Shown here: positions 1 to 64,000 of the stretch, piece by piece
Layout: every line of letters starts with the position of its first letter
How positions within the stretch are numbered: the stretch's first letter is position 1
DNA from: Octopus vulgaris
Lineage: Eukaryota
Length of the DNA: 64,000 bases
Reading direction: 5' to 3'
Assembly (NCBI GenBank): GCA_951406725.2
Contig: OX597821.1
Location: forward strand, 113,708,001 to 113,772,000
Program-made: the position numbers and the translations under genes
The notes under the pieces: model-generated
Told to the model about the DNA's origin: nothing
What the model saw: the letters and a program-made list of their open reading frames with translations, nothing else
Databases searched by the model: none

Positions 1-170
1 AAAGGGTTTTGAAACAAGTTATATGGTTTCCAATTTTTAGAACAGGTTTCAAGTGAATAAACACAGATGAGTCGTGAAAATTTAATAATGTAAATAAGAA
101 TTAACATGGCAACAGTCTTGTAGGGAAATACACAGAATTACTACCACGTGACCTTTTTTGATCTGGCAAA

Positions 171-178
171 TGTATATA

Positions 179-244
<66 letters not shown>

Positions 245-391
245 TATATATATACATATATATACATATATATATACATATATATACATATATATATACA
301 TATATATACATATATATATACATATATATACATATATATATACATATATATACATATATATAAATACATATATATATATACATATATATAT
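171..391. repeat. (TA)n / (TATATACA)n microsatellite
   Basis: Direct reading. Confidence 0.95.
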
Positions 392-638
392 ACGGTTTCG
401 ATTCCTAGACCGGGCGTTGTGAGTGTTTATTGAGCAAAAACTCCTAAAAAGCTCCACGAGGCTCCGGCAGGGGGTGGTGATCCCTGCTGTACTCTTTCAC
501 CACACTTTCTCTCACTATTTCTTCTATTGGCCTGCTCGCTTAGCCAGCGGGGTGGCGTCATTCGAAGGCTAAAACAATGCGAACGCATTGTGACCAGCGA
601 TGTGTAACAACATCTGATGGTCTGGTCGGTCACGTGAT

Positions 639-640
<2 letters not shown>
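392..640 (+). mobile_element. tRNA-derived SINE, 5'-truncated (same head/body as 39495-39877 and 19550-19916)
   Basis: B-box ggtttcgattcc followed by gaccgggcgttgtgagtgtttattgagc...gctccacgaggctccggcagggg...ctgctgtactctttc, shared with the other two copies. Confidence 0.8.
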
Positions 641-687
<47 letters not shown>

Positions 688-723
<36 letters not shown>

Positions 724-2797
724 TGTGTACAGTGCTCAGGTGCACTACAACTCATCTAAAGTGTATATATAATCAGGTGTAGTTTCGACGGATTTCGGGA
801 AGCATGAGGGCCTTAAAGGATGCAGTGTCATGGCAGTCAACAACTGATGCAGGCAGTTTATTCCACGCTTCAGCAACCCTGAGCGTGAAAAAATGTTTCC
901 GAAAGTCATGGGAGCTGTGCTGTTTTCTGACTTTGTAGGCATGTCCACGTGTGTTAGACACATGGAGATCAAAAAGGTGTTCAGTGTTGTTGTTGGTGAG
1001 GTGGTTGATAACCTTGTGGGTGTTTACCAAGTCCGTCGCTAGACGCCGGAGCTTCAGTGAATCCATGCCCAGGGAAACAAGGCGCTCAGAATATGGTAGG
1101 TGTCTGATGGAGGGTATGCGTTTGGTTGCACGTCTCTGGACAGATTCCAGGAGGTCAATGTTCTGAGCAAGATAGGGATTCCAAACTGATGATGCGAATT
1201 CCAAGTGTGGTCGTACCATAGCTGTATACAGTTTTAAATAGATGGCTGGAGAGCGGCTAACAAAAGTCTTGCTGAGTGATGCCAAGACACCCTCGGCCTT
1301 CTTGACAATTTTAGAGATATGCTTTGTCCAACGCAAATCACTGCTGACAGTGATGCCTAGGTCACGCTCGCAAGAGGATTTCTTGATATCAGTGTTGTGG
1401 AGGGAGTATGTGGACGCAGGGTTTTTTCTCCCAAAATGCATGGTGGTACACTTGTCCACAGCCAGTTTCAGTTGCCAGTCTGTGATCCATTGCTGCATTG
1501 TGTCTAGGTCTGATTGCAGGAAAGAGTTGTAGACATCAGGATCAGTCCTCTTGATTTCAAGGTACAGCTTGATGTCGTCTGCATATTTCAATACTGTGGC
1601 ATTCTTTAAATTGGCATCTATGTCATTAATGTATGCCACAAACAGGAGGGGACCAAGGACAGATCCCTGTGGTACACCCGATGACATCTCATATGGTGTA
1701 GAGTGCTGTCCTAGAACTGTGACTACCTCCTTTCGGCTGAGGATGAAGGATTTCAACCAGTTAAAAAGGTCATCCCCCACACCCATTGCAGAGAGTTTCA
1801 CCGTAAGCCATTTGTGTGGCACAGAGTTGAAAGCCTTAGCAAAGTCAAGGTAGACAACATCCACCCATGAGCCACTGTCAGTGATCTGAGTAATGTCCTC
1901 AAGGAACTCGACAAGCTGGTCACTGCAGCTGGAGTTAGGGAGAAATCCATATTGTGAGGGTCGGATGAGACTGTGAGAGCTCCAGAAGTTCCAGAGTGTT
2001 TCTCTGACACACGATTCCATCAGTTTTGCAATACAGCTAGTGAGACTGACTGGGCGATAGTTGACAGGTGATGTGCGGTCACCCTTTTTGAACAGAGGAA
2101 TGACACTGGCAGTTTTCCACTGCTCCGGAGTAGCACCATTGTTGAGACAGTACTGGAAGAAAATAGAAAGCTGGTGTAAAAGGAAGTGCCTGCCACGTTT
2201 GAGAAGCAGGTATGTAACTCCATCGAGACCAGGGGAGGCATAGTTGCGCTTATTTTGAAGGTGACGTCGCAGCATTGCAGGTGTAAATTCCATAGTTGTT
2301 ATGGAGTTTGCTGTTAGTGATGGTGAAGATGGTACATTTTGACTTTCGACAGTGAATATGTTTGCATAGCACTCGGCAATGAGTTCTGTGCATTCCTTGG
2401 GGTCGTCAGTGATCTGGTTCGTGTGAGGGTTGCGAAGAGGGCCCACTGGAGAGTGAGGTCTCTGCTTTGAATGCACATATTTCCAGAAAACCTTGCTGTC
2501 AGGATTGGCTGCTATGCACTGTTCAAATTCAAGCACTGCATTTTTTGTCACTTGCTTGAGATGGTTGGATGATTTATTCCGCTTCTTCCTGTTGGTGTCT
2601 GATTTATGCAACTTGTATTCCTGTTCAGCAGTCCGACGTTCCTTCCTGGCAAGTCGGACCGCTGAAGTTTCCCAAATTGCCCTTTTGGGGCGGTTCTTCT
2701 TTTTTTGTTTACGTGGCACTGATGCTGCACATGCTGCCCATATTGAGTCCAGGATACTCTGGAGTATAGTATTCACATCTCCAGAGTTGTAGAATTC
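688..2797 (-). mobile_element. CR1/L2-group LINE copy with short 3' UTR and (TTA)n tail
   Basis: The RT ORF stop at 773 is followed by a ~50-nt UTR and a (TTA)n tail (688-722); the element sits in a (TA)n tract. Confidence 0.88.
773..2776 (-). CDS. Non-LTR retrotransposon ORF2 (reverse transcriptase plus C-terminus), CR1/L2-group, 5'-truncated
   Basis: 667-codon open frame with PLFKKGDR..NYRPVSLTS, YLDFAKAF, SGVPQGSVLGPLLF, KYADD, ERDLG, VRPHLEFA, LESVQRRATK, FFTLRVAEAWNKLP. No endonuclease domain is present. Confidence 0.95.
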   Translation of the reverse strand: MNTILQSILDSIWAACAASVPRKQKKKNRPKRAIWETSAVRLARKERRTAEQEYKLHKSDTNRKKRNKSSNHLKQVTKNAVLEFEQCIAANPDSKVFWKYVHSKQRPHSPVGPLRNPHTNQITDDPKECTELIAECYANIFTVESQNVPSSPSLTANSITTMEFTPAMLRRHLQNKRNYASPGLDGVTYLLLKRGRHFLLHQLSIFFQYCLNNGATPEQWKTASVIPLFKKGDRTSPVNYRPVSLTSCIAKLMESCVRETLWNFWSSHSLIRPSQYGFLPNSSCSDQLVEFLEDITQITDSGSWVDVVYLDFAKAFNSVPHKWLTVKLSAMGVGDDLFNWLKSFILSRKEVVTVLGQHSTPYEMSSGVPQGSVLGPLLFVAYINDIDANLKNATVLKYADDIKLYLEIKRTDPDVYNSFLQSDLDTMQQWITDWQLKLAVDKCTTMHFGRKNPASTYSLHNTDIKKSSCERDLGITVSSDLRWTKHISKIVKKAEGVLASLSKTFVSRSPAIYLKLYTAMVRPHLEFASSVWNPYLAQNIDLLESVQRRATKRIPSIRHLPYSERLVSLGMDSLKLRRLATDLVNTHKVINHLTNNNTEHLFDLHVSNTRGHAYKVRKQHSSHDFRKHFFTLRVAEAWNKLPASVVDCHDTASFKALMLPEIRRNYT

Positions 2798-3255
2798 ACA
2801 TATATATGTATCTATTCGTCCTTAGTCGAAAGACACCTGTTGTTAATGTCCTGTTTATGCATTTGTATTTGTGTACCATTTCTCCGTTTTTTTTGTCCTT
2901 TTTTCGTATACATTCGTTGCTTTCTTCCAAGGAATCTAGAGCTCTTAGCTTAGATTTTCCTTGGGGCTGGCCAGATTGGAGCAGTCTCGAATTTAACCAG
3001 CCGAAATTGCAAAGATAATCTGGAACTTGACTGACGAAAGAAAAGTCTGAATGATCTGTCCTTGTTTTTTCTTGTCCCTTTTTGTATCATCTGTCTGGAT
3101 GTCTTGTTGTCGCCTGTTGCGTTCTAGTCTCCCATTTTTTTGTATTCTTTTATATATATATATAAACTTATAAATGGATTAAAACTTTTTCTAATGGAAT
3201 TCTCATTTGTTCCATAAAACAACCAGTTTATCCTATCAATCTTATATATCCACTT

Positions 3256-3313
<58 letters not shown>

Positions 3314-3676
3314 ACCTCCCCTTATATACCCTGTTCAATATGAAAATTAAACGAATCAAAATATCTTCTCGTTTGACAGTCAGCCTATATAACTACCATT
3401 CTGTCACACCACGCTCTACATGACTACATCTCTCGGAGGAATGGCTGGTCTCAGGGCAAGTGAATGAACTCTTGATAGTTCTTATAAATTTTTTGTTTTC
3501 CGTAGAGAGAAGGAAATATCTTAAAACATTTGATCGAATTTTCTTTTTTTCAAATACAATTTAAAAAAAATTTTTAATCATAGGAAATGGTCTTTAACAC
3601 TGGTATGTTCATCTCGTTGGTTGTTCTGTACGAGATAGTTTAAGGTTTTCGCATGCTTGGGTTATTTGCTAGAATT

Positions 3677-3760
<84 letters not shown>

Positions 3761-4829
3761 TACTCTTAGTTATCAATCTATCTCCTGTGTGTGTATATGT
3801 AAATATATACATATACCTCTAAATAATATATATGTATGTAGATAAGCTGTAACACACGCACACACACACCACTGACGTGAGTTATTTTTGTGTGTGTGAG
3901 AGAGAATGTATATGCGTATCTGTGTGTGTGTTTGAGTGCGTGTGTATGTGTGTGAGTGTTTATTGATAGAATTAGGAATTAGAACAAGATCCAAAACTAA
4001 ACGTTGAACTGACGGAATCGTCAGAGCGTTGGACAGACAGAAACACCGAGCGATATTTAGTAACGATTTTTGATGTTCCGAGTTAAAATCCTCACGAGAT
4101 CAAGTTAGCTGTTTATACTTTCGGGGCCGATAAAACGAAGTATCAGTAGACCACTAGGGACGATTTATCGATTGTTTATCGATAAATATTCGTATAAGAC
4201 ATCATTGATTTAATTGGAAGTATAACGGTTTCAAATTTTGGGGTAAGGCCACCTTCGACCTCAGTGTTTGTCTGGTACTTTGTTTTATCGACTCCGAAAG
4301 GATGAAAGGCAAAGTTGACCTCAGCGGAATTTGAACACAGAACGTAAGTAGCGAGAAGAAATGCCGTAAAGCAATTTTTCTGACGTGCTAACGATTCTGC
4401 CACCAAGTCGCCGAAAGAGATGACAAAACCAAACTGGCGAGGGAGCACATATTTTGATGTAGGTTTCCACCCGAGGCCGTTACCCGACTTAAGGGAAATA
4501 CTTCCCGTTGTTAGTGTGTTTATAGTTAACGGTACTTCCGATACTTTTGAAAAGTTTGGCAGTTAATATGTTGAAACTATGGATTTGCAGACAATGTCAC
4601 TTGAGTATATAGTTTTGGATCACGACAAATACCGACACCTTCGTTCACTGAAACTCAGTCTTGTTACACAAGCATCTTCGCTCACTCTCAATCTTGTTAC
4701 ACAAGCATCTCACTCACACTCAAGGTTTTAAAACACAAGTTATGTTAAAAGTTTTTCATGCAACTTTCAAAAATAAGCGCCTCTCCAGCGACACATACAC
4801 ACAGATGTAGGGAGAGAGAGAGAGAGAGA

Positions 4830-4893
<64 letters not shown>

Positions 4894-5559
4894 AAGAACT
4901 GCGTTTAGAAAGAAAGTAAGTGAATTGAAGCCAATACTGCTGTTTAGTAATATAGTTTAATAATGATTAATACGGCTTAATACAGTCGAAATTATAGTCA
5001 CATACTCTGAATATGTATATACAGGTTAACATCGTTTTTTGTTTGTTTGTTTACCTTTCCTCAATCAATAATAATTAATTACCAGTCAAGTTAAGTACTA
5101 ATCAATCACTGAAATCGATTTAATCGATTGTTAATCTATGATATCGTGCAGTGAATTGTGGGCAAAGTATAGTACTGGAGATTCCAATCCTTATCACCCA
5201 ATCATCACCCTCTATCGTGAGGCTGGTTCGACAACAGGTGAACCGACGCATCGCCGGTTCTGGTACGTTGCTGTCATATCATAGCAATGTTTATGTCTTG
5301 TAACATACTATAGTAATCACGTGATCGACCAAACTATCAGATGTTGTTATACATCGCTGGTCACAATGCCCTTTGCATTGGAAAAACAGTCCGTCATAGG
5401 GTGACCCATTTACAGCTGAGTGTACTGGTGCAACGTGAAATGAAGTGTTTTGCTCATGAACGCAAAACACTGCTGGTCTGGGAATCGAAACTGTGATCTC
5501 TTGGTCGCGAGTGCAACACGCCTAGCCACTAGGCCACGCGCCTTCGCATATCATTCTTT

Positions 5560-5958
5560 CATTCTTTTATTTGTTTCAGTCATTTGACTGCGGCCATGCT
5601 GGAGCACCGCCTTTAGTCGAACAAATCGACCCTAGGACTTATTCTTTGTAAGCCTAGTACTTACTCTATCGGACGCTTATGCCGAACCGCTAAGTTACGG
5701 GGACGTAAATGTACCAATATCAGTTGTTAAGTGGCGATGGTGGGGGTGGGGGACAAACACAGACACACAAATACAGACATATATGCATACACACACACAC
5801 AGAGCTTCTTTCAGTTTCCGTCTACCAAATCCACCCACAAGGCTTTGGTCGGCTCTGGGCTATAGCAGAAAACACTTTCCCAAGGTGCCAGACAGTAGAA
5901 CTGAACCCAGAACCATGTGGTTGATAAGCCAGCTACTTAACACAAAACCACGCCTGCG
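5560..5958 (-). mobile_element. Second abundant SINE family with an internal microsatellite; other copies at about 11265-11590(-), 15600-16155(-), 16460-17058(-), 17300-17686(-), 18720-19105(-), 27105-27508(+), 30745-31140(-), 32860-33685(+), 62700-62912(+)
   Basis: Head ggttcagtcccactgcgtggcaccttgggcaagtgtcttctactatagcc, middle ...acgtccccgtaacttagcggttcggcaaaag..., tail gcggtgctccagcatggccgcagtcaaatgactgaaacaa. Confidence 0.82.
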
Positions 5959-6616
5959 ACTATAAAAAAAAAAAGGCAGGATGGATAACAAATAAGAAAA
6001 AGAAGCCTCTTAGCTTTCGTTCCCTTTGGCCGAAATGCCGGTGGCAGTTCTTCTAAAAGGCGGACGCAACACTCGAAGAATATACTGGGAAACAGAGAAG
6101 CCTAACACGGAACTAGTTTTGGTGGAAAGTCAAAAAGGCCGCGGCTGCTGCACGACGACTATAATGTTACATCTGTTATTTATATATTTGTTTCTTTGTT
6201 TTATTTATTGAGAAAGTTGAAACTGTTTGTATCAGAAGGGGTGCCGTAATTAAATGCTATCATCACCATCATCCCAGTATTGCTGAGTTAAGCAGATTTC
6301 CGTTTGCCGGGCGTAAGTTTTAATCGTCCGCAGACGCTACAATGTGACTCAAGGAACAAGCGTTGGAAAATGTCGGCCCTCCGATCGCTTTTTAACGTCT
6401 GCCGGTTACAAAATTTACTCCACGATAAATGTCTATTCGTCTGTCTGTCTGTCTATCTATCTATCAGTGCGTGTGTGTGCGTGTGTGCATATAGAATAAT
6501 CCTTTATATAAACACCCACCCACACACATACATACATTTACATGCACATATATATATATATTTACATGCATATATATATATATACACATCTATCTATACA
6601 TTGCACACACACACAC

Positions 6617-6680
<64 letters not shown>

Positions 6681-6768
6681 ATATATATATATATATATAT
6701 ATAGTTGGCAGTTATATGTTACAGTTTCGTGCTGCTACTGTTTATATTTCGCTCAGATTTAATATAGC

Positions 6769-6799
<31 letters not shown>

Positions 6800-7159
6800 C
6801 ACACACATATTTTAAATGTAAACATATAAAGAGAGTGATAGATAGATAGATGGATAGAGAGATAAACGGATTGGCATGCATAAAATTAGATATGCAAATA
6901 AGTCAAATGACTAAAAGTTGTGTGAGTGTTGCTCGTAACATTTTTGGCAAATACCTAGAAGTGAGTTCCCCCCATTCAGTGGAATGAACACGCGGAGACA
7001 CAACACGCACGTGATTAAACGACAACAACCAATGGAAACTAGTCGACCAGTTTCCGCCTGTCATCCGGCAGAAAGACATTTCTGGGGTCTTATTTTTACA
7101 CACAGGACTTTGTCTATCTCTATCAAACATGTGTAAGTCAGCTTATTCGCATTACAAGA

Positions 7160-7358
<199 letters not shown>

Positions 7359-7389
7359 AACTCTGTGTGTCCGTGTGTCCGTGTGTTTT

Positions 7390-7640
7390 CTTGCCAATAT
7401 AAAAACCCGATTTCTAACCGAGATCCAAGGTTCCTTCATTGAAATTCCAACAACATCAACAGGGCACTTGTGCATGTTTGTGTGCGTGTGGGCAGTATTT
7501 GGGGGTCAATGCACGTGTAGATGTGCATGTTTTGTTTTATGTATGCATTCCCATGCATATAGTTGCATGTCTAGAGATGCACATATACTAAAGTAATAAA
7601 CTTCTAGAAAGTTTTACACAATTTTACTCTTCATTTGATA
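7390..7640 (-). mobile_element. Diverged second copy of the 3' end of the RLE element at 8620-9117
   Basis: Shares gatccaaggttccttc, catgcatatagttgcat and taaacttct.gaaagttttaca with 8686-8932. Confidence 0.6.
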
Positions 7641-7681
7641 ACTTTTACCTATGTATAGATGTATGTATATATGTATGTATT

Positions 7682-7808
7682 TAGGGCCGGCTCAAGGCAC
7701 CGGCAACTCGGCAACTCGGGCAGTCGCCCGGGGCGCCATCTGCTAGGGGGCTCCAAGGAGGGCGTGACAAACACAAGGAAATTTCCAGCAACCCTAGTGC
7801 CGGCCCTG
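7682..7808. mobile_element. 127-bp hAT-like MITE
   Basis: Termini (t)AGGGCCGGC ... GCCGGCCCTG; 8-bp flanks tatgtatt / tatgtatg match 7/8, although they lie within a TATG repeat. Confidence 0.7.
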
Positions 7809-8619
7809 TATGTATGTATGTATGTATGTATGTATGTATGTATGTATGTATGCATGTATGTATGCATGCATGCATGCATGTATATGTATGTATGTATGTA
7901 TGCATGTATGTATGTATATGTATGTATGTATGTATGCATGCATGCCTGTATGTATGCATGCATGCATGCATGTATGTATGTATGTATATGTATGTATGTA
8001 TGTATGTGTATCTGAATGTCTGTGTACATGCGACTGTATAGATATGTGTGTGTGTGTGTATATATATATATATACATACACGCACATATAAATATACATA
8101 TATGCATATATATGTGTAACATAAGTAAATATATACGTCCATTATGTTTGTATATATATATTCACACACACACACGCACACACGCAAATACAAGTATGCC
8201 TGCACGTTCGTGTGTTTGTATGTTTGTCTGTATACATGCATGTATGCACTATGTAGGTGTGTGCATATATAAACGCTACGTTCATACACGTACGGCCGCC
8301 CAGCCCCAGATTAGAACGCCGATCGATTACATTAAAATAGTTGTGTAGTTAGTCAATAGGCGTGTATACCGTAAAGGAAGCTTCGTCATAATATTGTCAT
8401 TTACGAGATAGTAATTAATATTTAAGTCATTAATCAGAGATGCAGCAATATGCTGTAGAAAATGAGATAATAATAATAATAATAATAATAATAATTATAA
8501 AACAGCGATGCACCTGTGCATTGGTAGATGTCTATCTGAACAAATTTTAGTGTGTATGTGCATGTTGCATACATACATACATACAATGCCCCCGCCACAC
8601 ACATATGTATGTATGTCAT

Positions 8620-9117
8620 TATACAGTTTATTTCAAGACTTCCAAGCAATAGAGAAAGAATCGGTATCTAACATAGATCCAACATAGATCCAAGGTTCCT
8701 TCGTTGCAATTTCAACATCAGCAACAGGGTGTGCTTGTTTGTTTGTATGTATGTATGTATGTACGTATGTATGTATGTATGTATGTATGTATGTATGTAT
8801 GTATGTATGCATGCATGTTTGTATACGTGCAGATTTCAATGCTTTGTTTTATGTATGTAATCTCATGCATATAGTTGCATATAAAGACCTGCACATATAT
8901 ATTTAAATGATAAACTTCTGGAAAGTTTTACAGATTTTTACAGTTCCAGTGATGGATTGGATCTGTAGTCTTCGAATTAGCTTTCTCCTTTCTGATTTTG
9001 AGAAGCCTAATTTCTCAAGATTGGTATTTAGGCAGTGTGTTACATATCCCACGCCCCAATAATTACAGGTATAAACATGAGCTTGTAATCTAGATAGAGT
9101 AACTGCAGATTTCTCAA
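8620..9117 (-). mobile_element. 3' end of a restriction-like-endonuclease (R4/Dong/NeSL-type) non-LTR element
   Basis: Minus-strand peptide LRNLQLLYLDYKLMFIPVIIGA(frameshift)GYVTHCLNTNLEKLGFSKSERRKLIRRLQIQSITGTVKICKTFQKFII* (stop 8903-8905) matches the PVIIGALG RLE C-terminal motif; a 3' UTR follows. Confidence 0.65.
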
Positions 9118-9446
9118 TGTATGTATGTATGTATGTATGTATGTATGTATGTATGTGTGTATGTATGTATGTATGTATGTATATATGTATGTATGTATGT
9201 ATGTATGTGTGTATGTGTGTATGTGTGTATGTATGTGTGTATGTATGTATGTATGTATGTATGTATGTATGTATGTATGTATGTATGTATGTGTGTATGT
9301 ATGTATGTGTGTATGTGTGTATGTATGTATGTATGTATGTATGTATGTATGTATGTATGTATGTATGTATGTATGTATGTATGTATGTATGTATGTATGT
9401 ATGTATGTATGTATGTATGTATGTATGTATGTATGTATGTATGTAT
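9117..9446. repeat. (TATG)n microsatellite
   Basis: Direct reading. Confidence 0.95.
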
Positions 9447-9670
9447 AAATGAGACCATTTTTATAAACAAACATTGAAGCGTCGAGATGGTTGGTATTTT
9501 AGAAATGGAGCAAATGTCGATCGCTGGGGAATAGATGTGAAGACAGCTAAGAGGATTGGTTAGAATCCCCTAATAGCCGGGGAAAAGGCCCTCCAAGACG
9601 CTACAGAGAATCAAACTCTGGGCCGCCACTCAACACAAACACACACATACCGACACACAGACACACACAC

Positions 9671-9715
<45 letters not shown>

Positions 9716-9822
9716 TATATATATATATAAATAAGGATAAGATCGTTAATTTACAAATAATATAACGATTTTATCAAGTGGTCAGCATGGAAAAAATAAC
9801 CTTCAAAGGTAATAATTATTAA

Positions 9823-10004
9823 AATTATAAATTAGGGTATCTACGAGATACCTCCATGCTGAAAATAGCAGTCATGATCTGACTCTAAAACCACCTTTGT
9901 TTTCTCTCTGTGTTGATATATGGACAATTAAGGTGGTTTTAGAGTCAGATCATGGCTGCTATTTTCAGCATGGAGGTATCTCGTAGATACCCTAATTTAT
10001 AATT
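9823..10004. repeat. Inverted repeat, 75-bp arms, 32-nt spacer
   Basis: 9823-9897 versus 9930-10004, one mismatch seen. Confidence 0.9.
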
Positions 10005-11589
10005 ACATATATTTATATATATATACTTACATATATGTATACAAACATACATAATCAAAATTGCTTTTTAATGTTTCACAAATAAAACTTATGCAAAATT
10101 TACACATACAGACAAATGCTTCCGCGCGCATACACACACACACACACGAACGTATGTATGTATGTATGTATGTATGTATGTATGTACGTACGACTGTTCA
10201 ACAATAAGCAACAAGGGTAAGCTGGAGATTTCTTCAATAAACAATGGAAGCAGTGTAACTTGGAACATTTACATTCCTCCCTTACATTTCCTTACATTTA
10301 ATTCTTTAGACACCAACTATTTACACTGGTTCTCCGAAACAACACGTGTTTGTTGATCTACGATTTTCAGACTATCAAGACTCTCAGACTCTCTCAGCTA
10401 AAAACTAAATGTGCCGGTATGTATAATGTTTCTCAACTGAAAACGAAATATAATATGAACGAAGATGAATATTGTACCAACCAACCTCATACAATATATA
10501 CATAATCAGATGGTAAAATGTTTTTAATTTTTCATTTCGTTCCTGTTCGACATATCCCTAATTTTGTGGTTATAGAACCTAGCTGTTCTTTCTAGCATGT
10601 TGAATCCCATGAGTGGATTCCTAATGTGTTTAAATGTTCACTGTATTTTATGATTAATACATAGTCTTTGGACTAAATTTTTACACGCTAGGCCACTGGA
10701 AGTGAAAATTTCTATTAATTTCCATTTCCCTTTGATATGATTATATATATATATACAGAAGCCATGCTATGAGAAACATGAAATTTATCACTTCAAGTAG
10801 ACGGCTGCTACGTTTTAACCCTCGGTCGACGAAACGAGGTTGTGGAAAGTAAGAATTGTATTCTTTGGTACAACGCCGTTCCTTTTGCTTCGTGGGAACA
10901 AAATTGCTGATTAGATCGATTGGGCATTCTTTCGGTTTGTGACCACAAATTGAAAGTGGAAATATTTATTCGATAACATGTAAGGGTTACGTCCCAAGTA
11001 GGAAACCGAAACTACTTTCACCCCGCAAAGTCAGCTTTCTAATTATTTAATTTAATTTAATTTTATTTTATTTTCAAAAATCACTTCTGATTCCTGTTTT
11101 TAACAACGGATTTTATGATTTTGCCCCCCCCCCCCCCTCCACGACCACCATCCCTCACCACGCGCAAAATAGAAAGAAAAAAGAAAAAGAACATTTAAAT
11201 TTTTAAAAATCCCTCCTACCTCACTTATTTGAAACTTTTTTCATTTCTTTTTATTTTTCTTTAATTTGTTTCAGTCATTAGACTGCGGCCATGCTGGGGC
11301 AGCGCACTCAAGGATTTTTAGTCGAATGGATCGACTCCAATACTTTTTTTTTTAGCCAGCTTGCCACTTACTCTATCGATCTCTTTTACCGAACTGTTAA
11401 GTTATGGAGACATAAACACACCAACAAGTGGTGATGAAGGACAAGCCCACACGCACACACACACATTATATACGACAGGCTTCTTTCAGTTTCCGTCTAC
11501 CAAATCCACTCACTTGCCCAAGGTGTCACGCAGTGGGACTGAACCCGGAACCATTTGGTTGGGAAGCTAGCTTTTTACCACACAGCCAC

Positions 11590-11650
<61 letters not shown>

Positions 11651-11720
11651 TAGTTTTATTTTTATAGCGTGCTTTCACTTCACTACCGAGCGCAGCTCTG
11701 TGTGCCTTGGGTATTATTGT

Positions 11721-11782
<62 letters not shown>

Positions 11783-12134
11783 TCAAGGTAACAATTCTGA
11801 TTGTAAGAAAATATCCAATTCTTCTTTTCAATATTTCAACGCTGAACGCCTATGATAATTTTCCACTTTCATTTTATAGTCCTATACCGAAAGAATACCG
11901 TCCATAAAGCAAAACTTATATTAACCTGTTCTTAGAGAACATAGTCAAAACTATCAAATCTGACAATATTTCATCATATCACTACTTAATAATACTTGTT
12001 ATTTTTTCTTTTTCTTTCTCTCTTTTTTTTTCTCCTCTCACTTTCACCATTCTGACAAGTAATAAAATAAATTCTAAGAAAAAAACAACAAAAAAAAACA
12101 AAAAAAACAACAACTATATCTTGACATCTGACGG

Positions 12135-12292
12135 TGACCACCACTGCGCACCGCAACGTCTGCAACAGGATCTGCAAATCCTGGTTAGGTCTCTATTCTC
12201 ACATGAGACGACACGACAAATCGCCAAACAAGGAACGCTGTACAGCCGTGTCCCGTGGAACTCTCATTCGTCGAAGCGACAAGAAGGTCCAG
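12135..12292 (+). mobile_element. RTE (BovB-like) LINE 3' remnant with terminal C2H2-like motif
   Basis: Peptide RNVCNRICKSWLGLYSHMRRH resembles the CxxCxRxxxSxIGLxSHxRxH end of RTE ORFs. Confidence 0.55.
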
Positions 12293-13035
12293 TCACACAT
12301 GGACATATATCTCACCAACCAACTGATCATACGTACATACATACAGACATACATGTATGTATGTATGCATGTATGTATGTATGTATGTATGTATGTATGT
12401 ATGTATGTATGTATGCATGCATGTATGCATGTATGTATGTAATAGACGTCTACGAATCCACAAGTCAGTAAAAAATATGCACCCGTATATTTGTCGGCAA
12501 TCGAGGTGGGGTATCTTAATCAAAGTATGATAGATCCATTACAGCTGATTTTAGAAATCGGTTTCGCAGTCGGTAAGAACGGGTGGCTGTAATGGATTTA
12601 TGACACCGAATATTTTGATTAGCTGGCACAATCGTTAGAATGGCGGTGCCCCAGCATGGCCAAAGCCTTTGGGCTGAAACGTAGAATAAAAGAATGCATA
12701 CGTATGTATGTATGTATGTATGTATGTATGTATGTATGTATGTATGTATGTATGTATGTACGTACGTATGTACACATGTATGTATGTATGTGTGTATATA
12801 TAGGTAGTGCGTGCCGTGTGTATGTATGTATGTATGTATGTATGTATGTATGTATGTATGTATGTATGTACGTACGTATATAGATAGATAGATAGATAGA
12901 TTGATAGATAGACGGATGGATGGATGTAATTCGCATTCATATATATGTATTTAAAAAAATTTTTTTTATATATATATATACAGACATTTATTTATTTATT
13001 CGATGAAATAAAATCAAATAAAAATGTTAACTTAC

Positions 13036-13098
13036 CGGCTTGCCATCTTTGCCAGGTGGTCCGACGGGGCCACTTGGTCCGCGCTCACCAGGATCACC
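13036..13098 (-). CDS. Collagen triple-helix exon (63 bp, phase 0): GDPGERGPSGPVGPPGKDGKP
   Basis: tttatctgcAG|GGTGATCCT...GGCAAGCCG|GTaagt; seven Gly-X-Y triplets, in frame with the four 54-bp exons upstream. The gene continues beyond both ends of the window. Confidence 0.92.
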
Positions 13099-13209
13099 CT
13101 GCAGATAAACAGGTTCGAAATCTTGACTTAAAATTACAGCAGGTGAGAAAATTAAAGCAGATAAAACAACGAGTCGGATTAATTCTCCATTTGGTATAGT
13201 CACAGACAT
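13036..13209 (-). CDS. Possible alternative first coding exon of the collagen (signal-peptide-like N-terminus fused to Gly-X-Y)
   Basis: ATG at 13209 opens MSVTIPNGELIRLVVLSALIFSPAVILSQDFEPVYLQ in frame with GDPGER..., ending at the same GT donor; contains an Arg followed by a ~15-residue hydrophobic core. Confidence 0.5.
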
Positions 13210-14950
13210 AATGTTGGTGTGTCCTAAACTGTACAATTTTGACTTATGTCGAGAAATATAATTTGGTAATTCAACTTTTCCTCGACGTTGTTGTTAGCAG
13301 CACGTCTGCTGTTTAGTTGGTTGCAGGGTGGCATACACCAACGGAGCTGGTCGCCAGAAAACGCTCGCTCGCATAAGTCCTCCTAGAAATGGCTTTCTTT
13401 TAGCTTTCTTTTCTTTTCTTTCTTTCTTTCTTTTTTTTTTTTTTTTTTTTTACTGCTACGAAGAGTTAGAGAAAGAATGTGGGGGAGGGAGAAGACAGTG
13501 GAAGTGTGGAGGGAGGGGGAAGGACGGGTGTTGGGAGGGTGAGGGGTTTGTTTTGGTAATCTGGCAGTGAAAGAACGAGAGAGCAAAAGAGAGGAAGAAG
13601 AAGAGAAATGAGGAGGAGGAGAAGGAGGAGCAGGAGGAGCAGGAGGAGGAGGAGTTGTAACGATAACGAGAGGGGAAAGATGGGGGAAGGGAGATGTAAG
13701 GATAATGAAAGAAAGAAAGAAAGAAAGAAAGAAAAAAGAAAAAGAACGGAGATGTAAAGATGATGAGAGACAGAGAGAGAAGAAAGAGAGCGGGGATGTG
13801 AGGTTAATGAGAGAGAAAGAGGGAGAGAGATAAAGAGAGTGAAAGAGAGAGAACGAAAGAGGAGTGGGGTGGAATTGTGGGAGGGAAGGAGTTACAGAAT
13901 AAGACGAGAAATTGGTGTAAAAGAATTAGTACTGAAGTTTACAGAAAGACAAAATATTTTTTTTATATGAAAATGGAAAAAAATATAATTAAAAGATTCA
14001 AGGAAAAGAGTGAGTATTTGAATTTAAACGAATGTAAATTTTTTTCTCTTTTTTTGCTTATAATTTTGATTTTCAATTTAACTTGCAAAAGAAAAAAATC
14101 TGTAGAAACAAACGAAAAAAAACCAACCCCTAAACCTGTTTCTCTCCGCCTTTATTCATTTTCTATTCATTGTGTGAACCTCTCCCTCTCTCTCTGTTTC
14201 ACCCCCCTCTCTCTGTTTCACTCCCCCTCTCTTTCTTAATATATAATAACAACTGTATTTTTGGTCAAACTGAAATGTTTGTTGCTGAGATAGCGAAGTG
14301 GTTGCTTCTTAAGTTGTTTAAAAAATATAAAACAATAATAGCGCATTGTTTCGTTTCGCTGAATGATGATGTTTTTCTTTTTTCGCAAAGTTGTCATATT
14401 AATAATAAAAATAATCCTTCCTACTATAGGCACAAGACCAGCAAAATCAAGGGAGGGGAGAGGAGGGGATAAGATTACATCGACCCCAGTGCTCGACTGG
14501 TACTCATTTTATCGACGCCAAAAGGATAAAATCGACCTCAGCGGAATTTGAACTCAGAATGTAAATACGGACGAAATGCCGCTAAGCATGTCGCCCGGCG
14601 TGCAAACGATTCTGCCGGCTCGCTGCCTTAACAAGAAAAAGAATAACAATGATAATAAGTAAAAATGAAATAAAATAAAGCAAAGTTTCTTTATGATTTT
14701 AATGCTTGGCAGGAACAACGACCGCTGTTATCTGTAAACTTTACCGAAATTCTTAATTTTCTTCTTCCCACCCAAAAGAATTCCTCGCCTTTCCTGGTTC
14801 ATGCTAAGCATGCGTTCACACGAAACCCATCACTTCGTTGTGCGTGCGTGCGTGCGTATGTTCATGCGCGTGTGAGTAGAATGCGCCGGAACGAACACAC
14901 AAACACACGCATTCTTTAGAGAGCGAGCTAGGGCTTAGCCGTGGGGAGTG

Positions 14951-15279
14951 AGGGCGCGTGGCTTAGTGGTTAGGGCATTCGGCTCATGATCGTAAGGTTG
15001 TGAGTTCGATTCCCGGCGACGCGTTGTGTCCTTGAGCAAGACACTTTATTTCACGTTGCTCCAGTCCACTCAGCTGGCAAAAATGAGTTGTACTTGTATT
15101 TCAAAGGGTCAGCCTTGTCACTCTCTGTGTCACGCTGATTATCCCCGAGAACTACGTTAAGGGTACACGTGTCTGTGGAATGCTCAGCCATTTGCACGTT
15201 AATTTCACGAGCAAGCTGTTCCGTTGATCGTATCAGCTGGGACCCTCGTCGTCGTAACCGGCGGAGTCTTTTTTTTTTT
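14951..15279 (+). mobile_element. tRNA-derived SINE with CORE-like middle
   Basis: A box tggcttagtgg, B box gagttcgattcc, tgtgtccttgagcaagacactt segment, a tail shared with 39495-39680, then an oligo-T run. Confidence 0.8.
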
Positions 15280-15890
15280 AGCCGTGGGGATAACACAGCA
15301 GACGACAAATGAAGGGGGACTCGATTAAGTTCGCCTCCCCTTCGTGACGTCCATTTGTTCACCTAGGATTATAAACCGAAATGTTATCACCATGAAACTT
15401 GTTGCAATGTTGTGAAAGAAACGTGGTAAAGACGACAATCTCTTTCCGTTACTCAATACGAAGCTGGAGGTATATAAGTACACATTAGGGCCCCACCATA
15501 CTTGCTTCTGCATAATTTTCTGATATGATGCCTATTTTCTTCAAATTTTACAGGGATGCGTTTTCGAAGGTGTGCATTACGATTATATCTCTATATTTTA
15601 CTTGTTTCAGTCATTAGACTGCGGCTATGCTTGGGCACTGCTTTGAAGGGCTTCAGACAAACCCGTCGATCTTGGTGCTATGTTTTATTTCAAAAGTTAC
15701 ATACTTATTCTGTCGGTCTGTATTGTCGAACCGCTAATGTTATGAGAACGTAAACAAACCAGCACCGGTTGTCAAGCATTGGCGTGTGTGGAGGGTTAAG
15801 CATAGGGACAAGGACACGTACGCATAAGCATACACACACACACAGATAAATAGACAGACAGACAGACAGACAAACTGACAGATAGATAGG

Positions 15891-15930
<40 letters not shown>

Positions 15931-16702
15931 AAAATTGATAAACAGGCAGACACACACACACAGACAGGCAGACAGAGGGATGGATTGATGAAAGTATAGA
16001 TAGATACACAGGTAAAGATGACAGTTTTCCCCGCAACGTTTTTGTCTATCAAATTCACTTGTGATTGGTCGTCCCAGGGCTATAATAGAAGACACTTGCC
16101 TAAGGTGCCACACAGTGGGACTGAACCCAGAACCATGTGGTTGGGAAGCAAATTTCTAACCACACAGTCACGCCTACATCCACCCATCCATACATCCATA
16201 GATACATCTTTCATCTCTTTCACTTGTTTCAGTCAATTAGACTGCGGCCATGCTGGGGTACCGCCTTGAATTTTTTTGTTTAGTCGAATGACCTAACTAT
16301 CCAGTACCTAATTATTAAAAGAAAAAAAAAATTGGAGTTAATTCTATCGGCCGCTTTCCCGAACTGCTAAGTTACGGGGACGTAAACACGCCAACACCGT
16401 TTGTCACGCTTTGGTGGGGAACACCGGCACAAAGACACACACACACACACACACACAATTCTTGTATTCTTTTACTTGTTTCAGTCATTTGAATGCGGCC
16501 ATGCTGGAGCATCGCCTTTTGTCGAGCAAATTGACCCCAGGACTTATTCTTTTTTTTAGCTAGTACTTATTCTATCGGACTCTTTTGCCGAAACGCTAAG
16601 TTACGGGGGACGTAGTAAACACACCAACATCGGTTGACAAGTGATGGTGGGGATACAGACTCAGACACACAAGTACATACATACATACATACATACACAC
16701 AC

Positions 16703-16749
<47 letters not shown>

Positions 16750-17497
16750 CCTGCTCGCTTAACCAGCGGGGTGGCGTCATTTGAAGGCTAAAGCAATGCG
16801 AAGCGCATTGTGACCAGCGATGTGTTGCAACATATGATAGCCTGGTCGGTCACGGTGATCACGTTGATATATATATATATATATATATATATACACGACA
16901 GGTTTCTTTCACTTTCCATTTACTTAATCCACTCACAGGGCTTTGGTCGGCACGAGGCTATTGTAGAAGACACTTGCCCAAGGTGCCAGGCAGTGGGACC
17001 GAACCTGGAACTATGTGGTTGGGAAACAAACTTCTTACCATACAGCTACGCCTGCGCCTATACATTAGCTATATTTTGCAGAAATACATTTTCGAGGTTG
17101 GTCTTTCAAACACATGCATATAAGAAAAACAAAAAAGGGATGCAAAAAAAAAAAAAATGGAAGGTTGAACGTCAGGCAACGATGGTGGGAGGAAGGAAGG
17201 AAGAACGATCCGTGACCCATCCGAAAAAATTTGTTTTGTAAGTTTTATGAATGTTAATGTAATCTAGATTCTCGAAAACTACCGAAATGCCATTCACTCT
17301 TTTACTTGTTTCAGCCCTTGAAGGGTTTTGGTAGAAAGAAATCGATCTCAGGACTTATCATTTTAAGCGTAGTGCTTATTCTATCGTTCCCTTTTGCTGA
17401 ACCGCTGAATTACGAAGACGTAAACACAGCACCACCAGTTATCAAGCGGTGACGGGGGGGGGGACAAACACAGACAAAAAGACACATACACATAGAT

Positions 17498-17531
<34 letters not shown>

Positions 17532-18941
17532 GTATACGACGGGCTTCTTTCTGTTTCCGCCTACCAAATTCACTCACAAGGCTTTGGTCAGCCAGAAGCT
17601 ATAGTAGAAGACACTTGCCCAAAGTGCCACGCAGTGGGACTGAACCTGAAACCATCGGTTCAGAAGCAAGCTTCTTACCACACAGCAAAATGTTCTTTAA
17701 AAATATAAATTTTAAAGAGAATTATAATAAGTTCTGTCTCGAGTTGTTCGATACATAAGACCGGTCACTCGGTGTCCATGGTGTCTTGACCGAGACGAGA
17801 TCACAATGCCCTCCCTCAGAATGGGCGGCTAGTGGTCGCAGAGTTACTCAGTCATAGCCGAGTGGACCGGAAGATTGTAAAATGAAGTGGTTTGCTTAAT
17901 AACATAACGCATAGCCAGGTTCGGGAATCGAACCCACGATCTAGCGATCGTGAATGCAACGCCTTAGCAAACAGAATTACGAGGAAACAAAATCGAGAGC
18001 GGGAAGTTGCGAATGATCAAAAACTTGTTAAAGACAGAAACAAAAGCATAAAGCCTATCAATATAATTCGTAATCTTCATTTACGTATCTCTTTAAAATT
18101 TCATTTATGAAAATGCATGTATTAGAAAGTTATGACAAAGCAAGTCGAGGTGGGGCACCAAAGTGTAGTTATGCCACTAAAGAGCTCCTACCTTTTAATG
18201 TTATTCAGACAACTCGGAGTATATTGATAGGAGTGGAGAGGGGAGGGGAGAGAAATAATCAATCAATGATCTGATTAGTCTTATATCTCATCGCATCGAT
18301 GAGATTGGAGATCGAAATCTTTTCTTGGTTGTCCTGTGGGTAGCTTCCCTTGACCCCTCGACACATCATCAAGAGAGGGTCGTTACCAGGTGTTTTCCCC
18401 TCTTAATCCAACGCTACCCGTCATTAAATCCCCTTTATCTAATTTATCTATCTCATTATCAATACAAAAAGCACCCCCCACACACATATGCACACACAGC
18501 CACACACCCCCACACACGCACACACATGCACACACATGCACACACACACACGCACACACACACACACACACGTACACACAGCCACACCCACATACAATCA
18601 CCAAATGCAAGTAATTAAATCACGATCTAGCTTTGTGTGTGTGTATAATTACTTACTGTCTGTCTGTTTGTCTGTATCTCTCTCTCTCTCCCTCTCACAC
18701 AAACACACACACACATTCTTTTATCCTTTTCTTTGTTTCAGTCATTTGACTGCAGCCATGCTGGAGCACCGCTTTTTAGTAGAGCAAATCGACCCCAGAA
18801 CTTTGTAAGCCTAGTACTTATTCTATCGGTTATCTTTTTGCCGAACCGCTAGATTACGGGGACATAAATACACCAGCATCGGTTGTCAAGCGATGTTGGT
18901 GGGTGGGAGGGTGAGACAGACACACAAACACCCACACACAA

Positions 18942-18989
<48 letters not shown>

Positions 18990-19108
18990 CGGGGTTCTTT
19001 CTTTCGTTCAAGGCTTTTGTCGACCCGAGGCTATAGCTAGAAGACACTTGCCCAAGATGCCACGCAGTGGGACTGAACCCCAAGCTACTTACTACACAGC
19101 CACTCCTT

Positions 19109-19167
<59 letters not shown>

Positions 19168-19171
<4 letters not shown>

Positions 19172-20119
19172 GAAGGGCGAAAATGCTACTTTTTAAAAAT
19201 TAGATTCATTTAAATTTCTCTATATAAAGACATTTAAAAAACGTTTTTGTTTTACATGTTTCGGTTGTTTATAAACTTTATCAAACATATTTACTTAAAT
19301 GAAATATGTAGAGAAAAATAATTAATAAAGTTATTAATAAAATAAATGTTCATAGTGTACTTTCTTTTTCCTGCAAGGGAACGCATTAGGGAGGAAATGC
19401 ATTTCATAAAGTATCGAATCTAAATTCTTTAAGCTCGAAACACTGAAACTATATGTATATGATTTATAAGAAATAAAGATCAGAGGTTGAATAAATCCAT
19501 TTCTGTGAAGACCTCAGGGGAGATAACTTTACGACGAGTATTATTGCTGACGCTGCAGTTGCTGTTGCTTTTGAACAAACGGTCTTCGTCCCAGAGCTCG
19601 CAAGATGAGAGAAGTCCGAAACGTGGTCCTTTGCTATTCGTAAGACCCGCTGAAGAGAAAGCGGGTCAATCCCCGACACCGAGAGCATCGATGGATGGAT
19701 GAATGCGCATCCAGGCTCAGCGGTTGCGTAGGAAGTCGGGGACATGAAACAGGAAGAAAGAATGAAAGTTAGGGCGAAAGAGTACAACAGGGGTCGCCAC
19801 CACCCCCTGTCGGGGCCTCGTGGAGCTTTAGGTGTTTTCACTCAATAAACACACACAACGCCCGGTCTGGGAATCGAAACCGCGATCCTCCGACTGCGAG
19901 TCCGCTGCCCTAACCATTATCTCTTAAATACAGAAAGTGTACTTGAACGTTTGTTTTATTAATAATTTTTTTCACTATATATTTCATTTAAGTAAATATT
20001 TTTGATAAGGTTTATAAACAACCGAAACATGCATAACAAAAACCTTTTTTTAATGTATTTATATAAAGAAATTTAAATGTACCTAATTTTTAAAAAGTAG
20101 CATTTTCGTCCTTTTTTCA
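19168..20119. repeat. About 160-bp inverted repeats (19168-19330 / 19955-20119) enclosing a SINE
   Basis: cgaaaatgctactttttaaaaattag / ctaatttttaaaaagtagcattttcg and catgtttcggttgtttataaac / gtttataaacaaccgaaacatg. Confidence 0.85.
19550..19916 (-). mobile_element. tRNA-derived SINE with the same head as 39495-39877 but a different tail
   Basis: Head and body are near identical to 39720-39860; the tail is unrelated and ends in AGCAAC repeats. Confidence 0.75.
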
Positions 20120-20553
20120 TAAATATCTACTTGTGCGTTACCTCTACATTTTTAAATAAATATATATATATGTTTGTGTGTATGTATATTCCAAGAAAGT
20201 TAGAAGTTGTGAATCCAACCAACTAAGGGATAATATCAATCCAATGTACTGCTGGTAGACTACCCAATTATTAATACACAAGTGTTTTTTTATTGCATTG
20301 AAATTACATTACCGAGTGTAATAAATGGGTGAGGGTAAAGAGTTAATTTGCCTTTAATTTATAGAGCAATAAGAAAATGGAGGGGATCAACTTTTAGACA
20401 TTATATTACTTCATTTTATTTATATATTTATTTACTAAATTGACAATTACAAGAATATACATACATATATAACGTATGCTTTACATATAAAATATATAAA
20501 GATATCAATAATTATTAAAATATATAACATACAGGAATAGAAATTGGGATAAT

Positions 20554-20677
20554 ATCTTACAGCTGTTTCAGCCAAGAGGTAAAAATACCTCATTCTACCT
20601 TTATCCCTCCAGTAGACTGAAGTAATTAGTAGATGAAATTGAGGTATTTGGATGTTTCTCTAGGCTTCGTCAGAGAT
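20554..20677 (-). ncRNA. Minimal type-I hammerhead ribozyme motif with extended stem II
   Basis: AUCU-CUGACGA-AGCC...GGCU-GAAA-CAGCUG-UA|AGAU. Stem II also contains AGAG/CUCU and a 10-bp AAAUACCUCA/UGAGGUAUUU helix. Confidence 0.75.
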
Positions 20678-21226
20678 TTTAGAAAGTACATAAGGTTAAG
20701 TTATAGATATAAATACACACACATATACATACAAACAGAAATTGCTGGCCTTGTGTCAAAGTTAGAAATCACTATTTATATCTACACTTAAAACAGCGAG
20801 CTGGTCGAGTCGTTAGTCCGTCGGGCAAAATTGCTTAGCAGCATTTCGTCCGGCTCTACGTTCCGAGTTCAAATGTCGCCGAGGTTGTCTTTGCCTTTCG
20901 TCCCTTTCGGGGTTGATAAAATAAGTACCAGGTAAGCTCTGGGGTGGATGTAACCGACTTACCCCGCTCCTCTGCAAAATTACTGGCTTGTGCCAAAATC
21001 GGAAACCACTATTTATATTTGCACTACATTTCGATCGGTTTCGATTTCGATGGTCGTCGCGTGTCTTATTATTCCTTGATATTTATAGAATTGATTTTTA
21101 TGGAATATTTCGATTCGGTTCTTTTGCTTTTCTGAATTATTACTGTGATCTCTGCGTCAAGAAAACTTATCTATGCAGTGTTGAGCTAACCATTCAGACC
21201 ATCGCTACTACTACTACTACTACCCA

Positions 21227-21577
21227 TTTCTCCTCTTCTCCTCCTTTCCTCCTCCTTCCTCTCTTCCTCCTCCTCTTTATTTTTCCTCCTCTCCTCCCCT
21301 CCTCCGCCTTCTTCTGCTTCCTCTCTTCCTCCTCCTCTTTCTTTTTCCTCCCCTCCTTCTGCTTCCTCTCCTCCTCCTCCCCCTCTTCTTCTTCTTCCTC
21401 CTCCTTCTCCTCCTTCTTCTTCTTCTTCTTCTTCTTCCTCTCCTCCTCCTCCTTTTCATTCTTTTTCTGTTTCCTCTCTTCCTCCTCCTCATTCTTTTTC
21501 CTCTCCTCCCTCTCCTCTTCCTCTTCATTCTTCTGTTTCCTCTCTTCCGCTCCCTCCCCTCCTCCCCTTCTCCTCCT
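21227..21577. repeat. Polypyrimidine (TCC/TTC)n low-complexity tract
   Basis: Direct reading. Confidence 0.9.
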
Positions 21578-24348
21578 CACAGGTGTCGGCGATCATGGAC
21601 CTCGGCCCTTTCCTGTCCCCCACAAAAATTATTGGGTGACTCTTTCTGCTCAAACCATCAATTATCTTCTCTCTCTCTCTCTCTCTCTCTATTTATTTAT
21701 CTATCTATCTCTTTGCCTCACTTTCTCTCCACCCCTCTGTATCTCTCTCCCTCCTCTCTCTCTCTCGTCCTCTATTCTCTCTCTTCCCTGACATTTACTC
21801 TCTTTCAGTTTTCTACTTGCCGCTAAATGTTCAACATGTTGTCTCCCACGCTTTCCAGTGAATTTGCCCATTTGCCACCGCCTTCATATGTCGTTCAGCA
21901 CATTTCTGCTGGTATCTGCTCGTCTAAGAACTTTACCGTTCGTCACTCTATCTACGTCACGTATCAAACTTACGCGACATCTCAAAGAACACCATCCTTC
22001 CACACAGTCAAGCGCACTGCAATACTCTCCTAATTGTTGGGGCAAATGTCTGGCAATGCCAAACAGAATTTAATACATCTTATATTTGTCGGTGACTTTC
22101 TAAAGTAATTCTTCCAGTATTGTGAACCTCACTGTTCCTCTCGAATATAACGTGTCAGGGTTGGTCTACAGATCAAAAAGATTGCACAGCGTAATTATGT
22201 AACTTCATTTTTGTTTTCGTTATCAATAATTAAACGTGGAGGAAGAGCACCAGGTTTATGGTCGCCGAAGCTTCTTCGAGACAACTGGGATCGCTCGCTT
22301 TTTGGTGTAGCACTTGTTATAGTTACAAGTTGTTGGTTAAAGGAGAGAAATCTTGGACAGAAAGGGAATTCCAGCAGAATGACGTTCTAGGAAGAAAGAA
22401 CTGTGTATATTGGTTATTGCGGCGCCCGGGTTGAGGTAGTGGTGGTAGGGTTTGATATAGGAGACGGATGGAAGAGACGTGAGTAGATCGGTGGTGTATG
22501 AGTAGAGGTGGTTGATTATTAAACAGATGTGAGGAACAAAGATCATTGTATCAGGAATAGACAAAGTAAAGTGAGATAGACAACATGTCTGTGGGTCAGG
22601 AATTGAAGTGGATTGGTGAGCGAATTCATGACAATTATTTCAGATGTTTATTTTATTTATGTATTTTGACGCAGTCTAGGATTGCGTGACCAAGTGGTTA
22701 GGTTCTTGCATTCACGATCACAGTTTCAATTCCTGGAGCTGGCAGCGAGTTGTGTTCACGAGCAAAACATTTCATTTCATGTTGTTCCAATCTGCTCCGC
22801 TGCAAATAAGTAACCTTGCGTTGCACTGCCGTCTCGTTCAGGTGTAATGTTGAGATCGGCCCTATGAGTCCCATGAATCATGACAATAATCTTTTCTACT
22901 CTAGGCACAAGGCCCGAAATTTTTTGGGGGTGGCCAGTCAATTAGATCGACCCCAGTACGCAACTGATACTTAATTTATCGACCCCGAAGGGATGAATGG
23001 CAAAGTCGACCTCGGCGGAATTTGAACTCAGAACGTAGAGACAGACGAAATACCACAAAGCATTCCGCCCGGCGTGCTAACGTTTCTGCCAGCACACCGC
23101 CCTGTGTCATGACAATAACGTCTAAGGTTCGATAACAAATCTAGGATGTCTGCGTCTATCTGCAGTAGTACCGCACCAGATATGGAAACAGGGATCCATT
23201 TGCCTCTTTTTTGTGTATTCGAGGTTGAATTCGAGATTTCTCGCGCATGAGTTTGTGACTAGAATATTTCTTATTGTATTCTATAGACAATTGTAAGATT
23301 GGACTTTAATAATCTGATTATCAGCATTTTTATTCATTTAGTCTACATGTCAATTAAATCAAGATTAGCGACAGTAACTGGCATGATCGATCCCCAAAGT
23401 ATCAAAATTAACACAAAAGAGGATTTACATATCCACGAACATAGAGGTTTCTCTGTGCTCGCACGATCTTTCGATGTAACGAGTAAATATGCTTACAAGC
23501 TTCTGTAATTTATCTGCCTATTGTATGTCATGCTGAGGATTTCAAAAAAGAATAAAATGGTGCTATACACGGTGATCTATGACTAGAAAATTTAAGATCT
23601 TCGTAATGAGTAAAGAAAAAGTATTAAAAAGTGCCTCGTTTTTCGTTGCTCATCGATTTTGAATCGATGAGCAACGAAAAACGACCAGTCTATAAAGTCT
23701 AGAAATGATTATCTCCTTCACAATAACTGACGCCAAGGCAGATCAGCATATCACGTGTTCAAATTAAAATAATATGCTTCCCAATAGAGAAGTGAATCTC
23801 ACTAAATACTGAACAGATTGGGTGAGAATAGAAATGATATTTCTATCAACCAACCCATCCATTTTCGCTGCTCACAATCCCTAGGAGATTCATGGGGTTT
23901 GATACTTCCAGAGGGAATCACCCTTATCAGAAGCAACCGTCTTTACTCTTTCTTTTTGGATATTTAGGTTTTCAAATTCCGCTTGCCACTGTAACGAAAT
24001 TTCCTCCACACCGTTGTCCTGATTTCACAACTTGCAAAAATCTATCGTTTGTTAGAACATGGAATTCATCCGGTTAGCTAACACACAGTTAATCAAAGTA
24101 TGATGTCTGTGACACATTCAGATAAACGGTACCGCTCGGCGACCCATTCTCAATTGCAGGGTTTCAACTTGCGACGTGTCAGGTCTCCTAAGTGAGTTGA
24201 CTTCTTTCAGTAATTAGCTGTCATACATCAGTTTATGTGTTGTTCCTACCGTACTAATTACAAGGCGTAATGTCGTTGATATGATATCAGAGCTTATACG
24301 AACCAGAAAAGAAAATGATTTAAGGGACATGGAAGAAAATAAAAGATC

Positions 24349-24411
<63 letters not shown>

Positions 24412-25982
24412 ATTTTGACTGACAGATATTGGTAAATACTGAAGCAGAAACTTAGATAATGAGAAATAGACGGGAAACTAGAACATTTTTTGGTAATCAT
24501 TTAAAAAAAAATAATTTACGGTCACCAAATGTGGGTATAATTTATATACTTCCTGCAAATGTTTTAACTTTGAAAATCCAAAATACAAAATAAACAAACT
24601 CGTTTTTGTCAAATCTTAATTAATTATACACATGGAAGGAAGGAATCTGATGTTTTTTTCTTTCATTTAAATGAAAAATAGAGGAAATATGGAAGAGTTT
24701 TTAGGGTATTGAAGTTTTGTTCTTTGAACGAAAATAAAATAGGGAAAGGTTATAAAATGTTTTGGAGTTATATCTTGTCTCTAAACTTTAGTTGGTTGAA
24801 TCTAAGGTGTAATGCTTCAAAATGACCCCAATTCAACAGAACCAGATGTCTTCAGTCTAAGAAAAGAGAAACATGTGTTTATTCGTATTGACAATACCCA
24901 ACAAAGAACCAGAACAATCATTAAAGCCATTAGCAAGAGATGGGCGTGATCCAAAGATCTCTCGTCTTTCATGGAGGGTGGAGTAAGAACGGTTCATAAA
25001 GTATTATATTTGATGAAAAAAATAAGAAAGAAAGAAAGAAAAAGAAGGAAAGGAAGGGAAAGAAAATGGGCTTGGTATTATAAAGTATGTAGTATTTGAT
25101 ATTAAACCAAAAGACTGAAGATAATACCATGTCTGAGTTTCTTTGTAGGAAACACTTACTGAATGTATATAAATATTTTGTTTATTGTTGTAGTGAAATT
25201 CGCTGCAACGTCTACAAAATGATGCCTGATTGATCCCGAATACTAATTGGTATTAAGGTCAAAACATAGTGTTTGTGTTCGTTTGAATATTCTATCTGTA
25301 GTTAAGAGTTTTCTTGATGGATATCTACACTATGAAAATGTTTAATTTTAACAACTTCACAACAGTTAAATGATACAGAATCCGGGTTTTGTAAGGTCTA
25401 TGTAATTTTATTTCAGAGTAACATTTCTGGTATTAAGCAAACTTTAGAAATTGTGTTTACACCAAACGTTTCTCTGGGCAGCGTTTTTCAGTCTCTTAAC
25501 TTCCTGCTTTTTGCAAACTACCACGTCACCAAAATCTGGCATACTATTATAGTCTAACAGAAGATAATCTTGACTATTAGTTTATTATTCCATCCAATAT
25601 GTATCTATTACATATTTGCATGGACTGGTGCCACTCAATGTTAAAATTTTATTGAAATTACCAAAGAAAGCGAGGAATTAAAAATAAAATTATGTTACAG
25701 ACTTCGTTAGATTACAGCTGTCTTTGCCATGAGATACAATACACCCATAGTCGAATGCTTGTGTATCACTCTTTAGCTTCATAGGAGCTTAAAAATGAAA
25801 TACAATTTTATTTGGGATTTATATGTACGCATATGTCTATATAAGTATGTATAGTGTATAAAGGATCGTGGGTAAGACCAAAACAACGCTTCATAGTAAC
25901 TAATCCATTATAAGTATGTATATATATGTTTCGTTTTTGGATTTGGTTTACAAGATTCTTTATGTGAGTTCGTGTGTTGGAG

Positions 25983-26220
25983 CATATTCTGTTGTGTCTG
26001 GGGAGAGCCAGTCTCTTTTAGTACCTTATAATTTAACACATTCACCGGTAAAATTTCCACTCATTTATATATTTTTCTAAAATTTTCGTTGCGTCTTGCA
26101 ATCTTTTCAACGAAAATTTGAGAAAAATAAATAAGTAAATGAGTGGAAATTTTGCCGGTGAGTGTGTTAAATTATAAGCCGCTAAAAGAGAAAGACTCTC
26201 CCCCGACACAACAGAATATG
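25983..26220. repeat. Imperfect inverted repeat, about 105-bp arms
   Basis: catattctgttgtgtc...aattttcgttg / caacgaaaatt...gacacaacagaatatg. Confidence 0.85.
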
Positions 26221-26271
26221 TATACATAAATATCTATGTGTGTGTGTGTGTGTGTGTATCTATCTATCTAT

Positions 26272-26336
<65 letters not shown>

Positions 26337-28296
26337 CTCTATTCACCGACAACACAATGTCTTTTTCTAATTTTAATCCCGAGAAAGAACATTTTTAAAA
26401 ATGTTTTTTAAACTCTAATTATTGTACCCGGTCTAAATATTTTATTTCTAAAGAAAAATGCCATCCACTCTAAACACCCAGAGCCACCCATAACGCCGCC
26501 TCCTTGACATATTGCAACCCCTAGTGTGCTCACAAGGCTCTGTCCAAGGGCATGTTGTCGCCCAAATTAAAAACTGCTGGTTTAAACTCCCAAAATTATA
26601 AATAAATCACAGGGATAAAACTTAATAAGATTTGTGCCTTAATTAGATGCGATTCCGTCTGGATTTTCACTAATTCACTAATTACTTTTATGTCTTTTTA
26701 TTTATGTCCCCTCTCATTAAGTACACACGCATGCGCATGCGTACACACAGACACAAATGGCAATAACGTTATCTGAAACTTGCAGTGCATATAAAATGTA
26801 CAAGCGTATTTTACTCGACTTCAACCTAGCATTAAATATCTCTTCATCAGTGACAAAATCTTAGGCTTTGAACAACTTCTGGTTCCAAGACCTACATTTG
26901 TAAATGCTTATTTTAAAATTTTAATTTAATTCACAGCATGAAGCTACAAATTAGTTTAGTTTTACAAATTAATAAATCCACGTAGACTCTACAAACAAAC
27001 ATCCAAGCTATTTTAAACTGACGTGGTTTTAAAATGGCGCTTTCTCGAAGAATTCCGTAAGAATACAAGTGAAGTTCTAAAACTATTTTGGTATTTGGGG
27101 CGGGCATGGCTGCTTTGTTTCAGCAGCTTACCTCCCAGCCACATGGTTCCGGGTTCAATCTCATTGCGTGGCACATTCGGCAATAATCTTCTGCTATATC
27201 CTCCGACCGACCAAAGAATTGTGGGTGGATTTGACAGACATTGAAAAAAGCTCGTCGTATTTATCAATATATCAATATAGATACGTGTGTGTGTGTGTGT
27301 GTGTTTGTGTGTGTCCTATCACTACTTCAAAACCAGTGCTAGTGTGTTTACGTCCCCCGTAACCTAGCGGATCGGCAAAAGACAACCGATAAAATAATTA
27401 TCAGGCTTAAAAAGAAAATTAAGTGCTGGGGTCATTTTGTTCCACTAAACCTCTTCGAGGCGGTGCCCCAACATGGCCACAATCTCATGACTGAAAGAAG
27501 TAAAAGACATACGATTTATTATCAGAATTGTCAGTCGTCTGTCTCTACGTTCTGATTTCAAATTCCGCCGAGGTCGGCTTTGCCTTTTATCCTTTCGGGG
27601 TCGATAAATTAAGTACCAGTTGCGTACTGGAGTCGATCTAATCGACTTGCCCCTCCCCCAAAATTTCAGCCCTTGTGTATAGAGTAGAAAAGATTATGAG
27701 AGTTGTCTAGTCATTGATTTTTCCTTTCGTCCTCACTGAACAGGGTTTTTAATTTTTTTCTCAGAACCAGTTAAATGTGAACCTCTAATTTATGTACAAG
27801 GTCAGCGGTCTTTTAGTGGAAGAGGATTTTAATCGATTACACCGACCCTCAGCACTTGGTTATAGTACAGTATTTTATCGAACCCGAAAGGACTGAAAGC
27901 AAAGTTGATCTTCGTGGGAGTTGAACGTGGGACGTAAAGATCCGAAACAAATTACTGCGAGAGGTACTTTTTCTGACACACAGACGATTCTTTCCATCAG
28001 CTTTCCTTAATCAATTTTCATATGGGCAAAAAACCAACAGTTTGGGGAAGAGGGAACTGGACGATTAAATCAATCTAATTACTCGACTGATACTTTATTT
28101 TATCAATTCCGAAAAGCAAATATGACTTAGCAGGATTTGAACCCAGAAAGTAAAAAGTCAGAAATAGCGCAAAATATTTTTACCGACGCTCTAACGGATC
28201 CGCCAGCTTGTTGCCTTACAGTAGTTTCTGCTTTGGGCGCGAGGTTAGTAATTTTGAGGGGAGTTGGTTAGTCGAATAAGTTGATGATAGTATTTC

Positions 28297-28530
28297 TACA
28301 GTTTCCCCATGCCATATCGCAGTTCACCGATCGCGCACTCAGTACATCGCAGTTCACCTTTCAGGCATTCGGTACATCGCGGATTTTTCTGGTTAATATG
28401 TAAATTTATATCACGGAATCCTCAGTATATCGCGGGTTTCTGCGGCCGATAGGTATTTGTAACTTTTTCGATTTTAATTATTTCTGTGGGAGGTTTTGGA
28501 ACGTAACACCCGCGATAGTCGAGGGATTAA
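28297..28530. mobile_element. Degenerate pogo/Tigger-like MITE
   Basis: Left end tacagtttccccatgccatatcgc, right end gcgatagtcgagggatta, with internal atcgc(a/g)g repeats. Confidence 0.45.
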
Positions 28531-28851
28531 TGTTCTTTATTTTATAGATATTTAATGAATGAAATGCAAATTTGATCCCGGCGTGAGTTGAACCCAGAAC
28601 GTGGAAAACCCGAAGAAATATCACAAGCCATTTGTCCACGGTTCTATCGATAGTGTTAATCCACCACCCTAGAATCACTTAAAAATATCTGTCAAAATAA
28701 GCTGTTAACCAGACAACATCACTGGAAAAATGTAATACATAAATAAAAGAAAAAAGCTTGGATGGTTAAAAATTAACTGCAAATATATTTTGTAATTATT
28801 TTTACTTCAATAGAAATTTCATGATTTATCTCTTAATAAAGTATACTTCGA

Positions 28852-29254
28852 AGGCGGCGAGCTGGCAGAACCGTTAGCACGCCGGGCGAAATGCTCAGCG
28901 GTATTTCGTCTGCCGTTACGTTCTGAGTTCAAATTCCGCCGAGGTCGACTTTGCCTTTCATCCTTTCGGGGTCAATAAATTAAGTACCAGTTATGCACTG
29001 GGGTCGATATAATCGACTTAATCCGTTTGTCTGTCCTTGTTTGTACCCTCTGTGTTTAGTAAAGAAATAGTAGTAAAGAAATAGGTATTTCGTCTATCGT
29101 TACGTTCTGAGTTCAAATTCCGCCGAGGTCGACTTTGCCTTTCATCCTTTCGGGGTCGATAAATTAAGTACCAGTTATGCACTGGGGTCGATATAATCGA
29201 CTGGCGCCCTCCTCCAAAATTTCGGGCCTTGTGCTTAGAGTAGAAAAGAATATT
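28852..29254 (+). mobile_element. Dimeric Nin/Deu-domain SINE with 11-bp TSD
   Basis: Two tandem cores ttctgagttcaaattccgccgaggtcgactttgcctttcatcctttcggggtc; TSD gtatacttcga at 28841-28851 and 29255-29265. Confidence 0.85.
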
Positions 29255-29975
29255 GTATACTTCGAGAATCCGCAAGCCATGATGAACTGTCCACACTTTG
29301 AAAGTATAACAGTGGAGGGAATACGTCTATTCTAAACAAGTAAATTCTTTGTCTTGTTTTTTTTTACGACTATCAATCAGTTTGTTTTGTATGTGAAGGA
29401 GATATCTTCGTAAAATCATAAGAGAATACCAAAATCCGATTCCAGATGTAATGTCATAGCAAATAATTGGATAAAAGTTTAGAAAGTTTTCTTATTACAT
29501 TGTACTGAGATGTAATTGAAAAAAAAACCCAGAATGACTAATAATTGAACGGTGGCCATGCTGGGGCACAGCTTTAAAGACGAAAACATGCTTTGAGTTG
29601 TAATAATACTTGCCAGAGATCGACTTCACTTCCCACTATATACCTTCATCAGTCAGTTTTTAATCAATATTAACTAACTTTAATTTCAGAGTTATCTCCC
29701 TTCCCTTTCTTGATCAAAATCAGTCATTAAACCAACGATAATTTTTCCTTCTCCTCATTAAGAGGATATCTGTAATTAATTGAATTACTTTGGTTCATTA
29801 CGTTAAATATATTAATATTCACTTAATTAAATTATAGCGAGACCTGCACCGCTGATAACATTTTTATTATCTCTCTCTTTCATACACACACGTGTGTATG
29901 TATTATGTATATATCTATGTGTATATATATGCATATATATATGTATATATATGTGTATGTATGTATGTATGTATG

Positions 29976-30040
<65 letters not shown>

Positions 30041-30079
30041 GTCTGTCTGTCTGTATATATATATATATATATATACACA

Positions 30080-30335
30080 CACAAATGTTAAGTGAAATAG
30101 AGAAATAACAGCGACAAACTAAAAATTTATTTACATTATAAAAGAATATAAAAATTATAATATAACATAATAATTTTTTAAAAACACATATAAAGCTAAC
30201 AACTTCTTTTGACTTACGTATTTTAAAAAAATTGTTATGTTATATTATAATTTTTATATTATATTATATTATATTATAATGTAAATAAATTTTTAGTTTG
30301 TCAATGGTATTTCTGTATTTCACTTAACATTTGTG
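30080..30335. repeat. Imperfect AT-rich inverted repeat
   Basis: acaaatgttaagtgaaata...gacaaactaaaaatttatttacattata / tataatgtaaataaatttttagtttgtc...tatttcacttaacatttgt. Confidence 0.8.
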
Positions 30336-30338
30336 TAC

Positions 30339-30386
<48 letters not shown>

Positions 30387-30439
30387 AGATGTACTTGCAT
30401 AGCGAGTGACTTGATCTGAGGTCGTGTGCTGGAACGAAA

Positions 30440-30629
30440 ACAATTGCAGCGTGGAAGGTTTTTATAAGCCATTTAAGAAACACACAAAAACCGTTAGATT
30501 CATTTCAGCATTTAAATTTTAATTTGTCAAAATATTTTTTGACAAATTAAAATTTAAATGCTGAAATGAATCTAACGGTTTTTGTGTGTTTCTTAAATGG
30601 CTTATAAAAACCTTCCACGCTGCAATTGT
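30440..30629. repeat. Perfect palindrome, 93-bp arms, 4-nt loop
   Basis: acaattgcagcgtgg...tgtcaaaa-TATT-ttttgaca...ccacgctgcaattgt. Confidence 0.92.
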
Positions 30630-30632
30630 GCC

Positions 30633-30705
<73 letters not shown>

Positions 30706-31337
30706 AATATATATATATAAATACACTCACATACATTATTCTATTCTTTTACATGTTTCAGTCTGCGGTCATGCTAGAGCACTGTCTTTAGTCAAACAAA
30801 TCGACCCCAGGACTTATTCTTTGTAAGCCTAGTACTTATTCTATCAGTCTGTTTTGCGGAACCACTAAATTACGGGGTTGTAAATACACCAACATCGGTT
30901 GTCAAGCGGTGGGGAGGGGGGTCAGCCACAGCCACTCAAGACGAACCCCCATATATATATATATATATATATATATATGACGGCCTTCTCTCAGTTTCGG
31001 TCAACCAAATCTACTCACAAGGTTTTGGTCGGCCCGAGGCTCTAGCAGGAGACGCTTGCCCAAGGTGCCACGAGGTAGGAATGAACTCGGAACCAGGTGG
31101 ATGAGAAGCAATCTTCTTTCCACACAGCCACTCCTGTGCCTATATATACATATACATTTACATAAACACGTGCACACGTACACACACATAGACGCACACA
31201 TATACATACACAAGCTAAGTTTTATTTACAAGTTCATTTGAAAATTTTATTGACTTTTTTTTACTTAGATCCCACTAAGTTATCATGTCCAACTTTCAGA
31301 AACATTATAGATATATGCAAAAACATTATACATATGA

Positions 31338-31552
31338 AGGCGGCGAGCTGGCAGACACGTTAGCGCGCCGGGCGAAATGCTAAGCGGTATTTCGTCTGCC
31401 GTTACGTTCTGAGTTCAAATTCCGCCGAGGTCGACTCTGCCTTTCATCCTTTCGGGGTCGATAAATAAAGTACCAGTTTCACACTGGGATCGCTATAATC
31501 GACTTAATTCCTTTGTCTGTCCTTGTTTAGCCCCTTGTGTACAATAAAGAAA
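31338..31552 (+). mobile_element. Nin/Deu-domain SINE, representative monomer; other copies at about 4225-4412(-), 14415-14630(-), 20793-21005(+), 22890-23100(-), 27535-27693(+), 32215-32600(-), 35785-36240(-), 37470-37668(-), 42238-42437(+), 47240-47757(-), 49264-49462(+), 61435-61595(-), 63293-63557(-)
   Basis: ggcggcgagctggcaga head plus gcctttcatcctttcggggtcgataaa core, recurring more than 15 times on both strands. Confidence 0.85.
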
Positions 31553-33016
31553 TATATGTGTGTATGTGTGGGTGTATGTGCATATGTGTGTGCGTGCGCG
31601 TGTGTGTGGATATTATGTAGAGACATGCACGCAAAAAACAACAATCAAAATAACCTGTTTGACGTGTAGGAAAATCTCGAGATACTTTATAGGACGAAAC
31701 CTGTAAAATCTGGAACATCAGCCGGCAATGGAACTGAAGTGACATCTTCTTACATGAATAACTTCCCTTTCCCGCTAAAAACATTAATGCCATCCCCACT
31801 GATAAAGTTTCTGTCTCCAAGACGTCTCGCATATCATAGGGTACTTCAGTAGGTCTATCCTTTTTGCAGTCAACCCACATGAGACCACCCCTGCATCTGT
31901 GATACAAACTTCCTGTTTTAAAATGGTCTAAATTAAAACGTCCCGATAAAATTTCACGCTAATTCATAGTCCAACCACCAGGTTAATAATAGTTTCAAAT
32001 TTTTCCACAAGGACAATAATTTTGGGGATGGGGAAGAGTCGATTACATCGACCCCAGTGGTCCACTGATACTTATTTTATCGATCCCGTAAAGATGAAAG
32101 GTAAAGTCAATCTCAGCAGAATTTGAACTCAGAACGTAGCGACGGGCGAAACACTGCCAAGTATTTCGTCCAGCGTGCTAGTGTCAGCTAGCCACCTTAA
32201 CTACCAACTTAATAATCTTTTCTACTCTAGGCACAAGACAGGAAATTTTTTGTGGGGAGGGGACCAGTCGATTAGATCGACCCCAGTACGCAACTGGTAC
32301 TTGAACTCAGAAAATAGAGACGGGTGAAATATCGGTAAGCATTTCGTCCAGCGTGCTAACAATTCTTATTTCTTTATTACCTACAAGGGGCTAAACATAG
32401 AGGGGGCAAACAAGGGCAGACAAAGGGATTAGGTCGTTTACATCGACCCCAGTGCGTAAATGGTACGTAATTTATCGACCCCGAAAGGATGAAAGGCAAA
32501 GTCGATCTCAGCAGAATTTGAACTCAGAACGTAACGGCAGACGAAATACTGCTAAGCATTTCGCCCGGCTTGCTAACGTTTCTGCCAGCTCGCCGCCTTA
32601 AGCACCAGCTTAATAATGACAGTTATTTAACTAAATTATTTATTTGCTTCGAAATAAATAAAACAAAGGCAATGTATTTCAATAAAAATATAGTTAACAA
32701 AAGGGATACCTTTTTTTGGTACCATCTTGTCCCAGATGCCCCTGGGTCGATCATAGAAATTCCCTATTCTAAAGTAATACAAATTGAAATGATCCATTGA
32801 AATTTCCTTAGCTTGCGTCCCAAACACCGGCTTAATAATGATAAAGTTTTTCCACTAAGTTCTGTGGTAAAGAGCTTACTTTCCAGCCATATGATTTCGG
32901 GTTCAGTCCCACTGCGTGGCACTCTGGGCAAGTGTCATCTACTATTGTCTCGGACCCACCAAAGCCTTGTGAATGGATTTGGTAGACGGGAACTGAAAGA
33001 AGCCCGTCGTATATAT

Positions 33017-33429
33017 GAGGGTCTTGTCCCAAACTTTGGCATTCAAAGTTACCCCAACCACAGAACGGGGCGCCACTGCATGGTGCCAAGGATTCCAACA
33101 TCACCATCAAAATACAGGTCCAGATACTGCAACAGCTTGGGTTTCAGAGGACCACAGCTCTTTAACATCCTCCCTAAATGCCTGAGAGACTTACATGGTG
33201 TGGATGTGGGTTTCTTTAAAACTAAACTGGATCTCTTCTTGTCGGGAGTCCCAGATGAACCTACCTCACGACAGGAGACGCGGATACGGCAGCAGCATCG
33301 AACTCCCTTGTTGATCAAGTGCCACGTATCAGAGGTGGATTCACAAATTAGTGTAGCTCATTCAGCGGTGGTGCCCCAGCATGGCCGCGGCCTTCGGGCT
33401 AAAAGATTTTTAAGGATTTAAGGGTTTAA

Positions 33430-33432
<3 letters not shown>
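33017..33432 (+). mobile_element. CR1-group LINE 3' fragment nested inside a SINE
   Basis: GLVPNFGI...NSLGFRGPQLFNILPKCLRDL..FKTKLDLFLSGVPDEP followed by a (TTTAAGG)-type tail; it splits the SINE at 32860-33685. Confidence 0.8.
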
Positions 33433-33489
<57 letters not shown>

Positions 33490-33792
33490 CTGTGTGTCCC
33501 CACATTACCACTTGATAACCTGTGTTGGTGTGTTTATGTCCTCGAAACTTAGCGGTTCGGCAAAAGAGGCTGATAGAATAAATACCAGACTTTAAAAAAT
33601 AAGTACTGCTGTCGATTCACTCGACTAAAAATTCAAGGCGGTGCCCCAGCATGGTCGCAGTCTAATGATTGCAACAAGTAAAATATATTTTTCAAAATTA
33701 ATCGAAACACATCAACGCATTTCAATAAAAATAAGTTAACAAAAGTGTTAAAGTGATCTAAATTGTTTAGAAGTAAAAGAAATAGATGTTAC

Positions 33793-33846
33793 CTTTCTCC
33801 CATCAAGTCCAGATAATCCAATAGGGCCTGCTGGTCCTTGCTGTCC
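33793..33846 (-). CDS. Collagen triple-helix exon (54 bp, phase 0): GQQGPAGPIGLSGLDGRK
   Basis: ttttccAG|GGACAGCAA...GGGAGAAAG|GTaaca; six Gly-X-Y triplets. Confidence 0.93.
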
Positions 33847-33943
33847 CTGGAAAAGTAAAAATTTCCATTTTAGCATCATTTTATTAGCATAAAAGCAACA
33901 TTAGCAAGTTCATCTCTCCCCACTCTCTCTCTCTCTCTCTCTC

Positions 33944-33980
<37 letters not shown>

Positions 33981-34332
33981 TCATACACGTATAATATGAA
34001 TTATAATATAACGTAATCTAACTATATATATATATAATATGTAATATGTAATATATAATATATTATATATTATATATATAATATATTATATATTATATAT
34101 ATAATATTAGGGAGTATAGCTCCAAACTTACAGGGAAAAAATCGATTTAGTATTAAATCAAATTTCACAGTATAAATATATAAAATATGAATTAGAGATA
34201 AAACCACTATTATGCAACCAATACATAAATAACAAATAATATAAATATAATTAATATAATATATTATATATATATATAATTTTTTTTTGTTTTTCAAAAA
34301 GTATTACCATTCTTTTTATACTTTTTGAAAAA

Positions 34333-34403
<71 letters not shown>

Positions 34404-34495
34404 TATATCAATTATATTTATATTATTTGTTATTTATGTATTGGTTTATGTCTATCACTGTTTGAGTTGCATTATAGTGGTTTTATCTCTAATTC

Positions 34496-34526
<31 letters not shown>

Positions 34527-34774
34527 CGTTAGATTACGTTATATTTATGTTGTCAAACGTATTTGAAGAGTCAGAAACCGGTCCTGCATTATCCGATTCT
34601 GGGTTGTCCATTTATCGAATGTTCTTCCTAGAGGTAAGACAAATTTTTCATGTTTGTTGCACTCACACGTCTTTGCTACGCACTTTACTACGCAGTGAAA
34701 CTTTACAACAGCGTCGTATTTGTATCGAATGCTATTTTCCAGTAAATATTGGTGATGTTTTGTACCACTCATCT

Positions 34775-34818
<44 letters not shown>

Positions 34819-35997
34819 GATCACCCCTCTTCGGTCATGACTGACCATGGCATTGCACCTCGAAAGTTACCCTCCCAGGCACAAACCCGGGCTAGGTTGT
34901 TCTATGGAGACCAGCACAGTCGCCCATGCATACCGGCCTCCCCTCTCCATGCCACCGAGAGAAAGGCAGAAACCGATTCAGCTTGGCACCAGTGATGTCG
35001 CAACTCATTTTTACGGGCTAATGAACTGGAGCAACGTGAAATAAAGTGTCTTGTTCAAGAACCCAACAGACAGCTCGGTTCTAGAATCGAACCCACTACC
35101 TCATGTCTGTGAGCCCGATGCTCTTACCACATACACCACACATATGAACATATATAAATACATATATGTATACGTATGCATATGCATATTTATGTTTGTG
35201 TGTGTGTGTATGTATACATTTCTATATGTATGTATTCACATCATAAAAAAAAGCACTCATATATCTGGCAATAGAGTGTGTATTTTATCATTATTTATAT
35301 AATATAATCTTATGATAGACAGTTAATGCTGTTACTGAACGGTTTCATGCCAAAAATGACGAGTATATTTAGCAATCATCAGACATATGCGAATAGTAAA
35401 GTACGACCTGTGTTACTGGGGGCGGGGATACTTTTTGCTATCCAAATGCACGTCAATGGCTAAAAGAAACCGATCCAAGAGACATAACTCCAATCACCTT
35501 AACAGCCAGCCTTGTTCATTTTGTTCTTTTGCTTTGTTAGTCTATACCTTATACTTGTATTATTTTCGCCCGGATTTTTACAATTCTGTAATGCATAGAA
35601 TGGCTGTGGAGTTTTTCAGGCTTCTTAGCAGGAAAGGGCTGAAGCCATACTTTTCCATTCAGTCATGTTCAATGATATCTACATCTACCTCTTTAACTTT
35701 CGTATGAAACCGTTCGCTAATCAGTAGTAGTAGCAGCAGCAGCAGCAGCAGTAGTAGTAATAGTAATAGTAGTAGTAATAATCATTTCTACTATAGGCAC
35801 AATGCCCGAAATTTAGTGTGGGGCGGACTAGTCGATTACATCGACTCCAGTGTTTCACTGGTACTTAATTCTATCGATGCCGAAAGGATAAAACGCAAGT
35901 TCAACCTCGGCGGAATTTGAACTCAGAACGTAATGACAGACAAAAGCCGCTAGGCATTTCGTCCGACGTACTAACGATTCTGCCAGCTTGCTACCTT

Positions 35998-36047
<50 letters not shown>

Positions 36048-36254
36048 TTCTGCTAAAGGCACAAAGCCCGAAATTTGGTGGGAGGTGACTAGTCAAGTAC
36101 ATCGACCTCAGTATGCAACTGGTACTTATTTTTTCTACCCCGAAAGGATGAAAAGCAAAGTCGACCTCGGCAGAATTTGTACTCAGAACATAGCGACGGA
36201 CGAAATACCGCTAAGCATTTTGCCCGGTTCGCAGCCTTAATAATAATAATAATG

Positions 36255-36311
<57 letters not shown>

Positions 36312-36561
36312 TCCGAAATTCTAATAATTCTACCAATCCAATGCCCTTCATTTTGGATTGTTTCAGATTTCGTACAACATATGGAACCTATGATTTTCTG
36401 TCTGCTGGCGGTGACGAGGACGTTTAGCCTTCGATGAGTTGCAGGTAAAAAGGTAAGGAAGTGTACAAGATACTCGTTTGTTGTTTTACAAAAACATAAA
36501 TTACTGACATCAGGTCACTCTCACACATACCCTCATATTCAACGGATGCTGAAAAACTTAC

Positions 36562-36615
36562 AATTTGTCCTTGTGGTCCTCTGATTCCAGGAATACCAGA
36601 ATCTCCTTTAGAACC
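36562..36615 (-). CDS. Collagen triple-helix exon (54 bp, phase 0): GSKGDSGIPGIRGPQGQI
   Basis: ttttAG|GGTTCTAAA...GGACAAATT|GTaagt; six Gly-X-Y triplets. Confidence 0.93.
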
Positions 36616-36713
36616 CTAAAATATAATAAAAATTATTAAGAATGGTAGTATTGAAATAAATTTCTTCATTTATTATGATTTTTATGAATGTATGTATGAA
36701 TCACATCATAAAA

Positions 36714-36755
<42 letters not shown>

Positions 36756-36918
36756 GTATAGAATTTATCACCACTTCAACGTTGGTGTTGTCAAAGAGAT
36801 GACGATATTGTTGTTTTAACCGCAGGGAGACATCTCCTCCAAGTGGTTTATTCAGTGCGCTTTCGCACTCGATATCTATTGCAAGCGGGAGAGAACCCTT
36901 GCCACCCTAGCTCCGAGA

Positions 36919-36964
36919 CCACCAGAAACATGATTTCGATCTTATTGGATCTCTTCAGCGGTGG
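36919..36964 (-). ncRNA. Hammerhead-like motif with degenerate stem III
   Basis: CCACCG-CUGAAGA-GAUC(CAAUAA)GAUC-GAAA-UCAUGUU-UC|UGGUGG. Confidence 0.5.
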
Positions 36965-38204
36965 GCACTCATTTTCCAGGCATTGCAGTAGTCTAGCCTA
37001 GCTTGCAATATATAGAAAATAGGAAACTAGTCCGTTAGAAAATCTCCGCTCGAGATAGAAGCAGTGTATTTTTGTATGTATATTTCAAATGAATTTCAGT
37101 AAAAATGCCGGGGCCGATTGTTTTCATCATAGCAACCAATGTATTTTGCCGACAATTGACGAAAGCTAGAAATATTTTAGGGGACACCAAAATGGCTCAT
37201 GAGAACATGGAGCAAGATTCCACATGACATAAAATGCTTTCCTCAATGCAATTTTAGAAAAGGACTAGCATGTCCGGAGTTCAATGATTTATTTTATTTA
37301 GCCGAAAGTAGGTAACCTTTCCTGAATGGGGCAGGTATTACCTCGCTTGCTTTCAGATACAGTACAAATCAATTGCAGTGAATGATAGAAAAACAATCCT
37401 CTTACATTTAACACGACCATTGGTGTGGAACTAATGAAGCTGGGCAAGTGATAAATGCGTCTTCATATAGGTTTCAAATTTTGGCACAAAGCCAGCAGTT
37501 GCCAGTCAAATACTGGTGTCAGTGTTTTACTGGTACTTAATTTTATCGACCCCTAAAGGATGAACGGCAAAGTCGACCTCGGCGGAATTTGAACTCAAGA
37601 TGTAAAGACAGGTGAAATACGGCTAAGAATTTTACCCGGTGTGCTAACCACTCTGTCAGCTCGCCGACTTTGTCTTCCTTATATTGATAGGAACTGCCTT
37701 AGAATGTGTTTTCATATAGCCAATTGTTTCATCGTTCTTTGCTTTGTCTTTGCTGTGTCTTTGCTTTTAAAACCTTTATGCAGAATGATGAATCTGAGAC
37801 TATTTGTCGCACCCTGTATAAGCAGCTGATTATAGTCTGTGTGCACTGGCACACGGATAATTAACAATGATAGAGATCTGAATACAACCATAAACATAAA
37901 TACAATTGTATGCATACACATGTGAGCACACACCGTGCTCCATCCTATGTGCACGCGCACGCTTGCACGCAAATGTAAAATTATATTCATACAGATGTGC
38001 GCGTATACAAAATATACACAACGATACAAGTGGTATATATATGTATATCACAGTCCTGTCTCCCTTTCGGTAACATACACACGCAGGTCCCTTGCCCCCC
38101 ACACAGTGAGCATTAAAGTGAAACATGGAAAAAGGCAATACACATGGGACACTTCTCAAATCGCTCATCAGCCCTGGAGATCAGCGTAGTTTTGGTGCGT
38201 TTAA

Positions 38205-38398
<194 letters not shown>

Positions 38399-38447
38399 TA
38401 TATGAATGTATGTATGTATGATTTTATACACACACACACACACACAC

Positions 38448-38491
<44 letters not shown>

Positions 38492-38513
38492 TATATGAAT
38501 GTATGTATGTATG

Positions 38514-38553
<40 letters not shown>

Positions 38554-38824
38554 GACACATATATATGCAACGATAAATGTACGTGTTTTATCGAAGCAAT
38601 CAACTTTCTCTAGTAAAACTCGAGATCTTTGCAAGGAAGGCTACAGTTTTTCGTAATGATTACATAGCAAATGGAGAGATTATAAATGATACATACGTCT
38701 TTGCCGTCATTTCCTGGCTGACCGGTTGGTCCCATAACTCCCTTTATAAAAGATGATCAATTTGCAAGTGTTAGATTTAATGGTTACGAATTATGAAAGG
38801 CAATTTTTGTATATACGATAACTA

Positions 38825-38921
38825 TAGGTAGATAGATAGAGCGAAAGATAGATGGACAGACAGACTGACTGACTGACAGACAGACATCAGACAGATAGAT
38901 AGACAAACAGACAGATGGACT

Positions 38922-38985
<64 letters not shown>

Positions 38986-39128
38986 GATAGATACATACAT
39001 ACATAGAGACATACATACATACATACATAGAGACAGACAAATAGACAGATAGATAGATAGATAGAAAGAAAGATAGACAGATAGATAGATAGACAGACAT
39101 ACAGACAGACAGACAGACAGACAGATAG

Positions 39129-39197
<69 letters not shown>

Positions 39198-39490
39198 GAT
39201 AGATAGAGACACACACACAGATAGATAGGTAGTTTGATAGACAGATAGAGACAGACAGAGAAACAGACAGACAGATAGATAGATAGATAGATGGACTGAT
39301 AAATAGATAGATAGATAAAGACAGACAGATAGGGAGAGAGAGAGACACAGAGAGAGAGAGACAGATAGATAAATAGATTGATATATAGATTGATACATAG
39401 CTAAATAGATAGATAAATAGAGAGTTAAAGAAATAGAGAAATAGATAACTAGCTAGCTAGATAGATAAATAAATAGTTATATAGATAGAT
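38825..39490. repeat. Compound (GATA)n/(GACA)n/(GA)n microsatellite
   Basis: Direct reading. Confidence 0.92.
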
Positions 39491-39494
39491 AATG

Positions 39495-39877
39495 GAAGCA
39501 TTCCGTCGGTTACGACGACGAGGGCTCCGGTTGATCCGAATCAACGGAATAGCCTGCTCGTGAAATTAACGTGTAAGTGGCTGAGCACTCCACAGACACG
39601 TGTACCCTTAACGTAGTTCCCGGGGATATTCAGCGTGACACAGAGAGTGACAAGGCCGGTTCTTTGAAATACAGGTACAACAGAAACAGAAAGTAAGAGT
39701 GAGAGAAAGTTGTGGTGAAAGAGTACAGCAGGGATCACCACCATCCCCTGCCGGAGCCTCGTGGAGCTTTTAGGTGTTTTCGCTCAATAAACACTCACAA
39801 CGCCCGGTCTGGGAATCGAAACCGCGATCCTATGACCGCGAGTCCGCTGCCCTAACCACCGGGCCATTGCGCCTCCA
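39495..39877 (-). mobile_element. Full-length tRNA-derived SINE (TCG in the anticodon-loop position, Arg-like)
   Basis: Minus strand GTGGAGGCGCAATGGCCCGGTGGTTAGGGCAGCGGACTCGCGGTCATAGGATCGCGGTTTCGATTCCC contains A and B boxes; the 3' half is shared with 14951-15270. Confidence 0.85.
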
Positions 39878-40113
39878 CATAGATAGATAAATGGATGATG
39901 TGTAAATTAATTCTTATTCCGTTCCTACACTGCATTGGGAATGGCAATTTCTGCGGAATTTTTCTGGAGGAACAAATTTATCCCCATTGATTTGATGTGT
40001 AAAGACCTACCAAGTGACGTCAGCATGGTGTTTTGGCGTAACTTCTGCTCCTCAGCAATAGATACTGCCTCGGTCATTAGGAGTTAGACAGGATATTCTG
40101 TTCCACACACACA

Positions 40114-40151
<38 letters not shown>

Positions 40152-40248
40152 CATGTATAGGTATCTATCTGTCTATCTAGCTATTTATCTACCTATCTAT
40201 CTACCTATCTGTGTATATATATGTACACACACACACACAAACACACAC

Positions 40249-40308
<60 letters not shown>

Positions 40309-41074
40309 AAACCCTACACACACACTCACACCACACACACATTCAAATTGTATTTTACTCACGAAACAAAATTTATCATTGAATAAAATGGGAGTAATGA
40401 TCAAGAAATTTCCAGGTTTGCTGATACGATCTCCTATTATTAACTCCTTTGATATAATCCAATGACATTTTGATTATAATATACTTCACTGCTCTTACCG
40501 AAAGCGCGATAAACTGGTGTACAGAGTTTATGTCGCAGTGTAGGACGCAGAACTGATTTTCGTTTACTTCACTTCTCTTTCTTTTTTTTCAACGCCTTTG
40601 CTAAGGTGCTACACTGCAACTATTTAGTACATCTCACATACATTTATGATTTGTAGCGATGCAAAAGCCCTCTAACATATTTTGTTCCTAGATTTAAAAT
40701 AATTTTTAAAAAAAATAAACCACATCGCGTTCCATGTTATAGAATTATATTACAAATTAGATATGACTAAATATGTCGTCCAAATATAAAACTAAAGTTA
40801 CTTTTCGGGCTGCACAGGGTTTTTATTGCCAACTTCCTTGTATTCACCGTAAGAAATTAAAGCAGTTCTCACAAATCAACGTGTGTACTTATTCCTAGCC
40901 ACCTTACCTCCAAGAAATCGCAGCCAAATATTCTTTAAATCATAAACTACCATATTATTAAGCATAGGATACTCTCAGTTTTGAAGTGCTAGATACACTA
41001 CGTCTGAAAATAAGATGAGTTGGCCACGACTGGAACACATATTTAATCATATATCTGCTTGGGTGTTACACAAT

Positions 41075-41470
41075 GACCCACCACAAGGTCCAGTTCTTGT
41101 TGCAGTGTGGTGGCTTGCGGGTTTCAATGACTCAAGTTATATATCAGCAGAACCCAAGCTTCTGGGTCAAAGGTCAGTGGCCAGACTAATCTAGACCACC
41201 TCTTCTTGGAGGTCAAAGTGAGTTTGCATAGGGCCAACACCCTTACCTTGGAAATAGCAAAGCTGCAGAAGCATGGATGACGATTGAAAACCAATAAGAT
41301 CTGGATGAGGAAGGCCTTCCCTCAGGGAATCATATGAAGTGGGATACGAAGTTAGAGCTGAAAAAGCTGGGATCTAACTGGAGGGAAGCAGAAAAGACAA
41401 CCCAAATTCGAGAAGAATGAAGAAAAGTTGTCGATGGCCTCTGATCCGTACGGAGCGAAGGGCTTAAATT
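41075..41470 (+). mobile_element. Internally deleted or degenerate RTE element
   Basis: 3' part encodes ELKKLGSNWREAEKTTQIREE*RKVVDGL*SVRSEGL, the RTE C-terminal W..A...R..W...V.GL pattern, directly joined to a 5'UTR-like segment. Confidence 0.5.
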
Positions 41471-41623
41471 TAAGGGTTACATAATGACGTGTATCCGATC
41501 ATAAGTCTCTTTTGGGGCTACACAATAAAAATAATATCATTGCCAGAGCTTTAATGGAAAGATATGCAAAGACTCTGATGAAAGAAAGTTGGTGCAAAAT
41601 AATATACAATATTGTATAATTAC

Positions 41624-41677
41624 CTCTCTTCCTGGATCACCAATTCGTCCTGGATCGCCTGACATTCCTTTAGGTCC
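41624..41677 (-). CDS. Collagen triple-helix exon (54 bp, phase 0): GPKGMSGDPGRIGDPGRE
   Basis: ttccAG|GGACCTAAA...GGAAGAGAG|GTaatt; six Gly-X-Y triplets. Confidence 0.93.
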
Positions 41678-43144
41678 CTGGAACAGAAATTATACGAAAA
41701 TTGCATATAATATATATTTTTGGTCAAATGTCTCTGTATAATTTTTGTATATTTTATTTGTATCAATCAGAGGACTGCAGCCATTCTAGGGCACCGCCTA
41801 GAAGGGTATGGCTGTACAGATCGCCCCTAATGCTTATTTTCAAGTCTGATACTTATTCTATCGGTCCTTTTTGCTAAACCGCTAAATAATAGGGATGTAA
41901 ACAAACCAATACCAGTTGTTAAGCGGTAGAGAGGGACAAACACAAACACACACATAATGTATATATACGAATAGATATTCATACAAACATGCATATATAT
42001 ACACATACATACATAAACACACACATAAATACACGACGAGATTCAACACCGTTTTCATTTACCATATCCCCTTACAAGGCCGCGCAGTTGGATTGAACTC
42101 CAGACCACGTAGTTACAAAGCGATATTAAGAAATAATGAATTAATATCCTTTAATGATATTACAGACGTATGCAACTCCATTCTATATCTGTAATATGGA
42201 ATTAATCTCTTATTTTATTATATTTCTTATCGTTTTAAGGCGATGATCTGGCAGAATCGTTAGCTCACTCGGCAAAATGCTTAAGCAGCATTTCGCCCGT
42301 CTTTACGTTCTGAGTTCAAATCCCGCCGAGGTCGACCTTCCCTTTCCTCCTTTCAGAGTCGATGAAATAAGCACCAGTTGAGGACTGAAATCGACTAGCT
42401 CCATCTCACTTAAGTTCTGTGCCTATAGTAGAAAGGGTATTTCTTATCGTTGTAATCCCAATTTACTTCAAGTCATTGAATCGTTAATATAATGTAACAT
42501 ATGAATAAACAGACGCCTGCAGATGGTTAGTTCTCCGTCGGTTTCGACGACGATTCAGTTGTTCGATTAACTGTATTACTTGCTCATTGAACCAGCGTCT
42601 AAGTGGCTGAGTATTCCATAGACACGTGTGTCCGTAACTTAATTCTCAGGCAGAATCAGCATAATACAGTATGAAAAAAATGTGCCTTTTTGATGTACAG
42701 ATGCAATCCACTTGATAGGCTTCTCTATAGTTTCCATTTACTCAATTTCACTTTCAGGATATGGGACATCCCAAGGTTATAGACATTTATATAGACATAT
42801 ATAACGATATTTACTCAAGATAACACACAATGGAATTCAACCTGAGCAGCGTACTGTGCCGAAATTTACACATTTACATGCATACATACATCTGGACGGT
42901 CGCACCGATGATCTACGGACATTTATGTAAGTAAAATTACGTAATATGTTAATAGTGAAACATGTACGCGAATAATCCATATTTCTATTGCTTTTTCTTT
43001 TGTCTTGCTCGATTACGTCTTGGTTGTTTTGTTAAATTTTTCTTGGGAACATTTTTTAGTGGTAAGACCATAGCTGATCTATTTCTAGCATAAGGGTGTC
43101 CACATTGTGGTTTCCCTCTAATATGTATATATATATATATACAT

Positions 43145-43549
43145 CAGGGACGTGCCACCTAGGTAGGCAAGGTAGGCACTGCCTACCTTGAATAAAATAG
43201 ATCGATGGCAACATTTTCATCTAATGGCAAAATATGCAGCTAATTCAATAAAATTATGAAGGTTACTCTGATTACTATGCATAAAAGGCAAAATGTTTTA
43301 TTGTTTTGTAGATTAAGTAGACATAATTCGTCCCTGCTTTTCAATCTCAGTATTTAAGCTACGCATAGTACTGCTGTAGTACACATGCTGCGTACACTCC
43401 TACAACACCGTTTTCTTTACTTGCTATAAAGGCAGAAGTAAATCTACCTTCAACTCAGTTGCACGCCTGTATTTTGCTTATTTTTTGTGTTTTACTACAT
43501 AAAGGTCACCAACTGCTTACTCTGAGTAATTACTGACGACACGTGCCTG
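43145..43549. mobile_element. hAT-like MITE
   Basis: TIRs CAGGGACGTGCC / GACACGTGCCTG; 8-bp flanks atatacat / atatgtat match 6/8. Confidence 0.6.
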
Positions 43550-43718
43550 ATATGTATGTGTGTATATATAATCGAACTTTTTGTTATTTGTGTATAGCAT
43601 GTGTATATGTATGTATAATTGTATATCTAGAATGTGTGTATGATGTATGTATCACTATATATGTATATAGGTATGTATATAGGAGTGTGCATATATTCGA
43701 GAAAAAAGCATACTGTAC

Positions 43719-43772
43719 CATGTCTCCTTTGGGTCCTACAGAACCTCGCAGTCCCGGACGTCCAGGTGGTCC
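43719..43772 (-). CDS. Collagen triple-helix exon (54 bp, phase 0): GPPGRPGLRGSVGPKGDM
   Basis: Minus strand reads tcttacAG|GGACCACCT...GGAGACATG|GTacag: six perfect Gly-X-Y triplets, AG/GT borders, classic 54-bp collagen exon size. Confidence 0.93.
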
Positions 43773-44199
43773 CTGTAAGACAGATATAACATTTCGTTAT
43801 TTACGGACAAAAACATTTCATTTCATTAAAACTAAGAAATAACACTGTATTTACTTACAAACAACATTACGTTTTACTAAAACGAAATCTAACATTTAAA
43901 ATAGATATAGGTACCAATTAAAGACGAAAATATAATTGAAGAGATTTGAATTATATCGGTGCAATTATTTTGACTAAGCAAATAATATTTTGTTGTGGAA
44001 TACAACGGAAACAATATTTACATCTTAGTTTCAGGTAACATTAGTATTGACTCTACGGCGATAATCCGCCAGTATTTATGTCATATATCAGAGAAAGTAT
44101 GAAATTAATTCGACATAGTGGAAACTTTAAGGGACTAACATGACAATATAGTAATTTATTGATTTATTATATAGTTATATAATTCAATTTCAGTCTCTC

Positions 44200-44700
44200 A
44201 GTAACCAGCCCCAGTGGCAAATATCTTCAAACTAATTAGGAGATTTTACAACATAGATACTACCAAATTATCAACAGATATACAGTTAAGCTGTCATTCT
44301 CAACCACTCGTAACCTCGCGTAAATCTTAACTTCCTCGAAATTCTCTAATTTGAATTAACTTTACATAAAAGCAGCCGTTGGAAACTGCAGCTGTCGCAT
44401 CGTGAATACATGTCCACTTAACTCCAAATGCCTAGCAAAAACATAGTTTACAAAGATTAAACCGTCAAACGTACAAGACGTCTATAAACTTAATCTTCCT
44501 ACAACGCTACTACCAGCACAACTATACGTTTCGAAACCATATCAGTATATATGACACGGGGTTTACTAAGCTACATCTGGGACAGGAACTCCAAAACGAT
44601 CTAAAATGGGACACATTACATAAGGTATACAGGTAAGAAGAAACCATGCAACCTATGTGCTGCTGAAAATGAACAGCTCCTGGTTTAGAAGATAACACTC
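44200..44700 (+). pseudogene. Penelope-like element GIY-YIG endonuclease region, decayed
   Basis: Fragments in order: HRYYQIINRYTVKLSFSTTRNL, GNCSCRIVNTCPL, CLAK(N)IVYK, YYQHNYTFRN, SYIWD, LKWDTL, PCNLCAAE. These match the PLE N.VK.SYSC / CNCR..CPL..CL..VVY / CNLC..EK series. Confidence 0.75.
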
Positions 44701-45229
44701 GACAAATACTTTTAGAGTATTATCTCCTGAATACATAATATATTAAAATCCTACATAACTCTAGATATTTAACGCTTCGCCTAACGAGGTAACGCTACCA
44801 ACACAAGTATAGTATATACTTTCTCCAGCAACCTGAGAACCGTGTCAACAACACCGGACCTTAACACATTCCATATCCAGACACGCCTCATCAGAACTGA
44901 AGATAATTACTAAATGCGAGAGGAAATCCCTAAATTATTCTTAAGTAACAAGCTATTTCACTTCAGAATAAGTATGCGTATATGTGCATGATTGTGTGTG
45001 TGCATGCATCATGTGCGTGTGTATGTGTGAGTATATATATATATATACCTTATAAATTAAAATTAATATTTAACATTATAGTCGATTTGGATATAATCAT
45101 AATTGTTAAGTTCTATGTCTCTAGTTTGATAATAGAGTTTATTATAAGTAAAATTATTATATTATATATATTATTTATATCTTTAAAATATTGTTTAAAT
45201 ATTTCTGATTATATTTTAGATATTTCAAT

Positions 45230-45292
45230 CACCTGAAGAATGACTGTAACTCGAATTTTTACGAATTGGACAGCCATGAAACGATCGTAGTG
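45230..45292 (+). ncRNA. Minimal type-I hammerhead ribozyme motif
   Basis: CAC-CUGAAGA-AUGACUGU...ACAGCCAU-GAAA-CGAUCG-UA|GUG; lies about 550 bp downstream of the Penelope GIY-YIG remnant on the same strand. Confidence 0.72.
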
Positions 45293-45873
45293 TTATACTA
45301 ATTATCTTTTTTTAATAATTTTGATATATATTTAAAATAATATAAATTAATTAATCTTATGTATTGGCTTAAGTTTTTCATTATATGATTTGCCTAATAG
45401 TGGTTTTATCTCTAATTTAATATAATATATATATATACTATAATAAATCTCGGAGCGAGATGCAAACAGTAGCAATACAGAATCGTAACATATAATTGCC
45501 TACCGAGTGTGGTGTCCTATACGGCACAGTGCTACTGACGTTTATAACCCCAGAGATTTAATATAGCTTATTTCTCCTTTTTCGAGATCAGCGACGGTTC
45601 GTCACTGGAAAAAGCATACAGTATTTTGCGAGTGGGGTGAGTTTTCATCACTAGCTGGTGATTAACACATGCTGAGGACAGGTAACCACCCAGAAACTTG
45701 AGTCCATGTGTAATCAGATAAGGCTAGGGATGTGAGTAATGACCTCCCCTTGTAATTACTAATCGGACACAGAATGTGTGTTGTTAGCCAGCTGGAAGAG
45801 ATGTCTTCCTCGAGATATAAATGCCAGTAGCACTGTCCCGTATAGGGTGCCACATTAGGTTGCAATTATATAT

Positions 45874-45955
<82 letters not shown>

Positions 45956-46247
45956 CACATTATATTTGTGTATGCATACGTGCAAACACACACAAACACA
46001 TGTCGGCTTGACTTTGTCAGTGTGAATGTGTGCATCTAGATGTATATGATTGTGGACGAATGAACAGATGTGATGTGTGAGTAGGTGTAAGAAGCTTTAT
46101 GCCTTTCCATTCTGCGTATAAGCGCATAATTATTTGAATGTCGTTTTGCGCATATAATTGCATGAAAGAACTTGGAAGTGAATCTAAATTATACAAGTAC
46201 ATATATAGGTTTGTTTCTACCTACGTCTCCCTTCACCTTTCATTATA

Positions 46248-46306
<59 letters not shown>

Positions 46307-46616
46307 AAGACAGTAGGGAATATAATTTTTGCATGACTTAATGGAATGGTCGCTGTTTAGTTATGTATTTTGGAGTTTGTTGTAATTTACTTATTGAATT
46401 TATTTACCGATACGGTTGTACAGAAGGGAAATGTGTCTGAAAGTTGTTCCCAAATAACACTTATTTTAGTGATGTTGACACCGCGGGATTGAATGGTACA
46501 GCCCAGGTGTCGAAGCCATAATGATATCCGTAGGGGCAGCTGATGCTGGACGTATGTTGGATTGTTGGTATGGCTGTTTTTGTATATGTGGAATAGTATT
46601 ATAACACATCCTTTTG

Positions 46617-46647
<31 letters not shown>

Positions 46648-47447
46648 GGTTATGTATATGCATATGTATATATGCATGTATGTATGTATGTATGTATGTG
46701 AGTAATTATGTATATCCCTTCATCTCTGAGTATGGTTCTGTTTTGTCAATTAATATATGTTGATACGTGTATGCATGCGTGCATGTTTTCATATATATAC
46801 GTATATGAATTATGTACGAGTGTGTGTACATATATACACGCTAAAACAGAAGGGGACGGGAACGCACACGTGCACACTCACACTTTTAATCACCCGCTCA
46901 GTCACTGACCCAAAATTACTTTTCCTCCACGTAGCCGTCTATAAATAGGTTGATATAAAAAAAAAAACTCATTAATAATTAGGAGGCGAAAACAGTAGTT
47001 AGAACTACACCAACACAACGCGAAATAAATTCAATTAAGTCAGCATTTAATTTATAACGACAATGGCTCTTATAATTAACAGTCACTCTGGAATAGTCCC
47101 TATAAATAGTCAGCAGCCTTGAAGCATCTCCCCTGTTGAAACCCGTAAAGAATTGGTTATATATACATCACTAAAGTACCGGTGATTAACGAGGCTCAAT
47201 AAAACCAAATCCTTTCTGATGCTGAAGGTCTATCTTGGTTTCGAATCTTGGCTCAAGGCCAGCAATTTTGAGGGATGAGTAAGTTGATTATATCGACTCC
47301 AGTACGCAACTGGTACTTATTTAATCGACCCTGAAGGGATGAAAGGCAAACTCAGCTTCATAGGATTTTGAACTCAAAACGCAAGGACAGACGAAATGCC
47401 GCTAAGCGTTTTTCCCGGACTGCTAACGTTTCTGCCAGCTCACCGCC

Positions 47448-47507
<60 letters not shown>

Positions 47508-48761
47508 GTAATAATAACAATAATAATAATAATAATAATAATCCTTTCTACTATAGGCACAAGGCCTGGATTTTTGTGGGGAGGGGGACAACCAATCATA
47601 TTGATCCCAGAGCTTCACTGGTACCTAATTTATTGGCCCTGAGAGGATGAAAGGCAAAGTCGACCACGGCAGAATTTGAACTCAGATCGTAAGGACGAAC
47701 GAAATGCCGCTAAGCATTTTCCACTGCCTTCTAACGTTTCGGCCAGCACGCCGCCTTCTAAAGGTTTGATATTAATTATGTTTTAAAGATAAACGCAAGA
47801 AAGGCAATTAGCTGGTGGAATAGGTAGCACGCCAGTGGAAATGCTTAATGGTGTTTCGTATGTCTTTGTGTTTTGAGTTCAAATTCCGCCGAGGTAGACT
47901 TTGCTTTTCGTCCTTTCGGAATCGATAAAATATGTACCGGCTGAGCATTTACTTCTTCCCGCAAATTTGCTGGCCTTGTACCAAAATTTGAAAACATTTT
48001 TACAACTTCCCGAATAGCATTTTAAGAGCTTTACTTTTGGAAATCGAGCATAAATCACGATCGAAGCGAATTCTTTCTCAGTTTACATTCTTTAAGACTC
48101 AGACATTCTTTTCGGGTGGATGTTTTTATATTCTCTACTAAAATTCATTTAAACACAATGAAATCTTAACCGAAACTCAATATGAATCTGGTTCCTTGTT
48201 TTCGTTAAGAAAGAAAATTACATATACATAAAAACGAATGATTGGAAAATAATATAAAAAGTTTTTCTAAGATACATAATTAAAATAATTAGCATAATTT
48301 ATTCATACATTCATTCATCCATCTCTCTCTCTATATATAAACTTTACTCCCATTGTGTTTATCTTTTATCGGATGTCAATGTCACAAGAAGGAAGCAAGG
48401 GTGGTTTCCAACCGACATTACGGTAACTGTGTATTCTTGTTCTCCTCAAGGAATTCCACCTGGTTCTAACCTAACCCAGTCAGCAGGGAACCGATTCGCC
48501 TTCCTTCTTTCTTTCTTCATCTCCCGACCACTAGGCTCCCAACCTCTCTCTCTTACACCCCCCACTCCATGCAGCTTATTGAAACACTAGTACGTCGGGT
48601 GTCTGATTTCCGCAACGTTATTCCAAGCTGTGTATCTTGTGTTCATTCAACTTATTTTGGTCAGATTTTTAAGTGTTTACATTTAAAAATGATCTTAGTT
48701 TTCACTGTTTCTTTTCCTATTAATAACATTTTAAGGCGTTCGTCAATACATTACATGCATA

Positions 48762-48798
<37 letters not shown>

Positions 48799-49122
48799 GT
48801 CATCGTCATCGTCATCATCATCATCCTCATTTTCATCATCATCACTACCACCACCACCACCACCATTTTCATCATCATCATCGTCACCACCACCATCACC
48901 AACATCATCATCATCATCATCATCATCATCAGCATCATCACCACCACAGCATCTCATCATCATCACCATCGTCATCATCTTCATCATTACTACCACCATC
49001 ATCACCAACATCATCATCGTCATCTTCATCGTCATCATCATCATCATCATCATCATCAACATCATCATCATCCACAACATCATCATCATCTTCACCACCA
49101 CCACCACCACCACCTTCATCAT
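48762..49122. repeat. (CAT)n/(CAC)n microsatellite
   Basis: Direct reading. Confidence 0.92.
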
Positions 49123-49580
49123 CAAAATCATTATAATTGTCACGTGAATATATAGAATTACGTGCTTTGACTATAGGATTAGAGCATTTTAGCTCTTATT
49201 TCTAGCAATGTAGATGTTTCTAACACCATGGTCAGATTTAGTGACCACTATAATTCTCCTTTTAGGCGGCGCTCTGGCAGAAACGTTTGCTTAGCGCTAT
49301 TTCGTCTGCCGCTACGTTTTGAGTTTAAATTCCGCCGAGATAGACTTTGCCTTTCCTCCTTTCGGGGTCGATAAATTAAGTACCAGCTGCGTACTGGGTT
49401 CGATCTAATCTACTGGCCCTTGCCCCAAAAATGTCGGGCCTTGTGCCTAGAATAGAAAAGGAATTATAATTCTTCTTTTTTTGGTGAAGCATTGCAACTG
49501 GTGTTTATATTAATTTTATGTTTAAATCCATTGATTTAGATGACGAAAGCGAGTCCGAAAAGAAACAAAGTTCGAGCCAG

Positions 49581-49631
49581 TCCTAACTGATGATGCAACG
49601 GAAATTGCTGAAACTGACGTCAGTTTTAGGA
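49581..49631 (+). ncRNA. Type-I hammerhead ribozyme motif in a tandem repeat
   Basis: UCCUAA-CUGAUGA-UGCAA(CGGAAA)UUGCU-GAA-ACUGACGUCAGU-U|UUAGGA: 6-bp stem I, palindromic stem III, U.U at the first stem II position. Confidence 0.68.
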
Positions 49632-50468
49632 ATTCTCGATCGACATTTTTAGTGTATATGTATACAATTATGTGCTTTGACTACACCATTAGAGCATTTA
49701 GCTCTTATTTCTAGCAATGTAGGTGTTTCCTAACACCCTAGTCACATTTAGTGACATTTGTAATTCTCTTTTATGGTAAATATTGCAAACTGCTGTCTAT
49801 ATTAATTTTGTATACATACACACACACACGCCCCCCCCCCCCCATATATATATATATGTTATGACAGGCTTCTTTCAGTTTCCGTCTACCAAACCCACTC
49901 ACAAGGCATTAGTCGACCCGAGGATATAGTAGAAGGCACTTACTCAAGATACTACGCCGTGGGATACAACCTGGAATCATATGGTTGGGAAGCAAACTTC
50001 TTACGACACAGCCATTGTACCTGGATTAATCATACTGTCCATCAAACGGCGGCCCGTGGTCGATTGGAGATAACTTATGTTTTCTATATAAACGTCTTTC
50101 TTTCATGCTCTTCATATCTGTTCTTACTTTGTTTCGAGGACTTTCCAGACAATTCTTACTGAACCTGGGAAGCATATTGTCTGCCCTAAACCTATTTACA
50201 GATTAAATTTATCTTCAAACATTATTGGCAGAACCGGTAGAAAGTCGTAAAAATGCTTTGCGGAGTTTCGACCCGCTCTTTACGTTCCGAGTTCAAACCT
50301 GCCGAGATTTACTTTATCTTTCATCCATCATTAAGTACCTGTCAAGTATTGGGGTCGACAGTACTTACTGATTCCCTCTCGTCAAAATTGCTGGCTTTGT
50401 GCCAAAACTAAAAAACAAAACAATAGGCAGTGAATTGGAAAAATGATTTGTCATATTTCTTCTTAATC

Positions 50469-51005
50469 AGAATAGGCAGTGTGAATGCACATGATCTGAG
50501 GTCGCTTTGGAAGCAAACCCACCTACACAACGACCTGAGATAACTTGGCATAGATGTCGTCGCCATCAACGAAACCAGAGTTTTGGAAATGCTAGCTGTT
50601 ATATTCATCTTCGGCTTTTACTAGGCGTACTCATCTTCAAGTTGATTTGGAGCAGAGGACAGAGGCCTCTGTGTTTTCAAAAGGTCTGAATCACGCGATA
50701 TGAATAGTCTTCCTGGACCAGCAGCGAAGGTTATGCCTGCTGACCAGTGGCTGTCCACGTTCCGACAAGGGTGGAGCAGCCAGATTTCGTTAGATGTTTT
50801 GAGTCTTTGGTGAAAACGACTCTAAATCTCCTACTAGCTCTATAGTACGAACGGGAGACAGAAACGGTATCTTGTAATGCATGATGGGATTGTAAAAGCT
50901 TCACTTCCATTCAGACGTTTCCAACTGTCTGTCAGGTACCGAATCGATTTCCCGAATGTGCCATTGGAGATATAGACTACCTGCATCGCATCTAGAAAAG
51001 ATCGT
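50469..51005 (+). pseudogene. Decayed APE endonuclease of a Tx1/L1-like LINE
   Basis: RIGSVNAHDLRSLWKQTHLHNDLR*LGIDVVAINETR, then VFLDQQRRLCLL, EQPDFVRCFESL, RYRIDFPNVP and SHLEK, in APE motif order. Confidence 0.65.
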
Positions 51006-52763
51006 ATTTCGGTAGACTCTACCGAGTAGATTATTCTAATGGCCAAGAGATTGGCACAGCGTAGGTTGTTCACGCTATTTTGAGCCTAACCACGAAGTGG
51101 TGATCTGTGCGGTCAACCTAGATAGGCTTACAGAGACCAAATTAGCGAATGAGTTTAGCGGACGTTAAAAGGGGTCATAGTTAACAATAAACGGTGGTTC
51201 GTCTTCAAGAATATGACTAGAACAGAATGAATAAAGTTTAGTAATAGAAATAGAGAAAACTAGATTAGATTTAGTTAGAAACTTAGAAGGAGGCATTTAA
51301 GAGAGATGTCATGACCGATATGTTTGAATCGAGATTAAACTATCGACTAAATCTTCAACGAGAAGCATGAAGGTTGCCTTGTTTGTTCTATGAGTTAGTA
51401 TAAAGGAAATATGCAATAAAATAAAGTAGTGTATGGAACGCAATAGAAACGAATGAGTATGAAGAAAAGTGGACAAGCTAACAGATATTTAATTCTTTAA
51501 TTCTCATTGATAAAGACAGAGAAGGGGAAGATTATTAAGTGAACTGTAACGAAGAAGTACATTAAGAAAGTGAAGTGGCATATATAAATGTCAAATTGTA
51601 TTGATCAATCATTTAGAGTTAGAAACGGGAAGTTAAAAGAGATGTAGATCAGACAGAGCAATTACAAAGAGAAATCTACTTGAGTAGAGATAATATCTTA
51701 AGAAGATATCAAAGTACAAAGCTTCAGTTACAGATGGAGTTCAAGGTTTTTGGTTCTTAAACTTCCATTAAATACTCGAAAAAGATATATTATTAAGTAC
51801 AACTGGATTTGATAATCTATTGTTACAGAAAGGGGAACGAGGCAAATAATTTTAAGCTTGTTACGTGTTTAGTGCTGATGTGGAGTTTACTGACAAGTTT
51901 GATAAATGGTGAGACCTAGTTTTTCATTGGAATTAAATAGGTTATTCCCGAGGAACAAAGGAGATGCTTAACTGATACAACTGAACATAGACGACTTTAT
52001 ATCATTGATAACCGATTTATTTTTCATGCATGGCCTCAAACTTTTCTAAAAAAATTAAGAACGAATAGAATTTCTCGAAAGAATTTGGAAGCAGTCTCTG
52101 GAAAGACAGTGGAATTCAAAACGAATTATAAAGCAGTAATAAAGGAGATACCAATAACAGATTAGCATTAGACGCTATTAGGAGAGATCATATTTGAAGG
52201 GAGATTGATAGAAGCTACCAAGATAATGTTGCATATGTGGTGAGAACATCGTTCTTTTAGCGAGTGAAAAAACCAAGAACGACAAAAGAGAAAAGGGAAT
52301 AAATGTTAAATGTAGAGGACCATTATTTAATAACTATAACAAATTATCAGAGTGAAAATATTACCTTAAGATAAAGCGTTTCAATATTTGCAATAAACAT
52401 ATGCTACTATTTTCTAAATTTTATCAACAAAATCGCAGTCTATACCAGCTAAAATCTATCTCTGAAAAATTGGAACTCTTTCCAGTAAGCACTCGGTCAT
52501 TCACCTCCTCCTCCGTCTCCCTCCCCCTCCCCTCTTCCTCCTCCTCCCCTCTTCCTCCTCCATTCTTTCTGTCTCTGGGATTCGTAATGTGTGTATCGTT
52601 CCTTTACTCGTTGTTCCTTTACTCATGCGTATCCTTCCTTTACTCATTGCCTGCCACCAAGCCCAGTATGCGCACTCATTCTGCACCTCACAACTCTTTT
52701 TATATCTCCCTTTTATTCTCTCCCCGCCTCTTTCTATACGATGTAAAGCGTGGCTGGAGAATC

Positions 52764-52977
52764 CAACAACCAACCAACCAACCAACCAACCAACCAACCA
52801 ACCAACCAACCAACCATCCATCCATCCAACCAACCAACCAACCAACCAACCAACCAACCAGCCAACCAACCAACCAACCAACCATCCATCCATCCAACCA
52901 ACCAACCATCCAAGCAACCGACTAACCAACCAGCCAACCAACCAACCAACCAACCAACCAACCTGCCAACCAGCCAA
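52764..52977. repeat. (CCAA)n microsatellite
   Basis: Direct reading. Confidence 0.92.
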
Positions 52978-53345
52978 ACAACATTTATATCGGCCATTAT
53001 AATATAGTGATAGGCAGATACTGAAAATGACTATTCTAGAATCACCAGAGATTTCTCAGAAAATACTGACCAAATAATAGGGACAAACAGATATGGCCAT
53101 ATTTTGCCTAGTCGTAGAGTTTTGTTCTTTCAAATCTCAGAAGACGAAGACGAAGCAAAATAATGAAAATGAAAGACTGAGCAACGATTGAACATGGCTT
53201 CGTTACAGAAAACTGTCGTCTGGTAATTCGTAGGAATTCTGGGATACCTTCGGACGTCGAAGAGACTTGTTGCTAAAGGACATGGAAGAGCACCGTAGAA
53301 GACCAATCCCCTTGACGTTACAGACAATGCAAAAAGAATAAAAGC

Positions 53346-53389
53346 AACTACTACTACTACTACTACCACTACCACCACCACCACCAACT

Positions 53390-53428
<39 letters not shown>

Positions 53429-53567
53429 TCATCACCAACACTACTACTACTACTACCACCACCATCATCACCAACACTACTACTACTACTTCCACCACCA
53501 ACAACAACACCAACTCTACTACTACTACTACTACTACTAATACCACCACCACCACCACCACCACCAA

Positions 53568-53611
<44 letters not shown>

Positions 53612-53612
53612 A

Positions 53613-53680
<68 letters not shown>
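53346..53680. repeat. (TAC)n/(CAC)n microsatellite
   Basis: Direct reading. Confidence 0.92.
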
Positions 53681-53835
53681 TATTTCGCCATATGTAAATA
53701 TATTCTTAACAAATATCTAACAAGTTCGTTGCGTCTGGTTTTGATGTTTTGGGGCAAAATGTATAAAAGACGGCTGTTTCCAGCTATCCACTGTGTTTAA
53801 CAGTGTTTCGTATATATATATGTATATAAATATAT

Positions 53836-53942
<107 letters not shown>

Positions 53943-53943
53943 C

Positions 53944-54001
<58 letters not shown>

Positions 54002-54243
54002 GCCGTGCTGACTGAAATGTATAGATTAACACATTAAATATTATTCTACATGAATGCATAAAAACATTCGAATTCTTATCACCTCCTCCATAGCAACGTT
54101 CATTGAGTGCAAATGCGCATGCGTGCGTATGCTTGTGTGCGTGTTTCTGATTGCTACAGTTTTAAGAATGATTTCATGTGTGAGCCTATATAAGATGGTT
54201 ATGTAGGTATCACTCTGTCGTTTATACACATATACATACACAC

Positions 54244-54348
<105 letters not shown>

Positions 54349-54447
54349 TATATATATATATATATAATATATATATATATGTATATATATGTATATATGC
54401 ATATAGATGTGTGTGTGTATACATATGTACATACGTATGTATGTATA

Positions 54448-54890
54448 ATAGGTGGTAACCAAAAGTAACCGGAGACGTTCCCTGTGGGACAAACCCCTCG
54501 TAGTTCAAGTTTCCGCCACTAGAAGCTACTTGATGCGACCCTCAGGCATTAGTTTGCCGGCCCGCGGCATCTACTATGGTCAGACTGCCGCGTTGTGCGT
54601 GTTTGTTTCGCACTCCTACCCTTTTCGTCGATTTTGGCGATGACTGAAACGAAGGAACGGCATGCTTCCGTGAAATTCTGTTTTCTGCTGGGGCCAAAAC
54701 AGCGGCCGAAACAGTTGTCACGCTCTGAAAAGCTTATGAGGATGCTGCCATGAGTAAAACACAAGTTTCCACACTTTAGGAATGGTCAGTCGTCGCTTGA
54801 AGGCCAATCTCCTTCAGAACGACCGTCAACCTCCCGAACGAATGTAAACATCATGAAAATTCAGAAACTGATCTTGGAGGACCGTCGCTC
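54448..54890 (+). mobile_element. Mariner remnant (left end plus N-terminal HTH of the transposase)
   Basis: TIR-like ggtaaccaaaagtaaccgga; ATG at 54640 gives MTETKERHASVKFCFLLG/KTAAETVVTL*KAYEDAAMSKTQV/FRNGQSSLEGQSPSERPSTSRTNVNIMKIQKLILEDRR. Confidence 0.8.
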
Positions 54891-54951
54891 TGGTAACCGA
54901 GCGAGTGATCTGCTACTTTTTATCAGCTAAGTGCTCTTGTGGTAAGTATCT

Positions 54952-55178
54952 GTTTCTTTATTGCCCACAAGGGGCTAAACATAGAGGGGACAAACAAGGA
55001 CAGACAAACAGATTAAGTCGATTACATCGACCCCAGTGCGTAACTGGTACTTAATTTATCGACTCCGAAATGATGAAGGCAAGGTCGACCTCGGCGGAAT
55101 TTGAACTCAGAACTGTAACGGCAGACGAAATACGGCTACGCATTTCACCCGGCGTGCTAACGGTTCTGCCAGCTCGCC
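54952..55178 (-). mobile_element. Nin/Deu-domain SINE with 19-bp TSD
   Basis: Core gatgaaggcaaggtcgacctcggcggaatttgaactcagaac; gctcttgtggtaagtatct is duplicated at 54933-54951 and 55179-55197. Confidence 0.88.
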
Positions 55179-55789
55179 GCTCTTGTGGTAAGTATCTTTA
55201 AAACAGCTTCATTGATTACGTGGTCTTGCCAGTATATTATCAGAATCCTTCTCAAACATCTTTGGTGGAAAGCATCTGGCTTCGTTTCGATTTCTACGGT
55301 GCTCTTCCATGTCTCACTGGCATAGAGAACTTTTGGTAGAACAATGAAACTCTAGAGCTGGATCATCGCGTGTAGGCCTATGCTGTTTGAGGGTCAGATG
55401 TATGTACATGTATGTAATTTACGCGATATAATCACACTTGGGTATATGTTTGTTGAAATGCATACAAACTAGTGTGAAATCTGGCAGCTCTTTCTCGAAG
55501 GTCTAACGACCACATCCAGTGTCTCACGTTGGTTTCTGTCTAATGATAAGTCTATTGTTGCAATTCAGCCCCCAAGTCAGCCAAAAGGTTTTCCCGTTGT
55601 GACCGTCCTCTCTTTTAACCAGATACAATGGAAGACGGGAAGGCGTGATTTGAGGGAAAGTCAACCACTATTTCAGGCTGGTCGAGCGACGCATAGTGTC
55701 TTTCATTGGTTCATGTTCTAGGATGTGTTTGCATGCGGTATATCCATCATCTAGATATGCATTCTATAGTGAAATAGCGCAATAAATAA

Positions 55790-56200
55790 ATTCCATCTGA
55801 TCTGTTTGCTCATTAAAAGAGGGATTAGTAAGCGTTCAAGGTTGGAGAAGTAGTTTTGGATGCTAAAAAGAAACTCCTGACTTGGAGTGCATCATTAGAT
55901 TTGTAAGGGTTGTATAAATATCATGTACAGTTAACGGAGACTGTTCAGAACATTCGTAGGAGGTGATAATATGATTTCTGCTGTGTTGATTTGAGAAGCT
56001 TTTTTCTTCTTAGGATTAAGACTAAGCAGGGCATGTATAAAGGAGGACGTACATGCTGGAAGTATTATGGATGTGTATATAAAATGAGGGGGAGATATAA
56101 GCTGGTGTCGTCTGCTGATGTTTAGTTAGTAACAAAAGGAAGACGACAGTTGATCGATAAGAGACAAACTGCAGAAGTAATGATTAAGGTTGATACGACG
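55790..56200 (-). pseudogene. Very old LINE RT remnant
   Basis: Minus-strand SADDTSLY (near 56115) followed by LSLNPKK (near 56020). Confidence 0.35.
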
Positions 56201-57664
56201 AAAGTGAGGGTAAAAAGAATCGTGAATATTCATTTTGCAATAGAGCGACAATTAGAATCTTCCGTATTGCTACAAAGTTCCCTTGAATAATATTTTTGAT
56301 TATTGGTATTCTTATGTTTTGTTGGCAAATGTTATAACTTTTCGCCGTAATGTTCAAAGGTAACAGACCAATATCAACATAAGATGAAAGCTATCTAATG
56401 GGCCTGTCTCTTCAGAAACTCGACTGCTTGTCTCTGAGGAGGGAAATGTATTGAAGATGAGATAAGAAACTCGACCGTTGTTTATCTTATATCAGATCAA
56501 TCCAAGCAGTCGAAGTTATTCATACCAAACGAATGACTCCGAGTTTCTGCCTATCGATCATATATCTTTTAAAGGTTGTTAGCACAACGACAATCCTGAT
56601 CGAAGAGACCCATCATCAAACACATTCTAGCCGCGACCATCCTATCTTTTTAAGAATATCTAAAAATCCTTTAGTTAATGTGTAGTTCCTTACTCAAACT
56701 AGCGGAGTTTAAAGAAGCAGATTTAGTCGCTACATCTAGCAAGCTGAGCGACTTCGTAAAGGCTCTTCGTAAGCAAGTTCACTTTAGTTTCTGTAGTCCC
56801 ATGCTGTGTTTGGTAGAAGCTGATTTACATAAAATTTGGTAAAATGTATGATATACAGGGGACTTATTTCGAAGAAGTTTCTGTGCGAATATTACGATGG
56901 CTGTAGTTTACATAGAATTAGTGGAGGTCTGATTAACTAACTAAGTTATATTACAATTTAGGACACAGGGTGTTTGTTGCTATTGTTAACTGTAGACATC
57001 TGAAGCCACCGAGACATGAGCTCAGATAAATATTCACAATGCAGAATGGTAATCAACCATATACTAAAGACCGAGCGAGTCTGGGGCAGAAAACACATTA
57101 AAACAATTAGAAAATGCATATATCAGTTAAAGTAACTAAAAGTCTCTGACACTGATGAGATTAAACAAGAGAAAGATGATATTTCTACAAATAAATCCTA
57201 TTTTTACTTCTCTTTTATGAAATGATGTTACTAAATGTCGTTCTGTCCTAGTATTTGTTCTAATTTCCACCATATTAGGCGGTTAATAGGCGGTTCTAAT
57301 TTCCACCATATTAGGCGGTTGAAATGTATCTCTTACTTCGAATACAATGTTAGTTTATTACAAGCTTTATTCATGAGAATACTGAACACCTCGAGCTAAT
57401 ATATGCTTCTAACATAGGAACAAGGGCTGAGATTTTGAGGGAAGGCAGTTAGTAGATTAAACCAACCCCAGGATTTACCTACGGCTTATTTTATTGACCC
57501 AGGAGGGAAAACAACAAAATGAACAACGACAGGATTCGAACACAGAGCGCAGCAAGCTGCAATGAATATAACAAAGCACCGTATCACATGTTGTAACCAC
57601 ACTTCATCAGGTGTCTTGAGGGAAAATTCAGACCTGGGTTCTCATTACAAAGGTATTTTTTCGA

Positions 57665-57710
<46 letters not shown>

Positions 57711-57746
57711 GTAATTATTATTATCATTATCATTATTCAGGTCACT

Positions 57747-57818
57747 GGGCATATAGCGTAGTGGTAAGAGCGCGGGTTACTAACCCCAAGATTGCGAGTT
57801 CGATTCCAGGCAGTGACC
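57747..57818 (+). other. tRNA-like Pol III head of a retroposon (not a functional tRNA)
   Basis: A box tagcgtagtgg and B box gagttcgattcc; the acceptor and anticodon stems are imperfect. Confidence 0.65.
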
Positions 57819-57876
57819 TGAATAATAATAATAATAATAATAATGATGATGATAAATAATAATGATGATGATGATA

Positions 57877-57917
<41 letters not shown>

Positions 57918-57980
57918 TAGTGATGATAATAACATGGAAAATACCTTAGGAATGAGAACCCAGCTCCGAAATTTCCCCAA

Positions 57981-58026
57981 GATACCTGATGAAGGCTGGA
58001 GGATTTATCAGCCGAAACGTTGTGTC
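57981..58026 (+). ncRNA. Minimal type-I hammerhead ribozyme motif
   Basis: GAUAC-CUGAUGA-A-GGCUG(GAGGAUUUAU)CAGCC-GAAACGUU|GUGUC: 5-bp stems I and II and the palindrome AACGUU. Confidence 0.72.
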
Positions 58027-58279
58027 AACAACAAACAAGATGAGGACAAATATCCGTCGAATGTAAATAATGTAAATAATTTATATTTTACTGCCTTAAC
58101 TCAGAAATTTAAATTCTACATCAGTAACAGTAGTTGATATCATAGCTCATATCTCATTTTAAATGCTGGTAAAATTGTTATCAAAAAGTATTTTCGATAA
58201 TTACTTCCTGATCATAAAACTTAGCAACCATTCGTTTAGAAGCCATTCAAATTAACGTGATATCATTATCTTTCTTCAT

Positions 58280-58676
58280 AAAGGCGGAAAGCTGGCAGAA
58301 ACGTTGGCACGCCGGGCGAAACGCGTAGCCGTAATTCGTCTGTCTTTACGTTTTGAGTTCAAATTCTGCCGAGGTCGGCTTTGCCTTTCATCCTTTCGGG
58401 GTCGATAAATTAAGTACCAGTTACGCACTGGGGTCGATGTAATCGACTTAATACTTATGTCTGTCCTTGTTTGTCCCCTCTGTGTGTAGCCCCTTGTGGG
58501 TAGTAAAGAAATAGGTATTTCGTCTGTCATTATGTTCTGAGTTCCAATTCCGCCGAGGTCGACTTTGCCTTTCATCCTTTCGGGGTCGACAAATTAAGTA
58601 ACAGCTACGTACTGGGGTCGATCTAATCGACTGGTGAGTCCCCTTCCCCAAAATTTTCGGCCTAGAGTAGAAAAGA
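58280..58676 (+). mobile_element. Dimeric Nin/Deu-domain SINE with TSD
   Basis: Same two-core layout as 28852-29254, flanked by attatctttctt on both sides. Confidence 0.82.
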
Positions 58677-59051
58677 TTATCTTTCTTTATATGACACGCA
58701 AGAAAACATGGAGCATTAATACGTAATATATTCAAAATGGCATTAAATAAAAAAAAAAGCCTTCACAATCAACCACGAGAAAACATGCGCAGGAATATAC
58801 ATATATTGAACATAAATTAATATAGATGTTTGTAACCGTGTAAATTGAATGTATACGAGACCATGTGTGAAAAGCTGTGTATATGTATGTAGGGATGATC
58901 ATGAAACTTTGTTGATATTAAAACTGGACCTCAATTATAGGGGGCAGTGTCTGTCAACCGTTTCACAGTAACTAAAAGGGGTGATAACCTTGCTTTAGTA
59001 ATACCTGCACAAATAATTAACTCGACAAATAAAGAATTGCTATAATTTCTA

Positions 59052-59106
<55 letters not shown>

Positions 59107-59267
59107 GTAATAATAATAATAATAACAACAACAATAACAACAACACCACAACAATAATAATAACAACAACAACAATATCTTTCAATACACTAAAGATAAA
59201 AACATAAAAAAACCAAGGAACATAGAGCTTTGACTGTCAGTGAAAGCACGAAATAAAAATAAGACTA

Positions 59268-59707
<440 letters not shown>

Positions 59708-60087
59708 ATTCGTAAAATTCATCATTATTTGATTCATGTAAAAGTACAAAAATATCACAGAAACATCATTAAAATTAAGACTGAACAATCAGAACGCGTT
59801 TGCATCAAAGCTGCCAGAGCAACTGTAAGTATTTTCGTTGTTAGGGTACAAACCACAAAATCTGGAAAGGTACTTTTCACTGATGAGGTAAATTGTTGAT
59901 TTATAAATTCTTCCTAATCATTTTCTCATCTACTTTTCAAATTGTACATTGTTATCTTCTTTTGCATTATTTACATTATTTACATTTGACGGATATTTGT
60001 CCTCAACTTGTTTGTCGCTAACACAACGTTTCGGCTGATATACCGTCATCACGCGTCTTGGGGAAATTTCGAACCTGGGTTCCCCAA

Positions 60088-60133
60088 GATACCTGATGAA
60101 AGCTGGAGGGTATATCAGCCGAAACGTTGTGTT
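60088..60133 (+). ncRNA. Second copy of the 57981 hammerhead motif (one stem II mismatch)
   Basis: GAUAC-CUGAUGA-A-AGCUG...CAGCC-GAAACGUU|GUGUU. Confidence 0.6.
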
Positions 60134-61755
60134 AGAAACAAACAAGATGGGGACAAATATCCGTCAAATGTAAATAATGTAAATAATATACATAATTCCT
60201 CATCTCTTAAATACAGAACTGTATTATCTTCAATTAGTTTTTTTCTTTTTTTTATCAGAATCATCATAGCTATTCTTATCTTAATTAGGTTCGAAAATTT
60301 AATAATTTATAGCAAAGTTTAATTAATAAATAAATAAATTAATTAATCTATTTTAGCTGAGATTTCATCATGTACTTTTTCTCACTTGTATTTTTTAATT
60401 GTGTGAAATGTTACTTTGCAACGTTTTAATTTCTTTTTCATAAATATTAGAATCTAAAAGCGCTGATAGACAATAAATGATAAGCTTTAACTATATCAAT
60501 CATGAGTAGTAAATTTATAACGGAATTATTGAAGCTTCAACTGGAAAGATACCGTTGATGTTTTGTTAACCATCAGTATTCAGAATTAAGAACATATATT
60601 CGCCTCCCACCTTCTAGTATTAAAAAATCGCTACTTTTTCTTATCAAGTTATAGATTTGCTGTTTACCAATCAAGGTTTCACGATTTGGTACCGGTTTAT
60701 AGCGACGCTCTTTAAATGCATCTCCTTGCAACACGCTTCCGATTGAAATCAGTACTACTCCGCTTTGATTTTTTTTTCAGCTTGAACAAAAGGTATGAAC
60801 GTCCTGCAATCAATGGGAGGGGAAGGGGATGTTGTGAAGTTCATGCCTTTCCTAAAGGCATTATTTACATAGGTAAGTGAAACCACACCGTGACCTCGTC
60901 TCATCGGATGCTTACTGATAAACATCATTTGTTGCCCACAAAGAAACGCTGTATTACAACATTGTAACAGAATGAAGAAGCTTTAAGAAATATATAGAAA
61001 GGAATAAAGATTTCATTAAAAGAGACGTAAATGGACGAACAAAACTTAAGGATCATTTTTATACATCTGAAAGTATTGAATTAACATCATAAATTGACAT
61101 TGGAAACTCAGATAGATTTCAAAAAGTAGGAGTGTTTCACGCCAGAAGGAAAAGGGTAAAACAAGATCCTTTACTATTAACAAACACCTCATGGTATGTA
61201 TTACTAAATTATGTATAAGGTAAGGGGATTGGAACAAACGTCAGGGCGTAGGAAAAAATATCTTGCAGTATTTGTTCCGAGCCTTTAAGTTCTGAGTTCA
61301 AATCTCACCGAGGTCAGCTCTTTCATTTTCCCCACTCCGGGCCTATTAAATACTTGTTAAGTATCGAGGTGGACATCATCAGTTAACCCTACCCACATTG
61401 GGTAATTGCCTGCCCAAATTATAAACAATGAATCTTTTTTACTCTAGGAACAAGGCCCGAAATTTTTGGGGAGGGGGCCAGTCGATTAAATTGACCTCAG
61501 TACGCAACTGGTACTTAATTTATCGACCCCGAAATGATGAAAGGCAAAGTCGACCTCGGCGGAATTTGAACTCAAAACGTAAAGACAGACGAAATAATTA
61601 TAAAGAATTAATAAAACGATATATCATCAAGTAATTAAAATTCCCTGAACATGCCACTCTCTTATACAACACACACTCACACACTCACGCACACATATGT
61701 AAGTATACATACATAAATACTTCACATACATAACTATATACATGTATGTGTGTGC

Positions 61756-61808
<53 letters not shown>

Positions 61809-61825
61809 TGCATGTATGTGTGTAT

Positions 61826-61858
<33 letters not shown>

Positions 61859-62461
61859 CATATGTATATATATATTTATATGTATATATATATATTAATA
61901 TAAATATATGTATATATATATATATGTATATATATGTATATATATATATGCATGTATGTGTATATGTATTTATATTCATAAAACTTCAGACTTCTCTAAT
62001 ACCAAATGTATTTCAGCTTTACTGGAATCAAATGTTAAATGCTAAGCGATATACGAGAGTTTTAATTGCAATGAATCCCACATCCCATATGTACTCCATC
62101 CAATTACAGTCTGTAATTAATTAGGTTTTTTTTATTGGAATTAGGAAATCATTGTAATAATTAAGACAAATTTTAAATGTCTTCGAATAGAAATAAATAA
62201 ATTCACTCTATTAAAATTTTCACGGCAAAATATATTTAAGAACATTTAATCCATTTTAATTGATGATAAAATGATGGTTGCTCTAAGTGACATTTTAGGT
62301 TTAATTGAAAGAATATATGTATATGTATATATATATGTATATATATATATATAACTTTTTTTGATAAGGTTCATTTCAGGAACTGAAACATGTTATAATG
62401 TATATATAAAAATTAAAAATTGTATAATATAGCAGCATTTTCGAACTTCATTTTTTACAAT

Positions 62462-62504
<43 letters not shown>

Positions 62505-62572
62505 TTATATCCTCTGTTGGTATAAAAACGAAATATATATGTATATTTATTTATATATTAATACACGCATAC

Positions 62573-62640
<68 letters not shown>

Positions 62641-63228
62641 ATATATGTATATGCATGTATATACATGTATATATGTATATATATGTGTGTGTGTGTGTGT
62701 GTGTTTGTGTGTCTGTATTTCTCTCCTTCGTCACCGCTTGACAACCGATGTCGGTGTGCTTACGTCCCCGTAACTTAGAGGTTCGGCAAAAGAAACCGAT
62801 AGAATAAGTACTAGGCTTACAAAGAATGAGTCCTACGGTCGATTTATTCGACTAGAGACGTTGCTCCAGCATGGCCCTCAATCAAAACTGGAACAAATAA
62901 AAGAGTAAAAGAATACACAGATAACTGATAGAAACTGGATTGGTAAGATATTCTTTGTTTGAAATCACAACAATTGTTTCAGCACATTTTTACTCGCGTC
63001 ATACATTAGTGAAATGGTATTACTATAAAATGTGTCGAAACAATTTAAATAAAGAATTTCATTCAATACAGTTTCACTGATTTATCTATTTGTATAGTCT
63101 CTACGGATACAATGGAATTCCTGATGTCTGTCCAGTAGCAAAGGCATTTTCACTGTAACAGGTAGCCAATAGCTGTGGATGAGCTTTGCATAGCATACTA
63201 CAAGGTCTTTCACCCGAATCTGTGTAAC

Positions 63229-63291
<63 letters not shown>

Positions 63292-63591
63292 TTCTTTACT
63301 ACCCACAAGGTGCTAAACACAGAGAAGACAAACAAAGACAGACAAACGGATTAAGTCGATTACATTGACCCCAGTGTGTAACTGGTACTTAATTTATCGA
63401 CCCCCGAAAGGATGAAAGGCAAAGTCGACCTCGGCGGAATTTGAACTCAGAACGTAGCAGCAGACGAAATACTGCTAAGCATTTTGCCCCGGTTCGCAGC
63501 CTTAATAATAATAATAATGATAATAATAATAATAACGTTTCTGCCAGCTCGCCGCCTGTTTTATTTGACTGGTGTTTTATTAATCGTAGTA

Positions 63592-63648
<57 letters not shown>

Positions 63649-64000
63649 AGAGTGTTTTCCGTCATATGGAGGGTGAGTTTGGAAGTATACTTTTGGCCAC
63701 CATGGGTAATATCAGGAAATATGGCATACACACAATAACTGGAGTTTATGTTTTATCGCATTTCTCGCTGCTTATAAAAAATAATGAAATTAAATGGTAA
63801 TTTTCAAACGAAAAGTACTTATTACCTTAACCCCTCCCCCGTAACTACTCTGTCCTTTGCTTCTTCTCTTTCTCCCCCTCCTCTTCTGTCACTATAGTGT
63901 TTTCTCTCCCCTCATTCTGCACCTCTCATGTTAACTTTTTCCGTATCTCTCTTTTACGCTCTCTTCCCGTTTCCCTATACGATGTAAAGCGTAATAAGAG

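What the first reader, a model, noticed from the sequence alone, without database searches (positions are those of the whole stretch)
57602..58080. Chimeric non-coding retroposon: tRNA-like Pol III head, (AAT)n spacer and hammerhead tail, with an inverted 5' duplicate
Seen: a tRNA-like head with A/B boxes (57747-57818), then (AAT)n, then a conserved segment carrying a complete minimal hammerhead (57981-58026; predicted cut after 58021) ending in TGTAAATAA repeats. Immediately 5', 57602-57747 is an inverted, truncated copy of 57811-57993. Established: Penelope-like elements carry minimal type-I hammerheads with palindromic stem III and often show inverted truncated terminal copies; SINEs normally borrow LINE tails. 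Inference: this is a SINE-like element with its own Pol III promoter, mobilised by Penelope machinery and possibly processed by self-cleavage, i.e. a SINE/retrozyme hybrid.
Basis: partly seen in the sequence, partly recalled or inferred. Interest (0 to 1): 0.8.

Follow-up and report, generated by a model that had tools for sequence, protein, structure and literature searches.

The report
Penelope retrotransposon with tRNA-type promoter
This 'SINE' is the terminal repeat of a protein-coding Penelope-like jumping gene that carries a tRNA-derived segment, which likely acts as a small-RNA (Pol III) promoter producing the RNA behind thousands of short SINE-like copies and possibly the whole element.

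Summary
The anatomy is real, but the unit is not a separate SINE that borrowed a tail. It is the pseudo-LTR of an autonomous Penelope/Poseidon-type retroelement. The tRNA-like head sits 29 nt after the GIY-YIG stop codon in 24 of 29 ORF-selected loci. The hammerhead 'tail' is the start of the element's ORF. Insertions carry the Penelope signature: back-to-back arms, the ~30-nt tail on exactly one arm in 58 of 63 pairs, and target duplications. Unusually, 50 of 58 head-spanning segments stop 0-7 nt before the tRNA start, 18-38 times the neighbouring break rate, as expected for run-off from Pol III transcripts. A near-complete 2.6-kb copy has no T4 terminator (3.5 expected, P about 0.02). Short and ORF-linked copies share variants, so no separate SINE lineage shows. 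Copy ends do not cluster at the ribozyme cut, so no retrozyme. Pol III activity is inferred; RNA-seq was uninformative. Verdict: new variant of a known kind.

The parts
57602..57747 (-). Inverted arm: last 10 nt of the head, AAT spacer and tail up to the start of hammerhead stem II. Its 3' part is missing here (atypical; probably lost after insertion).
   Evidence: 85-88% identical to 57811-57994; its missing end is not found elsewhere in the window
57747..57820 (+). tRNA-derived head of the pLTR (closest to tRNA-Arg among those sampled); this arm begins exactly at tRNA position +1
   Evidence: (tRNA model 8-63, 15.6 bits, below gathering, on copy L249); lies 29 nt after the ORF stop codon in ORF-linked copies
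57754..57764 (+). A box of a type 2 Pol III promoter (predicted)
   Evidence: sequence; tRNA-like spacing to the B box
57796..57807 (+). B box of a type 2 Pol III promoter (predicted)
   Evidence: sequence; consensus match, G53-C61 conserved across 169 heads apart from CpG decay
57821..57932 (+). (AAT)n spacer of variable length; frequent target of other retroelements
57952..58080 (+). Start of the Penelope/Poseidon ORF (43 codons, open), running through the hammerhead; the 9-nt end repeats are in frame
   Evidence: matches the N-terminus of related full ORF P0002 (11 of 20 identical, E 6e-5 pairwise); continues into the RT ORF in L280 and L262
57981..58026 (+). Minimal type I hammerhead with palindromic stem III, predicted cut after 58021; cleavage untested
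   Evidence: same core with different, paired stems in 13 motifs from other Poseidon-type loci
58062..58079 (+). TGTAAATAA repeats: the shorter (tail-less) of the family's two 3' ends
   Evidence: bimodal 3' ends
59966..60223 (.). Second, headless copy: back-to-back arms 59966-60082 (-) and 60080-60223 (+), tail on the + arm only, flanked by an 8-bp duplication (59952-59959, 60224-60231)

Best explanation
The locus is a two-armed insertion of the pseudo-LTR of an autonomous Penelope/Poseidon-type retroelement whose pLTR contains a tRNA-derived segment that likely works as an internal Pol III promoter. Shown: the order RT-GIY-YIG ORF, 29-nt UTR, tRNA head, (AAT)n, ORF start with hammerhead, ~30-nt tail; back-to-back arms with the tail on one arm; target duplications; most copies starting at the head. 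Inferred: at tandem master loci (pLTR followed by ORF) Pol III starts about 0-7 nt before the head and, meeting no T4, runs into the ORF. The element's RT/endonuclease nicks both strands of AT-rich DNA, starts reverse transcription at two internal sites in the ORF start (as shown in vitro for the Anolis element, PMC11167929) and copies back to the RNA 5' end, giving ~270-nt SINE-like arms. The two cDNA ends then join by microhomology. The short copies are likely dead-end by-products, because they lack ORF sequence downstream of the start sites. The hammerhead is probably not needed for copying. Protein would probably come from Pol II read-through.
For: pLTR identity: head within 36 nt of the GIY-YIG end in 24 of 29 other ORF-selected loci; tail runs into the ORF N-terminus in L280 and L262; RT domain PF00078; RT groups with Poseidon-type relatives, apart from this genome's Neptune elements. 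Penelope insertion signature: 63 of 111 loci have diverging arms; 58 of 63 have the tail on exactly one arm, 31 expected, p 7e-13; 34 of 54 one-tail pairs share a 7-nt-or-longer flanking duplication, mostly 9-15, versus 3.4 in shuffles. RNA start: of 88 head-bearing segments from 90 hammerhead-selected loci, 58 reach +1 and 50 stop at 0 to -7; 0.14 breaks/nt versus 0.008 in the head and 0.004 upstream. Without the 21 mirror-type junctions, 29 of 37 still stop there. Exact 20-mers: head start 3,429, UTR just upstream 947. Terminator avoidance: 0 T4 runs in 2,629 nt, 3.5 expected, P 0.018; 80 related loci median 3.0/kb, observed/expected 459/461. Shared variants in 47 ORF-linked and 122 short units.
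Against: No transcript evidence: three RNA-seq runs look unstranded, show no start or end pile-up, and 75-81% of laid reads run on into unlike flanks; they are labelled organism B, which may be a relative. A hairpin of -9.5 kcal/mol spans the UTR/head border and could itself cause stops, and the sharp -7 edge is partly set by that palindrome. The T4 test is post hoc and rests on one family; 3 of 80 control loci (1.0-1.6 kb) also have none and one 2.3-kb control has only one; copy coverage of the first 450 nt is only 2-11. No intact full ORF or intact pLTR-ORF-pLTR master was seen among 118 scored candidates. The need for downstream ORF RNA is borrowed from the Anolis element.
Confidence: 0.7

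Rival explanations
1. The head is a passive tRNA relic in the pLTR. Copies stop there because the UTR/head hairpin stalls the RT or folds the cDNA back, or because a Pol II internal promoter starts there. The copies are then ordinary 5'-truncated Penelope ends.
For: A -9.5 kcal/mol hairpin covers the site; 21 of 50 junctions are mirror-type and several more show short fold-backs. Drosophila Penelope has a TATA-less internal promoter (PMC2377424, abstract). RNA-seq shows no start.
Against: Hairpins of -9.1 (anticodon arm) and -8.1 (hammerhead stem II) show no comparable pile-up. 29 of 50 junctions are not mirror-type. A and B boxes match the consensus with tRNA spacing, and the stop window lies 7-14 nt before the A box, where Pol III starts (established knowledge). 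It does not explain the lack of T4 runs.
Confidence: 0.13
2. One reading: the short unit is a self-propagating SINE: dispersed short copies are transcribed by Pol III and re-copied in trans by the Penelope protein.
For: About three quarters of heads lack upstream UTR (rough estimates 10,700 versus 2,600). Each short copy keeps the A/B boxes, and the window copy has a T4 at 58086 just past its end. Short copies look slightly less diverged, though they were selected for intact motifs.
Against: The head belongs to the autonomous element. Non-CpG variants at head 64 and tail 58 and 127 have equal frequencies in both classes (p 0.37-0.80). Both 3' end classes recur at fixed places, which fits templates that extend past them. 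The Anolis protein needs ORF RNA beyond its start sites (PMC11167929).
Confidence: 0.12
3. Retrozyme-like or Sm-alpha-like cycle: the hammerhead cuts multimeric transcripts into monomers or circles that are then reverse transcribed.
For: The hammerhead is complete and of the kind proposed to act as a dimer (PMC4209133); two copies can pair through the palindrome in a cofold. A few direct partial tandems exist.
Against: 1 of 265 tail segments starts at the cut and 6 start within 8 nt, about 4 expected (many loci were selected for an intact hammerhead, so the partner arms carry this test). Units start at the head, not at the cut. For the Anolis element cleavage was not needed and no reads ended at the cut (PMC11167929).
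Confidence: 0.05

Closest known systems
Penelope/Poseidon clade of Penelope-like elements (e.g. PAc, Poseidon of Anolis carolinensis; PMC11167929, PMC8557442, PMC4209133)
   Same: Single RT plus C-terminal GIY-YIG ORF without the Neptune linker zinc finger; minimal hammerhead overlapping the ORF start; two 3' ends that define a ~30-nt tail; inverted 5'-truncated arms. RT 42% identical to an Anolis protein, P0043, that is probably PAc (identity inferred).
   Different: A tRNA-derived A/B-box head and AAT spacer inside the pLTR (0 of 14 control loci with a downstream hammerhead show an A/B or B-box pattern there); a strong 5'-end pile-up at the head; no T4 runs.
TRIMp3: Cassandra (5S), Helenus (tRNA), Ajax (5S) (PMC10886601, passages)
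   Same: Small-RNA-derived Pol III promoter inside a terminal repeat, probably acquired by one insertion or template switch.
   Different: Those are short non-autonomous LTR elements with PBS and PPT. The paper expects the autonomous partners to use Pol II and not to share the promoter region; here the protein-coding element itself carries it.
Schistosome Sm-alpha / Sj-alpha SINE-like elements (via PMC6765202 and PMC2770079 passages; primary papers not seen)
   Same: tRNA-related Pol III promoter followed by a hammerhead. So the head-plus-hammerhead combination is not new.
   Different: Sm-alpha is described as tandem, non-coding and released by cleavage; no autonomous parent that contains the same head is described in the passages read.
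tRNA-derived SINEs (SINE2), including the three octopus tRNA retroposons of Ohshima and Okada 1994
   Same: tRNA head, short length, very high copy number, 5' ends at the head.
   Different: No LINE-derived 3' tail or terminal A/simple repeat; Penelope-type insertion structure. Only the title of the 1994 paper was seen. This unit may be one of those families (names OK/OR1/OR2 are recalled); I could not test it.
Metazoan non-LTR retrozymes (PMC7761336, passages)
   Same: Type I hammerhead; link to Penelope-like elements.
   Different: Retrozymes are tandem, promoter-less and bounded by the cut site; none of these holds here.

Membership tests
Penelope/Poseidon PLE | Single ORF with RT and C-terminal GIY-YIG endonuclease | tested here: met
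   RT PF00078 E 1.6e-9; C-terminal 219 aa align to the GIY-YIG end of P0043, E 1e-23, though Pfam found no family for that piece; all copies seen are broken
Penelope/Poseidon PLE | No zinc-finger linker between RT and EN (unlike Neptune); RT groups with Poseidon-type proteins | tested here: met
   No CxxCxxC-type motif in L283, present in L091; tree separates this family and its 19 homologues from both own-genome Neptune ORFs 100/100 (no named Repbase references were available)
Penelope/Poseidon PLE | Minimal type I hammerhead in the pLTR, at the ORF start | tested here: met
Penelope/Poseidon PLE | Inverted 5'-truncated arm and 30-40-nt tail at one end only | tested here: met
   58 of 63 pairs; bimodal ends
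Penelope/Poseidon PLE | Partial tandem pLTR-ORF-pLTR arrangement | tested here: inconclusive
   Tail-to-ORF junctions in L262 and L280; no copy with a complete upstream pLTR was found
tRNA-derived SINE (SINE2) | tRNA-derived head with A and B boxes at the 5' end | tested here: met
tRNA-derived SINE (SINE2) | Independent non-autonomous lineage whose head is not part of the partner element | tested here: not met
   Head lies in the autonomous element in 24 of 29 loci; variants shared
tRNA-derived SINE (SINE2) | 3' tail from a LINE 3' end, ending in poly-A or a simple repeat | tested here: not met
   The tail is the Penelope ORF start; the full end is a unique sequence
tRNA-derived SINE (SINE2) | Transcription by Pol III | not testable with these tools
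   Indirect support only; RNA-seq uninformative
Non-LTR retrozyme | Head-to-tail monomers bounded by the hammerhead cut | tested here: not met
Non-LTR retrozyme | Self-cleavage and abundant circular RNA | not testable with these tools
   No end pile-up in random-primed RNA-seq, which cannot exclude it
TRIMp3 (Cassandra/Helenus/Ajax) | True LTRs with PBS and PPT, non-autonomous | tested here: not met
   The repeat is a Penelope pLTR of a coding element

The most novel reading that the evidence does not exclude
A protein-coding, autonomous retrotransposon whose whole 2.6-kb genomic RNA is made by RNA polymerase III from a captured tRNA promoter in its pLTR, with its coding sequence purged of Pol III terminators, and which sheds a SINE-like family as a by-product: a SINE in the making inside its own parent.
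Probability: 0.3. Interest if true: 0.85.

Novelty: new variant of a known kind. Interest (0 to 1): 0.65.

Why it matters
How Penelope-like elements are transcribed and what their hammerheads do are open questions. Here the genome records where the template RNA started, thousands of times, and it points to a tRNA-type Pol III promoter and away from the ribozyme cut. If confirmed, it contradicts the stated expectation that autonomous partners must use Pol II (PMC10886601), gives the Penelope counterpart of TRIMp3, and shows a route to SINE-like families in which the parent element, not a parasite, captures the promoter. In practice, a large repeat family likely to be annotated as a SINE is a Penelope pLTR. 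The two-arm, one-tail, duplication-flanked insertions also give a large natural test set for the two-site initiation model.

Tried and rejected
Rfam found no hammerhead or tRNA family in 55000-61000 at E<=1; on copy L249 only a sub-threshold tRNA hit. ARAGORN found no head as tRNA in the window or in 58 head loci. The first partner candidate, a young 781-aa Neptune-type family from a GIY-YIG search, was rejected: different 3' end, no shared head or tail. That search did not return the true parent among the loci examined. A pattern search for a tRNA-Arg(ACG) parent found 0, so the parent tRNA is not pinned down. Dong/R4-type LINE ends next to the AAT spacer (L119, L126, L133, L136) were considered as the mobilising partner and rejected as secondary insertions into the microsatellite. 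Sequencing-run search: no RNA holder listed on record. Laying three raw RNA runs and one contig set gave equal strands, no start or end pile-ups and depth that follows copy structure: inconclusive. No intact ORF among 118 scored candidates. In one search I oriented L143 the wrong way; it was counted from its reversed hits. The hammerhead copy estimate (about 36,000) rests on 4 of 54 and is only an order of magnitude. Earlier-findings look-ups by sequence, place and the first word set returned nothing. No structure prediction or complex job was run.

Full report
Observation. The window (G000:C8:113708001-113772000, 2.8-Gb genome) holds every part described: an A/B-box head 57747-57820, (AAT)n 57821-57932, a conserved segment with a minimal type I hammerhead 57981-58026, and an inverted arm 57602-57747 copying 57811-57994. 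The hammerhead pattern occurs twice in the window against 0.02 by chance; the second is a headless two-armed copy at 59966-60223. An exact 32-letter pattern has 2,652 genome matches, reversed control 0; true copies are probably tens of thousands (rough). Head and tail are linked in 45 of 57 head-selected loci (3 of 60 fetched were set aside: the window's own and two duplicates), with no alternative tail. The host is probably an octopus; this is my inference from the repeat landscape, partly recalled, and no call shows it.

What it is. Three of 30 hammerhead-selected loci shared sequence upstream of the head, and in L138 it translated as a GIY-YIG C-terminus. Searching with that DNA gave 29 other loci, of which 24 have the head within 36 nt of the matched end, 2 have an internally deleted head followed by the tail, and 3 do not show it directly. 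The stop codon is 29 nt before head +1. A search with RT-region DNA led to L262, a near-complete 2,629-nt copy running tail, ORF, UTR, head, tail, and L280, where the hammerhead tail runs straight into the ORF N-terminus. In the window an ATG at 57952 opens a frame through the whole hammerhead and the 9-nt repeats that matches the N-terminus of a related full ORF. The RT is PF00078, 54-61% identical to four unnamed proteins and 42% to an Anolis protein, lacks the Neptune linker and groups apart from this genome's Neptune elements. The unit is therefore the pLTR of a Penelope/Poseidon-type element. Copies are 5-8% from the column majority and none of 118 scored ORF candidates was intact, so the family looks inactive now.

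Insertion signature. Tail 3' ends are bimodal, about 30 nt apart. Of 111 non-duplicate loci, 63 have diverging arms, 8 other inversions and 40 a single arm; 58 of the 63 have the longer end on exactly one arm, 4 on neither and 1 on both, against 31 expected. 34 of 54 one-tail pairs have a flanking duplication of 7 nt or more versus 3.4 in shuffles. These match the inverted arm and one-sided 30-40-bp tail described for Penelope-like elements (PMC8557442, passages) and the two internal RT start sites shown in vitro for the Anolis element, whose ORF also starts in the hammerhead (PMC11167929, first half of the text). The window copy shows the tail-less arm; its partner arm has lost its 3' part.

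The unusual part. Of 88 head-bearing segments from 90 loci selected only on the hammerhead, 30 start inside the head, 50 at 0 to -7, 2 in the UTR, 3 in the ORF and 3 beyond the reference. That is 0.14 breaks per nt versus 0.008 and 0.004 (both arms of mirror pairs are counted, so events are not all independent; without the 21 mirror junctions 29 of 37 still stop there). Exact 20-mer counts fall from 3,429 to 947 across this border. The window arm starts at +1. The simplest reading is run-off at an RNA 5' end 7-14 nt before the A box, where Pol III starts (established knowledge). A -9.5 kcal/mol hairpin spans the border and is the main rival, but hairpins of -9.1 and -8.1 elsewhere in the unit show no such pile-up. 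L262 has no run of four T on the sense strand in 2,629 nt (3.5 expected, P 0.018; 25 runs of three), and no T4 site is shared by more than 4 of 34-67 overlapping copies. Eighty related loci from other organisms have a median of 3.0 per kb and match expectation (459/461); 3 have none (1.0-1.6 kb) and the lowest of 13 loci over 2 kb has one. Own-genome Neptune ORFs have 3.6-4.2 per kb, but two short controls were also low. This is suggestive, post hoc and one family. None of 14 control loci with a downstream hammerhead has A/B boxes there.

SINE or by-product. The non-CpG variants (head 64, tail 58, tail 127) have equal frequencies in 47 ORF-linked and 122 short units; only CpG sites differ, which sampling can explain. 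No separate SINE lineage shows. Since the Anolis protein needs ORF RNA beyond its start sites, and short copies end at those sites, they are probably dead ends (inference across species). Self-cleavage left no trace: 1 of 265 tail segments starts at the cut. The stems vary with pairing kept across 13 motifs from other families, so the fold is real; I did not test covariation within this young family. RNA-seq was uninformative.

Known and new. tRNA promoter plus hammerhead is known from schistosome Sm-alpha/Sj-alpha (PMC6765202 and PMC2770079, passages; primary papers not seen). Dispersed and opposite-strand minimal hammerheads were already read as truncated Penelope-like elements (PMC4209133, passages and first quarter). 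Pol III promoters in terminal repeats are known for non-autonomous TRIMp3 (PMC10886601, passages). I found no description of a tRNA-derived promoter in the pLTR of an autonomous Penelope-like element in ten full-text searches or in passages of PMC7761336, PMC13282606, PMC5786205, PMC6685494, a no-hit term search of PMC3747384 and the abstract of PMC2377424. The library lacks most subscription papers, Repbase, Dfam and SINEBase; I opened no supplements, and those of PMC13282606 and PMC8557442 may list this family. The short unit may already be named as an octopus SINE (1994 paper, title only). Three unchecked notes from this scan report tRNA-bearing units with Penelope-type insertions in other genomes; I did not test them.

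Verdict. Membership in the Penelope/Poseidon clade as a pLTR is close to certain. A working Pol III promoter behind the short copies is likely (0.7 for the whole model). Pol III transcription of the full element is possible (0.3). New variant of a known kind; interest 0.65.

Noticed in passing
L091-L106 (e.g. G000:C16:20834000-20841500): A young Neptune-type Penelope-like family with many intact 781-aa ORFs (16 of 16 fetched for that length). Its pLTR carries a hammerhead-like motif with a U3/A8-type core, a variant reported from schistosomes in PMC4209133.
   Followed up: partly
L119, L126, L133, L136, L052, L060, L190, L198; window 59232-59273: At least two Dong/R4-like LINE families (name recalled from the C-terminal motif) insert into the (AAT)n spacer and into other AAT arrays; a short 3' end of one lies in the window before a long AAT array.
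   Followed up: partly
UTR/head border in ORF-linked copies, e.g. L148 (window equivalent: just 5' of 57747): The UTR just upstream of the head resembles an inverted copy of the head start and forms a -9.5 kcal/mol hairpin. It may be the fossil of the mirror junction by which the tRNA segment entered the element.
   Followed up: partly
window 58291-58660 and 57420-57511: Two 118-nt direct repeats (58331-58448, 58515-58632, 90% alike) belong to another abundant SINE-like repeat seen in many loci (resembles Deu/Nin-domain SINEs, recalled); an older 70%-identity fragment lies upstream of the inverted arm.
   Followed up: no
L396 (G000:C12:25267077-25270148): Dense cluster of tRNA-Cys genes and variants within 3 kb; other loci show many tRNA-Lys(TTT) and tRNA-Thr variants.
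   Followed up: no
L316 about 2517 and L374 about 2438: A tRNA-like A/B-box stretch and a tRNA gene lie upstream of truncated Poseidon-type ORFs in two metagenome loci; not in the 3' UTR, link unknown.
   Followed up: no
L324, L331, L332: Poseidon-type ORFs with fewer T4 runs than expected (1 versus 4.8; 3-4 versus 8); worth checking for a Pol III promoter in fuller contigs.
   Followed up: no
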